A DNA stretch of 64,000 nucleotides from Solirubrobacterales bacterium (GTDB lineage Bacteria > Actinomycetota > Thermoleophilia > Solirubrobacterales > JACPNS01), in assembly GCA_049276635.1 (NCBI GenBank), contig JBASWU010000101.1, positions 6,414-70,413 on the forward strand, given 5' to 3'. The notes under the pieces were generated by a model, which worked only from the letters and a program-made list of their open reading frames with translations, had not been told where the DNA came from and searched no databases. Shown piece by piece: positions 1 to 64,000 of this stretch; positions within the stretch are counted from its first letter, which is position 1, and each line of letters begins with the position of its first letter. Both the position numbers and the translations under genes were made by a program.

Positions 1-106
1 CCTTCATATCGGTTCGCTGGTTAGGGAGTTCCGCGAACGCCGAGGAGGCGAACACCGCCGAGGCGGAAAGCGCGACCAGGGTGATTGTCAGGAGTCTTTT
101 GGACAT
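1..106 (-). CDS. 5' end of a secreted or exported protein; the gene continues beyond the window
   Basis: Reverse complement from ATG (104-106) reads MSKRLLTITLVALSASAVFASSAFAELPNQRTDMK. That is a basic N-terminus, a hydrophobic core and an AFA-type cleavage motif, so a Sec signal peptide. It is absent from the ORF track because it runs off the window. Confidence 0.45.
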   Translation of the reverse strand, partial: MSKRLLTITLVALSASAVFASSAFAELPNQRTDMK

Positions 107-135
107 CGAATCGGTACCCTTTCGAATGCGGGATA

Positions 136-167
136 TGGGTGGTGGTTGTGTGTGCGTGGGTGGTGGT
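136..167. repeat. Exact 11-nt direct repeat tgggtggtggt (136-146 and 157-167) in a GT-rich (CA-rich on the minus strand) intergenic spacer
   Basis: Read directly from the sequence. Period is 21 bp. It lies between the stop of the minus-strand gene at 204 and the start of the next minus-strand gene at 106. Confidence 0.6.
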
Positions 168-203
168 GTGTATTTGGGTTCAGGTGCGGGAAATGGCGCC
201 GGC

Positions 204-716
204 TCACGTGAATGAGGGGGTCGCATCGGACGCTGCGCCGACGCGCTGGACGCGGGTGCGCATCAGTGAGTCGACGAGTATGTTCCAGCCATCCTCGGTG
301 ACGCCTTCGGGCGCGTCGTCCCTGAAACGGGCGGGAGGGGCCGAGATGATCGGCGGTTCGGGTGGCGGCCCTTGACCGGCTGCGCCGGCATTCGCAGGCA
401 GGGCAAGTGAGGTCAGTCGATGTTCCAGCTGAGAAGTGGCGGCGACGAGTTCCCTGCAGGCGTCGATCAGCGTGTCGCGGATCACAAGCGACTCGGCAAG
501 GATGGTCCAGCCATCGTTATCAGCGGTTCCCTCTGGTGAGGACGGGTCGAGTTCGGAGATCATTGCGGTTGCGCGACCGACGTTCGGACGGGCGGCTGCC
601 TTCATGCGCAGGTAGGCGTTTTCTTCGCGCAACAGGGCGAGTTCGGCGGCAACCGAGTCGCCGCCACCGTTACGGTCGGAGATCTTCTTTTCGGAACGGC
701 GCAACAACATGCGCAT
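204..716 (-). CDS. Hypothetical protein, probably coiled-coil, with an internal DGW(T/N)IL..SL repeat
   Basis: ORF 204..974. I favour the internal Met (714-716, MRMLLRRSEKK...) because 760-974 has lower GC and weaker GC3. No family recognised. Contains LALLREENAYLRMK and two DGWxIL(A/V)(E/D)SL segments. Confidence 0.4.
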   Translation of the reverse strand: MRMLLRRSEKKISDRNGGGDSVAAELALLREENAYLRMKAAARPNVGRATAMISELDPSSPEGTADNDGWTILAESLVIRDTLIDACRELVAATSQLEHRLTSLALPANAGAAGQGPPPEPPIISAPPARFRDDAPEGVTEDGWNILVDSLMRTRVQRVGAASDATPSFT

Positions 717-1305
717 GCGCGACCGGCCGCGCTTGTGCGTGTCTTGAGCCGGCGCGACATCGGTGGACGCGTGCTCGCTCTTCCTGACGTTCGCAGGACT
801 GTGTTTGGTATTCAATTTGCCGAGATCCTTCGAGTATTGCCGAGATTCAAGCTGCAAGCGGAACTTCGGCGCGCTTGGCGCCAGCGGACTTGAGTTCAGA
901 TCGCTCTTCGCCCAAGTCGGGCCGCTTGCCGAGATGATTGTAATCGTAAACGATACACAAATGGCTGGCGCCAATAGTTGTTAATCCATCGTTAAGAATA
1001 GCTGCGCCGGTCACTGATACTTAGGTCGTGGCGATCACCGAACCGGCGCCGGCGGCCGTAGTCCGGCGTAACTACCTGTACTCTCTGACGGACACGTGCG
1101 CCCATCGGTCCCTTGCCGTCGGTGCACAGGAAACACCGCGACCGTCGCGTAAACCAGGCGATTGAGAACGCGGAATCCCCGTCGGGGCTCCTGCCTGACG
1201 GGAGGGCCGACGGCCCACCGCCGCGACGCGAGATCCGCGACAAGGCGAACGCATCCAGGTTGTCTCCGGAGATCCCGGAGGAAACGAAAGCAAAGGAGAG
1301 TCGCG

Positions 1306-2982
1306 ATGCGAGCAGTTGAATCGATCATGGAGTGCCTTAAGCGCGAGGGCGTCGAGGTGATCTTCGGTCTTCCCGGCGGGGCGAACCTGCCGACTTACGA
1401 CGCGATCTACGACGCGGGTATTCGCCATATTCTCGTCCGTCACGAAGCCGGCGGCGGTCACGCCGCCGAGGGTTATGCCAAGGCGACCGGCAAGGTCGGT
1501 GTCTGCCTGGCGACAAGCGGCCCCGGCGCGACAAACCTCGTCACGCCGATCGCCGACGCGATGATGGACTCGGTCCCGACCGTGTTCATCACCGGTCAGG
1601 TCCGCACCGACCTGCTCGGAACCGACGGCTTTCAGGAGGCTGACATCACCGGCATCACGATGCCGATCGTCAAGCACTCGGTGATGATTCGCGACGCGCG
1701 CGACATCCCGGAGGCGATTCACGAGGCCTTCCACGTCGCGGGCACCGGCCGTCCCGGTCCCGTGCTCGTTGACATCCCGCAGGACCTCTCGCGCGCCGAC
1801 ATCGATTATCGGCCGATCGAAACGGTGGACCTCCCTGGTTATCAACCAACGACCACGGGAAACGCCAAGCAGATCCGCCTCGCCGCCAAAGCTCTGGCCA
1901 ACGCCAAGCGCCCGATTCTTTACGTCGGCGGCGGCGTCGTCAACGGCAATGCCTCCGAAGAGCTGCGCGAACTTGCCGCCAGCGACAAGTTCCCTGTCAC
2001 CTGCACGTTGATGGGCCTGGGGGCTTTTCCGGCGCCGCATGAGCAATGGCTGGGCATGCTCGGGATGCACGGAACGCGTGCCGCCAACTACGGAATGGAC
2101 GAGGCCGACCTGATCGTGGCGATCGGCGCTCGTTTCGACGACCGCATCACCGGCAAGCTGTCCGAGTTCGCGCCCAACGCCAAGTTCATTCACATCGACG
2201 TCGATCCGGCGGAGATTTCCAAGAACGTTCCGGCGCACATTCCGATCGTCGGTGACGCCAAGGAGATCCTTCCGCGCCTGACCGCCGAGTACAAGCAGCT
2301 CGGCGCCGAAAGCGCGCGTCTGGGCGAATGGTGGCAGCGCATCGGACGCTGGCGTGAGCAATACCCACTCGGCTATGAGGACTCGGCCGACAGCGAGATC
2401 AAGCCGCAGTTCATGATCGAGGAAATGCTGCGCGTCACCGAGGGCCGGGCGATCGTCAGCTCCGACGTCGGTCAGCACCAGATGTGGACGGCGCAGTATT
2501 ACGACTTTCCCGAGCCGCGGCGCTGGATCAACTCCGGCGGAGCCGGCACGATGGGCTTTGGCCTGCCGGCCGCGATGGGGGCGCAGGTCGGCCGCCCCGA
2601 CGATCTGGTGATCTGTCTCGCCGGCGATGGTTCGCTGCAGATGAACATTCAGGAGCTGGCCACCTGCACCGACAACGACATTCCGGTAAAGATCTTCCTG
2701 ATGAACAACGGTTTTCTCGGCATGGTTCGCCAGTGGCAGGAGCTCTTCTGGGATGGCCGCTACAGCGCCGTCGACACGGGCAAGCACCCCGACTGGGTCA
2801 AACTCGCCGACGCGTACGGCGCCAAGGGCATGCGCGTGACCGACAAGGCAGAACTCGGTGACGTCTTCAAAGAGGCGATCGACGCGGACGGGCCCGTGCT
2901 CGTCGACGTCCGCGTCACGAAGGAAGAGAACACGTATCCGATGATTCCGGCCGGCCAGGCCGCACGAGACATGGTGGGCTGA
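1306..2982 (+). CDS. ilvB: Acetolactate synthase (acetohydroxyacid synthase) large subunit
   Basis: MRAVESIMECLKREGVEVIFGLPGG... shows ThDP-enzyme motifs (GPGATNL, GLGAMGFGLPAAMGA, GDGS.QMN.QEL). ATG at 1306 is preceded by aaaggagag. The upstream in-frame extension to 1162 is Arg-rich junk. Confidence 0.95.
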   Translation: MRAVESIMECLKREGVEVIFGLPGGANLPTYDAIYDAGIRHILVRHEAGGGHAAEGYAKATGKVGVCLATSGPGATNLVTPIADAMMDSVPTVFITGQVRTDLLGTDGFQEADITGITMPIVKHSVMIRDARDIPEAIHEAFHVAGTGRPGPVLVDIPQDLSRADIDYRPIETVDLPGYQPTTTGNAKQIRLAAKALANAKRPILYVGGGVVNGNASEELRELAASDKFPVTCTLMGLGAFPAPHEQWLGMLGMHGTRAANYGMDEADLIVAIGARFDDRITGKLSEFAPNAKFIHIDVDPAEISKNVPAHIPIVGDAKEILPRLTAEYKQLGAESARLGEWWQRIGRWREQYPLGYEDSADSEIKPQFMIEEMLRVTEGRAIVSSDVGQHQMWTAQYYDFPEPRRWINSGGAGTMGFGLPAAMGAQVGRPDDLVICLAGDGSLQMNIQELATCTDNDIPVKIFLMNNGFLGMVRQWQELFWDGRYSAVDTGKHPDWVKLADAYGAKGMRVTDKAELGDVFKEAIDADGPVLVDVRVTKEENTYPMIPAGQAARDMVG

Positions 2983-2985
2983 GCG

Positions 2986-3543
2986 ATGGGTGAACCAGGA
3001 ACAAAAGAAATCTTCCGGCTGGAGGATCTCAAAGAGGCCGGCGGCCGCCTGATGGGCCGTAAACACATCCTCTCGATCCTCGTCGAAAACGAGCCCGGAG
3101 TACTCGCTCGAATCTCGGGCCTGTTCGCTCGGCGCGGTTACAACATCAACACGCTCGCCGTCGGCCCGACCGATGATGACGCGATCTCGCGGATCACGCT
3201 GACGATCGACGGCGCCGAGCATCCGATCGACCAGGTGACCAAGCAGCTGCACAAGCTGGTTCACGTCTTGAAGATCCGCGATCTCGAGCCGAGCGAGTCA
3301 ATTGCCCGCGAACTGGCGTTGTTCAAGGTCGACGCGGACGCTCACGTGCGACAGGAGATCGTTCAGCTGGCCGAGATATTCCAGGGCCGCGTCGTTGACG
3401 TCGCGCGCCGCTCGATCACAGTGGAGATCACCGGCAGCGAGGAAAAGATCGAAGGATTCGAGCAGCTCGTCCGCCCGTTCGGACTGATTGAGATGGTCCG
3501 TACCGGCGAAATCGCCGTTCAACGCGGCCGCGCAGAGACCTAG
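2986..3543 (+). CDS. ilvN: Acetolactate synthase small (regulatory) subunit
   Basis: ACT-domain signature HILSILVENEPGVLARISGLFARRGYNINTLAVGPT. Starts 4 nt after ilvB. Confidence 0.9.
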   Translation: MGEPGTKEIFRLEDLKEAGGRLMGRKHILSILVENEPGVLARISGLFARRGYNINTLAVGPTDDDAISRITLTIDGAEHPIDQVTKQLHKLVHVLKIRDLEPSESIARELALFKVDADAHVRQEIVQLAEIFQGRVVDVARRSITVEITGSEEKIEGFEQLVRPFGLIEMVRTGEIAVQRGRAET

Positions 3544-3556
3544 GATCACTCGCGGC

Positions 3557-5152
3557 ATGTCGCTGTGGTCACGTTCGCGTCGGTCTGCAGGGCGTGTCCG
3601 CGAGCGCGGCGAGGTCGAACAGGGCTTTGGCGCAAGCGCGTACGCGCGACTGGCAGGCAACATCAATCTGGCCTCGGCCAGAGCCCGCGCCCGTGGACGA
3701 CCGATCATCGCCGGCGTGACCGTGCCGGTCGCGCCGGAAATCGACCTGTTGGAGTGCGTCGCTTCGGCGCGCGAACCGGGTGAGTTCTGGAGTAGCGTCG
3801 ATCAGCCCGCGCGCGATTGTCGTGCGTTGGCTTCGCTTGGTGTCGCCGTCAGGGTGCAGGCTTGCGGGACCGATCGCTTCACGCGGATCGCGGAGAAGTG
3901 CGCGGCCGCGCTCGACGCTGCCGAAGTGGATGATCTAGCCGACGATCCGGGCGCCCCCGCCGGTGCCGGCGCGGCGTGGATTGGAGGATTCTCGTTTCAT
4001 CAAGATGGGCCGCACTCCGACGCGTGGCGAGCGATGCCGGCGGCAGATTTCATCCTGCCGAGCGTCGCCATCGTCAGGCACGGCGGCGAGTGTCCGGTCG
4101 CGCGGTTGACGGTCAACGTTCATGTCGCGCCCGACGACCACGCGGCCGATCTGCTCGCGCAGGTAGAGTCGCTGGTCGATCGCCTGGGACTGAATGAATC
4201 CGAGGGCGCGTCCGGATTGTCAGGCGGCCTTGAGCACTCATCGAAACGATCGTGTGAGCTCGAAATCAAACCCGAACCGACGCGCGACCTAGAGTCGGCA
4301 GCGGAGCGATCACCCCCGTTCGACATCGCGGCCTCGGTCGCCGCGACGGCGACGGCCGAGCACTACCAGCAGGCCGTCGAACGCGCGACCGAGATGATCG
4401 CCGCCGGAGAACTGGAGAAGATCGTCCTCGCGCGGGAGGTCCTGCTGCGTCGCCGGGAACCGATCGATGTCGTGGCGGCCCTGCGCGAGCTTCGCGAGCG
4501 GTTTCCGCAGTGCACCACGTTCGCGCTCGGATACCCCGCGACGACCTTTCTGGGTTCGTCGCCCGAGTTGCTGATCCGCCGCGAGGGACGGCGCGCCTCG
4601 ACGATGGCGCTCGCCGGGTCGGCGAGTCGAGGCGACGACGCCGAGCAGGACGAACGTCTTGGGGCGAAGCTGCTTGAGAGCGTCAAGGACAACCGCGAAC
4701 ACGCGATCGTCGTGCGGCGAATCGAGCGGACTCTCGGGCGGCTCTCGGCCTGGGTGGCGGTCGGCGAGCGTCCGGAGCTGGTGAAGGTCAAAAACATTCA
4801 GCACCTCGCGACGCCGATCCGGGCGCAGCTCACCGAGCCGCGTCCGGCGATCGAACTGGCGGGAATGCTTCACCCGACACCGGCGGTCGGTGGCGAGCCG
4901 TGGTCGGTCGCCGGCCCGGCGATCAAGTCGCTCGAGGGCTTCGACCGCGGTTGGTACGCCGGCGGCGTGGGGTGGATGGACCAGCTCGAGGACGGCGAGT
5001 TTCACGTCGCGCTGCGCAGCGCGTTGATCGATGGTTCCAGCGCACGGTTGTTCGCCGGCGCGGGAATCGTCGCCGACTCCGATCCCGCGACCGAACTGGC
5101 CGAGACCGAGACCAAGCTTGACGCGCTGCTGCCGGTGCTTTCGAGCTGCTGA
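3557..5152 (+). CDS. menF: Isochorismate synthase (menaquinone-specific)
   Basis: Chorismate-binding C-terminal domain with MLHPTPAVGGEP, GWYAGGVGW and FAGAGIVADSDP. Lies in a men cluster. Start is uncertain; I used the first ATG after the ilvN stop. Confidence 0.8.
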   Translation: MSLWSRSRRSAGRVRERGEVEQGFGASAYARLAGNINLASARARARGRPIIAGVTVPVAPEIDLLECVASAREPGEFWSSVDQPARDCRALASLGVAVRVQACGTDRFTRIAEKCAAALDAAEVDDLADDPGAPAGAGAAWIGGFSFHQDGPHSDAWRAMPAADFILPSVAIVRHGGECPVARLTVNVHVAPDDHAADLLAQVESLVDRLGLNESEGASGLSGGLEHSSKRSCELEIKPEPTRDLESAAERSPPFDIAASVAATATAEHYQQAVERATEMIAAGELEKIVLAREVLLRRREPIDVVAALRELRERFPQCTTFALGYPATTFLGSSPELLIRREGRRASTMALAGSASRGDDAEQDERLGAKLLESVKDNREHAIVVRRIERTLGRLSAWVAVGERPELVKVKNIQHLATPIRAQLTEPRPAIELAGMLHPTPAVGGEPWSVAGPAIKSLEGFDRGWYAGGVGWMDQLEDGEFHVALRSALIDGSSARLFAGAGIVADSDPATELAETETKLDALLPVLSSC

Positions 5153-5224
5153 GCCGCCTGTAGCATCGGCGTCACTGCCCGGTCCCGGCCCGGCCCGGCG
5201 CGCGATCGCAGTCGCGATTGGCCC

Positions 5225-6982
5225 TCAGCGCAGCGCACCCGTTTCGGTCAGTGCCGCGGAGACCGAATGCAGCACCGCGTCGACCACGCGGTCGTGGGCG
5301 CGCTTGTTCTCGGTTCGCTCGGCGCGTAGATGGACGAATCCCGGCGCCTCGACCGCCTCGGCGAGCGCCGCGGCGTCGACCGGAGCCGAGTAGGCCATCC
5401 CGAACGCCTCGGCCACCGCTTGGAGATCGACGTGGCTCGGCGCGGCGATCTTGTCTTCGAAATGCTCCGTGTGATCGGCGATCGGCAGGAAGGAGAAGAT
5501 CCCGCCGCCGCCGTTGTCGACGCAGACAATGGTGATTTCGATCCCGTGACGTCTGGCGATCGCCAGCGCGCCGATGTCATAGAGGACGGCGAGATCGCCG
5601 CTGAGCAAGACCACGCGATCGCAGTCGTAGGACGCCGCGACGCCGAGCGCCGTCGAAACCACGCCGTCAATCCCGTTAGCGCCGCGGTTGGCGAGAAAAC
5701 GAACGTCGTCCCGGCCGGGAGCGACGAAAGATTCGACGTCTCGCACCGGCATCGAAGAAGACACGAAAACCGTCGCCCCGGACCGCAGGCCGCCGATGAT
5801 CGAGCGATAAACCGCCGGTTCAAAGGGGAAGGGCTCCTCGCTGAGAGCATGCTCGATCGCAGACTGAGTCGCGGTCTCGAGCAGGCGCCAGACGCGCGGC
5901 CAGGCGGCGCCGATCCGGCTTTGCGGGTCGGGCGGCGAACCGGATTTGAAGACCGTGAGCGGATCGACCCGCCAGACCTGTGTCGCGACACGGCTGGGTT
6001 CGTGCCAGACCCCGCGCGGGTCGATCACGATCTGTTCGCATGCCCGGCCGCCAAGCCAGTCGCGCAACGGCCTGGATGTCGGCATCTCGCCGACGCGGAT
6101 GATCAGATCGGGCGAGAGGTTCTCGCGCGCCGCGGCGTCGCGCAAGATCAAGTCGTAAGCGCTGACGATTGTCGCCTCGTGGGCAAACGGCTCTCGCCTC
6201 AACTGGGAGAGGGCATCGGCCAGCACCGGAATACTCGCCGCGCCGGCGAAGCCGGCGATCGCCGCGGCGAGACCGGGTTGATGTTGTTCGCCGGCGACGA
6301 TCAGTGGGCGTTGCGCGGTGGCGAGCACCGCGGCCAGCCCGTCGAACTGACTCGGCGTCCCGACGCTCGTCGTCCACGGCCGGCCGCCGGCGCGCCCGGC
6401 CGCGGCCGTTGTCTTCTCGAGTTCGCCGAGCGGCTGCCGTTCGGGAAACAGCGGATCTCGCAGCGGTAGGTTCACGTGCACCGGGCCTGGATCGGCCGCC
6501 GTCGCCTCGGACCATGCCCGGCAGGCCAAGGCGCGAAAGTGGCGTAGGGTCTGCTCGCTTAGCGGATGATTGCCGGCCTCGACAAACCAGCGCACGCTCG
6601 ATCCATACAATTTAACCTGGTCGATCGCCTGACCGGCGCCGACGTCGCGCAGCTCGGGTGGCCGGTCGGCAGTCAGCAGGATCAACGGGACACCGGCGTG
6701 CGACGCTTCGATCACGGCCGGATGCAGGTTTGCCGCCGCGGTTCCGGAACTACAGGTCACGACGACCGGTGTGCGGCTGGATTTCGCCAGGCCGAGAGCG
6801 AAGAACCCGGCAGAGCGCTCGTCGAGCACGCTCCAGGTTCGGATCTCATCTCGGTCCGAAAGCGCGTAACTGATCGGCGCGTTGCGCGAACCGGGCGCCG
6901 CCACCGCGTGGCGTACGCCGAGTCGCACGAACTCGTCGATCATCACTCGCAGCGGCGCAAATGTCTCGTTTGTCAGTTCCAT
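5225..6982 (-). CDS. menD: SEPHCHC synthase (2-succinyl-5-enolpyruvyl-6-hydroxy-3-cyclohexene-1-carboxylate synthase)
   Basis: ThDP enzyme. N-terminus FVRLGVRHAVAAPGSRNAPISYAL plus GTAAANLHPAVIEA and a C-terminal GDL..LYD..AL ThDP-binding motif. Start taken at MELTNETF (6980-6982). Confidence 0.9.
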   Translation of the reverse strand: MELTNETFAPLRVMIDEFVRLGVRHAVAAPGSRNAPISYALSDRDEIRTWSVLDERSAGFFALGLAKSSRTPVVVTCSSGTAAANLHPAVIEASHAGVPLILLTADRPPELRDVGAGQAIDQVKLYGSSVRWFVEAGNHPLSEQTLRHFRALACRAWSEATAADPGPVHVNLPLRDPLFPERQPLGELEKTTAAAGRAGGRPWTTSVGTPSQFDGLAAVLATAQRPLIVAGEQHQPGLAAAIAGFAGAASIPVLADALSQLRREPFAHEATIVSAYDLILRDAAARENLSPDLIIRVGEMPTSRPLRDWLGGRACEQIVIDPRGVWHEPSRVATQVWRVDPLTVFKSGSPPDPQSRIGAAWPRVWRLLETATQSAIEHALSEEPFPFEPAVYRSIIGGLRSGATVFVSSSMPVRDVESFVAPGRDDVRFLANRGANGIDGVVSTALGVAASYDCDRVVLLSGDLAVLYDIGALAIARRHGIEITIVCVDNGGGGIFSFLPIADHTEHFEDKIAAPSHVDLQAVAEAFGMAYSAPVDAAALAEAVEAPGFVHLRAERTENKRAHDRVVDAVLHSVSAALTETGALR

Positions 6983-6996
6983 CCCGGTGATCCTCG

Positions 6997-7773
6997 GTGA
7001 GTGTGGCCGTCGCCGATCCGTTGTTGCTGGTCCACGGTTTCGCCCAGACACCGCGATCTTGGCAAACAGTGATCGACGTTCTCCCGGCCGGCCGCGATCT
7101 GCACGCTATCGAGCTTCCCGGTCACGGCGCGACGGCGCTGACACTCGGCCCGCCGAGTGTTGAGTCCGCGCGCGCGGCGATGTTCGCGGCGCTCGACCAG
7201 ATCGCGGCCGATCGCGTCGTCGTGTGGGGTTATTCACAAGGCGCTCGCGTCGCGCTCGACGCCGTCCTCTTCGCGCCGGCTCGATTCTCCGCGATGATTC
7301 TCGAGAGCGGCACGGCGGGAATCGACGACCCACTTGCACGCGCCGATCGCCGAAGCCGCGACGTCGCGCTCGCGTCGCGCATCGAGGCGGCGCCGATCGA
7401 GGACTTCCTCGACCTCTGGGAGCGCATCCCGGCGCTCGGCGAGCAGTCGCGCGCGCTGATCGAGAGTCAGCGAGCCGATCGCCTCGCGCACGACCCGGTC
7501 GCGCTGGCCGCGGCTCTCCGCGGGATCGGCCAGTCGGCCTACGAACCGATGTGGGACCGGCTCGGCGAGATCGCGGTGCCGACGCTGCTGATCAGCGGGG
7601 AGCGCGATCGGGTCTACGGCGCCACGGCCGAGCGCATGTGCTCGGCGATCGCCGGCGCGACGCACGTCGCGATCGCCGGCGCCGGCCACTCGGTCCATCT
7701 CGAGCGGCCGGTCGAGACGGTCGCCGCCGTCAGAGCGTTCCTCGAGGCCGGCATCTCTCCGAAAACCGGCTAG
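6997..7773 (+). CDS. menH: Alpha/beta hydrolase, probable SHCHC synthase
   Basis: LLLVHGFAQTPRSWQ...GYSQGARVAL (GxSxG nucleophile elbow)...GAGHSVHLERP. Located between menD and menC. GTG start. Confidence 0.7.
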   Translation: MSVAVADPLLLVHGFAQTPRSWQTVIDVLPAGRDLHAIELPGHGATALTLGPPSVESARAAMFAALDQIAADRVVVWGYSQGARVALDAVLFAPARFSAMILESGTAGIDDPLARADRRSRDVALASRIEAAPIEDFLDLWERIPALGEQSRALIESQRADRLAHDPVALAAALRGIGQSAYEPMWDRLGEIAVPTLLISGERDRVYGATAERMCSAIAGATHVAIAGAGHSVHLERPVETVAAVRAFLEAGISPKTG

Positions 7774-7774
7774 A

Positions 7775-8878
7775 TCAGTCGCCGGGCCCGAGTTCGATCG
7801 AGAACTCTGCGATGGCGTCTTCGTCTAGCTCGATCCCGAGTCCCGGGCTCGGCGAGATCGCGATACGACCGCCGGCGGCGACCGGAAGGCCGGTCGCGTA
7901 CGAGTCGGCGAGCGCGTCGGCCGTCGCCAGGCCGCACGCGAGTTCGATATCGGACCGTGACGCGACAAAATGCAGTGCCGCGGCGATCCCGACCGGACCG
8001 TCGAGCGCGCTGGTTACGAAGCAGAAAAGACCGGCCGACGAAACTCGCTCAAGCAGCGCCGCCGCGCGCGTGAGTCCTCCGGCCTCGGAGAGTTTGACCG
8101 CGACGCCGTCACAGGCGGCGTTAGCGATGTGTGCTTGTAGATCGGCGTCGGTTCGAATGCCCTCATCGGCAACGACCGGAACCGAGACGGCATCGCGTAC
8201 GCGATGCATGCCCATCAGATCCTCGGCGGCCACCGGCTGCTCCACGAGCTCCAGACCGAACTGAGCCAGCCGTCCGATCTCGGCGATCGCCTCCGCCGAG
8301 AACCACGCGCCGTTGGCGTCGAGGCGCAGCCGCCTGTTCCAGCCGATCGCGTCGCGAACGGCCGCCACGCGCGCTTCGTCGCCGGGCAGACCGACTTTGA
8401 GCTTGATCGTCGAATACCCGGCCGCGACGGCCGCGCGGGCCTGTGCGACGGCGTCGTCTATGTCCGATGACGCGATCGTCGCGTTGACCTCGACGGACTT
8501 GCGCGCGTGCCGGTTCAGAGATTCCGCCAGCGGGATCGCGAGCTGCCGGGCGTGAAGGTCGCTAAGCGCCGAGTCGACGGCCGCCAGCGCCGGAGGCGGT
8601 AGCAACTCGCCGAACTCCCGCGGGATCCGCGCGGGTTCCTCGATCGCGCGAGATTCGAGGCGCGGCCGAGCGTGTTGATTGAGCGCTTCCACGAGGTCAC
8701 GCAAGCCGCCGGCGCCCGGCCGGGGGTAGGGGGTGACCTCGCCGAGTCCTGCGTTTCCGGCGCGATCGGTCAGCCGCAGCACCGCGACCCGCCGTTCGGC
8801 GACGCGTCCGGCGGCGGTCTCAAATGGCCGCTTCAGCGCCAGGCGCAGCGCGAATAGTTCAAACCGCTCGACGTCCAT
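7775..8878 (-). CDS. menC: o-Succinylbenzoate synthase (enolase superfamily, MR/MLE type)
   Basis: Enolase-superfamily pattern (KLKVG, LRLDANGAW, ELVEQP, VADE) in men-cluster context. Confidence 0.75.
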   Translation of the reverse strand: MDVERFELFALRLALKRPFETAAGRVAERRVAVLRLTDRAGNAGLGEVTPYPRPGAGGLRDLVEALNQHARPRLESRAIEEPARIPREFGELLPPPALAAVDSALSDLHARQLAIPLAESLNRHARKSVEVNATIASSDIDDAVAQARAAVAAGYSTIKLKVGLPGDEARVAAVRDAIGWNRRLRLDANGAWFSAEAIAEIGRLAQFGLELVEQPVAAEDLMGMHRVRDAVSVPVVADEGIRTDADLQAHIANAACDGVAVKLSEAGGLTRAAALLERVSSAGLFCFVTSALDGPVGIAAALHFVASRSDIELACGLATADALADSYATGLPVAAGGRIAISPSPGLGIELDEDAIAEFSIELGPGD

Positions 8879-8908
8879 CGCCTAACGCTACGACAACGGC
8901 GAGCCCGG

Positions 8909-9793
8909 CTAAGACACCAGCAGGCCGGCCGACAGCAGCGTGCAGAACACGAGTTCCAGCCGCGCGGTGTCGCCGAGCGCCTTGTTCAGCGCGGCGCCGT
9001 CGGTCCGGTCGCGGACGGCTCGAGTCAACGGCAGCGTCAGCGGGAGCGATAGAACCGCGAGGTTGATCCATGCCGTAAGACCGCCGGCGAGCCAAATGAC
9101 CGGTACCAGCACGATTGAAAGCAGCAGCGTCAGCGAGTAGATACGCCTCATCGTCGCCCGGCCCAGACGCACCGCCAAGGTGCGCTTTCCGGCGCGCCGG
9201 TCGGTGTCGATGTCGCGAATGTTGTTGACCATCAATACGGCGCAGGCGAGCAGCCCAACCGGCATCGACAACGCAAACGCCTCCCAGACGAGTCGCTCGG
9301 TCTGCACGAAAAACGAGCCGGTCACGGCGACGACCCCGAAAAACGAAAATACGAACACCTCGCCGAGACCTTCGTACCCGTAAGGCCGCGGTCCACCGGT
9401 GTAGAGCACGCCGGCGATGATCGACGCCGCGCCGATCAGCAGCAGTTCCCAGCCGGCTTCGGCGATCAGGTAGGCCCCCGCCACCGCGGCGATCGCAAAT
9501 GATGCCCAGGTCGCATACAGCACATAACTCGGCGGCACGAGCCCACCGGCGGTGACCCGCACCGGCCCAAGCCGGTCGTCGGTGTCGGCGCCGCGCCGGG
9601 CATCCGAGTAGTCGTTGGCGAGATTTGTGCCGATCTGGATGAACAGCGCGCCGACGATCGTTGCGGCCAGGATCGGTAGATCAAACAACCCGGCCGGGCC
9701 GGCGGCCAGCGACGTCCCTACGGCGACCGGAGCCAGCGCGGTCGGCAGCGTTCGCGGCCGCGCCGCCTTGATCCAAACCGATGCCGCGCCCAT
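8909..9793 (-). CDS. menA: 1,4-dihydroxy-2-naphthoate polyprenyltransferase
   Basis: UbiA-family membrane protein with WIKAARPRTLP and NLANDYSDARRGADT motifs and multiple TM segments. Start moved to MGAASVW to avoid overlapping menB. Confidence 0.85.
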   Translation of the reverse strand: MGAASVWIKAARPRTLPTALAPVAVGTSLAAGPAGLFDLPILAATIVGALFIQIGTNLANDYSDARRGADTDDRLGPVRVTAGGLVPPSYVLYATWASFAIAAVAGAYLIAEAGWELLLIGAASIIAGVLYTGGPRPYGYEGLGEVFVFSFFGVVAVTGSFFVQTERLVWEAFALSMPVGLLACAVLMVNNIRDIDTDRRAGKRTLAVRLGRATMRRIYSLTLLLSIVLVPVIWLAGGLTAWINLAVLSLPLTLPLTRAVRDRTDGAALNKALGDTARLELVFCTLLSAGLLVS

Positions 9794-9818
9794 CAGATCG
9801 CTCGCGCCGTCGGCGCGA

Positions 9819-10655
9819 TCACGGACGCTTGGGGAACTTGGAGAAGTCGGGCTCCCGCTTTTGAACGTAGGCGTCACGACCTTCTTGGGCCTCTTCGCTC
9901 ATGTAGAAAAGTAGTGTCGCGTCGCCGGCGAGTTGCTGCACGCCGGCCATGCCATCGGTCGCGGCGTTAAACGACGCCTTGAGCATCCGCAGGGCCAGCG
10001 GTGACATCGCGAGCATCTCCTTGCACCACTTGACCGTCTCCTCCTCTAGCTGTCCGAGCGGGACGACGGTGTTGACCAATCCCATCTCGAGCGCCTCTCG
10101 GGCGTCGTACTGGCGACAGAGGAACCAGATCTCCTTGGCCTTTTTCTGCCCGACGATCGACCCGAGGTAGCCGGCGCCGAACCCGCCGTCAAAGGACCCG
10201 ACCTTCGGGCCGGTCTGACCGAACCGGGCGTTGTCGGCGGCGATCGTCAGGTCACAAACGATGTGCAACACGTGACCGCCGCCGATCGCGTAGCCGGCGA
10301 CCTGCGCGACGACCGGTTTGGGCAGCCGCCGAATCTGAATCTGGAGGTCGAGCACGTTGAGTCGTCCGACGCCCTGTTCGGCGACCTTGTCATCGCCGAT
10401 ATAACCGTCGTCGCCGCGAATGCGCTGGTCGCCTCCGGAGCAGAATGCATCAGGGCCCTCGCCGGTCAGCACGATCACGCCGACCGTGGTGTCGTCGCGG
10501 GCCCGGTCGAAGGCGTCGGAAAGCTCGAAAAGGGTCTGCGGGCGGAAGGCGTTGCGTACCTCGGGGCGGTTGATCGTGATGCGCGCGATCCCCTCGTGCA
10601 ACTCGTATTTAATGTCGCCGTAGCGGTCGCCGGCGTTGACCCATTCAATTGCCAT
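9819..10655 (-). CDS. menB: 1,4-dihydroxy-2-naphthoyl-CoA synthase
   Basis: Crotonase fold with typical MenB sequence ([29 protein letters not shown]). Confidence 0.95.
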
Positions 10656-10766
10656 GCCACTCCTTATCGATCACGGCCCGCACAGGTAAAGAGGCGGACT
10701 CGAGGCCGCCGGGATACTAGATCAACGGCGTGTCGCGCGGCGTGTTGGTGCGATAGCCTCGCCCGC

Positions 10767-11765
10767 ATGATTTACGACAACGACGCAGATCTCACCAAGC
10801 TTGACGGAAAGACCGTTGCGATCCTCGGATTCGGATCGCAGGGGCACGCGCACGCGCTCAGCCTCAAGGACTCCGGCGTAGACGTCGTCGTCGGGCTGCG
10901 CCCCGACTCGTCTTCAGTCGCCAAGGCCGAGGCCGCGGGACTGAAAGTCGCCGATGTCGCCGAGGCCGCGAGTCTCGGCGACCTCGTCATGATCCTGCTG
11001 CCCGACGAACTTCAGGCCGACCTCTGGGAACAGCAGATCAAAGACGCCGTCTCGCCCGGCGACATGCTGCTCTTCGCCCACGGGTTCGCGATTCACTTCG
11101 ACCAGATCAAGCCCGGCGAGAGCGTCGACGTGGCGATGGTCGCCCCGAAGGGTCCCGGCCACCTCGTGCGCTCGCAGTATGAGCAGGGCGCGGGCGTGCC
11201 CGGCCTCGTCGCTATCCATCAGGACGCCACCGGTCATGCTCGCGAGCTGGCGCTCGCCTACGCCAAGGGCATCGGCTGCACGCGTGGCGGAGTGATCGAA
11301 ACGACGTTCAAGGACGAGGCCGAGACCGACCTTTTCGGCGAGCAGGCGGTTCTTTGCGGCGGGGCGACAGAGCTGGTTCGCGCGGGATTCGAGACCCTCG
11401 TCGAGGCCGGTTACGACCCCCGCCTGGCGTACTTTGAGTGCCTGCACGAGCTCAAATTGATCGTCGACCTGATGTACGAGAAGGGCATCGCCGGAATGCG
11501 TTACTCGATCTCCAACACCGCCGAGTACGGCGACGTCACCCGCGGCAAGCGCGTAATCGGTCCCGAATCGCGCAAGGCGATGAAGGAAATCCTCGCCGAG
11601 ATCCAGTCCGGCGACTTCGCCCGTGAGTTCATCGCCGAGAGCAAGGCCGGCAACGAAAACTTCGACCGCATGCGTGCCGAGGGCAAGGCGCATCAGGTCG
11701 AGACCGTCGGCGCCGAACTGCGCGCCGGCATGGACTGGATCAACACCGAGTTCGACAACGGATAG
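10767..11765 (+). CDS. ilvC: Ketol-acid reductoisomerase (class I)
   Basis: [40 protein letters not shown]... The long upstream ORF extension (from 10263) is antisense to menB. Confidence 0.95.
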
Positions 11766-11814
11766 GCGCTTCGGCGCCGCACTCCCCTGGCAGTCGGGGC
11801 GCACCAGAGCAGAA

Positions 11815-12558
11815 ATGACAGGGTCACCGCCGCAGTATCCACCGCAGGGTCCGCCCGAGCCGACGCCCGGGACGTCGCCCGACCCATCACGTCGGCCGGC
11901 GGAGAGTCCGGCCGATCCCGCCGCGGCGGGCCAGCCACCGCACCCAGACCAGCCGGTTGCCGGTCAGCCTCCCCAGTTATACGCGAGCCAGCAGGCCCCT
12001 GCCGGTCAACCCCAGCAGCCCGGCCGGCCGGCCGCCTGGGGCGCACCCCAGCAGCCGGCCATGCCGCAGGCGCAGTACGGCTATCCGCAGCAGCCCGGTG
12101 GGTACGCCCCGCCTGCTCCGCCGCAGCCGTATCCGTACCCGTATCCCGGTCCACCGAGTCCGTACTACCAGCCGCCGCCGGTCGGTCACACTTACCCCGG
12201 GGGCGTCTTCTACGGCCAGCCGCCCGCGCCCAAGAACGACGCGGCCATCGCCAGCTTGATCGCCGCGATCAGCTCGATCGGCGGGCTCGTGCTGACGGTC
12301 GGGCTCTTGGCGCCCCTGAGTCTGATCGCTTCGATCGTGGCGATCATCCTTGGCGTTAAGGGCAAGAAGGCCGTCGACGAAGGCCGTACCACGAAAGATC
12401 GCGACGTCGCGATCGGCGGCATCTGGACCGGCGTCGCCGGCATCGTGCTGTCGGTGGTCGCGATCGCCGGCTGGGTCGTTTTCATCGTCTGGATCTCCGG
12501 CGATGCGGCGAGCGATCCCGGCGATCTCGCCGGTCTGCTCGCGCCGTCGGCGCGATAG
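11815..12558 (+). CDS. Pro/Gln-rich membrane protein with a DUF4190-like C-terminal double-TM domain
   Basis: N-terminal PQ-rich low complexity (PPQYPPQGPPEP...), then NDAAIASLIAAISSIGG...GIWTGVAGIVLSVVAIAGWVVFIVW. Confidence 0.6.
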   Translation: MTGSPPQYPPQGPPEPTPGTSPDPSRRPAESPADPAAAGQPPHPDQPVAGQPPQLYASQQAPAGQPQQPGRPAAWGAPQQPAMPQAQYGYPQQPGGYAPPAPPQPYPYPYPGPPSPYYQPPPVGHTYPGGVFYGQPPAPKNDAAIASLIAAISSIGGLVLTVGLLAPLSLIASIVAIILGVKGKKAVDEGRTTKDRDVAIGGIWTGVAGIVLSVVAIAGWVVFIVWISGDAASDPGDLAGLLAPSAR

Positions 12559-12616
12559 CCCGCACGCCTCAGCGGCCGCCCGGCGCCGGCGGCGCGCGCC
12601 GCTATCCTCGGTCCCA

Positions 12617-13798
12617 GTGACCGTCTCGCCCTACATCAAGCCGTATCTGATGACCGCCGGCCCGACGCCCGTGCCGCCGCGAGTGTCGCAGGTGATGGCC
12701 GAGCCGATTCTTTATCATCGCGCCCCGGCCTTCGTGCCGGTCTACGCGCGTGTTCTGGATCGGCTCAAAACCGTCTTCGACACTGAAAACGACGTGCTCT
12801 GCTTCGCGTCCTCGGGGTCCGGCGCAATGGATTCGGCGATGGCCAATCTCGTGCGTCCCGGCGACAAGATCGTCGTAACCTCGGCCGGCAAGTTCGGCGA
12901 ACGCTGGAAGGAACTGGCCGAGGCCTACGAGGCCGATGTCGCCTACCTCGACGTCGTATGGGGCGAGCAGATCGACCCGGCCGCCGTCGATCAGATCCTC
13001 ACCGACAACCCCGGCGCGGGCGTCGTCTTCACCACGCTGTCCGAGACTTCCACCGGCGTCGTCCACGACATCCGCGCGATCGCCGAAATAGCGCACAGAC
13101 ACGACGCTCTGATCGTCGCCGACGCGGTCTCCGGGCTTGGCGCCACCGAACTGCACCAGGACGAGTGGGGGATCGACGTCGTCGTCTCCGGCTCGCAGAA
13201 GGCCCTGATGACGCCGCCGGGCATGGGTTTCGCGTCGGTCTCTCAACGCGCCCTCGACAGGGCCGCCGAGCGTCCCGCCGGTCGCTACTTCTTCGACTGG
13301 AACAAGACGGCGAAGGGCCAGCGCAAGGATCCGCCGGACTCGCCGTTCACCCCGCCGGTCAATCTCTTCATGGGTCTCGACGTCGCGCTCGACATGATCA
13401 TGACCGAGACGATGCCGGCTGTACTCGAGCGCCACCGCCTGCTCGGGCAGGCCACGCGCGCGGCGGCCAAAGCTCACGGGCTGGAAATCTTCGGCCTCGA
13501 CGCCGACGCGGCCAGTGTCGTCACCGCGATCAAGACGCCCGAGGGCGTCGACGGCGCCGCGATCCCCAAGCTGATGCGCGACAAGTACGGCATCACGATC
13601 GCCGGCGGCCAGTCACAGCTCAAGGGCAAGATCGTGCGCATCGCGCACTGCGGATACTTCGGGCCGTTCGACATAATCACGTCGGTCGCGGGCCTCGAAC
13701 TGGCGATCCACGAGCTCGGCGCATCGGTGGAGCTCGGCGCCGGAGTGGCGGCCGCTCAGCGAGTCTTCGCCAGCGCCGGCGTCGCGGTCGGCGCCTAA
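12617..13798 (+). CDS. Class V (AGXT/SPT-type) aminotransferase; probably the phosphoserine aminotransferase partner of serA
   Basis: MTAGPTPVPPRV...ILYHRAPAF...SGSQKALMTPPGMGF (PLP lysine region). Ends 5 nt before serA. Start is GTG 12617 or ATG 12650. Confidence 0.8.
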   Translation: MTVSPYIKPYLMTAGPTPVPPRVSQVMAEPILYHRAPAFVPVYARVLDRLKTVFDTENDVLCFASSGSGAMDSAMANLVRPGDKIVVTSAGKFGERWKELAEAYEADVAYLDVVWGEQIDPAAVDQILTDNPGAGVVFTTLSETSTGVVHDIRAIAEIAHRHDALIVADAVSGLGATELHQDEWGIDVVVSGSQKALMTPPGMGFASVSQRALDRAAERPAGRYFFDWNKTAKGQRKDPPDSPFTPPVNLFMGLDVALDMIMTETMPAVLERHRLLGQATRAAAKAHGLEIFGLDADAASVVTAIKTPEGVDGAAIPKLMRDKYGITIAGGQSQLKGKIVRIAHCGYFGPFDIITSVAGLELAIHELGASVELGAGVAAAQRVFASAGVAVGA

Positions 13799-13802
13799 CC
13801 AC

Positions 13803-15401
13803 ATGCCAGAAGCCAAATTGAAGGTGCTCGTCAAGGAGAAGATCGCCGACGCCGGCGTCGAATTGCTGCGCCGCAACTACGACGTCGAGATCGGCGTCGA
13901 CTGGTCGGCCGACGAGCTGAACTCGCGAATCGGCGAGTTCGATGCGTTGCTCGTGCGCTCGGCCACCCAGGTCGACGCGCAGCTGATCGAAAAGGCCGCG
14001 AATTTGAAGGTGATCGGCCGTGCGGGTGTCGGTGTCGACAACATCGACGTGCCGGCCGCAACGCAGCGCGGGATCATCGTCGCCAACGCCCCCGAGTCGA
14101 ACATCGTCACCGCCGCCGAGCACACGATGGCGCTGCTGATGGCCGTCGCGCGTAACGTGCCGCAGGCCCACAGCGCGCTGACCAAGGGGGAGTGGGCGCG
14201 GTCCAAGTACGGCGGAGTCGAGGTTTACGAGAAGACTCTGGGCATTCTCGGCTTCGGCCGGATCGGGCAGCTCGTCGCCGCTCGCGCGCGCAGCTTCGGC
14301 ATGGACATCGTCGGCTACGACCCGTTCGTCAGCGCCGAGCGCTTCCGCGAGCTGGGGGTCGAGAAGGCGGAGATGCCGGAGGACCTTTACGCTCAGGCGG
14401 ACTTCATCACCATCCACCTGCCCAACACGCCCGAGACGAAGGGTTTTCTCAACGCCGGCGCGTTCAAGATGATGAAGCCGACGGCGCGCGTCTTGAACGT
14501 GGCGCGCGGCGGGCTGATTGATTACGATGCCCTACTCGAAGCGCTTGAGCAGGGCACGATCGCCGGCGCCGCGCTTGATGTGTTCCCGAACGAGCCGATG
14601 ACCGAGTCGCCGTTGTTTGCGCTTGACAACGTGGTGGTTACGCCGCACCTCGGCGCATCGACGACCGAGGCCCAGGACCGCGCGGGTGTGCAGACGGCCG
14701 AACAGATCGACTCCGCGCTGAGCGGTGGCTTCGTCAGCAACGCCGTCAACATCCCCAATGTCGGCGCCGAGGACATGGCGACGCTTGAGCCGTTCATTCC
14801 GCTGGCCGGTCGTCTCGGCACTTTGGCCGTGGCGCTGGCCGAACATGGCTCGATCGACCACATCGAGATTTCCTACGAAGGACACTTGGCGAGCTTCGAC
14901 ACCCGGCTGCTGACCGTCGCCGTTCTGAAGGGTGCGCTCGAAGGTCACACCGAAGAGGCCGTGAACCTCGTCAACGCCCCGGCGCTTGCCGAGGCGCGCG
15001 GCATCTCGGTCAGCGAGACCAGCAGCACGACGGCTGAAGACTTCACCGAGCTGATCAAGGTGGCGATCAAAGCCAACGGTGAGCGCATCGAGGTCGGGGG
15101 GACCGGTCTCGGCCCAAAAAATCTCCCGCGCCTCGTTCTCGTCTACGGCCAGAACTTCAACCTCGAGTTCGCCGACCACATCGCCTTCTTCCGCTACGCC
15201 GATATGCCGGGCATGCTCGGCAAGGTCGGAACGATCTTTGGTGAAGCCGGGGTGAACATCGACAACGCCGTCATCGGCGCCGGCGGTGAGTCGGCCGATG
15301 CGGTTCTCGCGATCACCTCCCACGACACGATCCCGGGCGACCTGGTTGAAAAGATCCTTCAACTTGACGGGTTTAGCGACGGGCATGTCGTCAGCTTTTG
15401 A
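13803..15401 (+). CDS. serA: D-3-phosphoglycerate dehydrogenase (long form with ASB and ACT domains)
   Basis: GRAGVGVDNID, GILGFGRIGQ, ARGG..D..AL, and a C-terminal ACT region. 532 aa. Confidence 0.95.
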   Translation: MPEAKLKVLVKEKIADAGVELLRRNYDVEIGVDWSADELNSRIGEFDALLVRSATQVDAQLIEKAANLKVIGRAGVGVDNIDVPAATQRGIIVANAPESNIVTAAEHTMALLMAVARNVPQAHSALTKGEWARSKYGGVEVYEKTLGILGFGRIGQLVAARARSFGMDIVGYDPFVSAERFRELGVEKAEMPEDLYAQADFITIHLPNTPETKGFLNAGAFKMMKPTARVLNVARGGLIDYDALLEALEQGTIAGAALDVFPNEPMTESPLFALDNVVVTPHLGASTTEAQDRAGVQTAEQIDSALSGGFVSNAVNIPNVGAEDMATLEPFIPLAGRLGTLAVALAEHGSIDHIEISYEGHLASFDTRLLTVAVLKGALEGHTEEAVNLVNAPALAEARGISVSETSSTTAEDFTELIKVAIKANGERIEVGGTGLGPKNLPRLVLVYGQNFNLEFADHIAFFRYADMPGMLGKVGTIFGEAGVNIDNAVIGAGGESADAVLAITSHDTIPGDLVEKILQLDGFSDGHVVSF

Positions 15402-15423
15402 CCGGGCACGCAGTCTTACGTAG

Positions 15424-15441
15424 CCCGCCGCGGCGGGGTTT
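15424..15441 (+). terminator. Possible weak intrinsic terminator after serA
   Basis: CCCGCCG/CGGCGGG perfect palindromic stem (15424-15437) followed by GTTT. The T-tract is short. Confidence 0.35.
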
Positions 15442-15524
15442 GCGCGAGCAACTCGAGAAGAAGCGTTTCGATGGTCGGCCTTGGGCCGGCACGTCGGCTA
15501 TCGCTCCGTGTTAAATTGTTCTAC

Positions 15525-15578
15525 GTGGTGATTTTCCGCAACCTCCACCTTCTTCTCCTTCCCCCCTTGGGGAAATAG
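15525..15578 (+). promoter_or_regulatory. Candidate leucine leader peptide (attenuator mini-ORF) of leuA
   Basis: gtg gtg att ttc cgc aac ctc cac ctt ctt ctc ctt ccc ccc ttg ggg aaa tag translates to (M)VIFRNLHLLLLPPLGK*, with 6 Leu in 17 codons and 4 of them consecutive (CUU CUU CUC CUU). It ends 76 nt before the leuA ATG. A GCGGCC/GGCCGC hairpin follows at 15587-15603. No convincing SD precedes the mini-ORF. Confidence 0.45.
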
Positions 15579-15654
15579 TCACGCGCGCGGCCGCGAGGGC
15601 CGCCACACACCACGCCGAATAAGTAACGACTCAGGAGAAAAAAGGAGAGGTTCG

Positions 15655-17280
15655 ATGAGCGACCCAGAGCGCACATCCGACGTACAGGCAGGCGAACCGG
15701 GTAAGCCCGAGGATCGCGTAAAGATTTTCGACACGACGCTGCGCGACGGTGAGCAGTCGCCCGGCATCTCGCTCAACTCGGCCGAAAAGCTGGAGATCGC
15801 CCAGCAGCTGGCTCGCCTCGGCATCGACATCATCGAAGCGGGGTTCCCGATCACATCGCCCGGCGACTTCGAGGCGGTCCAGACGATCGCCCGCAGCGTC
15901 GAGGGCCCGGTGATCTGCGCGCTCGCGCGTTCAGGCTTTCAGGACATCGACGCCGCCTGGAACGCGATCAAAGACAGTGAACGCCCGCGAATCCATACCT
16001 TTCTCGCGACCAGCGATCTGCACATCGAACAAAAGCTGCGAACCTCGCGCGCCGACGTGCTCGGCCAGGTCAAGGCGGCCGTAGCGCACGCCAAGCGGTA
16101 CACAGACGACGTTGAGTACTCGCCCGAGGACGGCAGCCGTTCGGACATCGACTTCATGGCCGAGGTCATCCAGGTCGCGATCGACGAGGGCGCGACGACG
16201 ATCAACGTGCCCGACACGACCGGTTACGCGATCCCCAATGAGTACGCCGACATGTTCACGGCGCTCTACGAGCGGGTTCCCGGTCTGCGCGACGTCACCG
16301 TCTCCGTGCACTGCCATCAAGACCTCGGGCTGGCGGTCGCCAACTCCTTTGCCGGCGTGATGGCCGGCGCGCGTCAGGTCGAGTGTGCGGTCAACGGAAT
16401 CGGCGAGCGCGCCGGCAATACCTCTCTGGAGGAGTTCGTGATGCTCCTGCACACCCGCCGCCCGGCGGTCGGGGTCTGGACCGGCGTGAACACCCGCGAG
16501 ATCGCTCGCACCAGCCGCCTGGTCAGCCGCCTGACCGGTTACCCGATTCAACCGAACAAGGCGATCGTCGGCCGCAACGCGTTTGCGCACGAGGCCGGCA
16601 TTCACCAGGACGGCGTGCTCAAGGATCGCCGCACCTACGAGATCATGGACGCGCAGACCGTCGGCGTCGTCAGCAACGCGCTGGTTCTGGGCAAGCACTC
16701 CGGGCGTCATGCGTTGAAGAACGCGTTCGAGGAGCTCGGGTACGAGGTCGATGGGCAGATCCTCAACGCGGCGTTCAAGCGCTTCAAGGAGATCGCCGAT
16801 CGCAAAAAGGAGGTCACCGCGATGGACCTCGAGGCGATCGTCTCCGACGAGATTCGCGACGACACGAAGGCCTTTACATTCGACTGGTTCGATCTGCACA
16901 CCAGCAGCGAGGGCGAACCGCGGGCGCGGGTCAAGGTGACCAAACCCGACGGGGAGCAGGTCGAGGCTTCGGGCACGGGCGACGGTTCGATTGACGCGGT
17001 GTTTGCGGCGATCAACAACGCGACCGGGATCACCGCAAAGCTCGCCGAGTACCGCGTCGACGCGGTCAGCAGCGGGCAGGACGCGATCGGCGAGGTCAGC
17101 GTCGTGATCGAGGTCGACGGCCGGATCGCCGCCGGCCAGGGTGTCTCGACCGACACGGTCTGGGCCAGCGGGCGCGCGTACGCTCGCGCGCTGACCAACG
17201 CCGAGCGGCGCCGCACGGTCGTCGACGAGGCCGAGGGCGCCGCCGCTCGCGCCGCGGCATCGAACCCCGTCGTCCCGTAG
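15655..17280 (+). CDS. leuA: 2-isopropylmalate synthase
   Basis: KIFDTTLRDGEQSPGISL..., HCHQDLGLAVANS, and a C-terminal LeuA dimerisation/regulatory domain. Tandem SD-like motifs aggaga/aaggagagg lie upstream. Confidence 0.95.
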   Translation: MSDPERTSDVQAGEPGKPEDRVKIFDTTLRDGEQSPGISLNSAEKLEIAQQLARLGIDIIEAGFPITSPGDFEAVQTIARSVEGPVICALARSGFQDIDAAWNAIKDSERPRIHTFLATSDLHIEQKLRTSRADVLGQVKAAVAHAKRYTDDVEYSPEDGSRSDIDFMAEVIQVAIDEGATTINVPDTTGYAIPNEYADMFTALYERVPGLRDVTVSVHCHQDLGLAVANSFAGVMAGARQVECAVNGIGERAGNTSLEEFVMLLHTRRPAVGVWTGVNTREIARTSRLVSRLTGYPIQPNKAIVGRNAFAHEAGIHQDGVLKDRRTYEIMDAQTVGVVSNALVLGKHSGRHALKNAFEELGYEVDGQILNAAFKRFKEIADRKKEVTAMDLEAIVSDEIRDDTKAFTFDWFDLHTSSEGEPRARVKVTKPDGEQVEASGTGDGSIDAVFAAINNATGITAKLAEYRVDAVSSGQDAIGEVSVVIEVDGRIAAGQGVSTDTVWASGRAYARALTNAERRRTVVDEAEGAAARAAASNPVVP

Positions 17281-17290
17281 GCTGCCCCGG

Positions 17291-18349
17291 GTGAACGCGC
17301 CGGACCCGATCGACGCCCATCGCGAGGATTTCGTCTGGAAGGACGGCGAACGCCTGATCGCCTTCGGGCCGTCGGCGCTCGCCAGCCTGCCGGCGTTCCT
17401 GCGCGCGGCGGATATGGAGCGGTTCGTGGTCGTGACCACAGACCGCGCCGCCGGCCAGGCCGGTGATGTGGTCGCGCTGGCCGATGACACGTTCCTTGCT
17501 GGAGAGGGCCGTGTCGACGAGGTCGCGGCCGAGCTCCTGGGGCAGATCGGCGATCGCCCGGTGGTCGCCGTCGGCGGCGGCCGTGTCATCGACGCGGCCA
17601 AGGCGATCGGCGGCGCCGGCGGCCGGCCGGTCGCGGCGATTCCGACAACTCTCTCCGGCGCGCCGATGACCCCGTTTCACCGGCCCCCGGCCGGCTTTGA
17701 CGGACCGGCGCGTCACGTCCGCCCGCGCATCGTGATCGGCGTTCCCGACCTGATGGCGTCCCAGCCGCCCGATCTCCGCACGGCCAGCGCGATGAATGCG
17801 TTGTCTCACGCGATCGAATCCATCTTCGTGACGACCGGCAGCCCGGTGCCGCGGCGGGTCGCGCAGGGGGCGATCGAACTGCTCTTCGCCGGGCTCGAAG
17901 GTCGCGGGATCAGCGACCCCGACGCGCCCGGCGCCGAAGCGATCCGTCGCGCAAAACTGTCGCTCGGAGCGATCGAGGCCGGATACGCCATTGGATCCAC
18001 CGGCTACGCGATCCACCACGTGCTCTGTCAGACGATCGTGCGAGTGGCCGGGGTGCCGCACGCGCCGACCTACGGGGTGATGCTGCCGTTCACACTGGAG
18101 TTTTTGAAGATCCGCGACGCGATCGCCTGGGATATCGTCGCCGAGGCGATGGAAACCGGCGCGCCATCGACTGCGATCGCCCGCGTCAACGCCGAGGCCG
18201 GTCTCCCGACCAGACTCTCGGACCTCGGCGTCGCGCCGGAACGGCTCGACGCGATCGTCGCGGCGGCAGAGTCGCGATCAGAGCTGAACCTGACTCCCGG
18301 TGGCGCAACGATTGACGACGTCCGCTCGCTGATAGACGCCGCTTTCTAG
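17291..18349 (+). CDS. Iron-containing alcohol dehydrogenase family protein (maleylacetate-reductase-like)
   Basis: VVAVGGGRVIDAAKAIGG...AAIPTTLSGAPMT, matching the Fe-ADH glycine-rich and TTLSG motifs. GTG start 10 nt after leuA. Confidence 0.75.
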   Translation: MNAPDPIDAHREDFVWKDGERLIAFGPSALASLPAFLRAADMERFVVVTTDRAAGQAGDVVALADDTFLAGEGRVDEVAAELLGQIGDRPVVAVGGGRVIDAAKAIGGAGGRPVAAIPTTLSGAPMTPFHRPPAGFDGPARHVRPRIVIGVPDLMASQPPDLRTASAMNALSHAIESIFVTTGSPVPRRVAQGAIELLFAGLEGRGISDPDAPGAEAIRRAKLSLGAIEAGYAIGSTGYAIHHVLCQTIVRVAGVPHAPTYGVMLPFTLEFLKIRDAIAWDIVAEAMETGAPSTAIARVNAEAGLPTRLSDLGVAPERLDAIVAAAESRSELNLTPGGATIDDVRSLIDAAF

Positions 18350-18498
18350 CCCGGCTCGGCCCGGCCGGCGCCGAGGTCCGCGCAACCGCTCGCCGGGGAA
18401 AGATCGCCTCGCCTTTAAAGCTCAACCTCGGTCGCCGCGAGATCACCGCGCCGTGCCACGATACGCCGCCAAACTGTATGTGATAACGTACATCCGTA

Positions 18499-19158
18499 AT
18501 GTCAGCAAGACCGACACTCGTAGCGATTGCATCTGACCGGTCCGCCGGCCTCTCCGGTCAAGGCCAGGGCCGAGCTCACCAGGGGGTGGACCCGGCAGTC
18601 GTCGGTCAACGCGTACGCGCGCTACGCGACGCCTTGCGGCTCTCGCTTCGCGATCTGGCCGAACGCTCCGGCGTCTCGGCTCCGATGCTGTCGCAGGTCG
18701 AGCGGGGGGAGACCAGTCCAACGCTGGCCGTGGCCGCCCGCATCGCCACCGGGCTTGATCTCTCGCTCTCTCAATTGCTGAGGCTCGACGAAACCCACCA
18801 CGTGGTCGTCATTAAAACCGGCCAGCGCCGCAAAGGCGACGTCCGTGCCGCCGGTCACGCCTACGAACTGCTGACCCCGCCACTGCCCGGTCAGCGCGTC
18901 GAACTGTCGGAGCACCGGCTCCAGCCGGGAGCCGCCACCGGAGGCGAAGGCGATCCCCCGATCCACGAGCCCGGAACGCGCGAAACGGTCACGCTGCAAA
19001 AAGGTCAGCTCGACCTGATCGTCGACGGGGAACGCCACAAACTCGCTGAAGGCGACACCGTCACCTTCGACGCGGATCTCCCACATCACTTCGAAAACCC
19101 CGGAAGCGGCGAAGCCGTGTTCCTCGCAGTAACCGCCGCCGGTCTTCGGCGCGGCTGA
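18499..19158 (+). CDS. XRE-family HTH transcriptional regulator with a C-terminal cupin domain
   Basis: LRLSLRDLAERSGVSAPMLSQVERGETSPTLAVAARIATGL (HTH_3), then GTRETVTLQKGQLDLIVDGERHKLAEGDTVTFDADLPHHFENPG (cupin). Confidence 0.8.
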   Translation: MSARPTLVAIASDRSAGLSGQGQGRAHQGVDPAVVGQRVRALRDALRLSLRDLAERSGVSAPMLSQVERGETSPTLAVAARIATGLDLSLSQLLRLDETHHVVVIKTGQRRKGDVRAAGHAYELLTPPLPGQRVELSEHRLQPGAATGGEGDPPIHEPGTRETVTLQKGQLDLIVDGERHKLAEGDTVTFDADLPHHFENPGSGEAVFLAVTAAGLRRG

Positions 19159-19194
19159 CCGGCTCCCAAACACACCGACTCAACGGAGGTGACC

Positions 19195-20580
19195 ATGGCT
19201 AAAACAATGTTCGAAAAAATCTGGCGGGATCACGAGGTCGGCGATCAGCTCATTTACATCGATCTGCACCTCGTCCACGAAGTCACCTCACCGCAGGCCT
19301 TCGACGGCCTGCGGCTGGCCGGGCGCAAGGTCCGCCGCCCCGACCGCACGCTGGCCACGGCCGACCACAACGTCCCGACCGACGGCGCGACCACCCTGCC
19401 GCAAATCACCGACCAGCTCAGCCGCAAGCAGATCGAGGTCCTCGAGAACAACTGCGGAGAGTTCGGCGTGCCCATCTACTCGATCGGCTCGGTCCGTCAG
19501 GGGATCGTCCACGTGATCGGTCCGGAGCTGGGCGTCACCCAGCCTGGCATGACGATCGTCTGCGGCGACAGCCACACTGCAACGCACGGCGCCTTCGGCG
19601 CGCTGGCCTTCGGCATCGGCACCTCCGAGGTCGAACATGTGCTCGCCACGCAGGCCCTGCCACAGCGCAAACCAAAGTCGATGCGGATCAACTACACAGG
19701 CGAGCTCGGTTTCGGGGTCACGCCCAAGGACCTGATTCTCGCGACGATCGGCCGGATCGGCGTCGACGGCGGCAACGGTTACGTGATTGAATTCGCCGGC
19801 CCGGCGATCGAGCGCACTTCGATGGAAGGGCGCATGACGATCTGCAACATGACCATTGAGGCCGGCGGCCGGGCGGGGTTGATAGCGCCCGATGAGATCA
19901 CTTACGAGTGGGTCGAAGGACGCACCGCCGCGCCGCGAGATTTCGCCGACGCGGTCGAACGCTGGAAGCATCTGCCGACCGACGAGGGCGCGGGCTTCGA
20001 CCAAGAAATCTCCGTCGATGTTTCGACGCTGTCGCCGCAGGTCAGCTGGGGCACGACGCCGGCCATGGTCGCCCCGGTGACCGACAGCGTTCCCAATCCA
20101 GACGCCTATGAAAACCCAGCCGACCGCGAAGCCGCCGTACGCGCGCTCGAATATATGGATCTGCAGGCCGGAACCCCGATCCAGGAAATACAGCTCGACC
20201 GCGTCTTCATCGGCTCCTGCACCAACAGCCGCATCGGCGACCTGCGAGCCGCGGCGGAAGTGGTCAAGGGCCGTAAAGTCGCCGGCACGCTCAACGCGAT
20301 GGTTGTACCCGGCTCGGCACAGGTCAAGGAGCAGGCCGAAAAAGAGGGTCTCGACAAGATCTTCACTGACGCCGGCTTTGATTGGCGTAGCGCCGGCTGC
20401 TCGATGTGTCTCGGGATGAACCCCGACACGCTCGCTCCCGGCGAACGCTGCGCAAGCACCTCAAACCGCAACTTCGAAGGCCGTCAGGGCCGCGGTGGGC
20501 GGACACACCTGGTCAGCCCTCAGATGGCCGCGGCCGCGGCGATCGCCGGCCATTTCGTCGACATCAGAGAATGGGAGTAG
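19195..20580 (+). CDS. leuC: 3-isopropylmalate dehydratase large subunit
   Basis: [10 protein letters not shown]...[18 protein letters not shown] and the GSCTNSR / CSMCLGMN Fe-S cysteines. ATG at 19195 lies 6 nt after ggagg. Confidence 0.95.
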
Positions 20581-20582
20581 CA

Positions 20583-21143
20583 ATGAAGGAAGTCAAGCAA
20601 GTGTCGGGTCCGGTCACCGTCCTCGACCGCAGCGACGTCGACACCGACCAGATCATCCCCAAGCAGTTCCTCAAACGCGTCGAGCGCACCGGGTTTGGCG
20701 AGTTCCTCTTCTACGACTGGCGCAAGGAGCCCGGATTTGATTTGCCGGCCAACCCGATTCTCGTCACCGGCCGCAACTTCGGCTGCGGATCGTCGCGCGA
20801 ACACGCGCCGTGGGCGCTCAGCGACTACGGCTTCAGCGCGATCATCGCACCGAGCTTTGCCGACATTTTCTACAACAACTGTTCCAAGAACGGCCTGGTC
20901 CTGGTGACCCTGACCGAGTCCGAAGTGCACGAGATCGGTGCGGCCGGCGAGGCGACCATCGACCTCCAGCGACAGGTCGTGACCGCCGGCGGCAAGGAGT
21001 ACGCGTTCGAGATCGATGAGGGAATCCGACACCGCTTGCTCAACGGTTTAGATGACATCTCGATCACCTTGCAAGACGAAGCCGCGATCGGCCGTTATGA
21101 GGCCGAACGCGAGCGCGCCGGACCGGTTACGACCGCGCTGTAG
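20583..21143 (+). CDS. leuD: 3-isopropylmalate dehydratase small subunit
   Basis: [22 protein letters not shown]...[17 protein letters not shown]. Starts 2 nt after leuC. Confidence 0.95.
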
Positions 21144-21227
21144 GGCGCGCGGTCTAGATATGCCTGAAGCCGGCAATAAGCCGTGCGACAAAGCGCAGAG
21201 CTTGTCCAGCAAGGTTGGGGACCCGTC

Positions 21228-21256
21228 TGACAATGTCGGACAAGTCTCGATACTCT
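21228..21256 (+). promoter_or_regulatory. Candidate sigma-70-type promoter for the sigma-factor gene
   Basis: TGACAA (21228-21233), 17-nt spacer, TACTCT (21251-21256), about 60 nt upstream of the ATG at 21315. Pattern match only. Confidence 0.25.
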
Positions 21257-21314
21257 GACCCCTAGTACGGCAGCGCCCCTCCCGGCGCTGGTCTCTGCTC
21301 GTCCGCCAACTCCC

Positions 21315-22775
21315 ATGATCGACCAGAAACTTCCCGACGGTGCCGGGCCAGATCCCGGCGAGCGTCTGCTTGCGATGCGGGCCGCCGACGGCGACGCCGC
21401 CGCGGTCGCCGGGCTTTACGATCGCTACGAGAGGCGGCTCTACAACTACTGCCACCGGCTGACCAACAACGCCGAAGATGCGGCGGACGCCACGCAAGAA
21501 GCGTTCTGCAACGTCATTCAGCGCCTGCCCGGGCTCGACACGCAGACGCTCAACTTCGGCGCGTATCTCTACACCGCCGCGCGCAATGCGTCGCTCGACA
21601 TCATTAAGCAGTCAAAGCGGGCCGTCGCGACCGAGGACGTGCCCGAAGACCGCTTCGCGACGCTCGATGTGGAGGAGGACCCCGAGCGGTCGCTGATGAC
21701 CGGCGCCCAGCAAGAGGCCGCACGCGCCGCTAACGCCCGACTGCCCGAGAAGCAACGCGAGGTGCTGGCCCTCCGCGAAGTCGCCGAACTCAGCTACGAC
21801 GACATCGCGACGACGATGGAGATGAACCCGAACGCCGTCGCCCAGCTGATCTCCCGCGCTCGCTTGAACTTTTTCAAGCAGATGCGCGACGCATCGGTCG
21901 TGATCCCGCCGCTCGATGAGACCGGCGAACGCGCCATCGCGCTTGCCGCCGCGCGCCAAGACGGCCAGATCGCACCCGACGAACTCGACTGGCTCGAACA
22001 GCACCTGCTCACCGACGAGGCCAGCCGCATCAACGTCGAGGCGATGCACGAGTCGACGCGGATCTACCGCGCGATCACTCCGCTTGCGGTGATCGTCGCT
22101 CTGCGAAACGAGACGATCGCAAAGGCCGCCGAGCTCGTGTCGCACCGTACGGCGATCACCGCTCACGGCGGGGCGACCGCGGCCGGAGCGGGCGGACTCG
22201 GCCCGGTCGCCGGGGATTGGTCGTCCGAATCCGGCGAGCATCCCGTCGCCAAATCGACTCGCGCCAACGCCGGCCGCCGGGTGCGGATGGCCGCGGCCGC
22301 GGTTCTGACCGCCGGCATTTTGTCGCTGGCGGTGGTGACCGGTCTCTCCGACGACGACATCCGCCTGCTGGACACCAGCGGTCAGACCAGAGCTCCGGCG
22401 CGGTCCGCCGAGAACTCCGCGCCGACGGCCAAGTCCAAGTCACCGCGCTCGACCGCGGCCGACGTTGAGTCTCCGCCCGCCGAAGCCCCGGCGACCGCCG
22501 CCCCCGACGATCCGCCGGCCGACAAGCGGTCGCGCAAGGGTCGTGTCAAGGCCGAAAGCCAAATCAAGCACGGCGACCCGCCACCGCCGCCCGCGGCATC
22601 TCCGCCGGCCGGGCCGGAATCTCCGCCGGCCGATCCCGAGCCCGTGCCTACGCCGCCCGCGCCTCCGGCACCGACGGGCCCGACCGGCAAACCCCCGCGC
22701 CCGCCCCGTCCGCCGGTCCCGCCGATCGGTCCGATCTGCCTCAAGCCGCCTTGCAGCCCTCAGCCGATTCCATAA
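21315..22775 (+). CDS. ECF-type sigma-70 factor fused to an anti-sigma-like segment, one TM helix and a Pro-rich extracytoplasmic tail
   Basis: Region 2 (RLYNYCHRLTNNAEDAADATQEAF) and region 4 (LPEKQREVLALREVAELSYDDIATTMEMNPNAVAQLISRARLNF). Then DELDWLEQHLLTDEASRINVEAM (a ZAS-like helix without Cys), the TM helix MAAAAVLTAGILSLAVVTGL, and about 150 aa of P/A/S-rich tail. Confidence 0.8.
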   Translation: MIDQKLPDGAGPDPGERLLAMRAADGDAAAVAGLYDRYERRLYNYCHRLTNNAEDAADATQEAFCNVIQRLPGLDTQTLNFGAYLYTAARNASLDIIKQSKRAVATEDVPEDRFATLDVEEDPERSLMTGAQQEAARAANARLPEKQREVLALREVAELSYDDIATTMEMNPNAVAQLISRARLNFFKQMRDASVVIPPLDETGERAIALAAARQDGQIAPDELDWLEQHLLTDEASRINVEAMHESTRIYRAITPLAVIVALRNETIAKAAELVSHRTAITAHGGATAAGAGGLGPVAGDWSSESGEHPVAKSTRANAGRRVRMAAAAVLTAGILSLAVVTGLSDDDIRLLDTSGQTRAPARSAENSAPTAKSKSPRSTAADVESPPAEAPATAAPDDPPADKRSRKGRVKAESQIKHGDPPPPPAASPPAGPESPPADPEPVPTPPAPPAPTGPTGKPPRPPRPPVPPIGPICLKPPCSPQPIP

Positions 22776-22808
22776 AAAAAGGACAGCGCGGTGCCGGCCG
22801 CGCTGTCC
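22774..22808 (-). terminator. Intrinsic terminator, canonical for the minus-strand gene; the same hairpin also follows the sigma gene
   Basis: Perfect 11-bp stem GGACAGCGCGG / CCGCGCTGTCC (22781-22791 and 22798-22808) with a 6-nt loop. The A7 tract at 22774-22780 reads as U7 after the hairpin on the minus strand. Confidence 0.65.
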
Positions 22809-22869
22809 CATCTTCTCCCGGGGCCGAGAATCGCAAGCGATAACCCGGGTGAAGCCGTGTGTTCGGCGG

Positions 22870-23535
22870 TCAGCCGGTGATCACCGAAAGCGTTTTGTCG
22901 TCGAGGTAGCCCGTGGCCGTGTTATTGCTGACCGAGTGCTGAACCGATACGGTGTGCGGGCCTGGTGTGACCGCGATCGCGCGTTGTAGTGACGGGTTGC
23001 CGTATCGGACCTGGGCGTAGTCGATCGTGTTCGAGCAGAACGTCGACTGATTGCCGACGACGGCGCCGTCGAGCAGGATGCGCACGTACTGGCTGCGGTA
23101 GGCCGCCGGGTCAACGACGGCGCACTCGGCGTTGAACGTGACGAGCAGCTGCGTGGCGCCTTCAGGGGCCGTGATGTCGACCGAGCCTCCGCCGATCTCT
23201 TCGAAGACGGTCGATCCGACGGAGTCCGACAGGGTGCTGGACGACGTCGCCATCGGACCGTGGCTCCCGGTCGCTCCTGTTGCGCCGGTCGGCCCCTGAA
23301 GCGCCGCCTTGGCGGCCGCGTTTAGATCACTCGGCCCGACCGTGTTGTTCTTGACGTCGGCTCCGGTCAGCGAGCTGTTCCTGACGTCGGCTCCGGTCAG
23401 CGAGCTGTTCTTGACGCTCTTCCCGGTGATCAGCTTTCCGGCGACCGCGGTACCGCCGGCGACCGAAAGCAGGGCGAACGCTACGACCAGAACGAGGCCG
23501 GAGTTCCTGACATTGGTTTTGATGAATGAACGCAT
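22870..23535 (-). CDS. Secreted repeat protein of unknown function
   Basis: MRSFIKTNVRNSGLVLVVAFALLSVAGGTAVAG (signal peptide). Then KSVKNSSLTGADVRNSSLTGADVKNNTVGPSDL repeats, a short collagen-like GPTGATGATGSHGP, and a C-terminal beta-rich domain. AAGGAG lies 6 nt upstream of the ATG at 23535. Confidence 0.7.
   Translation of the reverse strand: MRSFIKTNVRNSGLVLVVAFALLSVAGGTAVAGKLITGKSVKNSSLTGADVRNSSLTGADVKNNTVGPSDLNAAAKAALQGPTGATGATGSHGPMATSSSTLSDSVGSTVFEEIGGGSVDITAPEGATQLLVTFNAECAVVDPAAYRSQYVRILLDGAVVGNQSTFCSNTIDYAQVRYGNPSLQRAIAVTPGPHTVSVQHSVSNNTATGYLDDKTLSVITG
23351..23410. repeat. 30-bp tandem direct repeat (2 copies plus a degenerate third) inside the secreted-protein CDS
   Basis: ttgacgtcggctccggtcagcgagctgttc / ctgacgtcggctccggtcagcgagctgttc differ at 1 nt. 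They encode (K/R)NSSLTGADV. Confidence 0.9.
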
Positions 23536-23678
23536 CGCTTGCTCCTTGTGAGTGTTGATTGAGTCGGTCTGGCTGCGAAGTGGCCCCATCTGGGTTTTTG
23601 TGCCGGGCGCCTTCGTCGGCCTTCTGGGGGTTCAACTGACGAGCGGTGCGTTTCTTACGGTCGCCGGCGAAAAATATT

Positions 23679-23690
23679 CGCGATATCGCG
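23679..23690. promoter_or_regulatory. Perfect 12-bp palindrome CGCGATATCGCG in an AT-rich patch upstream of leuB; candidate operator
   Basis: Read directly. It is 63 nt upstream of the leuB ATG, in the divergent spacer between leuB and the secreted-protein gene. Function is inferred only. Confidence 0.3.
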
Positions 23691-23752
23691 CAATACCGCA
23701 TGGTTGTGCCCAAACTCCACGGGGGTCTCTCTGCGTGTAGCCTTCCTCGCCG

Positions 23753-24784
23753 ATGCGCGACACGGCGAAAATCGTCACCCTGCCCGGCGACGGGATCGGT
23801 CCCGAGATCATGGACGCCGCCAAGCGCCTGATGTCGGCGCTCGGCGGCGTCGAGTGGGAGGACCACGATCTCGGCGGCGTCGCGATCGACAACCACGGCG
23901 TCGCTCTGCCCGCTTCGACGCTGGCGGCCGCCGAGCGTGCCGACGCCGTACTGCTCGCCGCCGTCGGCGGACCGAAGTGGGACTCGACCAACCCAGACGA
24001 CCCGCGGCCGGAGCAGGGCCTGCTCGGCATCCGCAAGGGACTGGACCTTTTCGCCAATCTGCGCCCGGTCAAGCCGATTCCGGCGCTCTACGGCAGCAGC
24101 CCGTTGCGCGAGGAGCGGATCGCCGGCACCGACCTGCTGGTCATCCGCGAACTGACCGGCGGCATCTACTTCGGCGAGAAAAAGCGCGAGGACGGCGTCG
24201 CCACCGACATCTGTTCCTACTCGGTCGCCGAGATCGAGCGCATCACCCGCGTGGCGTTCCGGTCCGCCCGCACGAAGGTCACCAGCGTCGACAAGGCGAA
24301 CGTGCTCGAAACTTCGCGGCTTTGGCGCGAGGTCGCCACCCGCGTGCACGACGAAGAATTCCCCGATATCCCGCTCGAGCACCTGCTTGTCGACAACGCC
24401 GCGATGCAGCTGGTCGCCGCTCCCAGTGAATTCGACGTGATCCTGACCGAAAACATGTTCGGCGACATTCTCAGCGACGAAGCGGCGATGATCACCGGCT
24501 CGATTGGGATGCTCCCGTCGGCGAGCATCGGCGGGGGCGGTCCCGGGCTATTTGAGCCGGTACACGGCTCGGCCCCGGACATCGCCGGCCGAGGCATCGC
24601 CAATCCGCTGGCGATGTTCCTCTCGACCGCGCTGATGCTGCGTCACGGCCTCGACCGAAAGGCCGACGCCGCGCGAGTAGAATCTGCGGTCGATTCCGTG
24701 CTTGCCGCGGGAGTGCGCACCACGGATCTCGGGGGCACCGCCGGCACGGCCGAGGTCGTTGAGGCCGTGATCGCGGCCCTCTAG
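23753..24784 (+). CDS. leuB: 3-isopropylmalate dehydrogenase
   Basis: IVTLPGDGIGPEI...NLRP...ENMFGDILSDEAAMITGSIGMLPSAS...HGSAPDIAG. Confidence 0.95.
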   Translation: MRDTAKIVTLPGDGIGPEIMDAAKRLMSALGGVEWEDHDLGGVAIDNHGVALPASTLAAAERADAVLLAAVGGPKWDSTNPDDPRPEQGLLGIRKGLDLFANLRPVKPIPALYGSSPLREERIAGTDLLVIRELTGGIYFGEKKREDGVATDICSYSVAEIERITRVAFRSARTKVTSVDKANVLETSRLWREVATRVHDEEFPDIPLEHLLVDNAAMQLVAAPSEFDVILTENMFGDILSDEAAMITGSIGMLPSASIGGGGPGLFEPVHGSAPDIAGRGIANPLAMFLSTALMLRHGLDRKADAARVESAVDSVLAAGVRTTDLGGTAGTAEVVEAVIAAL

Positions 24785-24838
24785 CCCGGACTCACCGCGG
24801 TCGATCTATAAATCACAACCCACGCACGAGGTACGTCC

Positions 24839-25774
24839 ATGCAGCCAACGCGATACATCTGGCAGAACGGAGAGTTCGTTCTTTGGGACGACGCGCGCGT
24901 GCATGTGCTGACCCACGGGCTTCACTACGGCACCGGGGTCTTCGAGGGAGTGCGTTGCTACGACACCGAACTGGGCCCGGCGATCTTTCGCGGCAAGGAC
25001 CACTTCGACCGGCTGCACCGCTCGGCCGGGTTGTATTACATGGAGATTCCCTATTCGCCGGCCGACCTGCTGCGGACGACCAAGCAACTGATCACACGTA
25101 ACGAGCTGACGAGTTGTTACATCAGGCCGATCGCGTTCCTAGGTTACGGCGAGATCGGGATCTTCCCGCTTAACTCGCGGGTCGACGTTGCGATCGCGGC
25201 GTGGGAGTGGGGCAGCTACCTCGGCGAGGACGGCAAGTCCAAGGGCATTCGCGCGAAAATCTCGTCTTGGCGCCGCATGGCTCCGGCCAGCTTCATCCCG
25301 CAGGCGAAGGCCAGCGGCCAGTACCTCAACTCGATTCTGGCGAAGGTCGAGTCACACAAGGCCGGTTACGACGAGGCGATCCTGCTCGACGAAAAGGAGT
25401 TCGTCTGCGAGGGCTCCGGCGAAAACATCTTCGTCATCCGCGACGGCAAAATCTCAACGCCGCCGCTGTCGGCCTCGATTCTTGAGGGCATCAGCCGCGA
25501 TTCCGTGATCCAGATCGCTCGTGGCGCCGGTTACGAGATCGTCGAGCGCAACATCACGCGCGCCGAGCTGTTTTTGGCCGACGAGGTCTTCATGACCGGA
25601 ACGGCCGCCGAACTCGTTCCCGTATGTGAGGTCGACGATCACGCAATCGGCGACGGACCCGGCGAGATCACCCGCGTCCTGCAGGGCAAGTTCGAAGACG
25701 CTCTGTTCGGCCGCTCGCCCGAGTACCACGAGTGGCTCGACGTCGTAGCAGCCGAAAAACCCGCGCAGGTGTAA
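24839..25774 (+). CDS. ilvE: Branched-chain amino acid aminotransferase (class IV)
   Basis: IWQNGEFV.W..A.VHVLTHGLHYGTGVFEG.RCY...KASGQYLNS.LAK.E...GYDEAILLD...EGSGENIF. Confidence 0.95.
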   Translation: MQPTRYIWQNGEFVLWDDARVHVLTHGLHYGTGVFEGVRCYDTELGPAIFRGKDHFDRLHRSAGLYYMEIPYSPADLLRTTKQLITRNELTSCYIRPIAFLGYGEIGIFPLNSRVDVAIAAWEWGSYLGEDGKSKGIRAKISSWRRMAPASFIPQAKASGQYLNSILAKVESHKAGYDEAILLDEKEFVCEGSGENIFVIRDGKISTPPLSASILEGISRDSVIQIARGAGYEIVERNITRAELFLADEVFMTGTAAELVPVCEVDDHAIGDGPGEITRVLQGKFEDALFGRSPEYHEWLDVVAAEKPAQV

Positions 25775-25878
25775 CATCGTCCAAGTGTCCGCAAGCCGGT
25801 CGATTCAACGCTCGGCCGGCGGACACGGCTTCCAGATCCAGATGACCTTTTTGAGTTTCAACGGACGAATTATCGGCG

Positions 25879-25923
25879 CCTGATCGGCAGGGGTCGGTCG
25901 CGCGCGCGATCGCACCGATCAGG
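25879..25923 (+). promoter_or_regulatory. Stable hairpin in the cimA 5' leader; candidate regulatory structure
   Basis: Perfect 9-bp inverted repeat CCTGATCGG (25879-25887) / CCGATCAGG (25915-25923) enclosing the palindrome TCGCGCGCGCGA. A 13-codon mini-ORF (25842-25883, MTFLSFNGRIIGA*) stops inside the 5' arm. The cimA ATG is at 25972. Confidence 0.3.
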
Positions 25924-25971
25924 AATCAGCGCTCGTCCATCGAAGACTCAATCAGTGAGGAAGTCCGTTCA

Positions 25972-27588
25972 ATGACACAGGTTCAGCTTTACGACACAAC
26001 GCTCCGCGACGGGATGCAGGGACAGGGCATGTCGCTGTCGGTCGACGAGAAGGTGCGTGTCGCACACGCGCTCGACGGCCTCGGCGTGCATTTCATCGAG
26101 GCCGGTTTTCCGAGCTCGAACCCGAAGGACCACGAGTTCTTCGAAGCACTGGCCCGGGAGTCGTTCGAAAACGCGGTCGTCGCGGCGTTCGGGATGACCC
26201 GCCGGCGAGGCGTCGCGGCGGCCGACGACGACGGACTGCGAATTCTGTCGGAGTCTTTCGCCCCGGTCTGCACGCTCGTCGGCAAAACCTGGACCTTGCA
26301 CCTTGAGAAGGTCACGAAAGTCTCTCGCGAGGAGAATCTCGCGATGATCGAGGAATCGGTGCGCTTCCTACGCGATCAGGGGAAGCGCGTGATCTACGAC
26401 GCCGAGCACTTTTACGACGCGTACCGCGATGATCGCGCCTATGCCCTCGAATGTGTCGCCGCGGCGGTCGGCGGCGGCGCCGAAACCGTCGCGCTCTGTG
26501 ACACCAACGGCGCGAGCCTGCCCTCGCAAGTCACGGTCGCGACGCGCGAGGTCGTCGAACACGTCGGCGCGCAAGCGCGCGTCGGCGTTCACACGCATAA
26601 CGACGCGGAGTGCGGGGTGGCCAATTCGATCGCCGGAATCGAGTCCGGCGCGACGCATGTGCAGGGCACCGTCAACGGGTACGGCGAGCGGACCGGCAAC
26701 GCCAACCTGATCTCGATCATCGCGAATCTGCAGATCAAACTCGACTACGAGTGCGTACCTGGCGACAAGCTTGGGCTGCTGACCGAGACGGCGCACCTGA
26801 TCGACGAGATCTGCAACGTTCAGCCCAACCCCAACCAGCCCTACGTCGGGATCAATGCCTTCGCTCATAAAGGCGGAATGCACGTGGCCGGAATGCTCGA
26901 GGACGCCGCGACGTTCGAACACATCGACCCGGAGATCGTCGGCAACGGCCGCACGGTCCTGATCTCCGAGCTGTCGGGCAAGGGCACAGTCCAGGCACGC
27001 GCCGTCGAGGCCGGAATCAAGGTCGACGCCGAGACCGCCGCTCGTGTCGTCGACCGCGTCAAGGAGCTCGAATCGCGCGGCTACCTCTTCGAGGCCGCGG
27101 ACGCCTCGTTCGATCTGCTGATCCGCAGGGAATCGGGCGACTACGAGCCGCTGTTCAAGTTGGAGTCCTGGCGCACGATCGCCGAGAAGCTCCAAGATGG
27201 CCGCGTTCAAACCGAGGCGACGATCAAGATCTGGGTCGGCGGCGAACGCTACGTGCGCACGGCCGAGGGCAACGGGCCGGTCAACGCGCTTGACAAGGCA
27301 CTGCGCGAGGCGATCGGCGAGACCTATCCGCACCTCAAGGACATCGACCTCGTCAACTTCAAGGTCCGCATCCTCAACGAGACAAAAGGCACGGGGGCGG
27401 TCACCCGCGTTCTGCTCGACGCGTCCGACGGACGGACGACGTGGGGTGCGATCGGCGTCTCGGAAAACATCATCGAGGCCTCGTGGGAGGCGCTTGTCGA
27501 CGCGCTTGAGTTCGGCATGCAGCCCGGTCGGCGCGACGTCGAGACCGAGCCGGCGAGCAACTTCCCGAGCGCGGCCGGCACGCCGTGA
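25972..27588 (+). CDS. cimA: (R)-citramalate synthase (LeuA/CimA family, long CimA-type)
   Basis: MTQVQLYDTTLRDGMQGQGMSLSVDEKVRVAHALDGLGVHFIEAGFPSSNPKD matches the CimA-clade N-terminus and is distinct from the leuA at 15655. It has the C-terminal LeuA_dimer domain. Assignment as CimA rather than a second LeuA is by family resemblance. Confidence 0.8.
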   Translation: MTQVQLYDTTLRDGMQGQGMSLSVDEKVRVAHALDGLGVHFIEAGFPSSNPKDHEFFEALARESFENAVVAAFGMTRRRGVAAADDDGLRILSESFAPVCTLVGKTWTLHLEKVTKVSREENLAMIEESVRFLRDQGKRVIYDAEHFYDAYRDDRAYALECVAAAVGGGAETVALCDTNGASLPSQVTVATREVVEHVGAQARVGVHTHNDAECGVANSIAGIESGATHVQGTVNGYGERTGNANLISIIANLQIKLDYECVPGDKLGLLTETAHLIDEICNVQPNPNQPYVGINAFAHKGGMHVAGMLEDAATFEHIDPEIVGNGRTVLISELSGKGTVQARAVEAGIKVDAETAARVVDRVKELESRGYLFEAADASFDLLIRRESGDYEPLFKLESWRTIAEKLQDGRVQTEATIKIWVGGERYVRTAEGNGPVNALDKALREAIGETYPHLKDIDLVNFKVRILNETKGTGAVTRVLLDASDGRTTWGAIGVSENIIEASWEALVDALEFGMQPGRRDVETEPASNFPSAAGTP

Positions 27589-28715
27589 ATCCGGCCCAAA
27601 CCCAGACGACATTGCAGATGGCGCGTCCCGAAATCGGGCCGCGCGAGGAAGAGCTGGTGCTCGAGGTCCTGCGCAGCGGCGTTCTCTCGCTCGGCCCGAT
27701 GCTCGCTCGCTTTGAGGGCGGGTTCGCCTCGTGGCTGGGAGTCGATCATGTCTCGGCGGTTTCCAGCGGCACGGCCGGGCTTCACCTCGCCGTTCGCGCG
27801 TGCGAGATCGCGGCGGGCGACGAGGTGATCACCTCGCCACTGAGTTTCATCGCTTCGGCAAACGCGATCGTCTACGAGGGTGCGATCCCGGTCTTCGCCG
27901 ACATCGACCCGCGAACCCTGAACGTCGATCCCGCTAAAGCGGCCGTGGCCGTAACGCATCGCACCAGCGGTCTGCTGCCGGTTCACATCTTCGGATATCC
28001 GGCGGACATGCCGGCGCTCGAAGCGCTTGGCCGCAAACATGGTCTTTGGATCGTCGAGGACGCCTGCGAGGCGCTTGGCGCTTTGCATCCCGACGGTAAA
28101 GCCGTCGGCGCCCGCGGCCACTTCAGCGTGTACGGCTTTTACCCCAACAAGCAGTTGGCGACCGGCGAGGGTGGCATGGTCGTCTGTCCCTCGCACGAGT
28201 CAAAGCTGCGAATCGACAGCGAGCGCAATCAGGGCCGCGCGCCGGACATGGGCTGGCTTGATCACGAGCGTCTCGGATTCAACTACCGGCTTTCCGAGCT
28301 CGCCGCTGCGATCGGCGTCGCTCAACTCGAGAAACTCCACGACATGTTGGCGCGTCGGTCACGGGTGGCATCTTGGTACTCGGCGCGCATAGCCGACTTC
28401 GACGGCTTAACCCTGCCGTACCCGGACACCGGCGGTGATCGCCGCGGTTGGTTCGTGTACGTCGTTCAGCTCCCGGCCGGAATCGATCGTGACCAGGTGA
28501 TCGGGCGTCTCGCCGACGACGGGATCGCTAGCAAGCCGTACATGCCGGTCATTCACCTGCAGCCTTACTACCGCGGTCGTTTCGGGTATGCGCCGGGCGA
28601 TTTCCCGATCGCCGAGGATGTCGCCGCTCGCTCACTCGCGCTGCCCTTCTATCCGTCGATGACCGAGGCCGACGTCGATCGTGTGGTCGGCGCTCTGCGG
28701 CGGGTCCTCGGCTAG
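27585..28715 (+). CDS. DegT/DnrJ/EryC1/StrS-family PLP aminotransferase
   Basis: ARPEIGPREEELVLEVLRSGVLSLGP...SSGTAGLHLA...FYPNKQLATGEGGMV (PLP-Lys region). GTG at 27585 overlaps the cimA stop (GTGA). An alternative ATG is at 27618. Confidence 0.8.
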   Translation: MNPAQTQTTLQMARPEIGPREEELVLEVLRSGVLSLGPMLARFEGGFASWLGVDHVSAVSSGTAGLHLAVRACEIAAGDEVITSPLSFIASANAIVYEGAIPVFADIDPRTLNVDPAKAAVAVTHRTSGLLPVHIFGYPADMPALEALGRKHGLWIVEDACEALGALHPDGKAVGARGHFSVYGFYPNKQLATGEGGMVVCPSHESKLRIDSERNQGRAPDMGWLDHERLGFNYRLSELAAAIGVAQLEKLHDMLARRSRVASWYSARIADFDGLTLPYPDTGGDRRGWFVYVVQLPAGIDRDQVIGRLADDGIASKPYMPVIHLQPYYRGRFGYAPGDFPIAEDVAARSLALPFYPSMTEADVDRVVGALRRVLG

Positions 28716-28746
28716 GCGCCTGGGCGCAAACGTAGGATTACGACCA

Positions 28747-30110
<1,364 letters not shown>

Positions 30111-30114
<4 letters not shown>

Positions 30115-30704
30115 CCGGGGCGCGGTCCGAACCGCGCCTCACCGCCGCCTTCTACTCGCGACCGGTGGTTGACGTCGCGCGCGACTTGATCGGATGCCGC
30201 TTATTTCACGGCCGCGTCGGCGGGGTGATAGTGGAAACCGAGGCCTATCACGAGATCGAACCGGCGGCCCACTCCTACCGCGGGCCAACGCCGCGCGCCG
30301 AAGTTCTGTTTCGCGCCCCGGGCACCGCGTACGTCTATTTCGGCTACGGAGTTCACCACATGCTCAACGCGGTCTGCGAGGCCGAGGGGGTGGGCGCCGC
30401 GGTGCTGATTCGCGCCCTGGCGCCGACCGATGGACTGGACCTGATGCGTGAGCGTCGCCGGCTCGACCGCCCGGCCGGTCTCTGTTCCGGCCCGGGAAAG
30501 CTCACCGAGGCGCTGGCGGTCGGACTCGACCTAAACGGATCGTCACTTTTATCCGGTCCGGTCGCAATCTTCGACCGTGCCGAGCCGATCGCCGAGGCGG
30601 CGATCGCACGGAGCGGGCGGATAGGCATCACCAAAGCGACCGAATTGCCGTGGCGGTTTTATCTGCGCGGTGACCGCAATGTCTCGCGGTCACCGCGGTC
30701 GTGA
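30111..30704 (+). CDS. mpg: DNA-3-methyladenine glycosylase (MPG/AAG family)
   Basis: FYSRPVVDVARDLIG..L......GVIVETEAYHEIEPAAHSYRGPTPR..VLF...GTAYVYF.YG.HHMLN. ATGA overlap with argH. Confidence 0.85.
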
Positions 30705-30774
30705 GGCGGTCGGTGACGGTCCAGTGCCGGCACGCGACGCCACCCATGTGCTTCATGGTCGTGCAGTTAATTTT

Positions 30775-33000
30775 TTAGCCCGGCGCGACTCCACCGCCGG
30801 TCGCCGGTGGGTCCGGCGTCTGTTGCGGCGGCGGTTCGGGTTCCGGTGCCGGTGGGGGCGGCTTTTCGTCGCGCGGATTGCGCCGTCTGTCACCGGTGGC
30901 GTCGCTGCTTCCGTCTCCGCCGCCTCCGCCGCCGCCGTCTCCGCCTCTCTCTCCACCGTCGCCGGTAGGGCCGGCCGGGACCGCCCCGGGGGTAGTGATC
31001 GGCGGCGTGATATCGCCGGTTGCCCCCTTCTTCTTGCGGTCGGCCGCGTGTTGTTTCTGAATCTGGATCGCCGCGAGCATGAAGGTTCTGAAGATCCCGG
31101 CCGGGTAGGTTCCACCGGCCACCGGCTGTCCTCCGTACTCCGTCAGCATCGGCTTGATGCCGTCGGGATAGCCGACCCAGATCGCGACCGTCAGCTCGTC
31201 GTTAAACCCGACAAACCAGGCGTCGCCGTAGTTTTCGGTTGTCCCGGTCTTACCCGCGGCGAACGTGCCGAGCGCGGCGCGCTTTCCGGTTCCGCTCGCG
31301 ACGACCGACTGCAGCGCCACTCGCGCCTGCCTGCCGACGCCCTCGCGATAGACCCGCTCCATCCGCGTGCGATCGCGCTGTTTGCGGAAGATCGCGCCGT
31401 TCTGAATGACTTTGTCGATCGCCACCGGGCTGTTTTTGTCCGGGGCCATCGAGCCGACCGGCTTGCGCCCGTTGTTGGCAATCGTCGTATAGGAGAAGGC
31501 CATCTCAAGCGGTGTGACACCGAGGCGCAGGCCGCCGAGGATCATCGCGGTGTTCGTGTTGACGGCGGTGCTGATCCCCATCTTCTTGGCGAGACGCGCG
31601 ATCCGTCTGGTGCCGACGTCCCATCCGAGGCGCACATAGGCCGTGTTATCCGACGTGGTCGTCGCCCCCAGCAGACTGATCGACCCGGCATAAGAGTCCT
31701 CGTAGTTCTCGATCAGAACACCCTTGGCCGGATCTTCGATCTTTGCCGAGCGCAGCGTTGAGCCAAGGCGATAACCCTTCTGCAGCCCGGCAATCAGCGT
31801 AAACGGTTTGAACGCCGATCCCGGCTGCCGGTGACCCTGCGTCGCGAGATTGAATGGCTTGCGGTCGTAGTCAGAACCGCCGACCAATGCGCGGATCTTG
31901 CCGCTCTTGTTTTCGATCGCCACGAGCGAGGCGGTCGGCCCGCCGAATGGAAGCGTCCCGGAGATCGCTCTCTCGGCGGCCCGCTGGATGTCGAGGTCGA
32001 GTGTCGTGTGAATCTTCAGGCCCCCACCGAACGTCGCGCCCGCGTCGTAGCGGTCCACCAACTGCTGTCGCACCCAGGTGGAAAAGTACGGGGCCTCTGA
32101 CTCCTCGCGCGGGCGCTCAATCTCGGCCTCCGACGGCACGGCCTGGAGCTTGCCCTTCTCGAGAATTCGCTTCGTGATGTAGCCGGCCGCGTACATCTTG
32201 TCGAGGATCAGATTGCGACGTTGCGTCGCCCGGCCCGGAAAGACCGCCGGATCGTAGATTCCCGGCGAGGCAATGATGCCGGCCAACAGCGCCGCCTCCC
32301 AGGGCAGAAGTTGCTCGGCACAGCGCGGCGCGCAACCGGGGTGAGCCTCCTTGCCAAAATAGGTCTCGGCGGCGGCTTCGATTCCGTACGCGCCGTTGCC
32401 GAAGTAGATTGCGTTGAGATACTCGGTGAGGATTTTGTCCTTCGTCCACTTGTTTTCGAGGTGGTACGCCAGCGCCGACTCGCGCAGCTTCTGCATCACG
32501 GTTCGATTGTTGGCGGCGGCCGTTGCGTTTTTGACGAATTGCTGTGTGATCGTCGAGGCGCCCTGCAGAGCGCCGCCGGCACCGATGTCGGCGACGATCG
32601 CGCGCGCGATTCCGCGAAAGTCGACGCCGCGGTGATCATAAAAGCGCCGGTCCTCGATCGCGACGACGGCCTGCTTCATCACCGGCGCGATACTGGTGCT
32701 CGGAATGATAATTCGGTTTTCGTTGTTGCGAAGCCGGGTGATCTCGCGCCCAAGCGCGTCGTACATGATCGACGCCTTGGCGACGCGGTACTGCTCCTTG
32801 TCCTCGAGCTTGGGCAGTTCGCTGGCCACGGCCATCATCATCCCGAAGATCGTCGAGACGCCGGCGAGTACCACGAGACCGGTTGCGATCAAGAGGATGC
32901 GCAGCTTCTTGATCCGCGGACCGATCCCCTTGGGGCGAGCGCGTCGGCGCGTGCGCGGACGGGCCGTCTTGTCGGCTGTCGAATCGGGTCCTTGAGACAT
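30775..33000 (-). CDS. Class A penicillin-binding protein (bifunctional glycosyltransferase/transpeptidase)
   Basis: N-terminal TM helix. GT51 motifs (AVVAIEDRRFYDHRGVD, GASTITQQ, RKL.E). Transpeptidase motifs (SAFKPF, SDN, KTGTT). Gly/Pro-rich C-terminal tail. Confidence 0.9.
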   Translation of the reverse strand: MSQGPDSTADKTARPRTRRRARPKGIGPRIKKLRILLIATGLVVLAGVSTIFGMMMAVASELPKLEDKEQYRVAKASIMYDALGREITRLRNNENRIIIPSTSIAPVMKQAVVAIEDRRFYDHRGVDFRGIARAIVADIGAGGALQGASTITQQFVKNATAAANNRTVMQKLRESALAYHLENKWTKDKILTEYLNAIYFGNGAYGIEAAAETYFGKEAHPGCAPRCAEQLLPWEAALLAGIIASPGIYDPAVFPGRATQRRNLILDKMYAAGYITKRILEKGKLQAVPSEAEIERPREESEAPYFSTWVRQQLVDRYDAGATFGGGLKIHTTLDLDIQRAAERAISGTLPFGGPTASLVAIENKSGKIRALVGGSDYDRKPFNLATQGHRQPGSAFKPFTLIAGLQKGYRLGSTLRSAKIEDPAKGVLIENYEDSYAGSISLLGATTTSDNTAYVRLGWDVGTRRIARLAKKMGISTAVNTNTAMILGGLRLGVTPLEMAFSYTTIANNGRKPVGSMAPDKNSPVAIDKVIQNGAIFRKQRDRTRMERVYREGVGRQARVALQSVVASGTGKRAALGTFAAGKTGTTENYGDAWFVGFNDELTVAIWVGYPDGIKPMLTEYGGQPVAGGTYPAGIFRTFMLAAIQIQKQHAADRKKKGATGDITPPITTPGAVPAGPTGDGGERGGDGGGGGGGDGSSDATGDRRRNPRDEKPPPPAPEPEPPPQQTPDPPATGGGVAPG

Positions 33001-33159
33001 ACACAGGTCGAATCAGCCGCGGCCGAAACGGGCAAATCGGCGAGCGCGACGGCGATCGGCGCGGCTGTTGGGCGCGCCGCGCCGCCGGCCAGTCTAACAA
33101 CGCGCCGGCCTGCTCCAATCGGTACGGGCGGCGGTCTTCGCGCAAGTTAGTATCGCGTC

Positions 33160-34335
33160 GTGGCCACGCCCGCGAACATCTCTAAACAGCTTGCGCGCAA
33201 CGCCGTCGACGTGCTTCCGGCCGGTGCGCTACAGAAATCACTCGCGGCGTCGGCCGAGTCTGGGCGTCCGCTCCGCGTAAAGCTGGGCATAGATCCCACC
33301 GCCCCTGATATTCACCTCGGCCACACCGTCGTTCTCTCCAAACTACGCGAGTTCCAGGATGCCGGGCACACGGTGGTGTTGATTATCGGCGACTACACGG
33401 CTCGCGTCGGCGATCCGTCCGGCCGTTCCAAGACTCGGCCCGAACTCTCCGCGGAGGAAATCGACGCCAATGCCGCGACCTTCCAGGAGCAGGCCTTCAA
33501 GGTGCTCGACGCCGATCGCGTCGAGGTCCGGCGCAACAGCGAGTGGCTCGACATGGCGATGACCGACCTCTTCGCCTTGATGCGCATTCCGACCGTCGCC
33601 CAGCTGCTCGAGCGTGACGACTTCTCCCGGCGCTACGCCGAAAACACGCCGATCGCCCTGCTGGAGCTTCTTTACCCGCTGCTACAGGCATACGATTCGG
33701 TCGCGATCAGATCAGACATCGAGATCGGCGGCACCGATCAAAAGTTCAACCTCCTGCTCGGCCGCGACCTCCAGCAATCATTCGGGCAAAAGCCCCAGGT
33801 GGTGCTGACGATGCCGATCCTTCCCGGCGTCGACGGCACCCGCCGCATGGGCAAGTCGCTGGGCAATCACATCGGCGTCACCGAGCCGCCCGAGGAGATC
33901 TTCGGCAAGGTCATGAGCATCCCCGATGCGGTGATGCCGCTCTACTACGACCTCCTGCTAGGCGGTAACGCCGCCTCCGACCAGCCGCCGGTGGAACAAA
34001 AGCGCGCTCTCGCACGCGCCTTGGTCGGTCGTTTCCACGATCAGGCGGCAGCAAACCGCGCCGAGGAGCATTTTGACCGCCTGTTCAAGCGACACGCGCC
34101 GCCGGACGAGATCGAGGACTTCACGCTCGAGCTACAGGCCGAGAACGTTCACATCCCGGCGCTGATCGCCGCCGCCTTCGGGCTTTCGCGCAGCGAAGCC
34201 CGGCGCCTGATCGAGCAGGGCGGCGTAAGTCTCGACGGCGAGCCGGTCTCCGCCGGTGTCGATCTCCGGTCGTCGGACCTCGACGGCAAGGTTCTAAAGG
34301 TTGGAAAGCGACGTTTCAAGCGGATTCGCGCCTAA
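33160..34335 (+). CDS. tyrS: Tyrosine--tRNA ligase
   Basis: HLGH (HIGH) motif, KMGKSLGN (KMSKS) and a C-terminal S4 domain. GTG start. TAGTAT at 33148-33153 lies just upstream, so the mRNA may be leaderless. Confidence 0.95.
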   Translation: MATPANISKQLARNAVDVLPAGALQKSLAASAESGRPLRVKLGIDPTAPDIHLGHTVVLSKLREFQDAGHTVVLIIGDYTARVGDPSGRSKTRPELSAEEIDANAATFQEQAFKVLDADRVEVRRNSEWLDMAMTDLFALMRIPTVAQLLERDDFSRRYAENTPIALLELLYPLLQAYDSVAIRSDIEIGGTDQKFNLLLGRDLQQSFGQKPQVVLTMPILPGVDGTRRMGKSLGNHIGVTEPPEEIFGKVMSIPDAVMPLYYDLLLGGNAASDQPPVEQKRALARALVGRFHDQAAANRAEEHFDRLFKRHAPPDEIEDFTLELQAENVHIPALIAAAFGLSRSEARRLIEQGGVSLDGEPVSAGVDLRSSDLDGKVLKVGKRRFKRIRA

Positions 34336-34890
34336 AGCGCCAGCGGTGGCGCAACGGGTGTCGCGCCCGATTCGAGGGCGCGGCAGGTCGCGCTCACAAC
34401 CGCTATACTGCGCAAGCCGGAATCGGGCCACCTGTGAGCCATTGTCGTTTGAATGATTCCTCGGTACCTCGGAGTTCTCGACTCTCGTAAGTCTTCCAAG
34501 ACTTGCGCAGCAGGTTGGGCCTCTCCAAGCTGTCGAGGGGGCTCTTCTTTTGGTCGGAATCGATTCCAGGCGCACCGAGCGTGCGCCACGGTCCTTGAAA
34601 ACTCAACAGCGTGAATGATTATCGGTCCACACCGATAGTCAGTCCAGATTTGTCTATTTCGCGACAACCTAAGCCGGATGTCGCGAATAGAGCTAAAGAA
34701 TCACACACCACTGTGCGCTCAAGTCAGACGCACGGGGGTGGCTTGGGTTCGCCGGCTCGTCCGGTGGATTGCCAAGCAGCTTTCAGGCCTTTTGGGGCTT
34801 GGAAGTCCCGTCATGTTCGGAGGCAACGGTGTACTACCGCCTCCAACTGTTCATGACAACTCTCTGACACGAGTGGCCGCTAGGCCGCTC

Positions 34891-36435
<1,545 letters not shown>

Positions 36436-38740
36436 GGGAGACCCTCGGTCCATTCGGACCATAACTACGAGGGCATGGCCAGGCCGACCACTCGTCGCCC
36501 TGGCTTCCTGAATGTCGACTGAATCTGTTCGCGTTGCCAGGCCTTCGGGCCGGAGCACGCATCACGCTGTTGAGTTTTGAGGGACCACTCGACGGTGGCT
36601 TCTCAGCTGCCGGCGAGCGCGTCGCTTGCGGACCTTGAAAACTGCACAGGCCAAGCAATTTATAACGAAAGCGGAAAATTGAACCGAGCAACATCGGTCC
36701 TCGGACCAGTGTTGTTCAGTGTTTTGATCACCGTCAAGATATGAAGGGCATACGGTGGATGCCTTGGCATCTGAAGCCGATGAAGGACGTGGACGGCTGC
36801 GATAAGCCGCGACGAGGCGCTGAACAGCCTTTGACTCGCGGATCTCCGAATGGGTAAACCCAACACCTTTAATCGGGTGTTTGCGTGCACTGAATACATA
36901 GGTGTCACGTAGGTAAGCGAGGGAACTGACACATCTCAGTACCTCGAGGAAAGTAAATCAACCGAGACTCCCTTAGTAGCGGCGAGCGAAAAGGGACCAG
37001 CCTAAACCCGTTGCGTGCAAGCAATCACGCGTTGCGCAGCGGGGGTCGTAGGACACTCATCCCGGTAGTGATTTGCCGGGCGTAAGTTACAAAGCTGCAG
37101 TTAGTGGAAGCTGTTGGAATCCAGCGCCATAGCGGGTGATAGCCCTGTACGCGAAAACTGGCAGCCTTACGCGAGTTGTTCCTGAGTAGGACCGTACACG
37201 TGAAATGCGGTCTGAACCTGGGGGGACCACCCTCCAAGGCTAAGTACTTCCAGATGACCGATAGCGGACTAGTACCGTGAGGGAAAGGTGAAAAGTCCCC
37301 CAGACGGGGAGTGAAATAGTACCTGAAACCGTGTGCCTACAAGCGGTCGGAGCCCCACAGGGGGTGACGGCGTGCTTTTTGCATAACGAGCCGGCGAGTT
37401 ACTCGTCATTGGCAAGGTTAAGTGATGAACGGAGCCGCAGCGAAAGCGAGTCCGAATAGGGCGACTTAGTCAATGGCGGTAGACCCGAAACCGGGCGAGC
37501 TACCCATGGCCAGGCTGAAGCGAGGGTAAGACCTCGTGGAGGGCCGAACCCACCTAGGTTGAAAACTGGGGGGATGAGCTGTGGGTTGGAGTGAAAGGCT
37601 AAACAAGCCCGGAGATATCTGGTTCTCTCCGAAATATATTTAGGTATAGCCTCGGAAAATTGCGTGATGGCCGTAGAGCACTGTTTGGACTAGGGGTCTT
37701 ACCGGATTACCGACTTCAGGCAAACTCCGAAGACCATCACGTTTATTCCGGGAGTCAGTTGCTGGGGGATAAACTTCAGCGTCGAAAGGGAAACAGCCCA
37801 GACCGCCGTCTAAGGTCCCTAAATCATGGTTAAGTGGAAAACGATGTCTGAGTGCACAGACAGCCAGGAGGTTGGCTTAGAGGCAGCCACCCTTTAAAGA
37901 GTGCGTAACAGCTCACTGGTCAAGTGTTCAGGCGCGGATAATTCAACGGGGCTAAAACCATGTACCGAAGACGCGGGTGTGATTGATTTCGATCATTCAC
38001 GCGGTAGGAGAGCGTTCTCAAGCCTTTGAAGCGGCAGGGAAACCTAGTCGTGGAGGCTTGTGAAGTGAGAATGCCGGCATAAGTAACGAAAGGAGGGTGA
38101 GAATCCCTCCCACCGATTGTCCAAGGGTTCCTGAGTAAAGCTCGTCTTCTCAGGGTTAGTCTGGACCTAAGGCGAGGCCGAAAGGCGTAGTCGATGGATA
38201 ACAGGTTGATATTCCTGTACCGCGTCGCAACCGTTTGACCGACGGGGGGACGAGGAAGGCTAGGAGATCCCAGGCGATGGTTGTCCTGGGGTAAGCATGT
38301 AGGGGCGGCACCAGGGAAATCCGGCGCCGCTTAACCCGAGGTGCGATGCCAGCTGGCTCTATAGCCGGCGAGTCTCTGACGCCATGCCTCCAAGAAAATC
38401 CTCTAGGGAGGTCGCACGCGCCAGTACCAAAACCGACACAGGTGGACAAGTAGAAAATACTAAGGTGATCGAGATAACCATCGTTAAGGAACTCGGCAAA
38501 ATCGTCCCGTAACTTCGGGAGAAGGGACGCCCTATTAAGGTGAAACCGTTTACCGGTGGAGCCCGAGGGGGCCGCAGTGAATTGGCCCAACCGACTGTTT
38601 ACCAAAAACACAGCTCTCTGCTAAGCCGCAAGGCGACGTATAGGGGGTGACTCCTGCCCGGTGCTGGAAGGTTACGAGGAGGTGTTAGCGCTTGCGCGAA
38701 GCACTGAATCTAAGCCCCAGTAAACGGCGGCCGTAACTAT

Positions 38741-39283
38741 TGACCACGGTAGTTATAAAACCTGGCTATATGCTGGAACGCCTGTCCTTCAAAAGGTGCT
38801 CCGAGGGTTCGAACGCGAACTCGACGAGGTAAAGGATCTCGCACTACTCGTACGGTCGGTCGAACATCTGTTCGTCCGAAGACAACCGTAAAGTGACAAC
38901 GTGCCGAGTGCAGAAAATCAGCAGGAAAGGCTCTTCATCCGATCGGCAGTCCCGATCGCACGGGGGTACTTTCTGTCAGGTTTCGCGATGAGAGAAGCCG
39001 GCTTCATGACCGTGTGTCGTCCTCGAGGCGATTACGGCGGAAGGTGGAAGCTCTCAGCGAAACCGACTTTGTCACGGTTGTTGACCTTCGCGAGAAGATG
39101 AACAACGGCGACAAGCGAAAGTGCTCTCGGGAGAGAATCCTCAGAGACTATACGCCAGGCTCCGCGGCGCGAAACGCGCCGACGCGAGATGAGATAGTCC
39201 GGTCTCATGGGCGACCATGAGAGTCGAACAGAAATGATTCGACCGCCTGATTCGCATCCGCGCGTCAGGCAGTAACAACAACG
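38741..39283 (+). mobile_element. Group I intron 1 (543 nt, no ORF) after E. coli 23S position U1917 (helix 69 loop)
   Basis: 5' exon ends ...GGCCGUAACUAU and the intron ends ...AACAACG, followed by AACGGUCC. P1: exon UAACUAU pairs with intron GUAGUUA (38749-38755) with a U.G wobble at the splice site. P3 CUGGC (38762) pairs with GCCAG (39154). P element UAUAUGCUGGAA (38767), Q AAUCAGCAGG (38916), R UCAGAGACUAUACGCCAG (39141), S GAGAUAGUCC (39191). Confidence 0.8.
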
Positions 39284-39297
39284 AACGGTCCTAAGGT
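39284..39297 (+). other. 14-nt 23S rRNA micro-exon (E. coli A1918-U1931: AACGGUCCUAAGGU)
   Basis: This is the only copy of this universally conserved H69/H71 segment in the gene. It sits between the two intron-like insertions. Confidence 0.8.
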
Positions 39298-39671
39298 AAT
39301 CAACACGGTTGCCCCTCATCCTGGTGACAGGATGAGTGGAGCTGGCTATATGCTGGAAACTCTGAGTATCCCGCGGTACTCGTTCGCTAGACCTCGGTCC
39401 GGCGAGCAGTGAAAATCCGACGGGTGCAGACAATCAGCAGGAAAGGCTTCAGGCAAGGTATTTGGCGCCTGAAGAATCCTCAGAGACTGTACGCCAGCCA
39501 CCTTTGCGCGCACCGATGGTGCGGGCGGAAGGCGAAGATACAGTCCGTTCTGCGCGGCGACGCGTAGAGGTCGACAGAGATGATCGGCCCGCCTGGATGC
39601 TGGATGAATTGATCCGGCGACCAGGTCCAAACCGCAGGCAGTTCAAAGGAACTGCGGTTAGTAACAGCTAG
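39298..39671 (+). mobile_element. Group I intron 2 (374 nt, no ORF) after E. coli 23S position U1931
   Basis: 5' exon ends ...CCUAAGGU and the intron ends ...CAGCUAG, followed by AGCGAAAUUCC. P2-like hairpin CUCAUCCUG-GUGA-CAGGAUGAG (39315-39336, GNRA loop). P3 CUGGC (39342) pairs with GCCAG (39493). P UAUAUGCUGGAA, Q AAUCAGCAGG (39432), R UCAGAGACUGUACGCCAG (39480), S GAAGAUACAGUCC (39534). I could not draw a convincing P1/IGS by eye. Confidence 0.75.
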
Positions 39672-39713
<42 letters not shown>

Positions 39714-39971
39714 AGTAACGAGTTGGGCGCTGTCTCAACGATGGGCTCGGTGAAATTGCAGTCTCGGTGAAGATGCCGAGTACCCGCGGTAAGACGGAAA
39801 GACCCCGTGAACCTTTACTACACCCTGATATTGGAATATGGAGCATTTTGCTCAGGATAGGTGGGAGTCTTTGAAGCGCCGGCTTTGGCTGGCGTGGAGA
39901 CAACCTTGAGATACCACCCTGAATGTTTTGTGTTTCTAACGGCCGGCCGTGAATCCGGCGGCCGAACAGTG

Positions 39972-40005
<34 letters not shown>

Positions 40006-40160
40006 CAAAATGTAACGGAGGCGCACAAAGGTTCCCTCAGCACGGTCGGAAATCGTGCATAGAGTGCAAACGCATTAAGGGAGCTTGACTGTGAGACTGA
40101 CAAGTCGAGCAGGTACGAAAGTAGGTGTTAGTGATCCGGCGGTAGCAAGTGGAAGCGCCG

Positions 40161-40203
<43 letters not shown>

Positions 40204-40235
40204 GAGCCCAAGAGTTCACATCGACGGCTCGGTTT

Positions 40236-40274
<39 letters not shown>

Positions 40275-40275
40275 T

Positions 40276-40309
<34 letters not shown>

Positions 40310-40310
40310 T

Positions 40311-40358
<48 letters not shown>

Positions 40359-40387
40359 TACCGTGGGCGTTGGAGAATTGAGTGGAG

Positions 40388-40418
<31 letters not shown>

Positions 40419-40477
40419 AGACCTCTGGTGTAGCAGTTGTTCTGCCAAGAGCATCGCTGCTTAGCTACGTCTGGACT

Positions 40478-40510
<33 letters not shown>

Positions 40511-40801
40511 AACCACGAGATGAGTTCTCCCACTCCTTTAAGGAGGTAAGAGTCCTGGCAGACCACCAGGTTGATAGGCCGGGTGTGGAAGTGCGGTAAC
40601 GCATGCAGCACACCGGTACTAATCGCTCGAGGGCTTGACGGATATTTTTCATCCTTCGGGATGATCGATGACCATGATCAAACCCAATTTGACGCCACCT
40701 CGTTCTTGCTTGCGTTCTGTGCAGTTTTGAAGGCCCGCGACGGCGGGTCGTTCGGCACCCAACCCGGCCGAGTGACTCGTGTTCGACGTGTACCCTCACC
40801 A

Positions 40802-40921
40802 GTTTCCGGTGGTTATAGCGTTGGGGAAACACCTCTTCCCATTCCGAACAGAGCAGTTAAGCCCAACAGCGCCGATGGTACTTGTCTCGCAAGGGACCGG
40901 GAGAGTAGGACGCCGCCGGTT
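40802..40921 (+). rRNA. rrf: 5S ribosomal RNA
   Basis: gtttccggtggttatagcg...ccgaac...gcgccgatggtact...gggagagtaggacgccgccgg has the typical high-GC Gram-positive 5S sequence. Helix I closes CCGGUGG/CCGCCGG. Confidence 0.9.
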
Positions 40922-40935
40922 TTTACTTTGAACGA

Positions 40936-40960
40936 GGCCGCCCTCCGGGGCGGTCTTTTT
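40936..40960 (+). terminator. rrn operon intrinsic terminator
   Basis: GGCCGCCC-TCCG-GGGCGGTC stem-loop followed by TTTTT. A second 8-bp hairpin CCGGCCGC/GCGGCCGG follows at 40968-40990. Confidence 0.7.
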
Positions 40961-41001
40961 CGTTCCCCCGGCCGCGCTCGTTGCGGCCGGTCGATAGGGT
41001 C

Positions 41002-41814
41002 GTGCTCTTGAGGCTTGAGCACTACATCGTCGACGCGTTCGTCTGCGGTCCGTTCACGGGTAATCCCGCTGCGGTGACCCCACTGGAATACTGGCTCGAC
41101 GACGACATCATGCAGGCGATCGCCGCCGAGAACAACCTCTCGGAAACGGCGTTCTTCGTGCGCACCGCTCACGACGCCTACGATCTGCGCTGGTTTACTC
41201 CGACGGTCGAGATCGACCTGTGTGGTCATGCCACGCTCGCCAGCGCACACGTTCTGATCGCCGAGCTCGATTCGGCCCCGGACGAGCAGCTGTCATTCGC
41301 CACTCGCAGCGGCGAGCTCCGCGTCGCGCTCGAAGCTGATTTGTACGCGATGACGCTTCCGGCGATCACGCCACGCCCGTTAGGCGGTAACGAGCGGCTC
41401 CTGAGCGCGCTAGGCGCGGGCGAGGCCGAGGTATTTTCCGCCAGTGGCGCCGGAGACGTGATTGTCGTGTTTGACGGTGAGGCGACGGTGCGCTCGATCG
41501 ACCCGGATCTGCGCGCGCTCGCCGCCGTGAGCGGCCCGGGTGTCTGCGTTACGGCGCCGGCCGACGAGTTTGACTACGTCACACGGTTGTTCGCACCGAA
41601 TGTCGGCATCGACGAAGACCCCGCGACCGGATCGGCGCAGTGTGGCCTGGCGCCGTACTGGGGACTGCGGCTGGGCAAGTCTGAACTCAGCTGTTTCCAG
41701 GCCTCGGCCCGTGGGGCGGAGCTCGGCGCGAGGTGGGCCGCCGGCGACGACCACGTGACGGTCCTTGGCCGCTGCCGCACTTTCGTGCGCGGGCAGATCG
41801 AACTTCCGAGCTGA
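41002..41814 (+). CDS. PhzF-family (phenazine biosynthesis-like) isomerase
   Basis: VDAFVCGPFTGNPAAV...NLSETAFF...LRWFTP..E..LCGHATLA. Start is ambiguous (GTG 41002 or TTG 41008). Confidence 0.85.
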   Translation: MLLRLEHYIVDAFVCGPFTGNPAAVTPLEYWLDDDIMQAIAAENNLSETAFFVRTAHDAYDLRWFTPTVEIDLCGHATLASAHVLIAELDSAPDEQLSFATRSGELRVALEADLYAMTLPAITPRPLGGNERLLSALGAGEAEVFSASGAGDVIVVFDGEATVRSIDPDLRALAAVSGPGVCVTAPADEFDYVTRLFAPNVGIDEDPATGSAQCGLAPYWGLRLGKSELSCFQASARGAELGARWAAGDDHVTVLGRCRTFVRGQIELPS

Positions 41815-41898
41815 CGTTGAGCGAGATCCACACCAGGCGCCGCCACCGACCGTCGAGCTCGGCGGTGAGGCACTGCCTGGCCGTGAGCGAACGTGCGC

Positions 41899-42195
41899 CT
41901 AGGCGCGGATTCGCGAGCGCGCCCATGCGCGGTTACGAGCGCGCGGCAAGCTGCAGGCAGCGCGGGTGCGCTCGGGCGCGGACCATTCGATGCCGGTTGC
42001 CCAGTCGTCGCTCGACCGGCCGGCCTGAGTGGACGTTGGGTTGGACGCGCCGGTGATGACGCGGTACTCGCCGAGCGTGGCGAAGTCGATTGCGATGTCG
42101 AGGCCGGCGGCGAACGTGCGGGCGGCCCTGTTGTCTGTGGTGAAGAACATATGTTCGTATAGTGCAAGGTCCGCCGGACGGAAAAAGCCGAACAC
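41899..42195 (-). CDS. Hypothetical small protein
   Basis: (GTG)FGFFRPADLALYEHMFFTTDNRAARTFAAGLDIAIDFATLGEYRVITG... has high GC3 over most of its length. No family recognised. The Arg-rich C-terminus looks poor, so its extent is uncertain. Confidence 0.35.
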   Translation of the reverse strand: MFGFFRPADLALYEHMFFTTDNRAARTFAAGLDIAIDFATLGEYRVITGASNPTSTQAGRSSDDWATGIEWSAPERTRAACSLPRARNRAWARSRIRA

Positions 42196-42210
42196 GTGTT
42201 CGGGCGTTGA

Positions 42211-42588
42211 ATGTGGAACGCGTTGATGAGTCTCGAACCCGACATCCGGGCATGTTCATGGTGCGGCAGGGATCTCGGCCCCGACGCTGGTTTTGAGTTG
42301 ACCGACCTCTCAACTCGGCAGCGAGTCGCGTTTTGCCGGCTGGAACACGTTGTGCCGTGGGTGATGCGAGGCGGCGTGCGAGAGCGGGGGGTGGTCGTCA
42401 AAGTCGACGGTCCGCCGAGCGGCGCCGTCGCCGCCGAACAGACGTGCGCGAGTTGTTCTGCGGCATTGGCATCCACTGCGGTTTGGCTCGAGCAGCGGCG
42501 GGCGGGACGGCTGGTGATCGACGGATTCTGCGATCTCGATCACGCGCGGGCCTGGGCCAGCGGCGGTGGCCGGTGGCGCGCTCGTTGA
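42211..42588 (+). CDS. Small protein with two tandem CxxC-x(22-23)-FCxxxH-x3-W-x3-GG modules; putative metal-binding, TRASH/YHS-like
   Basis: Half 1 is CSWCGRDLGPDAGFELTDLSTRQRVAFCRLEHVVPWVMRGG. Half 2 is CASCSAALASTAVWLEQRRAGRLVIDGFCDLDHARAWASGG. Possible alternative start at 42226. Confidence 0.6.
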   Translation: MWNALMSLEPDIRACSWCGRDLGPDAGFELTDLSTRQRVAFCRLEHVVPWVMRGGVRERGVVVKVDGPPSGAVAAEQTCASCSAALASTAVWLEQRRAGRLVIDGFCDLDHARAWASGGGRWRAR

Positions 42589-42769
42589 CGGGGATGCAAG
42601 CGACACGCGCTCGCAGGGGCCGGTTGAACGTTTTAAAAAGGGTTCGGCCGGCGATCGATCGAATAACCAAGCAGTGCGTGTTACGCTAGAAAAACCCCTC
42701 GATTTTCGGGCAAAACGCGGGAAACCCGGGCCGCAAACCACCGATCGGGAAGCGGTCGGAAACTCTAAA

Positions 42770-44068
42770 ATGCAAAAGCTTGTCATAGAAGGCGGCCAAC
42801 CGCTCTCCGGCACGGTCGTGCCCGCCGGCAACAAGAATGCCGCGCTGCCGTGCATCGCGGCGGCACTGCTGACCGAAGATGAAGTCGTGCTCGAGAATGT
42901 GCCGCGGATTCGCGATGTCGACGCGATGGTCTCACTGCTGGAGAACCTCGGCGTCACGGCCGAATGGCGCGGCGATCATGAACTTTTGCTGAATGCCTCG
43001 GCCGTCGACGACCAGGACGTCGACGAGGAGCTCGCCGTTCGGATCCGCGCTTCATTCCTGCTCGTCGGCCCGCTGCTGGCTCGTTTCGGCCGCGTAGAGA
43101 TGCCGCCGCCGGGCGGCGACGTTATCGGTCGCCGGCGGCTGGATCCGCACCTCGACGCCTTTCGGGCGCTCGGCGCCGAGGTCGAAGTTGACCGCTGGAT
43201 GACGATTAGCGCTCCGGTCGGCCTGCGCGCCGCGGACTTCATGATGGACGAGCCGTCGGTGATGGCGACCGAAAACGCTCTGCTCGCCGCATCGATGACA
43301 CCGGGCGAGACGATCATCCGCAATGCCGCCAGCGAGCCCCACGTTCAGAATCTAGCGCGGATGCTTGTCGCGATGGGGGCTCAGATCGACGGCATCGGTT
43401 CCAACGTGATGCACGTACACGGCTGCGACCGCCTGCGCGGCACTCGCCACAGGATCGGCCCAGACCACATCGAGGTCGGCAGTTTTATCGCGCTGGCGGC
43501 CGCCACCCGCGGCGAGCTGCGGATCAAGAACGCCTCACCCGAGGATCTGCGCATGACGCGACTCGGTTTCGAGCGGCTCGGCGTCGAGGTCCGGCTGGAC
43601 GGCGATGACGTACTCGTTCCCGCCGAGCAGGAAATGATCGTCAGAAACGACGCCGGCGAGATGATGTCTAAGATTGAGGACGGCCCCTGGCCGGCGTTTC
43701 CCGCCGACCTCACGAGCATCGCGCTCGCGCTGGCCACCCAGTCTCACGGCAGCGTGATGATCCACGAGAAGATGTTTGAGAACCGCCTGTTTTTTGTCGA
43801 CAAGCTCGTCGCGATGGGCGCGAACATCACGCTCTGCGATCCGCATCGCGCGATCGTGATCGGACGCGCGCGACTGCGCGGCGAGCGGCTTGAAAGCCCG
43901 GACATCCGGGCCGGCATGGCGCTTTTGATCGCCGCGCTGTGCGCGGATGGAGTCAGCGAGATCGGCAACATCTCGCAGATCGACCGCGGCTATGAGAAAA
44001 TAGACGAGCGTCTGCGTGATCTCGGCGCTCACATCGAGCGCGTCGCCACCGAGCCGGTTCACGCCTAG
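42770..44068 (+). CDS. murA: UDP-N-acetylglucosamine 1-carboxyvinyltransferase
   Basis: MQKLVIEGGQPLSGTVVPAGNKNAALPCIAAALLT...; EPSP-synthase fold; ...IERVA C-terminus. The upstream ORF extension from 42566 is non-coding. Confidence 0.95.
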   Translation: MQKLVIEGGQPLSGTVVPAGNKNAALPCIAAALLTEDEVVLENVPRIRDVDAMVSLLENLGVTAEWRGDHELLLNASAVDDQDVDEELAVRIRASFLLVGPLLARFGRVEMPPPGGDVIGRRRLDPHLDAFRALGAEVEVDRWMTISAPVGLRAADFMMDEPSVMATENALLAASMTPGETIIRNAASEPHVQNLARMLVAMGAQIDGIGSNVMHVHGCDRLRGTRHRIGPDHIEVGSFIALAAATRGELRIKNASPEDLRMTRLGFERLGVEVRLDGDDVLVPAEQEMIVRNDAGEMMSKIEDGPWPAFPADLTSIALALATQSHGSVMIHEKMFENRLFFVDKLVAMGANITLCDPHRAIVIGRARLRGERLESPDIRAGMALLIAALCADGVSEIGNISQIDRGYEKIDERLRDLGAHIERVATEPVHA

Positions 44069-44080
44069 GAGGTCCGCGAG

Positions 44081-45100
44081 ATGAACGGACCGCAGTCGAA
44101 CGAGCCCGCGTTCGCGGCCGGAGCACGGTCTGAAACGATCCCCGTGCCCACCGGCACGCGTGATGTTCTGCCCGAGGAGATGGCCGAGTTACGCGCGATT
44201 TCGGCCAACGTGCTCACGGCGTTCACCGCCGCCGGGTATGGCGAAGTTGCCACGCCGGGCCTGGAGTTTGAAGAGACGATGCGAATCGGCGATCCCGACG
44301 CGTCGGATCGCGTCTACCGCGTTCCCGACAAGGACGGCAAGGTTCTTGTTGCTCGCTTCGATTCCACTATTCCGATCGCCCGGCTCGCCGCGACGCGTTA
44401 TCGCGACGCCGTGCCACCGCTTCGCTTCTGTTACCTACAGCACGTTTACCGGCCGATCGAGCCCAAGCGCGCTCAATCGCGCGAGTTTCTGCAGATCGGC
44501 ATGGAGCTGCTCGGACTGCCGGCGCCGGCCGGAGATGCCGAGGCGATCAAACTGCTGACCGTCGTGCTCGAGGCGGCCGGGCTCAGCGACTTCAAAATCG
44601 CGATCGGCGATGTCGGGTTCTTCACGCGATTGCTGGACACCGCCGGAGGTAATCGCTCGATATCGCCGGTTACTCGCGCGGCCGTTTTGCATGAACTTCA
44701 GACTCGCGATCTCGTCGGTCTGGGGCGAGAGCTCGACGCCTCCGACGAGATCGCCTCCGCCAACCGCGCGCGACTCACCGAAGTCGCGGCCGCGAGAGGG
44801 GATCGTGAGTTGCTCGATCGCTTCGGCGCCGAGCGATTGATCTCGCTCGACGACCTGCTGCGGGCCGCCGGCGTCGCCGATCGCGTGATCTACGACCTCG
44901 GGCTCGTGCGCTCACTGAATTACTACACCGGAACCGTTCTCGAGATATACACGCCGTCGAGCGGCTTTCCGATCGGTGGTGGCGGGCGCTACGACGACTT
45001 GGTCGCGCGGTTTGGGCGCGACCTCGCGGCGTTCGGATTCGCGTTGAACATGGAACGTCTGCACCTCGCCGCGCTCGCCGAACAGGAGGCGGCATCGTGA
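44081..45100 (+). CDS. hisZ: ATP phosphoribosyltransferase regulatory subunit (HisS paralogue)
   Basis: Class II aaRS-like core (PTGTRDVLPEE, Y..P.FRY, F.Q.G.E..G, GGGRYD) with no anticodon-binding domain. 339 aa. Overlaps the short hisG by 4 nt. Confidence 0.85.
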   Translation: MNGPQSNEPAFAAGARSETIPVPTGTRDVLPEEMAELRAISANVLTAFTAAGYGEVATPGLEFEETMRIGDPDASDRVYRVPDKDGKVLVARFDSTIPIARLAATRYRDAVPPLRFCYLQHVYRPIEPKRAQSREFLQIGMELLGLPAPAGDAEAIKLLTVVLEAAGLSDFKIAIGDVGFFTRLLDTAGGNRSISPVTRAAVLHELQTRDLVGLGRELDASDEIASANRARLTEVAAARGDRELLDRFGAERLISLDDLLRAAGVADRVIYDLGLVRSLNYYTGTVLEIYTPSSGFPIGGGGRYDDLVARFGRDLAAFGFALNMERLHLAALAEQEAAS

Positions 45101-45747
45101 CTCGCCGCCGGGTAATCGCCGCCGTGCCGCGCGGAACCCTGATGCCGGGGTCGCTGGACCTGCTGGAAGCGGTGGGCTATGACGTCGACGAGGTTCGCCG
45201 CAACGATCGCAAACTGTTTTTCGACGACCAGGGCTTGATCACCATGCGGCCCAGCGACGTTCCGACCTACGTCGAACGCGGCGTCGCCGACATCGGGATC
45301 GCCGGCAAGGACGTCTTGATGGAACAGTCTGATCGTGACCTGTACGAGCTCGTCGACCTGGGTTTCGGCGCGTGCAGCATGGTCGTGGCCATTCCAGAGG
45401 CTCAAACCGCGAAAAGCGATGAGAGTTCTCGCCGTCGCGGGACGCTGCGGATCGCGACCAAGTACCCGCGGATCACCGAGCGGTACTTCGCTTCGACCGG
45501 GCGTCAGGTCGAGCTCGTCGAAGTGAAAGGTTCGGTCGAACTGGCGGCGATCGCCGGAATGGCCGATGCGATCGTCGACCTGACCGCCACCGGCGCGACG
45601 TTGCGGGAAAACGGCCTCGTCGTCAGCGAGGAGATCGCCCGCTGCACGGCGCGACTGATCGCCAACCCAGGTTCATACCGCCTGAAGTCCGACGCGATCG
45701 ACGCTGTCGTCGCCGACCTACGTCGGTTGCTGGCGACCGCTGTCTGA
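45097..45747 (+). CDS. hisG: ATP phosphoribosyltransferase, short form
   Basis: 216 aa. ...RPSDVPTYVERGVADIGIAGKDVL.E...LRIATKYP....YF...G....VE.KGSVELA...G.ADAIVDL..TG.TLREN.L. It lacks the C-terminal regulatory domain of long HisG. Confidence 0.9.
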   Translation: MTRRRVIAAVPRGTLMPGSLDLLEAVGYDVDEVRRNDRKLFFDDQGLITMRPSDVPTYVERGVADIGIAGKDVLMEQSDRDLYELVDLGFGACSMVVAIPEAQTAKSDESSRRRGTLRIATKYPRITERYFASTGRQVELVEVKGSVELAAIAGMADAIVDLTATGATLRENGLVVSEEIARCTARLIANPGSYRLKSDAIDAVVADLRRLLATAV

Positions 45748-45756
45748 GGGTGTGAG

Positions 45757-47001
45757 ATGCCGGTCAAGCGGTTTCCCAGCGATGCGACGGCGGCAGAGAT
45801 CCGTTCACTCTCGCCTGATCCGCCGGTGACGGAGGTCGCCGAGATTTTGAGCGAGGTCAAGGCTGGAGGGGATCGCGCGGTGCTGGAGTTTGAACACCGT
45901 TTCGCCGGAGCGCCGCTACCGGCGCCGGACGCTCGCCTCGCGGTCGTCGACCCGGAGTTCGTCGCCGGGGCGCCAGGCAGGATCAACTCCGAACTGCGCG
46001 CGGCACTTGAGCTGGCGATCGAAAATGTCTCGTCTGTGGCGAGGTCCCAGATCGACGGCGATCAGAAGATCGACCTGCCGCAGGGACAGACGCTCGAGTA
46101 TGTCGGGGTGCCGTTGGCGCGCGCCGGCGTATACGTTCCGGGCGGACGAGGCGCGTACCCCTCGACGGCTGTGATGTGTCTCGCAACGGCGCGTGCGGCC
46201 GGGGTTGAATCGATCTGCGTGGTGAGTCCGGCCCGTGCGCAGGGCGAGGTCGATCCGACCGTGGCCGCCGTCTGTGCGTTGCTTGAGGTCAACGAGCTTT
46301 ACGCGATCGGCGGCGCTCAGGCTGTCGCCGCGCTCGGTTTCGGCACGGAGACGATGGCCGCCGTCGACGTAATCGTCGGTCCGGGAAACTCGTACGTCCA
46401 GGAGGCCAAGCGCCAGCTCGTCGGCCGCGTCGGGATCGACGGCGTCGCCGGTCCGAGCGAACTGGTCGTGGTCGCCGACGAGCACGCCGATCCGCGGGCG
46501 ATCGCCCTGGATCTCCTCGCCCAAGGCGAACACGGCCCCGATTCTCTGGTCGTACTCGTGTCTCCCGATCCAGCGGTGCTCGACGACGTGATCGAGCGCA
46601 GCGGCGGGATCGGCGCGGAGATGGCCGTCGTGCTCGCCCACGACATCGAGAGCGCGGTCGCGCTGGCCGACGCAATCGCGCCCGAGCACCTGCAGATTTC
46701 GACCGACCAGGAGACGGCCCGTCGTCTCGCCGATTCAGTCACGCGAGCCGGTTGCGTCTTTCTCGGGCCAAACGGAGCCACCGCGTTCGGCGATTACGTC
46801 GCCGGTTCGAACCACGTTTTGCCGACCGGCGGCGCGGCGCGCTATGCGAGCGCGCTCTCGGCGACTACCTTTCGACGACGAACGGCCCGGGTGACGATTT
46901 CGGATTCGGCCCTCGTCCCGCTGGCGCGCGCAGGAGCGATGATCGCCCACGCCGAAGGGTTCTCTCTGCACGCTAAGTCGATGGAAGCGAGGAACAAATA
47001 A
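45757..47001 (+). CDS. hisD: Histidinol dehydrogenase
   Basis: YVPGGRGAYPSTAVM, IGGAQAVAA...GT, GPGN.YV..AK, AGPSE and QGEH motifs. Confidence 0.95.
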   Translation: MPVKRFPSDATAAEIRSLSPDPPVTEVAEILSEVKAGGDRAVLEFEHRFAGAPLPAPDARLAVVDPEFVAGAPGRINSELRAALELAIENVSSVARSQIDGDQKIDLPQGQTLEYVGVPLARAGVYVPGGRGAYPSTAVMCLATARAAGVESICVVSPARAQGEVDPTVAAVCALLEVNELYAIGGAQAVAALGFGTETMAAVDVIVGPGNSYVQEAKRQLVGRVGIDGVAGPSELVVVADEHADPRAIALDLLAQGEHGPDSLVVLVSPDPAVLDDVIERSGGIGAEMAVVLAHDIESAVALADAIAPEHLQISTDQETARRLADSVTRAGCVFLGPNGATAFGDYVAGSNHVLPTGGAARYASALSATTFRRRTARVTISDSALVPLARAGAMIAHAEGFSLHAKSMEARNK

Positions 47002-47598
47002 ATGAGCAGAACTGCGGAGATCGATCGCAAGACCGGCGAGACCGAGGTCAGGCTGTCGGTCGATCTCGACGGGCAGGGCGGCGGTGTGCGCCAGACCGGG
47101 ATCGGATTTCTCGATCACATGCTCGATCTTTTTGCTCGGCACGGGCATTTCGACCTGACCGTCGCCGCGAGCGGCGATCTGGAGACCGGCGCCCATCACA
47201 CGGTCGAGGATGTCGGAATCGTGCTCGGCCGGGCCTTCGACGAGGCGCTCGGCGACCGCTCGGGCATCGCTCGCTACGCGACGGCGACGATTCCGATGGA
47301 CGAGGCGAGGGCGACCTGCTCGATCGACATTTCAGGGCGACCGTTCGTCGCCTTCGATCCCGGCGACCTGCCGCAGGTGAAGGTCGGCGATTTCGACAGC
47401 GAATTGACCGAGGAATTCCTGCGCGCCTTCGCGAACAACTCGAATCTGACCATGCACCTCGCGATCGAAGCAGGCAGTAACGCCCATCACATGATCGAGG
47501 CCTCGTTCAAGGCGCTCGCCAGAGCGCTGCGTTGTGCGGTCGCGATCGACCCCGACCAGACCGGTATTCCGTCGACCAAGGGAACGCTCACGAAATGA
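47002..47598 (+). CDS. hisB: Imidazoleglycerol-phosphate dehydratase
   Basis: R.TGETEV...DLDG.G......TGIGFLDHML..FARHG.FDL...A.GDLE...HHT.ED.GI..G... with the H.IEA.FKA.ARAL motifs. Confidence 0.95.
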   Translation: MSRTAEIDRKTGETEVRLSVDLDGQGGGVRQTGIGFLDHMLDLFARHGHFDLTVAASGDLETGAHHTVEDVGIVLGRAFDEALGDRSGIARYATATIPMDEARATCSIDISGRPFVAFDPGDLPQVKVGDFDSELTEEFLRAFANNSNLTMHLAIEAGSNAHHMIEASFKALARALRCAVAIDPDQTGIPSTKGTLTK

Positions 47599-48272
47599 AT
47601 TCGCCCCCGGTGGCCGGCCGGCCGGCGACGACCGGGCAGGGGATCGAGATCGCGATTCTCGACTACGGGATGGGGAATCTCCGTTCCGTCGAAAAGGCGC
47701 TCGAACACGTTGGCGCCGAGGCGCTGATCACTTCGGACGCCGGCCGGGCGCGGGCCGCCGACGGTTTGATCCTGCCGGGGGTGGGCGCTTTTCCCGAGGC
47801 GATGCGGCGGATTCGCGCGGCGCGATTCGACGAGCTGATCGGGGAGATGCTGGGCTCGGGGACCCCCGTCCTCGGGATCTGTCTCGGAATGCAGCTGCTG
47901 TTCGAGAGTTCCGCCGAACACGAAGGCGCTTGGGGCTTGGGCCTGCTGCAGGGCCGGATCGAGTTGCTTGACGCCGACGACCTGAAGGTGCCGCAGCTCG
48001 GCTGGAACGAGGTTCGCTGGCGCCGTTCATCGCCGTTGACGGTGGGTATTCCGAATCCGGGATACTTCTACTTTGCGAACTCCTATTCGGCGAGCGTCGT
48101 AAACCACAGCGATGTCCTTGGATCGTCCGACTACGGGCAGCCCTTTGTCGCCGTCGTCGAGAAGGCACCACTTTACGGAGCGCAGTTTCATCCGGAGAAG
48201 TCCAGCGTCCACGGCCTCGGGATGTTGGCGAACTTCGCCGCGATCTGCGCCTCGGCCAAGCGCGAGGTCTAG
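47595..48272 (+). CDS. hisH: Imidazole glycerol phosphate synthase, glutamine amidotransferase subunit
   Basis: IAILDYGMGNLRSVEKALEHVGA...LPGVGAF...GICLGMQLLF...QFHPEKS. ATGA overlap with hisB. Confidence 0.9.
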   Translation: MNSPPVAGRPATTGQGIEIAILDYGMGNLRSVEKALEHVGAEALITSDAGRARAADGLILPGVGAFPEAMRRIRAARFDELIGEMLGSGTPVLGICLGMQLLFESSAEHEGAWGLGLLQGRIELLDADDLKVPQLGWNEVRWRRSSPLTVGIPNPGYFYFANSYSASVVNHSDVLGSSDYGQPFVAVVEKAPLYGAQFHPEKSSVHGLGMLANFAAICASAKREV

Positions 48273-48278
48273 ATCGTT

Positions 48279-49010
48279 TTGTATCTCCTTCCGGCAATCG
48301 ACATTCGCGACGGCAAGGCCGTGCGCCTGACGCAGGGCGACTACGACCGCGAGCGGATCTATCACGATGATCCGCTCGACGCCGCGCTCGGCTGGGTGGC
48401 CGCCGGTGCGACGCACCTACACGTGGTCGACCTCGACGGCGCGCGCGACGGTCGGCGCCGCAACATCGGGCATTTGCGCAGAATCGCCGACGAGGTAGGC
48501 ATACCGGTGCAGTACGGCGGAGGGCTACGCGACCTCGATGCGATCGACGCCGCACTCGGGGTCGGCGCGTGGCGCGCCGTCATCGGCACCGCCGCGTTCC
48601 GGGACCGCGCGCTGGTGCGCGCAGCGATTCAGCAGTTCGGCGACCGGATCGTCGTCTCGGCCGACGCGCGCAACGGCCGCATCGCCGCCGAAGGCTGGAC
48701 CGAGGCGACGGAGCTCGAAGCGACCGACGCCGTCGAGCGGCTGCGAGGGGAGGGGGTCGAGACCTTCGTCTACACCGACATCGCCCGCGACGGAATGCTC
48801 ACCGGCCCGGATTTCGACGGCCTCGCCGCTATCGGCGAGGCGGCCGGCAGCGGCTCGGTGATCGCGTCCGGCGGGGTCGGAGAGATCGACCACCTGCGAC
48901 GGCTGCGGGCGCTCGGCCAGCCTAACCTTGTCGCCGTAATCGCCGGGAAGGCGCTGTACGAGCGGCGCTTCACGATCGAACAGGCACACTCGGCGCTGAG
49001 CGGTGCGTAG
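48279..49010 (+). CDS. hisA: ProFAR isomerase; may be the bifunctional PriA type if the host is an actinobacterium
   Basis: LLPAIDIRDGKAVRL.QGDY........DP...A..W...GA..LH.VDLDGA...; ..SGG.G. TTG start. HisA versus PriA cannot be decided from sequence reading alone. Confidence 0.9.
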   Translation: MYLLPAIDIRDGKAVRLTQGDYDRERIYHDDPLDAALGWVAAGATHLHVVDLDGARDGRRRNIGHLRRIADEVGIPVQYGGGLRDLDAIDAALGVGAWRAVIGTAAFRDRALVRAAIQQFGDRIVVSADARNGRIAAEGWTEATELEATDAVERLRGEGVETFVYTDIARDGMLTGPDFDGLAAIGEAAGSGSVIASGGVGEIDHLRRLRALGQPNLVAVIAGKALYERRFTIEQAHSALSGA

Positions 49011-49035
49011 GTCTCGGCCCTAACATCTGTTGCCG

Positions 49036-49812
49036 ATGCCGCCGCTAAAGAGAGTTATTGCCTGCCTGGACGTCGACGGTGGACGCGTCGTCAAGGGCAC
49101 GAACTTCGTTGATCTGCGCGATGCCGGCGACCCGGTGGAACTGGCCGAACGCTACGACCTTGAGGGCGCCGACGAGGTCGTCTTCCTCGACATCACCGCC
49201 ACCCACCACGAGCGCGACACGATCGTCGAGCTCGCGCGGCGCACCGCCGACAACGTCTTCATCCCCTTCACGATCGGTGGCGGAATTCGCTCCGTCGAAG
49301 ACGCCCAGGCGGTACTCGACGCCGGCGCCGACAAGATCGCGATCAACTCGGCGGCGGTACGGCGCCCGGGCCTAATCGGCGAACTCGCAGAGGTGTTCGG
49401 CAGTCAGTGTGTCGTCGTCGCGATCGACGCGAAGCGAACCCGCAGCGGAAACGGCATATCGCCCTGGGAGGTGTTCACCGCCGGCGGACGTCATGCGACC
49501 GGGCTCGACGCCGTCGCCTGGGCGATCGAATCCGCTGGCCGCGGCGCCGGCGAGATTCTGCTCACGAGCATGGATCGCGATGGAACCAAGGACGGCTACG
49601 ACCTAGAACTTACGTGCGCCGTCGCCGACGCGGTGCCGGTTCCCGTGATCGCCTCCGGCGGCGCCGGCAAGCTCGGCGATCTCGTCGCCGGCGTCACCGT
49701 GGGGCACGCCGACGCGGTCCTGGTCGCTTCGCTCTTTCACTTCGGTGAATGCACCGTCCACGAAGCCAAGGACGCGATCGCGTCCGCCGGGATCGCGGTG
49801 CGCCGGAGCTGA
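49036..49812 (+). CDS. hisF: Imidazole glycerol phosphate synthase, cyclase subunit
   Basis: [34 protein letters not shown]...GADE.VFLDITA...; TIGGGIR; ...SGGAG. Start is ATG 49036 or TTG 49030. Confidence 0.95.
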
Positions 49813-49822
49813 GACGTGCGCC

Positions 49823-51130
49823 CTACTTAAGGCCGCGACGAAGGGCCGCGCGCCGCTCCTTGGCCTCCCGTCGAAACCCCGAGCGCGGCACGTAGGACGA
49901 GATTGACTCGTAGCCGGTCAGGTAGATCCGGTTCCCGTCCGAAATCACGGGGTTGTACGCGCCGCTCCCACGGAAGAACACACGCCGGCCGCTCTTGGTG
50001 CTCAGTCCGAATGTGTTCGTCGTGTCGATCGTCGAGAAATAAACCACGCCGCCGACAACCGTCGGCGCGCCGCTGATCTGGCCGCCGGAGTTGAACGACC
50101 AGCGCACCGCCCCGCTCCGCGCGTTGAGCGCGTAGAAGTTTTTGTCATACGAGCCGACGAACACCGTCGGGCCGACTCCCTCGACGTTGTCGACGGCGGC
50201 GGCCCCGTACACGAATGCACCGGTCCCCTTAGACCAGCCCAGTTGGCCGTTGGACGTCGAGAACGAGTAGACCTTGCCGTCGGTGTTGCCGAGATATACG
50301 CGTCCGTACGCGACGGCCGGAGTCGCATAGAAATTGCCGGAACCGAACCCGAAGCGCGCGCCGCTGGTCGAGCTACGCCAGACACGGGTCCCGCTGCGGG
50401 CGCGGACGGCGTGGACCGTCCCACCGTAAGCGCCGGCGAAGATCTTGCCGTCGGCAAAGGCCGGCCCACCCTTGATCGCCCCACCGGCGTTGTAGGTCCA
50501 CTCGACTCGGCCGTTGCTCTGCTTGACGCGATAGAGAGTGCCGCTTTCGCTGCCGAAAACAATGCCGTCGCCAAGCACCAGCGGAGACGACTCACTGCGC
50601 GACCCGAGATTCTTCGCCCAGCGGATTCGTCCGTCGCGCGAGTTCATCGCGACTACCCTGCCGCTCAGCGTGACGACGAAGATCCTGCCGTCGGCGTAGG
50701 CCGGGGACGCGGCGCTGAGTGAGCCGACCTTGCGCGTCCAACGCTGCTTTCCGGTCTTGGCGTTGATCGCGTAGACGCGAGCATCCTTGCGCACGACATA
50801 AAGAGTTCCGCGCACGAGAATCGGTGAGAATTCGAGCAGTTGATTTGCGTTGAAGCGCCACAGCGCGCGCATCGGCGGCTCAACGGCGGCCCCAAGCGCC
50901 CGTGTTCGATCCGCGCCGCGGCCGTAGACCGGCCAGACGAACGTCTCGGGCCGGACGCTGAACTCGCGGCGCGGCTGTTCCCTGAACTCAACGTTCGGGT
51001 TGGAAACATCGCCGGTGCGGCCGTTGATCCAGATGTAGGCCGCAAAAACCAAACTGCCGGTCAACAGCGCGACCGCCGCAAGCCGGACTAGCCCGTCCTC
51101 GCGCGCCCTTGAGTATCTGCGTTTCGGCAT
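49823..51130 (-). CDS. Membrane-anchored PQQ-like (BamB/YVTN-type) beta-propeller repeat protein
   Basis: MPKRRYSRAR + TM (LAAVALLTGSLVFAAYIW), then at least 6 repeats of the type VYAINAKTGKQRW / VVAMNSRDGRIRW / LYRVKQSNGRVEW / VHAVRARSGTRVW / VYSFSTSNGQLGW / FYALNARSGAVRW. The upstream ORF extension to 51433 is rejected. Confidence 0.8.
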   Translation of the reverse strand: MPKRRYSRAREDGLVRLAAVALLTGSLVFAAYIWINGRTGDVSNPNVEFREQPRREFSVRPETFVWPVYGRGADRTRALGAAVEPPMRALWRFNANQLLEFSPILVRGTLYVVRKDARVYAINAKTGKQRWTRKVGSLSAASPAYADGRIFVVTLSGRVVAMNSRDGRIRWAKNLGSRSESSPLVLGDGIVFGSESGTLYRVKQSNGRVEWTYNAGGAIKGGPAFADGKIFAGAYGGTVHAVRARSGTRVWRSSTSGARFGFGSGNFYATPAVAYGRVYLGNTDGKVYSFSTSNGQLGWSKGTGAFVYGAAAVDNVEGVGPTVFVGSYDKNFYALNARSGAVRWSFNSGGQISGAPTVVGGVVYFSTIDTTNTFGLSTKSGRRVFFRGSGAYNPVISDGNRIYLTGYESISSYVPRSGFRREAKERRAALRRGLK

Positions 51131-51169
51131 CTTGGGCACGATAAAGCGCCGACCGGCATCGGCGGCCGT

Positions 51170-52450
51170 ATGCTCACAGCTGATTCCGACGTGATGGCGC
51201 GCATGCAAGACACCAAGATCGAGGCCCTGCGGCTGCTGCCGGGGGCGCCGGCGCTGTTCGATGCGCTCGCCGATCGGCCGGGGGTGTACCTGGTCGGCGG
51301 TGCGGTCCGCGACCTGATGCTCGGTTTCGCGCAGTTCGATTTCGATCTCGCGGTCGAGGGCTCGGCCGAGCAGGTCGCCGACGACCTCGTCTCGAAACTC
51401 GGCGGGCGCGCGATCATTCACGAGCGCTTTCAAACCGCGACTTTCGTTGGCGCCGACGGCGACCTCGTGATCGACATCGCCGAGACCAGGACCGAGATCT
51501 ACGAGCGACCGGGAGCTCTGCCGACGGTCACGCCGGCGAGCCTGAGCGAGGACCTCAGACGGCGCGATTTCACCGTCAACGCTATCGCGGTCGCGTTATG
51601 GCGGGCAGAACTCGGGTGGCTGGTCGAGTTCGATGGGGCATCGGCCGACCTCGCGGCCCGGATCCTGCGAGTGACGCACGACAAAAGCTTCATCGACGAT
51701 CCGACCCGTCTCCTGAGATTGCTGAGATACGGGGCTCGTCTCGGGTTCACGGCCGAGCCGCACACCGAAGCCCTCGCGCGGGCGGCGATCGATCAGGGCG
51801 CCGCCGCGACGGTCAGCGGCGCGCGGATCGCCGACGAGTTGATGGACGTGCTGGCCGAGCGCTCGGCGATCGCGGCGCTCGACTCGATGTGCGCGCTCGG
51901 CCTTGACCGCGCGCTGCATCCTCATTTTCACGCCGACGAGTATCTGGCCTCTCGGGTGACGATCGGCGCCGCCGAGGGGCTCAGCCAGGACCTGCTGCTG
52001 CTGGCCGTCTGCTGTATCGAGATGTCCGAAGGCGAACTCGTCGCGTGGCTCGACCATCTCGGCCTTGAACAGCACCGCCGATCGACGGTCCTCGACGCGG
52101 TACTGCGTCACGGCGAAGTACTCGAAGCCGTCGCGCGCGCCGGAGCGGCGTCGCAACTCGACAGCGCCCTGCGCCGCTACCGGCCCGAGACGATCCAGCT
52201 GGCGGCGTCGTTGCCGCGGGCCGACCCGGAGACCGCTGAGCTTGCCCGCCACTGGCTTCACGCTCGCCGCGACGATCATCTGCGGATATCCGGTGCCGAT
52301 CTGCGGTCGGCGGGAATACCGGAGGGCCCGTCGATCGGCAGGGCGCTCGCCGCGGCGCTGGCCTTGGCGATCGACGAAGGCGTCGAAAGCCGCGACGAGC
52401 AGCTGCGACGTGCGCTGACCGTCGCCAGATCCGATGCGCACCGAGCGTGA
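51170..52450 (+). CDS. tRNA nucleotidyltransferase (CCA-adding) / poly(A) polymerase family protein
   Basis: VYLVGGAVRDLMLG...FDFDLAVEG...RRDFTVNAIAV (Pol-beta nucleotidyltransferase head) plus a helical body. CCA-adding versus poly(A) activity was not resolved. Confidence 0.8.
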   Translation: MLTADSDVMARMQDTKIEALRLLPGAPALFDALADRPGVYLVGGAVRDLMLGFAQFDFDLAVEGSAEQVADDLVSKLGGRAIIHERFQTATFVGADGDLVIDIAETRTEIYERPGALPTVTPASLSEDLRRRDFTVNAIAVALWRAELGWLVEFDGASADLAARILRVTHDKSFIDDPTRLLRLLRYGARLGFTAEPHTEALARAAIDQGAAATVSGARIADELMDVLAERSAIAALDSMCALGLDRALHPHFHADEYLASRVTIGAAEGLSQDLLLLAVCCIEMSEGELVAWLDHLGLEQHRRSTVLDAVLRHGEVLEAVARAGAASQLDSALRRYRPETIQLAASLPRADPETAELARHWLHARRDDHLRISGADLRSAGIPEGPSIGRALAAALALAIDEGVESRDEQLRRALTVARSDAHRA

Positions 52451-53130
52451 TTAACGTCTCGCTCGAAAACGCCGAGGTCCTCTTCACGACCCGGGCCGGC
52501 GGAACCAGCGTCGGTGGCTTCAGCTCGCTGAATCTCGGGTCATTCGTCGGCGACGACCCGCTCGCGGTTTCGGCAAATCTCGAAATCGTCCGGGAACTCG
52601 CCGGAGTCGGCCGGCTGGAGATCGTTCGTCAAGTACACGGTAATGAGATATTCGAGCCACCCTCCGGCGCGCCGGCTCAACCGCCGGACGCCGATGGCTT
52701 GTTGACTTCGCGGCGGCTGCTCGGCCTGGTTGTGACCGGAGCGGATTGTCCGCCGCTGGTGCTGGCGACCCGCGATCACGTCGCCGTGTTGCACTGCGGC
52801 TGGAGATCGATCGCCGCGGGGATCGTCGAACGGGGCATCGAGGCGCTTGGCGAGGCATCGATTCAGGCGGCGATCGGACCGGGGGTGTCGGCAGAGCACT
52901 ACGCGGTCGGCTGCGAGGTCGTAACGGCGATCGGGGCCGATGCCGAACCTGCCTACCGTGATGGTCATTTATCGTTGCGCGAGATTTTACGGCTGAAACT
53001 CGCGCGGGCGGGGGTCGATCTGGCGGCCGACGTCGACCGCTGTACCTACGCCGAGCCGGCGGAATTCTTTTCCTATCGCAGAGACGGCGCCGCCTGCGGC
53101 AGACAGGCGGCCGTGGCATGGCGCCGCTGA
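52447..53130 (+). CDS. pgeF: YfiH/PgeF-family (Cu-oxidase_4 / laccase-domain) protein
   Basis: ...VRQVHGNEI......DADGL.T......L.V.GADC.P......HV.VLHCGWR....GI.E... GTGA overlap with the upstream gene. Confidence 0.8.
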   Translation: MINVSLENAEVLFTTRAGGTSVGGFSSLNLGSFVGDDPLAVSANLEIVRELAGVGRLEIVRQVHGNEIFEPPSGAPAQPPDADGLLTSRRLLGLVVTGADCPPLVLATRDHVAVLHCGWRSIAAGIVERGIEALGEASIQAAIGPGVSAEHYAVGCEVVTAIGADAEPAYRDGHLSLREILRLKLARAGVDLAADVDRCTYAEPAEFFSYRRDGAACGRQAAVAWRR

Positions 53131-53780
53131 GCGCGGACGCGCCGACGATCGCGGCCAACCTCGACCGCGTCCGCTCGCGGATTGACGCCGCGTGTGAACG
53201 GGTCGGACGTAGCCCCGGATCGGTATCGATCTGCGCGGCGACCAAGTACGTACCCGCCGAGCGGATGGCTCCGCTGCTCGAAGCCGGCGTGCGGATCGCG
53301 GGCGAAAACCGGCTCCAAGACCTGATCGTCAAGCAGGATCGGTTCGCGGACTCATTTGAGTGGCACTTCATCGGCGCGATGCAGTCGCGGAAGGTTCGCG
53401 AAATCGCCTCGCGAGTCAGCACGATCCATTCGCTTGGGACCGAGTCGGCCCGCGACAGGCTCGCGGCGTTCGACGGCCCGACGCCGCGCGTTCTGATTCA
53501 GGTCAACATCGCCGCCGAGCAATCGAAACAGGGCGTAGCTCCGGAGGCGCTGGCGGACTTCATCGCCGGATGCCCGATTCCGGTGGCCGGACTGATGACT
53601 ATGCCGCCGCTGGCACCGCAACCGGAAGACGCTAGACCGCATTTCCGGGCATTGGCCACGCTCGCCGCCGAGCACGGTCTTAAAGAGCTGTCGATGGGCA
53701 CGTCGCAGGATTTCGAGATCGCCGTCGAGGAAGGGGCGACGATCGTTCGCCTCGGCTCGGTCCTGTTCGCCGCCAATTAG
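53118..53780 (+). CDS. yggS: YggS-family pyridoxal-phosphate homeostasis protein
   Basis: ICAATKYVP......LLEAGVR..GENR.Q.L..K......WHFIG..QSRK......IHS......QVNIA.E.SK.GV......MTMPP...LSMGTS.DFE.A.EEGAT.VRLGS.LF. Confidence 0.9.
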   Translation: MAPLSADAPTIAANLDRVRSRIDAACERVGRSPGSVSICAATKYVPAERMAPLLEAGVRIAGENRLQDLIVKQDRFADSFEWHFIGAMQSRKVREIASRVSTIHSLGTESARDRLAAFDGPTPRVLIQVNIAAEQSKQGVAPEALADFIAGCPIPVAGLMTMPPLAPQPEDARPHFRALATLAAEHGLKELSMGTSQDFEIAVEEGATIVRLGSVLFAAN

Positions 53781-53827
53781 ACTCCCGTGGGAAGGATTCG
53801 CTCGAATTCGGACGAACCACCCTGCAA

Positions 53828-54349
53828 ATGGCGGTAAAAGACACATGGCATCGCACGCTGGTCTACTTCGGTCTAGCCGAAGACAACCACGAGTATTACG
53901 AGGACGATCGAGACTACGAGCCCGAGAGTGAGCTCCAGGAGAGCTACGCCGATCGCCCCAACGTGCGCCGCATCAACTCGCGGCGCAAACGCGATGACTT
54001 TGACGACATCTTCGCCGAAGACGTCGGTGACACGCCGACCCGCACGCTCAGGGCCGTGGGACCGAAGACCGCCGGCCGGATGCATTTTTCCGCGCCGCAG
54101 AGTTTCAACGAGGCCCAGCAAATCGCCGACAAGTTCAAAGACCAGGTTCCGGTGATCCTCAATCTCCAGGAGACCGAGACCGATCTCGCCAAACGGCTGA
54201 TCGACTTCGCCAGCGGTTTGACCTATGCGCTCGACGGTGGAATGCAGCGCATCGCCGACAAGACCTTTCTCCTGACGCCGCGCAACGTTCACTTCTCGGC
54301 CGAAGAACGTGCTCGCCTGATGGAACGCGGATTCTTCAACCAGGCCTGA
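53828..54349 (+). CDS. sepF: Cell division protein SepF
   Basis: C-terminal SepF domain: PQSFNEAQQIADKFKDQVPVILNLQETETDLAKRLIDFASGLTYALDGGMQRIADKTFLLTP. Confidence 0.9.
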   Translation: MAVKDTWHRTLVYFGLAEDNHEYYEDDRDYEPESELQESYADRPNVRRINSRRKRDDFDDIFAEDVGDTPTRTLRAVGPKTAGRMHFSAPQSFNEAQQIADKFKDQVPVILNLQETETDLAKRLIDFASGLTYALDGGMQRIADKTFLLTPRNVHFSAEERARLMERGFFNQA

Positions 54350-54381
54350 GCCTCGCAAGCGCGCCACTAGGCTTGCGTCTC

Positions 54382-55122
54382 ATGAAAATCGGCTTCATCG
54401 GCAGCGGCAACATGGCTCGGGCGATCGCCCTCGGTCTCGGTCAGCCGGGGATGTTCAGCGATTCCGGATCCGGCCGTGCCGACAAGCTGGCCCAGCTGAC
54501 CGGCGGAACGGCGGCCGATCCCGAGGAAGTCGCCGGGTCGGCCGAAATCTTGTTTCTCTGCCACAAACCCGCTCAGATGGCCGAAATCGCCACGCGCATC
54601 GGTCACTTTGACGGTGTCGTTGTATCGGTGCTGGCCGCAACGTCGTTGAGCTCGCTGCGTCATGCGTATCCCGTCGCCACCATCGTTCGAGCGATGCCGA
54701 ACACCCCGGTCGAACTCAACGCCGGCGTTATCTGCGTGGCCGGCGAGAGCGACGCCTCCCCCGAATGCGACGTAATGCTTGAGCGGCTCGGGCGTGTCGT
54801 TCGCCTACCGGAGTCGCAGCTCGACCTGGCGACGGCCATCGGTGGATGCGCGCCGGCCTTTTTCGCTCTGTTCGCCGGGTTGCTACTCGAGCAGGCGACC
54901 GTCAGGGGGATGGACCCGGAAATCGCCCGCGTGATCGTCGGCGGGACGCTCGCGGGGACCGCCTCGCTGCTCGATGCCAACGCGATGGACACCGCGGCCA
55001 CGATCGCCGCCGTCGCCTCGCCGGGCGGTCTGACCGAACGTGCCCTGGCGAGTTTCGATCAATCCGGCCTCAACGGCGCGATCGGCCGCGCGGTCGCTAC
55101 GGTGCTCGGCGAGCCAACCTGA
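54382..55122 (+). CDS. proC: Pyrroline-5-carboxylate reductase
   Basis: MKIGFIGSGNMARAIALGL...KP......RAMPNTP......SPGG.T. A short form of about 246 aa. Confidence 0.8.
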   Translation: MKIGFIGSGNMARAIALGLGQPGMFSDSGSGRADKLAQLTGGTAADPEEVAGSAEILFLCHKPAQMAEIATRIGHFDGVVVSVLAATSLSSLRHAYPVATIVRAMPNTPVELNAGVICVAGESDASPECDVMLERLGRVVRLPESQLDLATAIGGCAPAFFALFAGLLLEQATVRGMDPEIARVIVGGTLAGTASLLDANAMDTAATIAAVASPGGLTERALASFDQSGLNGAIGRAVATVLGEPT

Positions 55123-55140
55123 GCCGATGAGGAGCAAATC

Positions 55141-55437
55141 TTGATCTCTGCGATCACCCGTGTGGACATCGCCGATTACCTGAGCACACTGATCTGGATC
55201 TACACGATCCTCATCCTGGTCAGAATTTTGCTGACCTGGATCCCGCGAATCCCGTACAACCCGGTACTTCGCAGCGTTATCCAGTTTGTCGAGGATGTCA
55301 CCAATCCGTATCTCAATCTGTTTCGCCGCTTGATCCCGCCGTTGAACGTCGGCGGCGGCGGCCTCGATCTGAGCCCGATCCTCGCGATCCTGACGCTCAG
55401 CATCGTCGGCATAATCGTCAACCTGATCGCCGGGTAG
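55141..55437 (+). CDS. yggT: YggT-family membrane protein
   Basis: YLSTLIWIYTILILVRILLTWIP....NP......V.DVTNPYLNLFRRLIPP.....DLSPILAIL. TTG start. Confidence 0.8.
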   Translation: MISAITRVDIADYLSTLIWIYTILILVRILLTWIPRIPYNPVLRSVIQFVEDVTNPYLNLFRRLIPPLNVGGGGLDLSPILAILTLSIVGIIVNLIAG

Positions 55438-55441
55438 GTGT

Positions 55442-55753
55442 TTGCGAGTGGCCGTCGCGTGCCTGAGGTCGTCACCGGACGGGGTCGTCATCGCCGTGCG
55501 TGTCGCGCCGCGCGCCGCTCGCGCGATGCTCGACGGCGTACGTGACGGCCGGCTGATTGTGCGTGTCAACGCGCCGCCGATCGACGGCGCGGCGAACGCC
55601 GCGGTCTGCAAACTGCTCGCCAAGGCGGCTCGGCTGCCGGCGAGCCGCGTTCGGGTTTTACGCGGGCGAAACTCCAGAGACAAACAGATCGAACTGGCCG
55701 GCGCCGATCTCGGCTTGATCGAGGAAATTCTGCCGCTCGGTCCCAACCGTTGA
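55442..55753 (+). CDS. DUF167 (YggU-like) protein
   Basis: ...V.V.PRA.......G..DGRL.VRV.APP.DG.AN.A....LAKA...P.S.V....G..SR.K.... matches the YggU pattern. Confidence 0.7.
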   Translation: MRVAVACLRSSPDGVVIAVRVAPRAARAMLDGVRDGRLIVRVNAPPIDGAANAAVCKLLAKAARLPASRVRVLRGRNSRDKQIELAGADLGLIEEILPLGPNR

Positions 55754-56265
55754 AACTCCGCTCCGACATCAAAGCCGATCGAGCGGCGCTGACCGCTTTG
55801 GCGATGATCGCGATCGACCAAGGGGCGAAGTCGCTCGCGTTCTCATCGGTTGCCGCCGGCGACGAGGCCGATCTTCTGCCGGCGATCACGATCAGTCAAA
55901 CCCGAAACGACGGGATCGCGTTCGGCATGTTCTCGGGGCGTCCGTGGGTCGTTTTTGGCCTGATGTGTGTCGCTCTGAGCGTTCTTCTCTGGTTCTACGC
56001 ACACAACCGTACGCGCCCGGTGCTTTGGCTGGCGACCGGGATGCTGCTGGGCGGCGCGCTCGGAAACGCGATCGATCGCGTCCGTCTCGGCTACGTGCGC
56101 GATTTCATCAACCTGCCGCACTGGCCGTCGTTCAACATCGCCGATGTCGCGATAACCCTCGGAGTCCTGGTGCTCGTGCTTTCGGCCGAGCGCGCCGAGC
56201 TTGCCGACCGAGACAGATCCGCCGAACCGCCGGGCAATCCCGAACCGGATGATCCGCAGAGTTGA
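55750..56265 (+). CDS. lspA: Lipoprotein signal peptidase (signal peptidase II)
   Basis: DQGAKS...NDGIAFGM...GGALGNAIDR...G.V.DF......P.FN.AD..I..G. Confidence 0.85.
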   Translation: MKLRSDIKADRAALTALAMIAIDQGAKSLAFSSVAAGDEADLLPAITISQTRNDGIAFGMFSGRPWVVFGLMCVALSVLLWFYAHNRTRPVLWLATGMLLGGALGNAIDRVRLGYVRDFINLPHWPSFNIADVAITLGVLVLVLSAERAELADRDRSAEPPGNPEPDDPQS

Positions 56266-57148
56266 TTTGACGGTCCCGGACAGCGCGAGCGGTAAACGGC
56301 TCGACGTTTATCTCGGCGAGCACGTGGAGATCGGCTCCCGCTCCCACGCGGGAAAACTGATCGACGCCGGAGCGGTCACCGTCGACGGGCTGCCTGCGAA
56401 AAAAGGCAGCCTGGTGACGGGGGCGCAACGGGTGACAGTCGAAATCGCCGGCACGCAGGGGGACGCGTCGCAGCCGGCGGTACCGTTCACCGTGATCTAT
56501 GAGGATGCCGATCTACTGGTAATCGACAAACCCGCGGGCCTCGTGGTTCATCCCGCCCCAGGGAATCCGACCGGGACTCTTTCCCAGGCGTTAACCGGGC
56601 GTGCCGGCGGGGGCGATCGATCCCGGCCGGGGATAGTTCACCGGCTCGACAAAGATACATCGGGGCTGCTCGTGGTCGCGCGAAGCGACACGATCCTTCG
56701 GGCGCTACAGGAAGATCTGCGCGAGCGCCGCATCGCGCGTGAGTACACCGCACTTGTCCGCGGCCGTCCCGAGTCCCGCGCCGGGACGATCGACGCGCCG
56801 CTTGGCCGCGACAGGCGGTTGCCGCAGCAGGTCAGCGTGCGCGCCGATTCCCCGCGCGCGGCCGTAACTCACTTCGAGACGATCGAGGACCTGCCCGGCC
56901 ATACCCTGCTGCGGGTCCGGCTCGAAACCGGCCGAACCCACCAAATTCGCGTCCATCTGGCGGCCATCGAACTGCCCGTCAGCGGCGACACGTCCTACGG
57001 TGTCGCCGGCGATCTCGGGCTGGATCGCCAGTTCCTTCACGCCTCGAAATTGTCGTTCACGCATCCGGCCAGCGGTGAGCGGTTAAGCATTTCGTCCGAG
57101 TTGCCCCCGGCGCTCGCCCACGCACTGCAACGCGCGCGCGGCGGCTGA
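56249..57148 (+). CDS. rluD: RluA-family 23S rRNA pseudouridine synthase (RluD-type)
   Basis: N-terminal S4 domain (GKRLDVYL...SRS....I..G.V.V.G), HRLDKDTSGLLV.A and Y.ALV.G...G.I.AP. Start at ATG 56249 overlaps the lspA end. Confidence 0.85.
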   Translation: MIRRVDLTVPDSASGKRLDVYLGEHVEIGSRSHAGKLIDAGAVTVDGLPAKKGSLVTGAQRVTVEIAGTQGDASQPAVPFTVIYEDADLLVIDKPAGLVVHPAPGNPTGTLSQALTGRAGGGDRSRPGIVHRLDKDTSGLLVVARSDTILRALQEDLRERRIAREYTALVRGRPESRAGTIDAPLGRDRRLPQQVSVRADSPRAAVTHFETIEDLPGHTLLRVRLETGRTHQIRVHLAAIELPVSGDTSYGVAGDLGLDRQFLHASKLSFTHPASGERLSISSELPPALAHALQRARGG

Positions 57149-57325
57149 GCGCCAGCGGCGCTGGGGCGAGGGCGCTAAGCTCCGCGGCATCCAACTACCC
57201 GTGCCGCTCGCCGCAAAACAGTCACTTGGCGAGGCGGACACTCCTGCCGGGCTCTCCTCCGAGAGCATCAATCAACCGGTCAAACCGCAGGCACGGTCTT
57301 TACACACTCACTCAAGGAGACTGAA

Positions 57326-58438
57326 TTGGCCACTCCAGGCATCAAAGAGCTGCTGCAAGCGGGCGTGCATTACGGGCACCAGACCCGTCGCTGGAACCCG
57401 AAGATGCGCCGCTACATCCACGGTGAAGCCGGCGGGATCTACGTAATCGATCTGCTGCAGACCGAGCGTCTGCTCGAAGACGCTCGCGAATTCGTCGGCG
57501 GGATTGCCCGCAAAGGCGGCACGGTGCTGTTTGTCGGCACCAAAAAACAGGCGCGCGACGCGGTTCGCGAGACTGCAGAGGCCGCAAAAATGCCGTTCGT
57601 CAACCACCGCTGGCTGGGTGGCGTTCTGACCAATTTTCAGACGATCAACAAACGCATCAAGCGCCTGCACCAGCTCGAGGGGCTGCAGGCCGAGGGCAAA
57701 CTCAACCTGCTGCCGACCAAGGAGCGCATGAAGGCCGAAAAGGAGCTCATAAAGCTCAACGCCAACCTAGGCGGCGTCAAGGACATGGCACGGCTTCCCG
57801 ACGCGGTCGTGGTCGTCGACGTCAACTCCGAGGACATCGCCGTCAAGGAGGCCAAACGCCTGCGTATTCCGATCGTGGCGCTGGTCGACACCAATTGCGA
57901 TCCCGAAGCAATCGATTACGTGATCCCCGGCAACGATGACGCGATCCGCTCCTGCAAGGTCATTCTCGGCGCGCTCGGCGAGGTAATCGGTGAACGGCGC
58001 GGCGAGTGGCAGGCCGAATTCGAGCGCAAGGCCGCCGAAGAGGCGGAACGCAAGCGCAAGGAAGACGAAGAACGGGCCAAGAAGGAAGCCGACGAGAAGG
58101 CTCGTCTCGAGGCCGCCCGCGAGGCCGGAGAGCCGGTCCCAGAACCGCTCCCCGAAGCAACCTGGAAGGGCGACGCCCCGAAGGAAGACCCGGAACCGCC
58201 GCCGCGCGGCCGCGGCGGTCCCGGCGGTCCAAGGGGGGGAGGCCGTGGTGGACGCCGCGACTCCGGCCCGGCCCAGGCCCCGACCGAAAAACAGCCCGCC
58301 GCCGACAAGCAGCCGGTCGCGGAAAAACCGGCCGATGATAAGCCTGTCGAGGATCCCGGCGCGGATGCGGCCGCGGATCAGCCCGCGGAGGCGGTCGTCG
58401 CCACGAAGGAACAAACGACAGCGGGCGAGGAGAGCTAG
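57326..58438 (+). CDS. rpsB: 30S ribosomal protein S2 with a C-terminal charged, RGG-rich extension of about 110 aa
   Basis: (TTG)[28 protein letters not shown]......IDL..T......FVGTKKQA......RWLGG.LTN. The tail contains ...[25 protein letters not shown]... AAGGAG lies upstream. Confidence 0.95.
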
Positions 58439-58440
58439 AG

Positions 58441-59040
<600 letters not shown>

Positions 59041-59095
59041 CGCCGGCCGGGCTCGCCCGTTGGCCGCCAGACACCGTTAGGATCGCCGCGACCGT

Positions 59096-59821
59096 ATGCC
59101 TGAATCGACACCAAAGTTCCAACGAGTGCTGCTGAAACTATCCGGCGAGGCCCTCCAGGGCTCGCAGGACTACGGCGTCGATCCCGAACGAATCGACACG
59201 ATCGCGCGGCAGGTCCACGAGATCGTCGAACGCGGTGTTGAGGTCGCGATCGTCGTCGGTGGCGGCAACATCTACCGCGGCATGAGCGGTGCGGCGGCCG
59301 GCATGGATCGCGCGACCGCCGACTACATGGGAATGGTCGCCACCATCCTCAACGCGATTGCGCTTCAGGACGCGATCGAGCGTCAAGGCACCAATACGCG
59401 CGTGCTGTCGGCGATCAGCATGTCCGAGGTCGCCGAGCCCTACATCCGCCGCCGGGCGATGCGGCATCTCGAGAAGAAGCGCTGCGTTATTTTCGCCGCC
59501 GGCACCGGCAATCCGTTTTTCACCACGGATACGGCCGCGGCGTTACGCGCTCTTGAAGTCCACGCCGAGGTGATCTTGATGGCCAAGAATGGCGTCGATG
59601 GAGTGCTCGACGCCGATCCCAATGAGGTTGCCGACGCGAAGCTGATTGAAGCGATCACCCATCACGACGCGATTTCCCGCGGGCTACGCGTGATGGATGT
59701 CACGGCGCTCTCGTTGTGCATGGACAACCGATTGCCGATCTATGTTTTCAATATGAATGACGAACGCAATATCGCCCGAATCATCGACGGCGAGCGAGTT
59801 GGAACGGTGGTGAGTTCTTGA
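59096..59821 (+). CDS. pyrH: UMP kinase
   Basis: [12 protein letters not shown]......G.D.......A..V.E....[14 protein letters not shown]...; [23 protein letters not shown]. Confidence 0.95.
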
Positions 59822-60387
59822 GCGACGAGACGATCGACGCGCTGTTGTCTGACGCCGACGAGCGAATGCTCAAGTCGGTCGAGAATTCGCGCGAGAAGTT
59901 CGGCACGGTGCGCACCGGGCGCGCCAGTCCCGCGTTGCTCGATCGAGTGAACGTCGATTACTACGGGACGATGACGCCGCTGCGGCAGATGGCCAACATC
60001 GCCGCCGCCGAGGCCCGGCTACTGACAATCGCGCCGTACGACAAATCGGCGCTGCAGTCGATCGAGAAAGCGATCACCGACGCCGATCTCGGCCTGACGC
60101 CGAACAACGACGGCAGTGTCATACGCATCCAGATACCGGAGTTGACCGAGGAACGCCGCACCGAGATGGTCAAACAGGTTCGCGCGTTGGCCGAGGAGGG
60201 GAGGATCGCGATTCGCAACGTGCGTCGCGAAGTCATGCACGATCTCAAGGAGCTCCGCACCGGCGGTGACGTCGGTGAGGACGACGAGAAACGCGCCGAA
60301 GCCGACCTGCAGAAGCTGACCGACCGGCACATCGGCGAGATCGACGCCCTGCTCGCCGGCAAAGAATCCGACCTGCTTGAAGTCTAA
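59818..60387 (+). CDS. frr: Ribosome recycling factor
   Basis: ...MLKSVE.....[25 protein letters not shown]......L.I.PYDKS....[28 protein letters not shown] start overlaps pyrH. Confidence 0.95.
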
Positions 60388-60428
60388 GTGCCCCGGCGTA
60401 AACCCGGCCCGCGGCGGATTGAGCGGCG

Positions 60429-61100
60429 ATGAGCGATAACACGGCCAGCAACGTCGCGATCATCATGGACGGCAATGCGCGCTGGGCGGACCTGCGCCGC
60501 TTGCCCGTGCTCGCCGGCCACCGCGAAGGAGCCCAGGCGCTCAAGCGAACGGTCAAGCATGCGGTCAAGCATGAGATACGAGAGCTGACCGTGTTCGCGT
60601 TCTCGACCGAGAACTGGTCCCGCCCCAGCGACGAGGTCAAAGGACTGATGGCGATGTTCGCCGAGTTGATCCACAGCGAGACCCCCGAGCTCAAGGAACA
60701 GGGCGTGCGCATGGTTTTCATCGGACGCCGCGAGGGACTCTCCGCCGACCTGAAGCGACAAATGAACTGGGCGACGACCGAAACCGCCGATCGTCAACGG
60801 ATGATCCTCTACGTCGCCTTCAACTATGGTGGCCGTGCGGAGTTGATCGACGCCGCAAAGCGCTTCGACGGTGAGACCGAGGAGGAGTTTTCCGCTCTGC
60901 TTTACGCGCCGGAGATGTCGGACCCGGATCTCGTTATTCGCACCAGCGGCGAGCGGCGCCTGTCCAACTACCTGCTGTGGCAGACCGCGTACTCGGAGCT
61001 GCATTTCACCGACGTGCTCTGGCCTGATTTTTCCGAGGACGACCTCGTGGAGGCGCTCGACTCCTACCGGGGGCGGGGGCGGCGCTTTGGTTCGCGCTGA
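60429..61100 (+). CDS. uppS: Isoprenyl (undecaprenyl) diphosphate synthase, cis-prenyltransferase
   Basis: VAIIMDGNARWA....L....GH..G......V.......I..LT.FAFSTENW.RP..EV...M...; IRTSGE.R.SN.LLWQ.AY.E..F. Confidence 0.95.
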   Translation: MSDNTASNVAIIMDGNARWADLRRLPVLAGHREGAQALKRTVKHAVKHEIRELTVFAFSTENWSRPSDEVKGLMAMFAELIHSETPELKEQGVRMVFIGRREGLSADLKRQMNWATTETADRQRMILYVAFNYGGRAELIDAAKRFDGETEEEFSALLYAPEMSDPDLVIRTSGERRLSNYLLWQTAYSELHFTDVLWPDFSEDDLVEALDSYRGRGRRFGSR

Positions 61101-61926
61101 ACCCAAACCACGCCGGGCGCCAAAGCTGCCCGCCTCGAATCTCGCCGGCCGAGTGATGGTCGCGGTTCCGGCGGCGTTGATCGCACTGTTTTCCATCTTG
61201 ACCGGCCCGGAGGCACTCGCGGTGTTCCTGCTGGCCGTCGGGGCTATCGCCCTATACGAGTTCTACGCGCTGACCGACCATGTGCGGCCGGTTCGGCTCG
61301 CGGGGTTTCTAACTCTGCTGGCGCTGATCATGGGAGGTCTCTGGGGAGATCAGTTTCAGATCGTCGCGATTGTGGCGACCGCGTTTCCATTGGTCTTCCT
61401 GCTTGGGCTGCCGATCGACCGGGGCGAGAACGCCGTGCTGGGCATGGCCGCGACGCTTTTCGGCGCGTTGTGGATCGGGATACCGCTGGCGCACGCTCTG
61501 CTGCTGGACCGGCTGCCGCATGGCGACAAGGTGATTATCGACATCCTCTTGGGCACGTTCATCGGCGATACGTTCGCTTATGCCGGAGGCCGGATGTTCG
61601 GACGTCGCCGGCTCGCGCCGCGACTCTCGCCGAACAAAACCCAGGAGGGCATGGCGATCGGCGTCGTCGGTGCGATCTTGACCGTCTGGTTCGCCGGGCT
61701 TTACCAAGACTGGATCAGCGGTCCGAACGCGCTGCTGCTAGGCCTTGCGGTGGCGGTCGCCGCGCCGCTTGGCGATCTCTTTGAGTCATTCGTCAAGCGC
61801 GACTTCGGCGTCAAGGACAGCGGCAAGGCGTTCGGCGCCCACGGAGGGGCGATGGACCGCGCCGACGCCGCTCTTTTCACGATCGTCGCCGGGTACTACG
61901 TCTGGTACTCGATGGCGGCGATCTGA
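61087..61926 (+). CDS. cdsA: Phosphatidate cytidylyltransferase
   Basis: Multi-TM protein with a C-terminal signature SFVKRDFGVKDSG...GHGG.MDR.D. Start is uncertain: TTG 61087 (14-nt overlap with uppS) versus GTG/ATG 61153/61156. Confidence 0.85.
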   Translation: MVRAEPKPRRAPKLPASNLAGRVMVAVPAALIALFSILTGPEALAVFLLAVGAIALYEFYALTDHVRPVRLAGFLTLLALIMGGLWGDQFQIVAIVATAFPLVFLLGLPIDRGENAVLGMAATLFGALWIGIPLAHALLLDRLPHGDKVIIDILLGTFIGDTFAYAGGRMFGRRRLAPRLSPNKTQEGMAIGVVGAILTVWFAGLYQDWISGPNALLLGLAVAVAAPLGDLFESFVKRDFGVKDSGKAFGAHGGAMDRADAALFTIVAGYYVWYSMAAI

Positions 61927-61977
61927 TCGCCGAAGCGCTCGACCAATTCCGCGGTCCGGCGCGGTAGCCTCAATTTC

Positions 61978-63129
61978 ATGCGCAGAGTTCTGATCCTCGG
62001 AGCCACCGGCTCGATCGGCCGTCAGGCCCTCGACGTGATCGAAAATAACAACGGTCTGATCGTCGCCGGACTATCGGCGGCGACAAACTGGGAGCGTCTC
62101 GTTGAACTCGCCGGGCATCATCGCGTTGACAAAATCGCGCTCGCCGACGAGTACAGCGCCGCCAAGGCGTCCGAGTCCTGGACCGGTGGTGAGGTGCTGA
62201 GCGGGTCCGATGGTGTGATTCGGCTGATCGCCGAGACCGAATGCGACATCGTCCTTAATGCGCTGGTTGGTTCGGCCGGCCTCGGACCGACGATCGCGAC
62301 GCTGGGCGAGGGCATCGATCTCGCGCTGGCCAACAAGGAATCGCTCGTCGTCGGCGGTGACCTGGTCGTGCAGCTCGCCGAAGCCACCGGCGCGAGCCTG
62401 ATACCGGTCGACTCCGAGCACTCGGCGCTATTTCAACTGATAGCGAGTGAGCGACCCGGCACAATCGATCAGCTGGTGCTGACCGCCTCAGGGGGGCCGT
62501 TTCGCGGCCACACGACCGATCAGCTGGCCGAGGTCACTGTCGAGGCTGCTCTTGCGCACCCCACCTGGGAAATGGGCGGAAAGATCACCGTTGACTCCGC
62601 GACCCTGATGAACAAAGGCCTCGAGGTGATCGAGGCCCATCACCTCTTCGGCACCGCCTACGACGATATCGACGTCGTCGTGCATCCACAGTCGATCGTC
62701 CACGCTCTCGTTCAGCTCAACGACGGGGCTGCCCTGGCTCACCTTGGCTACCCGGATATGCGCGTACCGATCTCCTACGCGCTCAACTACCCGGCGCGCG
62801 AAGACGTCGCGCTTCGGCGGCTCGATCTCGCCGAACTCGGAGGCCTGACCTTCGAGCGTCCCGACCGTGAGGCGTTTCCCTGTCTCGGTCTTGCCGAGGC
62901 CGCCGGTCGCGCCGGAGGCAGCGCCCCGTGCGTGATGAACGCGGCCAACGAACTGGCCGTGCAGGCCTTTCTCGAAGGAACGCTCCCGTTCACGGCGATT
63001 GCACACGTCATCGAGCGCGCCCTTGAATCGATTCCGTTGACCGAGATCGGCCACTTCTCGCAGTTGGCGGCGATTGACGACGAGGCGCGCGTCAAGACGC
63101 AAGCGCTTATTACCGAAGTACCAGTATGA
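61978..63129 (+). CDS. dxr: 1-deoxy-D-xylulose 5-phosphate reductoisomerase
   Basis: MRRVLILGATGSIGRQALDVI...LANKESLV.GG......PVDSEHSA.FQ......LTASGGPFR...HP.W.MG.KITVDSAT.MNKGLEVIEA. Confidence 0.95.
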   Translation: MRRVLILGATGSIGRQALDVIENNNGLIVAGLSAATNWERLVELAGHHRVDKIALADEYSAAKASESWTGGEVLSGSDGVIRLIAETECDIVLNALVGSAGLGPTIATLGEGIDLALANKESLVVGGDLVVQLAEATGASLIPVDSEHSALFQLIASERPGTIDQLVLTASGGPFRGHTTDQLAEVTVEAALAHPTWEMGGKITVDSATLMNKGLEVIEAHHLFGTAYDDIDVVVHPQSIVHALVQLNDGAALAHLGYPDMRVPISYALNYPAREDVALRRLDLAELGGLTFERPDREAFPCLGLAEAAGRAGGSAPCVMNAANELAVQAFLEGTLPFTAIAHVIERALESIPLTEIGHFSQLAAIDDEARVKTQALITEVPV

Positions 63130-63148
63130 GCAAGCGACCCGATCAAGC

Positions 63149-64000
63149 ATGAGTTTCATCTGGGCTTTCGTGGCGTTTGCCGCGCTGATCATCCTGCACG
63201 AGTTCGGGCATTTCATCGCCGCCAAGGCTGTCGGCATGCGCGTCGAGCGCTTCTCGCTCTTCTTTCCGCCGGCGGTCGTCAAGCTACGCCGTGGCGAGAC
63301 CTCTTACGAGGTCGGCGCGATCCCACTCGGCGGGTTCGTGAAGATCACCGGGATGAACCCCGAAGAGGAAATCGCACCCGACGTGCTGCCGCGCGCCTAT
63401 TTCAAGCAACCCGTCTGGAAACGCGTCGTCACAATCGCGGCCGGCCCGGCGATGAACGTGCTGATCGCGATCGTGCTCATATTCGTGCTGTTCGCCTTCG
63501 TTGGGGTCACGCGAGCGGTTCCGACGATCGAGGGCGTCGACAAAGCGGGCGTCGCCGCGAAGCAGATTCGGGCCGGTGACAAACTGATTTCCGTCAACGG
63601 CGTCGGCGGTGAGCCGGCCGACCTGATCGCGGCGCTCAACGCGACCGGCTGCGCCGGGGGCGCGAAGATCGACGGCTGCCTGGCGGAAAAACGGTCGACG
63701 ATCGAGATTGATCGCGGCGGGCGCCGGCTTTCTTTTGCGGTAAGGCCGCGCTACGACGCCAAGAACGATCGGCTGAGGATCGGCCTGACCTTCGGCAGTG
63801 CGGCCGTGACCGAGCCCGTCGGCGAGGCGGCCGGGCACACGCTGAGCGGGATCTGGAACGTCACCAAAATGACGCTCGCGCTCCCGGCGCGAGTCTTTGA
63901 CGCCGAGAAGCGCAAAGAGATTTCCAGTGCGGTCGGTGGTTACGAGCGGACGCGGGCGGCGTTCCAGACCGACGCCGAGCTCGTCATTCAGATGATCGCG
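63149..64000 (+). CDS. rseP: RIP (site-2) zinc metalloprotease, M50 family with PDZ domain; 3' end beyond the window
   Basis: My own translation: MSFIWAFVAFAALIILHEFGHFIAAKAVGMRVERFSLFFPPA...GAIPLGGFVKITGMNPEEE... (HExxH), then a PDZ-like segment (GVAAKQIRAGDKLISVNG). The frame stays open to nt 64000. It is absent from the ORF track because no stop lies inside the window. Confidence 0.85.
   Translation, partial: MSFIWAFVAFAALIILHEFGHFIAAKAVGMRVERFSLFFPPAVVKLRRGETSYEVGAIPLGGFVKITGMNPEEEIAPDVLPRAYFKQPVWKRVVTIAAGPAMNVLIAIVLIFVLFAFVGVTRAVPTIEGVDKAGVAAKQIRAGDKLISVNGVGGEPADLIAALNATGCAGGAKIDGCLAEKRSTIEIDRGGRRLSFAVRPRYDAKNDRLRIGLTFGSAAVTEPVGEAAGHTLSGIWNVTKMTLALPARVFDAEKRKEISSAVGGYERTRAAFQTDAELVIQMIA

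What the first reader, a model, noticed from the sequence alone, without database searches (positions are those of the whole stretch)
38741..39671. 23S rRNA gene interrupted twice: twin group I introns flank a 14-nt micro-exon in the helix 69-71 region
The 23S gene spans 3907 nt, and the rest of the gene aligns collinearly with E. coli 23S. The universally conserved stretch GGCCGUAACUAU AACGGUCCUAAGGU AGCGAAAUUCC is split into three pieces. They are ...gtaactat (ends 38740), aacggtcctaaggt (39284-39297) and agcgaaattcc... (from 39672). Both insertions follow group I rules: the upstream exon ends in U and the insertion ends in G. Both carry recognisable P, Q, R and S core elements. Removing them gives a normal 23S of about 2990 nt.

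Group I introns in bacterial rRNA genes are rare. From memory they are reported in Coxiella burnetii (two introns flanking a 34-bp exon), Simkania, Thermotoga and some thermophilic cyanobacteria. I am not aware of an actinobacterial-type example, nor of an exon as short as 14 nt. The site is the H69 loop, which forms intersubunit bridge B2a, so correct removal or tolerated retention has direct consequences for ribosome function.
Basis: partly seen in the sequence, partly recalled or inferred. Interest (0 to 1): 0.85.

Follow-up and report, generated by a model that had tools for sequence, protein, structure and literature searches.

The report
Two group I introns in 23S rRNA
The 23S ribosomal RNA gene of this uncultured soil-type actinobacterium is interrupted by two self-splicing-type (group I) introns 14 bases apart, but the same arrangement is already published and occurs in many public genomes, so it is a new example and not a new kind of thing.

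Summary
The 23S gene (36732-40642) carries two insertions, 38741-39283 (543 nt) and 39298-39671 (374 nt). They lie after E. coli U1917 and U1931 and flank the 14-nt exon aacggtcctaaggt.

Both are group I introns. Intron 2 passes Rfam's threshold. Intron 1 does not, because of about 300 nt of peripheral insertions. It does align with eleven other L1917 introns on a P1-P10 fold, with 94.8% of cells paired and compensatory changes at 37 of 71 pairs.

Intron 1 carries a dead LAGLIDADG homing endonuclease gene in its P6 loop. A metagenomic relative has the intact ORF, and the window copy differs from it by a 238-nt internal deletion. Intron 2 has no trace of an endonuclease gene.

The two introns are not recent duplicates. 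Each is closest to introns at its own site in other bacteria.

The novelty claims fail. Synechococcus sp. C9 has the same L1917+L1931 pair (Haugen 2007). One capped genome scan found an L1931-type junction in at least 120 species genomes: 20 labelled actinobacterial, 14 with the same double arrangement. A metagenome scan found 105 more double contigs. Some Actinomycetota genomes have an 8-nt micro-exon.

Splicing itself is inferred, not shown.

The parts
36732..40642 (+). 23S rRNA gene (3911 nt; 2994 nt once both introns are removed)
   Evidence: Rfam LSU_rRNA_bacteria, 2748.9 bits, model 1-2925 complete
38733..38740 (+). End of exon 1 (GUAACUAU, 3' part of the H69 loop up to U1917). This is the exon strand of intron 1's P1, and U38740 forms the U.G wobble at the 5' splice site.
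   Evidence: Sequence. P1 pairs are invariant in 12 of 12 L1917 introns. E. coli numbering.
38741..39283 (+). Intron 1, a group I intron at site L1917 (543 nt). Helices: P10 guide GACC 38742-45; internal guide GGUAGUUAU 38748-56; P3 38761-66/39154-59; P4 38771-76/38918-23; P5 domain 38777-38917; P6 38929-36/39129-40; P7 39144-49/39196-200; P8 39160-88; P9 (GCGA tetraloop) 39204-21; P9.1 39223-43; P9.2 39245-70; tail AGUAACAACAACG ending in the terminal G at 39283.
   Evidence: Rfam Intron_gpI gives only 21.1 bits, below the gathering score of 50. The alignment with 11 other L1917 introns shows 94.8% of cells paired and 37 of 71 pairs with compensatory change, against 41% or less in slid controls. 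Coordinates.
38786..38835 (+). Lineage-specific extra hairpins inside the P5 domain of intron 1. About 33 nt are shared with the closest metagenomic relative L199 and 17 nt are unique to the window.
   Evidence: Alignments; absent from the other 11 L1917 introns
38931..39163 (+). Remnant of a single-motif LAGLIDADG homing endonuclease gene, mostly in the P6 loop of intron 1. The N-terminal piece (38931-39059) contains the motif region GYFLSGFAMREAGF. The C-terminal piece (39050-39163) is in a different frame. About 78 codons in the middle are missing. From 39129 onward the C-terminal piece overlaps the P6-P7-P3 core.
   Evidence: tblastn with HEGs from L113, L103, L015 and L006. An HMM of those four HEGs searched against the six-frame translation of the whole window gives only these two hits, E 3e-6 and 2e-3. 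There is a 238-nt deletion relative to the intact ORF of L199. No sense-strand ORF in the region exceeds 69 aa.
39284..39297 (+). 14-nt micro-exon AACGGUCCUAAGGU (E. coli 1918-1931). GGUC (39287-90) pairs with intron 1's P10 guide, and GGU (39295-97) is the exon strand of intron 2's P1.
   Evidence: Sequence; P10 and P1 pairing
39298..39671 (+). Intron 2, a group I intron at site L1931 (374 nt) with no ORF. Helices: P1 39295-39301/39307-13 (3 exon pairs GGU/GCC plus 4 intron pairs); P2 hairpin 39314-39; P3 39341-46/39493-98; P4 39351-56/39434-39; P5 domain 39357-39433; P6 39445-79; P7 39483-88/39542-46; P8 39499-534; P9 (GCGA tetraloop) 39550-67; P9.1 39569-89; P9.2 39592-625; P9.3 39630-59; tail AGUAACAGCUAG ending in the terminal G at 39671.
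   Evidence: Rfam Intron_gpI, 62.9 bits against a gathering score of 50, model 1-253. Closest relatives are the 742-744-nt HEG-containing L1931 introns of Solirubrobacterales MAGs L028, L059 and L087, with 96% identity to L028 (91% and 89% to L087 and L059) and the same 3' end. Coordinates.
39672..39702 (+). Start of exon 3 (AGCGAAAUUCCUUGUCGGGUAAGUUCCGACC, H71 region)
   Evidence: Local Rfam LSU match to model positions 1958-1988 with every base matching

Best explanation
The two insertions are bona fide group I introns at the conserved rDNA homing sites L1917 (in the H69 loop) and L1931, in the 23S gene of an uncultured Actinomycetota bacterium (probably Thermoleophilia-like).

Inferred mechanism: each intron folds into its own ribozyme in the pre-rRNA and is removed by the usual two transesterifications started by an external guanosine.

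- Intron 1 selects its 5' splice site with an 8-bp P1 (GUAACUAU/GUAGUUAU, with U1917.G). It aligns the 3' exon through P10 (GACC with GGUC of the micro-exon).
- Intron 2 uses a short P1 with only three exon pairs (GGU/GCC, with U1931.G) extended by intron-internal pairs, followed by a long P2.
- The two introns use different nucleotides of the 14-nt exon, so either can splice first.
- Correct ligation restores the universal H69-H71 sequence.

Evolutionary reading: both introns descend from mobile introns that carried a single-motif LAGLIDADG homing endonuclease gene in P6. After fixation the endonuclease gene decayed, as the homing-cycle model predicts. Intron 1 keeps a frameshifted remnant with a 238-nt internal deletion. 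Intron 2 has lost the gene completely. The ribozyme cores stayed intact because the rRNA depends on their removal.

Shown here: the positions, the folds, the homology and the endonuclease-gene decay. Inferred: actual splicing and its order.
For: - Exact junctions, U at -1 and a terminal G in both introns. Sites correspond to U1917 and U1931.
- Rfam Intron_gpI scores 62.9 bits for intron 2, above the gathering score, and gives a weak full-length hit for intron 1.
- Intron 1 aligns end to end with L1917 introns from 11 other bacteria in at least six labelled lineages. The named P1-P10 structure has 94.8% of cells paired, 37 of 71 pairs with changes on both sides, 0 of 500 shuffles reaching that, and 41% or less in slid controls. 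The window row keeps all pairs of P1, P3, P4, P6, P7, P9 and P9.1.
- The L1917 intron of the Solirubrobacterales MAG L088, one of the eleven aligned with intron 1, passes Rfam's gathering score at 53 bits.
- The endonuclease remnant is supported by tblastn and by an HMM search whose only two window-wide hits lie in intron 1. The L113 homologue matches Pfam LAGLIDADG_1 at 9e-19. L199 has an intact ORF and differs from the window copy by one 238-nt deletion.
- Length distributions are bimodal. L1917 introns are 267-383 nt or 697-780 nt in 87 metagenome copies, so the 543-nt copy is a rare intermediate.
- Intron 2 is closest to the HEG-bearing L1931 introns of Solirubrobacterales MAGs.
- The P1 architecture of intron 2 is shared, and its intron-internal pairs covary, across 42 distinct 5' ends.
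- The same double arrangement occurs in 14 species genomes and 105 metagenome contigs.
Against: - No RNA data, so splicing, its efficiency and its order are not demonstrated.
- Intron 1 scores well below Rfam's gathering threshold on its own (21.1 against 50). It also has a C.A mismatch in P5 and a bulge in P8 relative to the family register.
- Intron 2 has only three exon base pairs in P1, and I found no convincing P10.
- The number of rrn operons in the genome is unknown, so selection on this copy is assumed.
- The only other assembly that covers the 23S (MAG GCA_049651765.1) is identical over the 21 kb compared and may not be independent. The Logan short-read contig stops at the start of the 16S.
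Confidence: 0.9

Rival explanations
1. The inserts are not spliced. They would be intervening sequences cut out by RNase III, leaving a fragmented 23S, or expansion segments kept in the mature rRNA.
For: Fragmenting intervening sequences are common in bacterial 23S genes (general knowledge). No RNA data here exclude this.
Against: Both inserts have a complete group I core with U.G at the 5' splice site and a terminal G, and the fold is supported by covariation. Known fragmenting intervening sequences replace helix tips such as H9, H25 and H45 with simple stem-loops (from my own knowledge, not checked here). These inserts lie in the H69 loop and between H69 and H71. Keeping or nicking the RNA inside H69 (bridge B2a) would be expected to damage the ribosome.
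Confidence: 0.03
2. The introns are decaying relics in a non-functional rrn copy, and the cell relies on another, intron-free operon.
For: The endonuclease gene in intron 1 is clearly decaying. The number of rrn copies is unknown.
Against: The 16S, 23S and 5S all match their Rfam models full length with high scores, and the exons at the junctions are the universal sequence. The ribozyme helices of both introns are intact while only the endonuclease gene has decayed. That pattern indicates continued selection for splicing.
Confidence: 0.04
3. The double interruption is an assembly artefact or chimera, with introns from another organism joined into this contig.
For: The contig comes from a metagenome, and rRNA operons are prone to misassembly. 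The exact junction sequence was not found in JGI metagenome contigs.
Against: The operon is continuous with single-copy flanking genes, TyrRS upstream and a PhzF-like gene downstream. The same architecture recurs in 14 species genomes, many of them long-read MAGs, and in 105 metagenome contigs. The closest intron relatives are in Solirubrobacterales and other actinobacterial MAGs, which agrees with the 16S affiliation. The boundaries fall exactly at the canonical sites.
Confidence: 0.02
4. The two introns are true twins: one arose recently from the other by intragenic transposition (reverse splicing) or duplication.
For: Three long identical core stretches are visible by eye, and the 93-nt core blocks are 85% identical.
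Against: The average identity between any L1917 and any L1931 intron of this class is already 80%. Intron 1 is closer to L1917 introns of other genomes (90%) and intron 2 to the L1931 intron of L028 (96%). Intron 2 has a P2 and intron 1 does not. Their endonuclease genes belong to different site-specific lineages.
Confidence: 0.05

Closest known systems
Synechococcus sp. C9 23S rRNA introns L1917, L1931 and L2593 (Haugen et al. 2007, PMC1995217; DQ421380)
   Same: Group I introns at exactly the same two sites, so the same 14-nt micro-exon. The paper describes the L1917 ORF as starting in P6, which is where the remnant lies here.
   Different: The cyanobacterial introns are 743 and 666 nt and each has an intact single-motif LAGLIDADG gene. 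They are described as lacking P2, and a third intron sits at L2593. Here the host is an actinobacterium, intron 1 has only a gene remnant, intron 2 has none and does have a P2, and no third intron was found.
Coxiella burnetii Cbu.L1917 and Cbu.L1951
   Same: Two group I introns close together in the same 23S region, one at L1917, in a bacterium. The L1951 entry is in Table 1 of PMC1995217; the other details are from my own knowledge.
   Different: The second site is L1951, giving a 34-nt exon. L1951 carries the endonuclease gene. The intron subclasses are reported to differ.
Thermotoga L1931 introns, Thermotoga subterranea L1917 and Simkania negevensis L1931 (Nesbo & Doolittle 2003; Everett 1999; listed in PMC1995217)
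   Same: Same homing sites, the same class of intron and a LAGLIDADG gene. Self-splicing has been shown for Thermotoga, according to the title cited.
   Different: Each of those genomes has a single intron with an intact endonuclease or maturase gene, and the hosts are thermophiles or an intracellular bacterium.
rRNA introns of CPR/Patescibacteria (Tsurumaki et al. 2024, PMC11270868)
   Same: LAGLIDADG_1-encoding insertions recur at 23S positions 1917 and 1931, among other sites.
   Different: The host is a non-CPR actinobacterium with a GC-rich genome, and the endonuclease genes here are decayed or lost.
Uncharacterised L1917+L1931 pairs in public MAGs, for example Solirubrobacterales L056 and L088, and metagenome contig L199
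   Same: Same double arrangement and orthologous introns. Intron 1's P9 is identical to that of L056 and L088. L199 shares the P5 insertion and the endonuclease lineage.
   Different: The sequences are only about 70-80% identical overall. L199 keeps an intact ORF, while L056 and L088 have lost it entirely from their L1917 introns.

Membership tests
Group I intron (Rfam RF00028) | Covariance-model score at or above the curated gathering score (50 bits) | tested here: inconclusive
   Intron 2 scores 62.9 bits and passes. Intron 1 scores 21.1 bits (E 0.0075 in a 1-kb search) and fails on its own. The alignment shows the penalty comes from insertions of 97 nt in P5 and 199 nt in P6. The related L1917 intron in L088 passes at 53 bits. 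This is a detection threshold, not a structural definition.
Group I intron | P1 formed by the 5' exon and an internal guide sequence, with a U.G wobble at the 5' splice site | tested here: met
   Intron 1: GUAACUAU/GUAGUUAU with U38740.G38749; the six exon pairs counted in the family alignment (AACUAU/GUAGUU) are invariant in 12 of 12 family members. Intron 2: GGU/GCC with U39297.G39311, plus intron-internal pairs that covary across 42 distinct 5' ends.
Group I intron | Terminal guanosine at the 3' end of the intron | tested here: met
   G39283 and G39671. All L1917 and L1931 homologues also end in G.
Group I intron | Conserved core made of the P4-P6 and P3-P7-P8-P9 domains, including the P3/P7 pseudoknot, supported by covariation | tested here: met
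   Intron 1 family: 71 named pairs, 94.8% of cells paired, 37 pairs with compensatory change, slid controls 33-41%. Intron 2: the helices in the Rfam structure line (P1-P6, P8, P9) align to the Rfam consensus; P7 was identified by sequence only.
Group I intron | Guanosine-binding site in P7 (a G-C pair next to a bulged A) | tested here: inconclusive
   Both introns read GAGACU/AGUCC, which allows G-C, bulged A, G-C, A-U, C-G, U-A. Those pairs are invariant or covary (U-A to C-G) in the family. The assignment is by analogy with Tetrahymena P7, from my own knowledge, with no functional test.
Group I intron | GTP-dependent self-splicing with exon ligation | not testable with these tools
   No RNA or biochemical data are available.
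Mobile L1917/L1931 rDNA introns with a single-motif LAGLIDADG homing endonuclease (Haugen 2007 set) | Insertion at the homologous rDNA position | tested here: met
   The sites follow positions 1916 and 1930 of a 2903-nt annotated E. coli copy, which are U1917 and U1931 in conventional numbering. The sequence context is identical to the published sites.
Mobile L1917/L1931 rDNA introns with a single-motif LAGLIDADG homing endonuclease | Intact intron-encoded LAGLIDADG ORF, which is what makes the intron mobile | tested here: not met
   Intron 1 has only two fragments in different frames with about 78 codons deleted. The fragments give no Pfam hit. Intron 2 has no ORF or remnant. Both are immobile derivatives of that family, not mobile members.
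RNase III-processed intervening sequences of 23S rRNA | A simple extended stem-loop replacing a helix tip, with no ribozyme core, leaving fragmented rRNA | tested here: not met
   Both inserts have full group I cores and lie in the H69 loop or between H69 and H71.

The most novel reading that the evidence does not exclude
The endonuclease-free introns may be kept because they do something for the host. For example, the need to splice two ribozymes out of H69, with a 14-nt exon to be ligated twice, could throttle or regulate 50S maturation. Something similar has been proposed for the Coxiella introns and slow growth. A related, more modest reading is already partly shown by the scans here: rRNA group I introns, with micro-exons down to 8 nt, are a common and overlooked feature of soil Actinomycetota, Acidobacteriota and other non-CPR phyla, which contradicts the textbook 'rare in bacteria'.
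Probability: 0.1. Interest if true: 0.6.

Novelty: new member of a known kind. Interest (0 to 1): 0.3.

Why it matters
As an individual locus it is ordinary. It adds an actinobacterial host to a known pair of rDNA intron sites.

It has two modest uses. First, it is a clean snapshot of the homing-endonuclease life cycle. Two neighbouring introns in one gene sit at different stages of endonuclease-gene loss, and an intact relative is available for comparison.

Second, together with the scans it shows that L1917 and L1931 introns are far more common in uncultured non-CPR bacteria than the literature I could search implies. This matters for rRNA annotation, for primer- or probe-based surveys, and for any pipeline that assumes bacterial rRNA genes are uninterrupted.

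Tried and rejected
- **Exact look-up of the PhzF-like protein downstream of the operon.** Not on record, probably because the called start codon differs.
- **Independent confirmation of the assembly.** The NCBI MAG contig is 100% identical over 21 kb, so it is probably not independent. The Logan contig ends at the start of the 16S. The exact 44-nt junction pattern found nothing in JGI metagenome contigs.
- **MAFFT global alignment of the two introns, and of intron 2 with L028.** The 5' halves were misaligned because of the large length differences. I used block-wise comparison instead.
- **First regex for core blocks.** Too strict, so it failed and was rewritten.
- **Pfam on the two short ORFs of intron 1.** No hit. 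The remnant is seen only with orthologous endonuclease genes or their HMM.
- **An idea I dropped.** I first thought the catalytic acidic residue of the LAGLIDADG motif had been lost. Aligned to the motif, the acidic residue (E in ..GEA..) is retained. The gene is inactivated by the deletion and frameshift, not by that substitution.
- **Recent duplication of one intron into the other.** Rejected.
- **Literature search for group I introns in actinobacterial rRNA genes.** Nothing found in the held library.
- **One Rfam call with seven sources.** Failed internally and was repeated with three.
Full report
**1. What is in the sequence**

The window contains one rrn operon. Rfam places the 16S at 34892-36432, the 23S at 36732-40642 and the 5S at 40805-40921. 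There is no tRNA in the spacer.

The 23S match covers the whole model (1-2925) but spans 3911 nt. Reading 38600-39800 shows the following layout:

- ...ggccgtaactat, ending at 38740
- a 543-nt insert, 38741-39283
- aacggtcctaaggt, 39284-39297
- a 374-nt insert, 39298-39671
- agcgaaattcc..., starting at 39672

Joining the three exon pieces gives GGCCGTAACTATAACGGTCCTAAGGTAGCGAAATTCC. This sequence is contiguous in E. coli 23S. There the two junctions follow positions 1916 and 1930 of an annotated 2903-nt copy. These are U1917 and U1931 in the conventional 2904-nt numbering, the sites the literature calls L1917 and L1931. The first site is at the 3' edge of the H69 loop.

Only the gene length is slightly off (3911 nt, not 3907; 2994 nt without the inserts).

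**2. Are the inserts group I introns?**

Intron 2 is. Rfam Intron_gpI matches 39288-39567 end to end with 62.9 bits against a gathering score of 50.

Intron 1 gets only 21.1 bits (E 0.0075 in a 1-kb search). The alignment shows a complete core interrupted by a 97-nt insertion in P5 and a 199-nt insertion in P6. I therefore tested intron 1 by homology and covariation.

Of these loci:

- 92 had a clean L1931 intron of 214-773 nt.
- 14 also had an L1917 intron and the same 14-nt micro-exon.

Eleven of those L1917 introns come from MAGs labelled beta- and gammaproteobacteria, Acidobacteria, Nitrospirales/Nitrospira, Gemmatimonadota, Chloroflexi, Solirubrobacterales and one unclassified bacterium. 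They align with intron 1 along their whole length.

I named a P1-P10 structure on that alignment and counted pairs:

| Measure | Result |
|---|---|
| Cells forming standard pairs | 94.8% |
| Pairs with changes on both sides | 37 of 71 |
| Shuffles reaching this | 0 of 500 |
| Cells paired when partners are slid | 33-41% |

The window's own row keeps every pair of P1, P3, P4, P6, P7, P9 and P9.1. It has one mismatch each in P5, P5a and P5b, and a one-base bulge in P8. The L1917 intron of the Solirubrobacterales MAG L088 passes Rfam's gathering score at 53 bits. Intron 1 is therefore a structurally intact member of the L1917 group I intron family.

**3. Anatomy and inferred mechanism**

Intron 1:

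- P1 pairs the exon GUAACUAU (38733-40) with GUAGUUAU (38749-56). U38740.G38749 is the wobble at the splice site.
- GACC (38742-45), in the P1 loop, pairs with GGUC of the micro-exon (39287-90) as P10. GACC is conserved in nearly all L1917 introns.
- In effect the guide holds together the two halves of H69.

Intron 2:

- P1 pairs only three exon bases (GGU 39295-97 with GCC 39311-13, U.G at the splice site). Four intron-internal pairs extend it.
- The same architecture is present in nearly all of the related L1931 introns examined, and the intron-internal pairs covary (aa/tt, ag/ct, ga/tt, gac/gtt).
- A 12-bp P2 follows. I found no convincing P10.
- Three-base exon recognition has a precedent in the Azoarcus tRNA-Ile intron (my own knowledge, not checked here).

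Both introns have the P3/P7 pseudoknot, a P7 that reads GAGACU/AGUCC, a GCGA tetraloop on P9, further 3' hairpins, and a conserved AGUAACA tail before the terminal G.

The two ribozymes contact different nucleotides of the micro-exon, so splicing order should not matter. Splicing itself is inferred. It follows from the intact cores, the perfectly conserved exons and the position in H69. I have no RNA data.

**4.

L1917 and L1931 introns fall into two size classes. The long ones carry an ORF in the P6 loop. In L113 that ORF matches Pfam LAGLIDADG_1 at 9e-19.

The ORFs from the L1917 introns of L113, L103, L015 and L006 match intron 1 by tblastn. I built an HMM from those four ORFs and searched it against the six-frame translation of the whole 64-kb window. 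It gave only two significant hits, both inside intron 1:

- 38931-39059, HMM positions 13-55, E 3e-6. This piece includes the motif region GYFLSGFAMREAGF.
- 39050-39163, HMM positions 134-171, E 2e-3, in a different frame.

A second scan, of metagenome contigs, found 105 contigs with the same double arrangement. One of them, L199, has a 776-nt L1917 intron that is the closest relative of intron 1 and carries an intact ORF. The window copy differs from it mainly by a single 238-nt internal deletion, which removes about 79 codons and shifts the frame.

Among 87 complete metagenomic L1917 introns, lengths are 267-383 nt (52 copies) or 697-780 nt (35 copies), with none in between. The 543-nt copy is thus a rare intermediate caught during decay.

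Intron 2 is closest to the 742-744-nt endonuclease-bearing L1931 introns of Solirubrobacterales MAGs L028, L059 and L087. Its core is 96% identical to L028 (91% and 89% to L087 and L059) and it has the same 3' end. It keeps only a short P6 hairpin, so its endonuclease gene is completely gone.

This is the pattern the homing-cycle model predicts after fixation: the endonuclease gene decays while the ribozyme is kept.

**5. Are they 'twins'?**

I compared four concatenated core blocks (93 nt) across the introns:

| Comparison | Identity |
|---|---|
| Window intron 1 vs window intron 2 | 85% |
| Mean, any L1917 vs any L1931 intron of this class | 80% |
| Intron 1 vs L1917 introns of L113 and L056 | 90% |
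| Intron 2 vs L1931 intron of L028 | 96% |

Each intron is closer to same-site introns elsewhere than to its neighbour. Intron 2 has a P2 and intron 1 does not. The resemblance is between families, as Haugen et al. also noted. It does not indicate a recent duplication.

**6. Host**

The flanking genes are ordinary chromosomal genes, including LeuA, argininosuccinate lyase, a class A PBP, TyrRS, EPSP synthase and a HisRS-like gene. GC content is about 65%.

The 16S is 89-90% identical to MAGs labelled 'uncultured Actinomycetes' and Solirubrobacterales, and about 82-83% identical to Acidimicrobiia. The host is therefore an Actinomycetota bacterium, probably related to Thermoleophilia.

The window is identical over the 21 kb compared, which includes the operon, to contig JBASCS010000095.1 of MAG GCA_049651765.1.

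**7. Comparison with what is known**

- The same L1917+L1931 pair, and so the same 14-nt exon, was described in Synechococcus sp. C9 in 2007, with intact endonuclease genes.
- Single introns at these sites are known in Thermotoga and Simkania. Coxiella has L1917 plus L1951.
- Positions 1917 and 1931 are recurrent LAGLIDADG sites in CPR bacteria.
- I found no paper reporting such introns in Actinomycetota.
- Public MAGs nevertheless hold many. Twenty of the 120 loci are labelled actinobacterial. Two Solirubrobacterales MAGs have the same double arrangement.
- Three Actinomycetota MAGs have an intron after U1923 plus L1931, which leaves an 8-nt micro-exon.

**8. Verdict**

The observation and the structural interpretation hold. 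The claims of rarity and of an unprecedented micro-exon do not. This is a new member of a known kind.

Its added value is the decaying endonuclease gene, and the evidence that these introns are much more common in uncultured non-CPR bacteria than the literature I searched suggests.

Noticed in passing
L075, L095 and L105 (Acidimicrobiia, Actinomycetes and Actinomycetota MAGs), just upstream of their L1931 introns: In these three MAGs an intron ending ...GTAACA(4-6 nt)G lies directly before CCTAAGGT. In L075, the only one where exon 1 was located, exon 1 runs to AACGGT (U1923). An L1931 intron follows. That leaves a micro-exon of only 8 nt (CCTAAGGT), shorter than the 14-nt one in the window.
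   Followed up: partly
Nearly all are MAGs. They span Acidobacteriota, Actinomycetota, Proteobacteria, Nitrospirota, Gemmatimonadota, Chloroflexota, Bacteroidota, Planctomycetota, CPR and others. This is far more than the handful of non-CPR cases in the literature I could search.
   Followed up: partly
L056 14-2421 and 3196-7326 (Solirubrobacterales MAG MFD05502.bin.1.1): The 16S gene spans 2408 nt, with an Intron_gpI hit (61.8 bits) at 2365-2719, at or just past its 3' end. The 23S spans 4131 nt and holds the L1917 and L1931 introns plus further intron-like BLAST matches near 7316-7426. This relative appears to carry several rRNA introns, including one in or next to the 16S.
   Followed up: no
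L199 986-1761 (metagenome contig ORJL011504569.1): The intact ORF in the closest relative of intron 1 has an atypical LAGLIDADG motif (YFLSGFALGEASF, where the usual form is YLAGFADGEGSF). The window remnant has the same lineage-specific form (FLSGFAMREAGF). This lineage might act as a maturase and not as an active endonuclease.
   Followed up: no
L044, L061 and L073 (Gammaproteobacteria MAGs), L1917 introns of 313-343 nt: These three L1917 introns start and end differently from the other eleven (5' AGGCAT..., 3' ...AACGACCAG) and lack the GACC..GTAGTT guide near the 5' end. They look like a second, distinct intron lineage at the same site.
   Followed up: no
L021, L029, L033, L054, L062, L065, L078, L107, L121 and others: Several genomes with L1931 introns have compensating changes in the H69 stem, for example GGCGGTAAC...AACCGTCC or GGCGATAAC...AATCGTCC. 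The homing-site sequence is therefore not invariant among intron-bearing bacteria.
   Followed up: no
window 38786-38835: The P5 domain of intron 1 has an extra insertion of about 50 nt that can form two small hairpins. About 33 nt are shared with L199 and 17 nt are unique to the window. The other L1917 introns lack it.
   Followed up: partly

Follow-up and report, generated by a model that had tools for sequence, protein, structure and literature searches.

A group I intron with a decayed homing-endonuclease gene, probably self-excising, after U1917 of the 23S rRNA gene in a Thermoleophilia-related actinobacterium

Group I introns inserted at position 1917 of the 23S rRNA gene (L1917) are already known from Synechococcus sp. 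C9, Thermotoga, CPR bacteria, organelles and Coxiella (PMC1995217, PMC11270868, PMC10136302), and the position is a published homing site (PMC1995217, PMC11270868). The introns of Synechococcus sp. C9 (743 nt) and Thermotoga subterranea (774 nt), with relatives in green-algal organelles, carry a single-motif LAGLIDADG gene in P6; the reading frame extends into P7, P3 and P8, P2 is missing, P5 is complex and the introns are IC1-like (PMC1995217). Synechococcus sp. C9 bears a pair of introns, at L1917 and L1931 (PMC1995217), and the same two positions are hot spots for LAGLIDADG_1 group I introns in CPR bacteria, rRNA insertions being much rarer in the non-CPR genomes of the same survey (PMC11270868). 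The intron Cbu.L1917 of Coxiella burnetii is reported to belong to subgroup IB2 and to be paired with Cbu.L1951 around a 34-nt exon, an arrangement in which exon skipping has been observed (as cited in PMC10136302). In our text searches of the literature, no publication came up that describes group I introns in the rRNA of Actinobacteria or Thermoleophilia.

Here we analyse a 64,000-nt stretch of DNA (the window, meaning throughout the whole of that stretch) and conclude that its positions 38741-39283 constitute a group I intron inserted after U1917, with a standard architecture, a decayed endonuclease gene and, probably, the capacity to excise itself. We put the probability of this reading at roughly 90%. 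What is new is the addition of a Thermoleophilia-related actinobacterium to the host range of L1917 introns, the intron type itself being known.

The rRNA operon and its two insertions

The window contains a single rRNA operon on the + strand (16S 34892-36432, 23S 36732-40642, 5S 40805-40921), all three genes of which are full-length and high-scoring; a tRNA scan of the window found none. The 16S rRNA sequence is 90-91% identical to those of Solirubrobacterales/Thermoleophilia assemblies and the genome has a G+C content of ~65%; the host, a Thermoleophilia-related actinobacterium, is represented by a metagenome-assembled genome. The 23S gene, at 3911 nt, is ~1 kb longer than the model and is interrupted twice, by what we call intron 1 and intron 2. 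The 5' exon ends at 38740 (...GGCCGUAACUAU) with intron 1 directly after it, G39283 at the other end of intron 1 is followed by AACGGUCC, and intron 2 is followed by AGCGAAAUUCC. Once both insertions are removed, the gene aligns with E. coli 23S rRNA collinearly and in a single piece, the junctions falling at 1916 and 1930 of the 2903-nt E. coli copy, which are the conventional positions 1917 and 1931 of the 2904-nt reference. The first insertion lies exactly after U1917, that is, at L1917, and its boundaries are unique, since a shift by one base in either direction breaks the universally conserved CUAU followed by AACGG. This insertion point is in the loop of helix 69, so intron 1 presumably has to be removed.

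The source seems to be metagenomic (a protein of the window also occurs in GCA_049651765.1 and two Logan assemblies), and an assembly artefact or chimera might be suspected. However, both junctions are base-exact, the architecture recurs in at least 23 independent assemblies, long-read chromosomes included, and the G+C content is 55% in intron 1 and 55% in the rRNA exons, all of which makes an artefact very improbable. The elements of intron 1 and its neighbours are as follows.

38734-38740, + strand: 5' exon strand of P1, UAACUAU, equal to 23S 1911-1917, with U38740 as the splice-site U of the U.G pair (read from the sequence)
38741-39283, + strand: intron 1, an L1917 group I intron of 543 nt without P2 (23S interruption, RF00028, homologues, covariation)
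38742-38745, + strand: GACC in the P1 loop, the guide half of P10, pairing with GGUC 39287-39290
38749-38755, + strand: intron strand of P1, GUAGUUA (sequence, family alignment)
38761-38766, + strand: 5' strand of P3, CCUGGC, pairing with GCCAGG 39154-39159; 3 of 6 pairs covary (C-G, U-A, G-C)
38772-38776, + strand: 5' strand of P4, GCUGG, pairing with UCAGC 38918-38922; invariant in 23/23 and in agreement with the Rfam alignment
38782-38913, + strand: P5 domain, with P5 formed by CUG 38782-38784 and CAG 38911-38913 (3 covarying pairs), plus a distal hairpin
~38785-38837, + strand: extra, lineage-specific P5 insert of two small hairpins, ~50 nt
38838-38844 with 38901-38908, + strand: P5a, 6 covarying pairs
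38901-39157, + strand: decayed single-motif LAGLIDADG homing-endonuclease gene (tblastn with relatives' ORFs)
38923-39141, + strand: P6, AGGA 38923-38926 with UCCU 39138-39141, invariant
38931-38936 with 39130-39135, + strand: P6a, enclosing a ~190-nt insert; 5 of 6 pairs covary
39146-39151, + strand: 5' strand of P7, GACUAU, pairing with AUAGUC 39194-39199 (pseudoknot with P3); 96% of cells paired
39160-39188, + strand: P8 hairpin, with GGCGCG-AAA-CGCGCC at 39166-39180; RNAfold -19.2 kcal/mol
39204-39221, + strand: P9, CUCAUGG/CCAUGAG with the GNRA loop GCGA; 100% paired, 4 covarying pairs
39223-39228 with 39238-39243, + strand: P9.1, loop CAGAAAUGA; 6 of 6 pairs covary
39245-39250 with 39265-39270, + strand: P9.2 (predicted fold only)
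39271-39283, + strand: 3' tail AGUAACAACAACG with the terminal G39283; G ends 24/24 members and a (G/A)(U/C)AACA motif is conserved
39284-39297, + strand: 14-nt micro-exon AACGGUCCUAAGGU, equal to 23S 1918-1931 (sequence, E. coli alignment)
39298-39671, + strand: intron 2, an L1931 group I intron of 374 nt (RF00028, 62.9 bits; core related to intron 1)

Group I structure and predicted splicing

At the Rfam gathering threshold only intron 2 is detected. A permissive RF00028 search of the 1 kb at 38700-39700 aligns the full model with 38731-39221 at 21.1 bits (E=0.0074; cutoff 50), with P2 skipped and very large inserts placed in P5 and P6. This sub-threshold match is, taken alone, weak evidence; the shortfall of the window copy coincides with, and is probably attributable to, its ~50-nt P5 and ~190-nt P6 inserts, and compact L1917 homologues do score above the cutoff (66 bits in L068 and 60.2 bits in L077). 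We regard the comparative evidence as decisive for group I identity. Covariation was assessed in 23 sequences (intron 1 and 22 relatives, with long P6 inserts cut to 14-nt ends), in which pairs were counted for a specified structure, the P7 pseudoknot and P10 included. Standard pairs fill 96.4% of the cells, as against 31-39% after displacement of the 3' partners by 1-3 columns, and compensatory change is seen in 34 of the 67 pairs; none of 500 shuffles reached the observed values. To the covarying pairs of P3, P5, P5a, P6a, P9 and P9.1 listed above are added two in P7 (U-A to C-G, A-U to G-C) and five of the six pairs of proximal P8, a helix for which the window copy adopts a shifted register with bulges. 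P1 (its U.G included), P4 and P6 are invariant, so that for these helices the test is neutral, neither supporting nor contradicting them.

The resulting architecture has a U.G pair in P1, lacks P2, runs from P3 to P9.2 with P3 and P7 forming a pseudoknot, and shows a GNRA loop on P9 and a G as the last base. The spacer from P1 to P3 is just UAAAA (38756-38760), so that intron 1, lacking P2 and having an elaborate P5, shows both features of the published L1917 lineage. Across the family, the U.G pair of P1 is present in all 23 aligned members, GACC or ACC is kept in 17-21 of the 23 otherwise variable P1 loops, and L9 is always a GNRA tetraloop (GCGA in 22, GUAA in 1).

The pairings that the earlier note had picked out by eye reappear in this model: the 7-bp P1 (UAACUAU/GUAGUUA, U38740 opposite G38749), P10 between GACC in the 8-nt P1 loop and GGUC of the micro-exon, P3 as CUGGC/GCCAG within the six-pair helix C-CUGGC/GCCAG-G, P7 as GACUAU/AUAGUC, and the GGCGCG-AAA-CGCGCC hairpin, which turns out to be part of a longer P8; the terminal G at 39283 stands likewise. 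Its identification of a group I intron at L1917 is borne out by the exact interruption of the 23S gene, covariation and at least 23 homologues. The comparative modelling that it had suggested accommodates P3 to P9.1 with the P3/P7 pseudoknot and backs them by covariation, and the closest homologues are indeed homologous L1917 insertions, two of them above the RF00028 cutoff. That note did not mention the remains of an endonuclease gene in P6, the additional P5 insert or the core common to introns 1 and 2.

Bacterial 23S genes commonly contain intervening sequences of another kind, cut out by an RNase III-type activity without ligation so that the 23S rRNA is left fragmented (PMC11270868, PMC4990558). 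The known cases, however, lie in helices 25 and 45, not in helix 69, and their simple long-hairpin form is absent here, where the insert instead combines a complete group I core, backed by covariation, with a U.G pair at the 5' splice site and a G as its last base. The covariation result effectively refutes such an origin, to which we give next to no credence.

A different matter is whether intron 1 still splices. It might be a dead relic, descended from a group I intron and either kept in the mature 23S rRNA, for which the Simkania L1931 intron offers a precedent, or stranded in a non-functional operon; the decay of the endonuclease gene, the sub-threshold Rfam score and the irregular P8 register would all suit such a relic, and a second, intron-free rRNA operon, if present, could relax selection on splicing. 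Yet the core agrees with the family consensus at 132 of the 134 columns conserved at >=87%, the two deviations being a compensated P9.1 pair and a C-to-A change beside P5/P4 (alignment column 200), a match that equals or beats that of members with intact endonuclease genes. Every helix is still paired when the fold is mapped onto the window copy, and the 16S, 23S and 5S genes of the operon are full-length and score highly. The loop of helix 69, moreover, forms the intersubunit bridge B2a and is unlikely to tolerate 543 additional nucleotides. We thus consider a dead relic unlikely, and guanosine-dependent self-splicing of intron 1 probable. Excision from the precursor rRNA would proceed by two guanosine-dependent transesterifications, with P10 aligning the 14-nt micro-exon for ligation.

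Two segments of the micro-exon are put to use: GGUC (39287-39290) in P10 of intron 1, and GGU (39295-39297), which supplies the exon side of intron 2's P1. Being separate, the segments would allow both pairings to coexist. P1 of intron 2 contains just three exon bases (GGU/GCC), supplemented by intron bases (AAU/GUU), and intron 2 has a P2-like hairpin (CUCAUCCUG-GUGA-CAGGAUGAG) and no endonuclease remnant. Local blastn between the two introns (global MAFFT misaligns the 5' half) yields three collinear core blocks, with 100% identity over 17 nt, 83% over 41 nt and 69% over 124 nt, in which P3-P4, P5a'-P4'-P6 and P6'-P7-P3'-P8-P7'-P9-P9.1 are shared. Intron 2 differs from intron 1 in its insertion site and its guide sequence. 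The idea that it is a local duplicate of intron 1 was considered and rejected, the best matches of each being same-site introns elsewhere.

Several introns at the L1931 site of other loci seem to have A rather than G as their last base before AGCGAA. L023 (...GAGUCA before AGCG) and L080 (...AACAGUA before AGCG) leave no doubt about this, whereas L001, L013, L050 and L089, in which the intron starts with AG, are ambiguous. Such introns may have a non-canonical terminal base. One Coxiella intron reportedly does not end in the canonical G.

The endonuclease gene in P6

Family members of ~700-825 nt have an open frame of ~160 codons in P6, and many L1917 relatives carry a LAGLIDADG homing-endonuclease gene, intact in L004, L006, L023, L024, L037, L058 and L080. 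The P6 ORFs of relatives match the Pfam family LAGLIDADG_1 (PF00961) with E=1e-14 to 1e-20 and solved LAGLIDADG endonucleases (I-SmaMI, I-OnuI, I-MsoI) with E-values down to 5e-31; their C-terminus, ...ERILRDYTP, is encoded by P6', J6/7, P7 and P3'. When these ORFs are searched against the window by tblastn (E=4e-16 to 4e-11), two fragments of the gene emerge, an N-terminal one (~aa 4-47) at 38946-39077, in the frame of a 66-codon ORF at 38901-39101, and a C-terminal one (~aa 119-153), whose frame differs, at 39053-39157. A Pfam search of both ORF fragments from the window gave no match. Some 75 internal codons have been deleted and a frameshift has occurred in addition, and the LAGLIDADG motif, FLSGFALGEGSF in relatives, is degenerate in the window (FLSGFAMREAGF). 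With its two fragments in different frames, the endonuclease gene of the window is a pseudogene within a conserved ribozyme. The gene in the 501-nt intron of L094 has suffered an independent internal deletion, and in both this intron and that of the window N- and C-terminal pieces of the gene are kept.

The endonuclease frame of the actinobacterial members stays open all the way from a GUG or AUG within the 3' strand of P5a (GUG 38901 in the window) through P5', P4' and P6 (...NQQER...). The ORF may therefore share sequence with the ribozyme core at both of its ends, 5' as well as 3'.

The P6 insert of the window (38927-39137) folds far better than its dinucleotide shuffles (z -6.1), and so do the inserts of relatives (L004, L006, L023, L024, L037, L052, L058, L075, L080 and L094; z -3.4 to -9.0), intact ORFs included; for the ~450-nt gene, z lies at -5 to -9 in 10 members out of 10. 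As a control, eight coding segments of 211 nt, taken from genes in the window, averaged z -0.57. According to the predicted folds, the ends of the insert pair together and the codons of the LAGLIDADG motif pair with the 'KLSA' codons. We add a tentative pair of linked suggestions, which we hold to be possible but rather doubtful: the endonuclease gene in P6 may also be under selection for RNA structure, and the splicing of introns 1 and 2 may be ordered, or the two introns mutually insulated. Were the former true, the gene would decay through apical deletions that leave the P6 extension folded; as to the latter, skipping of the 14-nt exon would remove part of helices 69-70.

The extra P5 insert of the window is found in none of the 22 aligned relatives, and its first hairpin alone (CCUGUCCUgagAAAGG) occurs in L003, L006 and L077. 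The fold of the P5 region is not statistically unusual when compared with shuffles (z -1.5), so we make no claim for the insert beyond its presence.

Distribution, mobility and comparison with known systems

We scanned genomes, one for each species, for the 5' exon with a base other than A directly after it (pattern ACGGCGGCCGTAACTATB), and at least 120 loci were returned. About 85 of the 120 listed (~3/4) are A1918G variants (e.g. L007-L012, L019, L028, L066); G at 23S position 1918 occurs in many Planctomycetota, Spirochaetota (Leptospira, Brachyspira) and Rickettsiales, and swamped the pattern scan. Two dozen of the loci listed have insertions that start with ...GACCGAGGUAGUUGUAAAACUCGGCUAUAUGCUGGA and are clearly homologous to intron 1. 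The window's own genome is not among the matches listed, which leaves the tally of L1917 introns incomplete and makes these counts lower bounds. Complete homologous insertions number at least 23; they measure 252-825 nt, share the same P1 and all end in ...AACAnnnnG before AACGGUCC, and in blastn searches intron 1 matches L1917 relatives with E-values down to 1e-26. The assemblies in which the relatives occur are from soil and freshwater and represent at least eight bacterial phyla, among them Actinomycetota, Dormibacterota, TM6, Planctomycetota, Nitrospirota, Acidobacteriota and Gemmatimonadota; Solirubrobacterales/Thermoleophilia, other Actinomycetes, Dormibacteraeota, Nitrospira and Acidiferrales figure among the host annotations of the relatives (at least 23). 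The 14-nt micro-exon between two insertions is found in 10 of 23 relatives. Two loci, L003 and L077, combine an L1917 intron with an insertion of 714 nt or 689 nt after U1951, leaving a 34-nt exon.

A scan of metagenomes with the 45-nt 5' exon yielded the two contigs with the closest 23S sequences seen. They are L124, 93.3% identical to the 23S gene of the window and devoid of both introns, and L127, 92.9% identical and devoid of the L1917 intron, with an L1931 intron 85% identical to intron 2. Intron presence is thus polymorphic among near relatives, and this, together with the multi-phylum spread and the endonuclease gene, fits a mobile element. The earlier note had proposed that L1917 is a recurrent homing target or that its introns spread horizontally, and the same observations (the range of phyla, the LAGLIDADG genes and the intron-less near relatives), along with the published homing site, support that proposal.

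In the explanation that we favour, the lineage of L1917 rDNA introns would spread by endonuclease-mediated homing, and intron 1 would have arrived in this way and later lost its mobility. With its endonuclease gene decayed, the window copy is presumably no longer self-mobilising, and it would persist since a working ribosome still depends on splicing by the ribozyme. It would then stand at that stage of the homing cycle in which the endonuclease degenerates and the intron is retained, a textbook intermediate with a conserved ribozyme and a half-deleted endonuclease gene, for which intact and ORF-less relatives are at hand for comparison. In practical terms, such introns add ~1 kb to 23S genes and may disrupt the annotation of rRNA, primer sites and the analysis of long-read amplicons.

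As regards the systems introduced at the outset, intron 1 resembles the introns of CPR bacteria in insertion site and endonuclease family, and both groups have ORF-containing as well as ORF-less forms; the host of the window, however, is not a member of the CPR (PMC11270868). With Coxiella Cbu.L1917 it shares, to judge from site and description, the same 23S position, the lack of an intact ORF and a very short exon between two introns, and the Coxiella-type L1917+L1951 pair with a 34-nt exon also exists in the window's relatives L003 and L077. The Coxiella intron, though, is reported to be of subgroup IB2 (as cited in PMC10136302), whereas the published L1917/L1931 relatives are IC1-like, and the partner of intron 1 is an L1931 intron across a 14-nt exon, intron 1 itself ending in G. 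The introns of Synechococcus sp. C9 and Thermotoga are similar, by description (DQ421380, AJ556793), in their site, the absence of P2 and the complex P5; in Synechococcus sp. C9 the ORF lies in P6 and passes through P6', P7 and P3' as it does in the window's relatives, and a tandem L1931 intron follows 14 nt downstream, as in the window. Intron 1 differs from these two in that its endonuclease gene is a pseudogene, in its length (543 nt as against ~700-825 nt for ORF-bearing members), in its extra P5 insert and in its Thermoleophilia-related actinobacterial host.

Follow-up and report, generated by a model that had tools for sequence, protein, structure and literature searches.

A group I intron without an open reading frame at position 1931 of an actinobacterial 23S rRNA gene, and its relation to a second intron 14 nucleotides upstream

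Two group I introns that stand 14 nt apart in the same 23S rRNA gene raise the question of whether one is a copy of the other, and of whether the downstream one, which an initial annotation had described as a paralogue of its neighbour with an open splicing competence, is still a working ribozyme. The window considered here, meaning the whole stretch of DNA that was analysed, comprises 64,000 nt with a G+C content of 65%, and all features discussed lie on its forward strand. Its 23S rRNA gene (36732-40642) is of full length, matching the Rfam model LSU_rRNA_bacteria over model positions 1-2925 with 2748.9 bits, and belongs to an rrn operon together with a 16S rRNA gene (34892-36432) and a 5S rRNA gene (40805-40921), both with full-length Rfam matches. 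No tRNA genes were found by ARAGORN between 33000 and 43000, so that the two operon spacers (36433-36731 and 40643-40804) are both free of them. Within the 23S rRNA gene the order is GGCCGUAACUAU, intron 1 (38741-39283, 543 nt), AACGGUCCUAAGGU, intron 2 (39298-39671, 374 nt) and AGCGAAAUUCC; the alignment to the Rfam LSU model bridges both gaps, which are counted there as 544 and 378 nt. In E. coli numbering the insertions follow U1917 and U1931, both within the H69-H71 region, and the exon sequence that flanks the two sites is that of the Rfam LSU consensus. The exon of 14 nt between them (AACGGUCCUAAGGU, 39284-39297, E. coli 1918-1931) ends with the bases GGU, the exon half of P1 of intron 2. 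Elsewhere in the gene, domain I carries a lineage-specific expansion of about 50 nt (37031-37085) when set beside the Rfam consensus for bacterial LSU. Among the matches listed, Solirubrobacterales MAG loci with related introns share 87-91% identity with the window in their 23S exons, and assembly GCA_049651765.1 encodes a product that matches one protein of the window exactly; a Thermoleophilia-like actinobacterium is the most likely host.

The downstream insertion had been taken for a group I intron at L1931, and this proposal is confirmed. The Intron_gpI model (RF00028) aligned with window positions 39288-39567 over model positions 1-253 and gave 62.9 bits, above its gathering cutoff of 50 bits. 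The insertion lies exactly after U1931, between CCUAAGGU and AGCGAAAUUCC, with the last intron nucleotide, G39671, adjoining AGCGAAAUUCC, and excision of 39298-39671 gives back the consensus 23S sequence. Among the matches listed, 76 of the 96 insertions extracted from the L1931 region end in a G. The identity, boundaries, fold and relationships of intron 2, as well as the absence of an ORF from it, can be regarded as shown. We are highly confident that the insertion at 39298-39671 is a group I intron without an ORF, and that it falls into an L1931 sub-lineage widespread among bacteria and metagenomes, which is characterized by a guide sequence of the form ..YUGCC followed by a P2 with a GNRA cap. 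In position and sequence, it is best regarded as the counterpart of the L1931 introns of Solirubrobacterales/Gaiellales-type (Thermoleophilia) genomes.

The relatives used for comparison were obtained from two scans. A search of a genome collection with the core 16-mer AGAGACTRTACGCCAG returned at least 120 loci, about 100 of which match other parts of the introns by blastn and about 65 of which carry 23S flanking motifs; the genome of the window is not among the loci listed. An exon-IGS-P3/P4 pattern, run against metagenomes, gave at least 120 loci as well. From the listed loci, 42 insertions between L1917 flanks and 96 between L1931 flanks were extracted; since the patterns were taken from the intron itself, this sample is biased towards similar cores. 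The highest summed blastn scores against intron 2 among the matches listed (136-174 bits) belong to nine L1931 introns of about 745 nt (loci L100, L156, L187, L213, L020, L170, L086, L184 and L090). Two further insertions (loci L004 and L110) start with AGCGAAAT(T/G)CCTTGTCGGGTAAT, which places them downstream, around L1949-L1951 rather than at L1931, and thus points to a third nearby intron site in Thermoleophilia MAGs.

Intron 2 displays a complete P1-P9 architecture. The P1 hairpin (39295-39313), seen in the Rfam alignment and by RNAalifold, pairs GGU/AAUC (39295-39301, the slash marking the splice site) with the guide GGUUGCC (39307-39313) across the loop AACAC, and is followed by P2, a hairpin of 9 bp with a GUGA (GNRA) loop at 39315-39336 (CTCATCCTG-GTGA-CAGGATGAG), in which eight of the nine pairs covary. 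This hairpin, called P2-like in the initial annotation, is real and has no counterpart in intron 1. The segment 39341-39356 holds the 5' strand of P3 (GCUGGC, 39341-39346), J3/4 and the 5' strand of P4 (GCUGG, 39352-39356). It leads into an extended P5 domain (39357-39431), composed of P5, P5a and, at the distal end, a hairpin that bears an A-rich bulge; this domain emerges from RNAalifold, the MFE structure and pair counts. The 3' strand of P4 (UCAGC, 39434-39438) and a compact P6/P6a occupy 39434-39480; the P6 pairing already recognized in the annotation is present there, with CUUCAGGC at 39447-39454 opposite GCCUGAAG at 39467-39474 (CTTCAGGC and GCCTGAAG in the DNA). The 5' strand of P7 (GACUGU, 39485-39490) and the 3' strand of P3 (GCCAGC, 39493-39498) come next (39485-39498), then P8 (39498-39533), which exceeds its counterpart in the closest of the relatives listed by about 19 nt, and the 3' strand of P7 (ACAGUC, 39540-39545). 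The remainder of the intron (39549-39671) consists of P9 (39549-39568), with a GCGA loop, three further hairpins, P9a-c, and at the very 3' end the conserved motif AGUAACA (39660-39666), followed by the terminal G39671.

This fold was evaluated on an alignment of ten sequences, namely the window and the nine closest relatives listed, with ORFs trimmed and exon flanks of 8 nt kept. RNAalifold recovered P1, P2, P4, P5/P5a, P6, P7, P8, P9 and the three 3' hairpins; it placed the 5' strand of P3 against the 3' end of the intron, a pseudoknot artefact, and P3 was re-entered by hand and the structure scored again. With the P3 pseudoknot included, the structure comprises 93 pairs, and pairing is kept in 98.1% of cells. 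Changes on both sides of the helix were found in 35 of the 93 pairs, compared with 2-11 in slid controls, and none of 500 shuffles attained that figure; P3, scored as a pseudoknot, contributes one pair with a compensatory change. Folded singly, the window sequence forms the same helices, with an MFE z-score of -7.3. In its row of the alignment, 20 pairs are altered on both sides with respect to the consensus of the relatives while pairing is kept. Nine pairs were flagged as broken in that row; eight of them reflect a shifted register in P6 and P9b, both perfect helices in the MFE structure, and only the ninth, an A·C in P8, is a true mismatch. The ratio of 20 double changes that preserve pairing to a single mismatch is the strongest indication that the fold has remained under selection since the split from the copies that carry an ORF.

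The initial annotation had reported no good internal guide sequence, and had considered splicing an open question for that reason. A guide is, however, present: in the P1 described above, U1931 pairs with G39311 in the U·G pair of the splice site, within a helix that comprises 3 bp with the exon and 4 bp within the intron. Across the alignment of ten sequences, P1 is paired in 96.7% of cells, and its intron part varies in sequence and stays paired by compensatory changes. Two architectures could be distinguished at L1931 among the matches listed. In the first, the guide GCCUUAG forms seven exon pairs and P2 is missing; in the second, to which intron 2 belongs, the guide ..YUGCC is followed by a GNRA-capped P2. 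The 71 unique members of the second architecture (among the matches listed) have exactly three exon pairs in 36 cases and four in 28, with an intron part of P1 of 1-4 bp. A short guide is thus common in the class, and represents a property of the lineage rather than a defect of intron 2, so that the doubt raised about splicing loses much of its ground. P10 of intron 2, with 3 contiguous bp, lies inside the range seen in the class but near its lower limit; the mode of the class is 4-6, and 27 of the 71 members listed have three or fewer. At the position of P2, a GNRA-capped stem of at least 5 bp was found in 71 of the 76 related introns listed, with 63 distinct stem sequences, and the scan pattern set no demand for a hairpin there. 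Some introns of the second architecture possess a long extended P1 hairpin (for example loci L144, L130 and L138).

Recognition of the exon by only 3 bp also occurs in Azoarcus-type introns. The tRNA introns of the Azoarcus/Anabaena type are IC3 introns and offer a mechanistic analogy only; they differ from intron 2 in subgroup, host gene and size, and the likeness would lie in a short P1 with about three exon pairs and in GNRA tetraloop clamps at L2 and L9. The L2 (GUGA) and L9 (GCGA) tetraloops of intron 2 probably make peripheral contacts as in other group I introns.

As far as can be judged from its sequence, intron 2 is likely to splice. In the mechanism that we propose, that of standard group I splicing, P1 (GGU/AAUC with GGUUGCC) would present the U1931·G wobble, and an exogenous guanosine bound at P7 would attack after U1931. 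G39671 would then take the guanosine-binding site, and the 14-nt exon would be joined to AGCGAAAUUCC, which would restore the canonical H69-H71 sequence. That the intron is instead dead for splicing, and either kept in the mature 23S rRNA or the mark of a non-functional rrn copy, seems unlikely to us. Three observations speak for it: P1 has just 3 bp with the exon and P10 is weak, the intron lacks an endonuclease that would maintain the element, and there is a precedent in the L1931 intron of Simkania, which is reported as unspliced in the passage of PMC11270868 that cites Everett (1999), in agreement with what the annotation had stated. They are, however, set against 23S, 16S and 5S rRNA genes that are all of full length with high Rfam scores, canonical exon sequence at both junctions, and core helices that are all intact, with the 20 lineage-specific compensatory double changes against one mismatch. 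The short P1 is normal for the intron class (36 of the 71 listed members) and a ribosome could, judging from its structure, hardly accommodate two large insertions that stay unspliced so near the H69 loop (within 14 nt).

Two special forms of function were also considered, and we hold it quite unlikely that either applies: that the two ribozymes are functionally coupled, or that intron 2 is retained in the 23S rRNA with its fold kept so as to be tolerated on the ribosome surface. The first idea comes from the arrangement itself. The 14-nt segment serves intron 1 as its 3' exon and intron 2 as its 5' exon, and its share in P1 of intron 2 is just 3 bp, so that splicing might have to proceed in a fixed order.

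Intron 1 (38741-39283, after U1917) forms a P1 in which AACUAU/UG pairs with CGGUAGUU; it has no P2, and its P5 and P6 regions are enlarged. Its match to RF00028 (21.1 bits, E=0.009) lies under the gathering cutoff, which can be ascribed to the large P5 (137 nt) and P6 (206 nt) regions, given that those of the orthologues measure about 70 nt each; automatic annotation would consequently overlook this intron. The closest relatives of intron 1 among the matches listed are the L1917 introns of four Solirubrobacteraceae-type loci (L005, L090, L107 and L147).

The near-identical blocks reported to be common to both introns do exist, and all five are collinear: CTGGCTATATGCTGGAA at 38762 in intron 1 and 39342 in intron 2, AATCAGCAGGAAAGGCT at 38916 and 39432, GAATCCTCAGAGACT at 39135 and 39474, TACGCCAG at 39151 and 39490, and AGTAACA at 39271 and 39660. 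Three of the exact collinear blocks measure 16-17 nt, while the longest chance match in mononucleotide shuffles had a mean of 8.7; one shuffle reached 15 nt, which makes this a weak control, and we relied instead on the recurrence of the blocks in homologues. The same blocks occur in about 130 independent introns among the matches listed, and most of the introns listed for L1917 and L1931, which come from many phyla, contain them with 0-3 mismatches; the terminal motif UAAC(A/G) is found in 38 of the 42 L1917 introns listed. The annotation was likewise right about P7, where GACTAT/ATAGTC in intron 1 (39146 and 39194) corresponds to GACTGT/ACAGTC in intron 2 (39485 and 39540), a genuine compensatory pair in which A-U becomes G-C on both strands. 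The fifth P7 pair is A-U in most of the introns and G-C in 4 of 40 at L1917 and 11 of 85 at L1931 (among the matches listed). The change is thus best read as a recurrent polymorphism of the family, and no mark of a duplication at this locus.

The description of intron 2 as a paralogue of its neighbour, taken in a local sense, did not withstand the comparison of 148 core columns that could be aligned well. With L1931 orthologues from Solirubrobacterales/Gaiellales-type genomes and metagenomes, intron 2 has an identity of 0.84-0.87, as against 0.75-0.81 with the L1917 introns of other genomes and 0.755 with intron 1; the latter has 0.78-0.86 with its own L1917 orthologues. The alignments were anchored on the blocks, given that pairwise MAFFT misaligned the 5' halves owing to the P5 and P6 insertions of intron 1. 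In blastn, the two window introns match each other with 87 bits, which ranks about 24th among the matches listed when intron 1 is the query. Only two sites are shared uniquely by the two introns of the window, and none by those of two control genomes (L090 and L170); recent paralogy is rejected, since intron 1 is not the nearest relative and the uniquely shared sites are so few, and gene conversion between the adjacent introns is rejected on the same count of two sites in 148 core columns.

A duplication or ectopic transposition of intron 1 in this genome or its recent ancestors, with the P7 change arising after the duplication, is thus very unlikely. It would account for the three exact blocks of 16-17 nt and for the similar overall architecture; a rough NJ tree brings actinobacterial L1917 and L1931 introns near one another, and both families have P9, P9a and terminal motifs in common, as well as related endonucleases with the same C-terminus. 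Nevertheless, the identity between the two introns is no higher than that of intron 2 with L1917 introns of other genomes, the uniquely shared sites number just two, P1 with its IGS, P2, P8 and the P9 stems of intron 2 follow the L1931 lineage, and the shared blocks and both states of P7 are encountered at both sites across phyla. The segment-wise NJ tree is noisy in the variable helices and was used as a lead only, and the 148-column comparison is the basis on which paralogy was rejected. On these comparisons, the resemblance of the blocks reflects a conservation of the core throughout the family rather than local paralogy, and intron 1 would belong to a separate, site-specific sister lineage at L1917. 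It is plausible that the L1917 and L1931 families descend from one remote ancestor, which would not be particular to this locus. Finally, the possibility that the insertion is no intron at all, but an intervening sequence of the RNase III type or some other element with a fortuitous likeness to group I introns, can practically be dismissed. Short intervening sequences are frequent in bacterial 23S rRNA genes (PMC11270868), but the insertion scores above the RF00028 gathering cutoff and has a full covarying P1-P9 architecture, U·G and a terminal G at its boundaries, and homologues with endonucleases at the same site.

With intron 2 placed in the L1931 lineage, its shortness can be compared with the ORF-bearing relatives. 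The nine closest relatives listed have in P6 an insert of 433-441 nt with a single-motif LAGLIDADG gene, whose product matches Pfam LAGLIDADG_1 with E=6.8e-18, and in intron 2 only 29 nt separate the flanking blocks. A tblastn search of intron 2 revealed no endonuclease remnant beyond short peptides that overlap the core, and its longest plus-strand ORF, of 69 aa, overlaps the core too. Members of the class without an ORF are common among the matches listed, eight of them measuring 248-313 nt (loci L132, L154, L212, L139, L152, L171, L027 and L119). In some introns of the second architecture the ORF is located in P8 rather than P6 (loci L076 and L104). We infer that the ORF of intron 2 was lost rather than never gained; the relatives are only about 85% alike in the core and far less in the periphery, so that loss by descent and horizontal gain of an ORF-less copy are inseparable.

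The state of intron 1 is a different one. Its P6 contains a degenerate LAGLIDADG endonuclease remnant (38946-39160), recognized by tblastn, which is frameshifted and has lost about 70 aa from its interior. With the L1917 endonuclease of locus L200 as the query, frame +2 yielded a match to aa 3-46 at 43% identity and frame +1 a match to aa 118-153 at 56% identity, and the motif GFALGEGSF has become GFAMREAGF; the intact relative of this remnant matches Pfam LAGLIDADG_1. Loci L090 and L170 show the opposite states, with a short intron at L1917 and an ORF in the one at L1931, a reversal with respect to the window that is the pattern expected of independent cycles of endonuclease decay. In ORF-bearing relatives the core sequence GAATCCTCAGAGACTRTACGCCAG doubles as the C-terminus of the endonuclease, ILRD(Y/C)TP. 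This doubly used J6/7-P7-P3' block is located at 39134-39158 in intron 1 and 39473-39497 in intron 2, and its coding role explains in part why the core is so strongly conserved; for the same reason, the switch of P7 between A-U and G-C is also a switch between Tyr and Cys.

Group I introns at L1931 have been described in bacterial, archaeal and organellar LSU genes, as those of Thermotoga spp., Simkania negevensis, Synechococcus C9/C1 and green-algal organelles. They are assigned to the GISSD subtype IB4 (Nawrocki et al., 2018, PMC6125680), and have also been called IC1-like (Haugen et al., 2007, PMC1995217). P2-less organellar introns are typically IC2, IA1 or IB4, and the cyanobacterial L1917 and L1931 introns are without P2 (Haugen et al., PMC1995217). 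The absence of P2 that is tied to IB4 is not what we found in intron 2, whose P2 of 9 bp is conserved and covarying. Intron 2 resembles the known L1931 introns in the position after U1931, the core motifs, a complex P5, a GNRA L9 and P6 as the place of the LAGLIDADG ORF in relatives. It differs from them in that it has no endonuclease gene, and in that its guide pairs with three exon nucleotides, whereas that of the P2-less L1931 introns (GCCUUAG) pairs with seven. Compared with the published bacterial examples, intron 2 is set apart by its P2, its 3-bp guide and the lack of an endonuclease, features that are common to many environmental relatives. The P2-bearing, short-guide L1931 introns may constitute a structural subclass of the IB4-type introns that is formally undescribed.

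The tandem arrangement also has precedents. In Synechococcus sp. C9 the LSU gene is interrupted by introns at three sites, L1917, L1931 and L2593 (PMC1995217), and thus unites, like the window, members of the same two intron families in one gene; its ORFs run from P6 into the P7/P3 core (PMC1995217), which matches the ILRD(Y/C)TP overlap seen here. However, the Synechococcus introns all have full-length endonuclease genes, whereas the window has a mere remnant in intron 1 and no such gene in intron 2, and the host of the window is an actinobacterium without an L2593 intron. In the archaeal contig KP308720.1, introns LSU/1923 and LSU/1931 are 8 nt apart (Nawrocki et al., 2018, PMC6125680), and in CPR bacteria LAGLIDADG_1-encoding insertions are known at positions 1917, 1931 and 1952, with 1917 and 1931 being abundant (PMC11270868). 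Those tandems resemble the window in the packing of several group I introns, with and without LAGLIDADG genes, into H69-H71, and differ from it in host phylum and in that intron 2 of the window belongs to the P2-bearing L1931 sub-lineage. In our scans, tandem L1917 and L1931 introns were found in at least eight further genome loci (L002, L007, L056, L083, L090, L095, L107 and L108) and in at least 26 of about 95 assessable metagenome loci; L090 and L170 both show the pair. Such tandems are thus common in environmental data, and already published.

The locus leaves known group I intron biology unchanged. For annotation, it implies that both insertions need to be removed to obtain the mature 23S sequence. 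It adds a Thermoleophilia-like actinobacterial case to the bacteria in which more than one group I intron interrupts a 23S rRNA gene, and it shows the homing cycle at two stages in adjacent introns, with the LAGLIDADG gene decaying in one and absent from the other, whose fold is still maintained.
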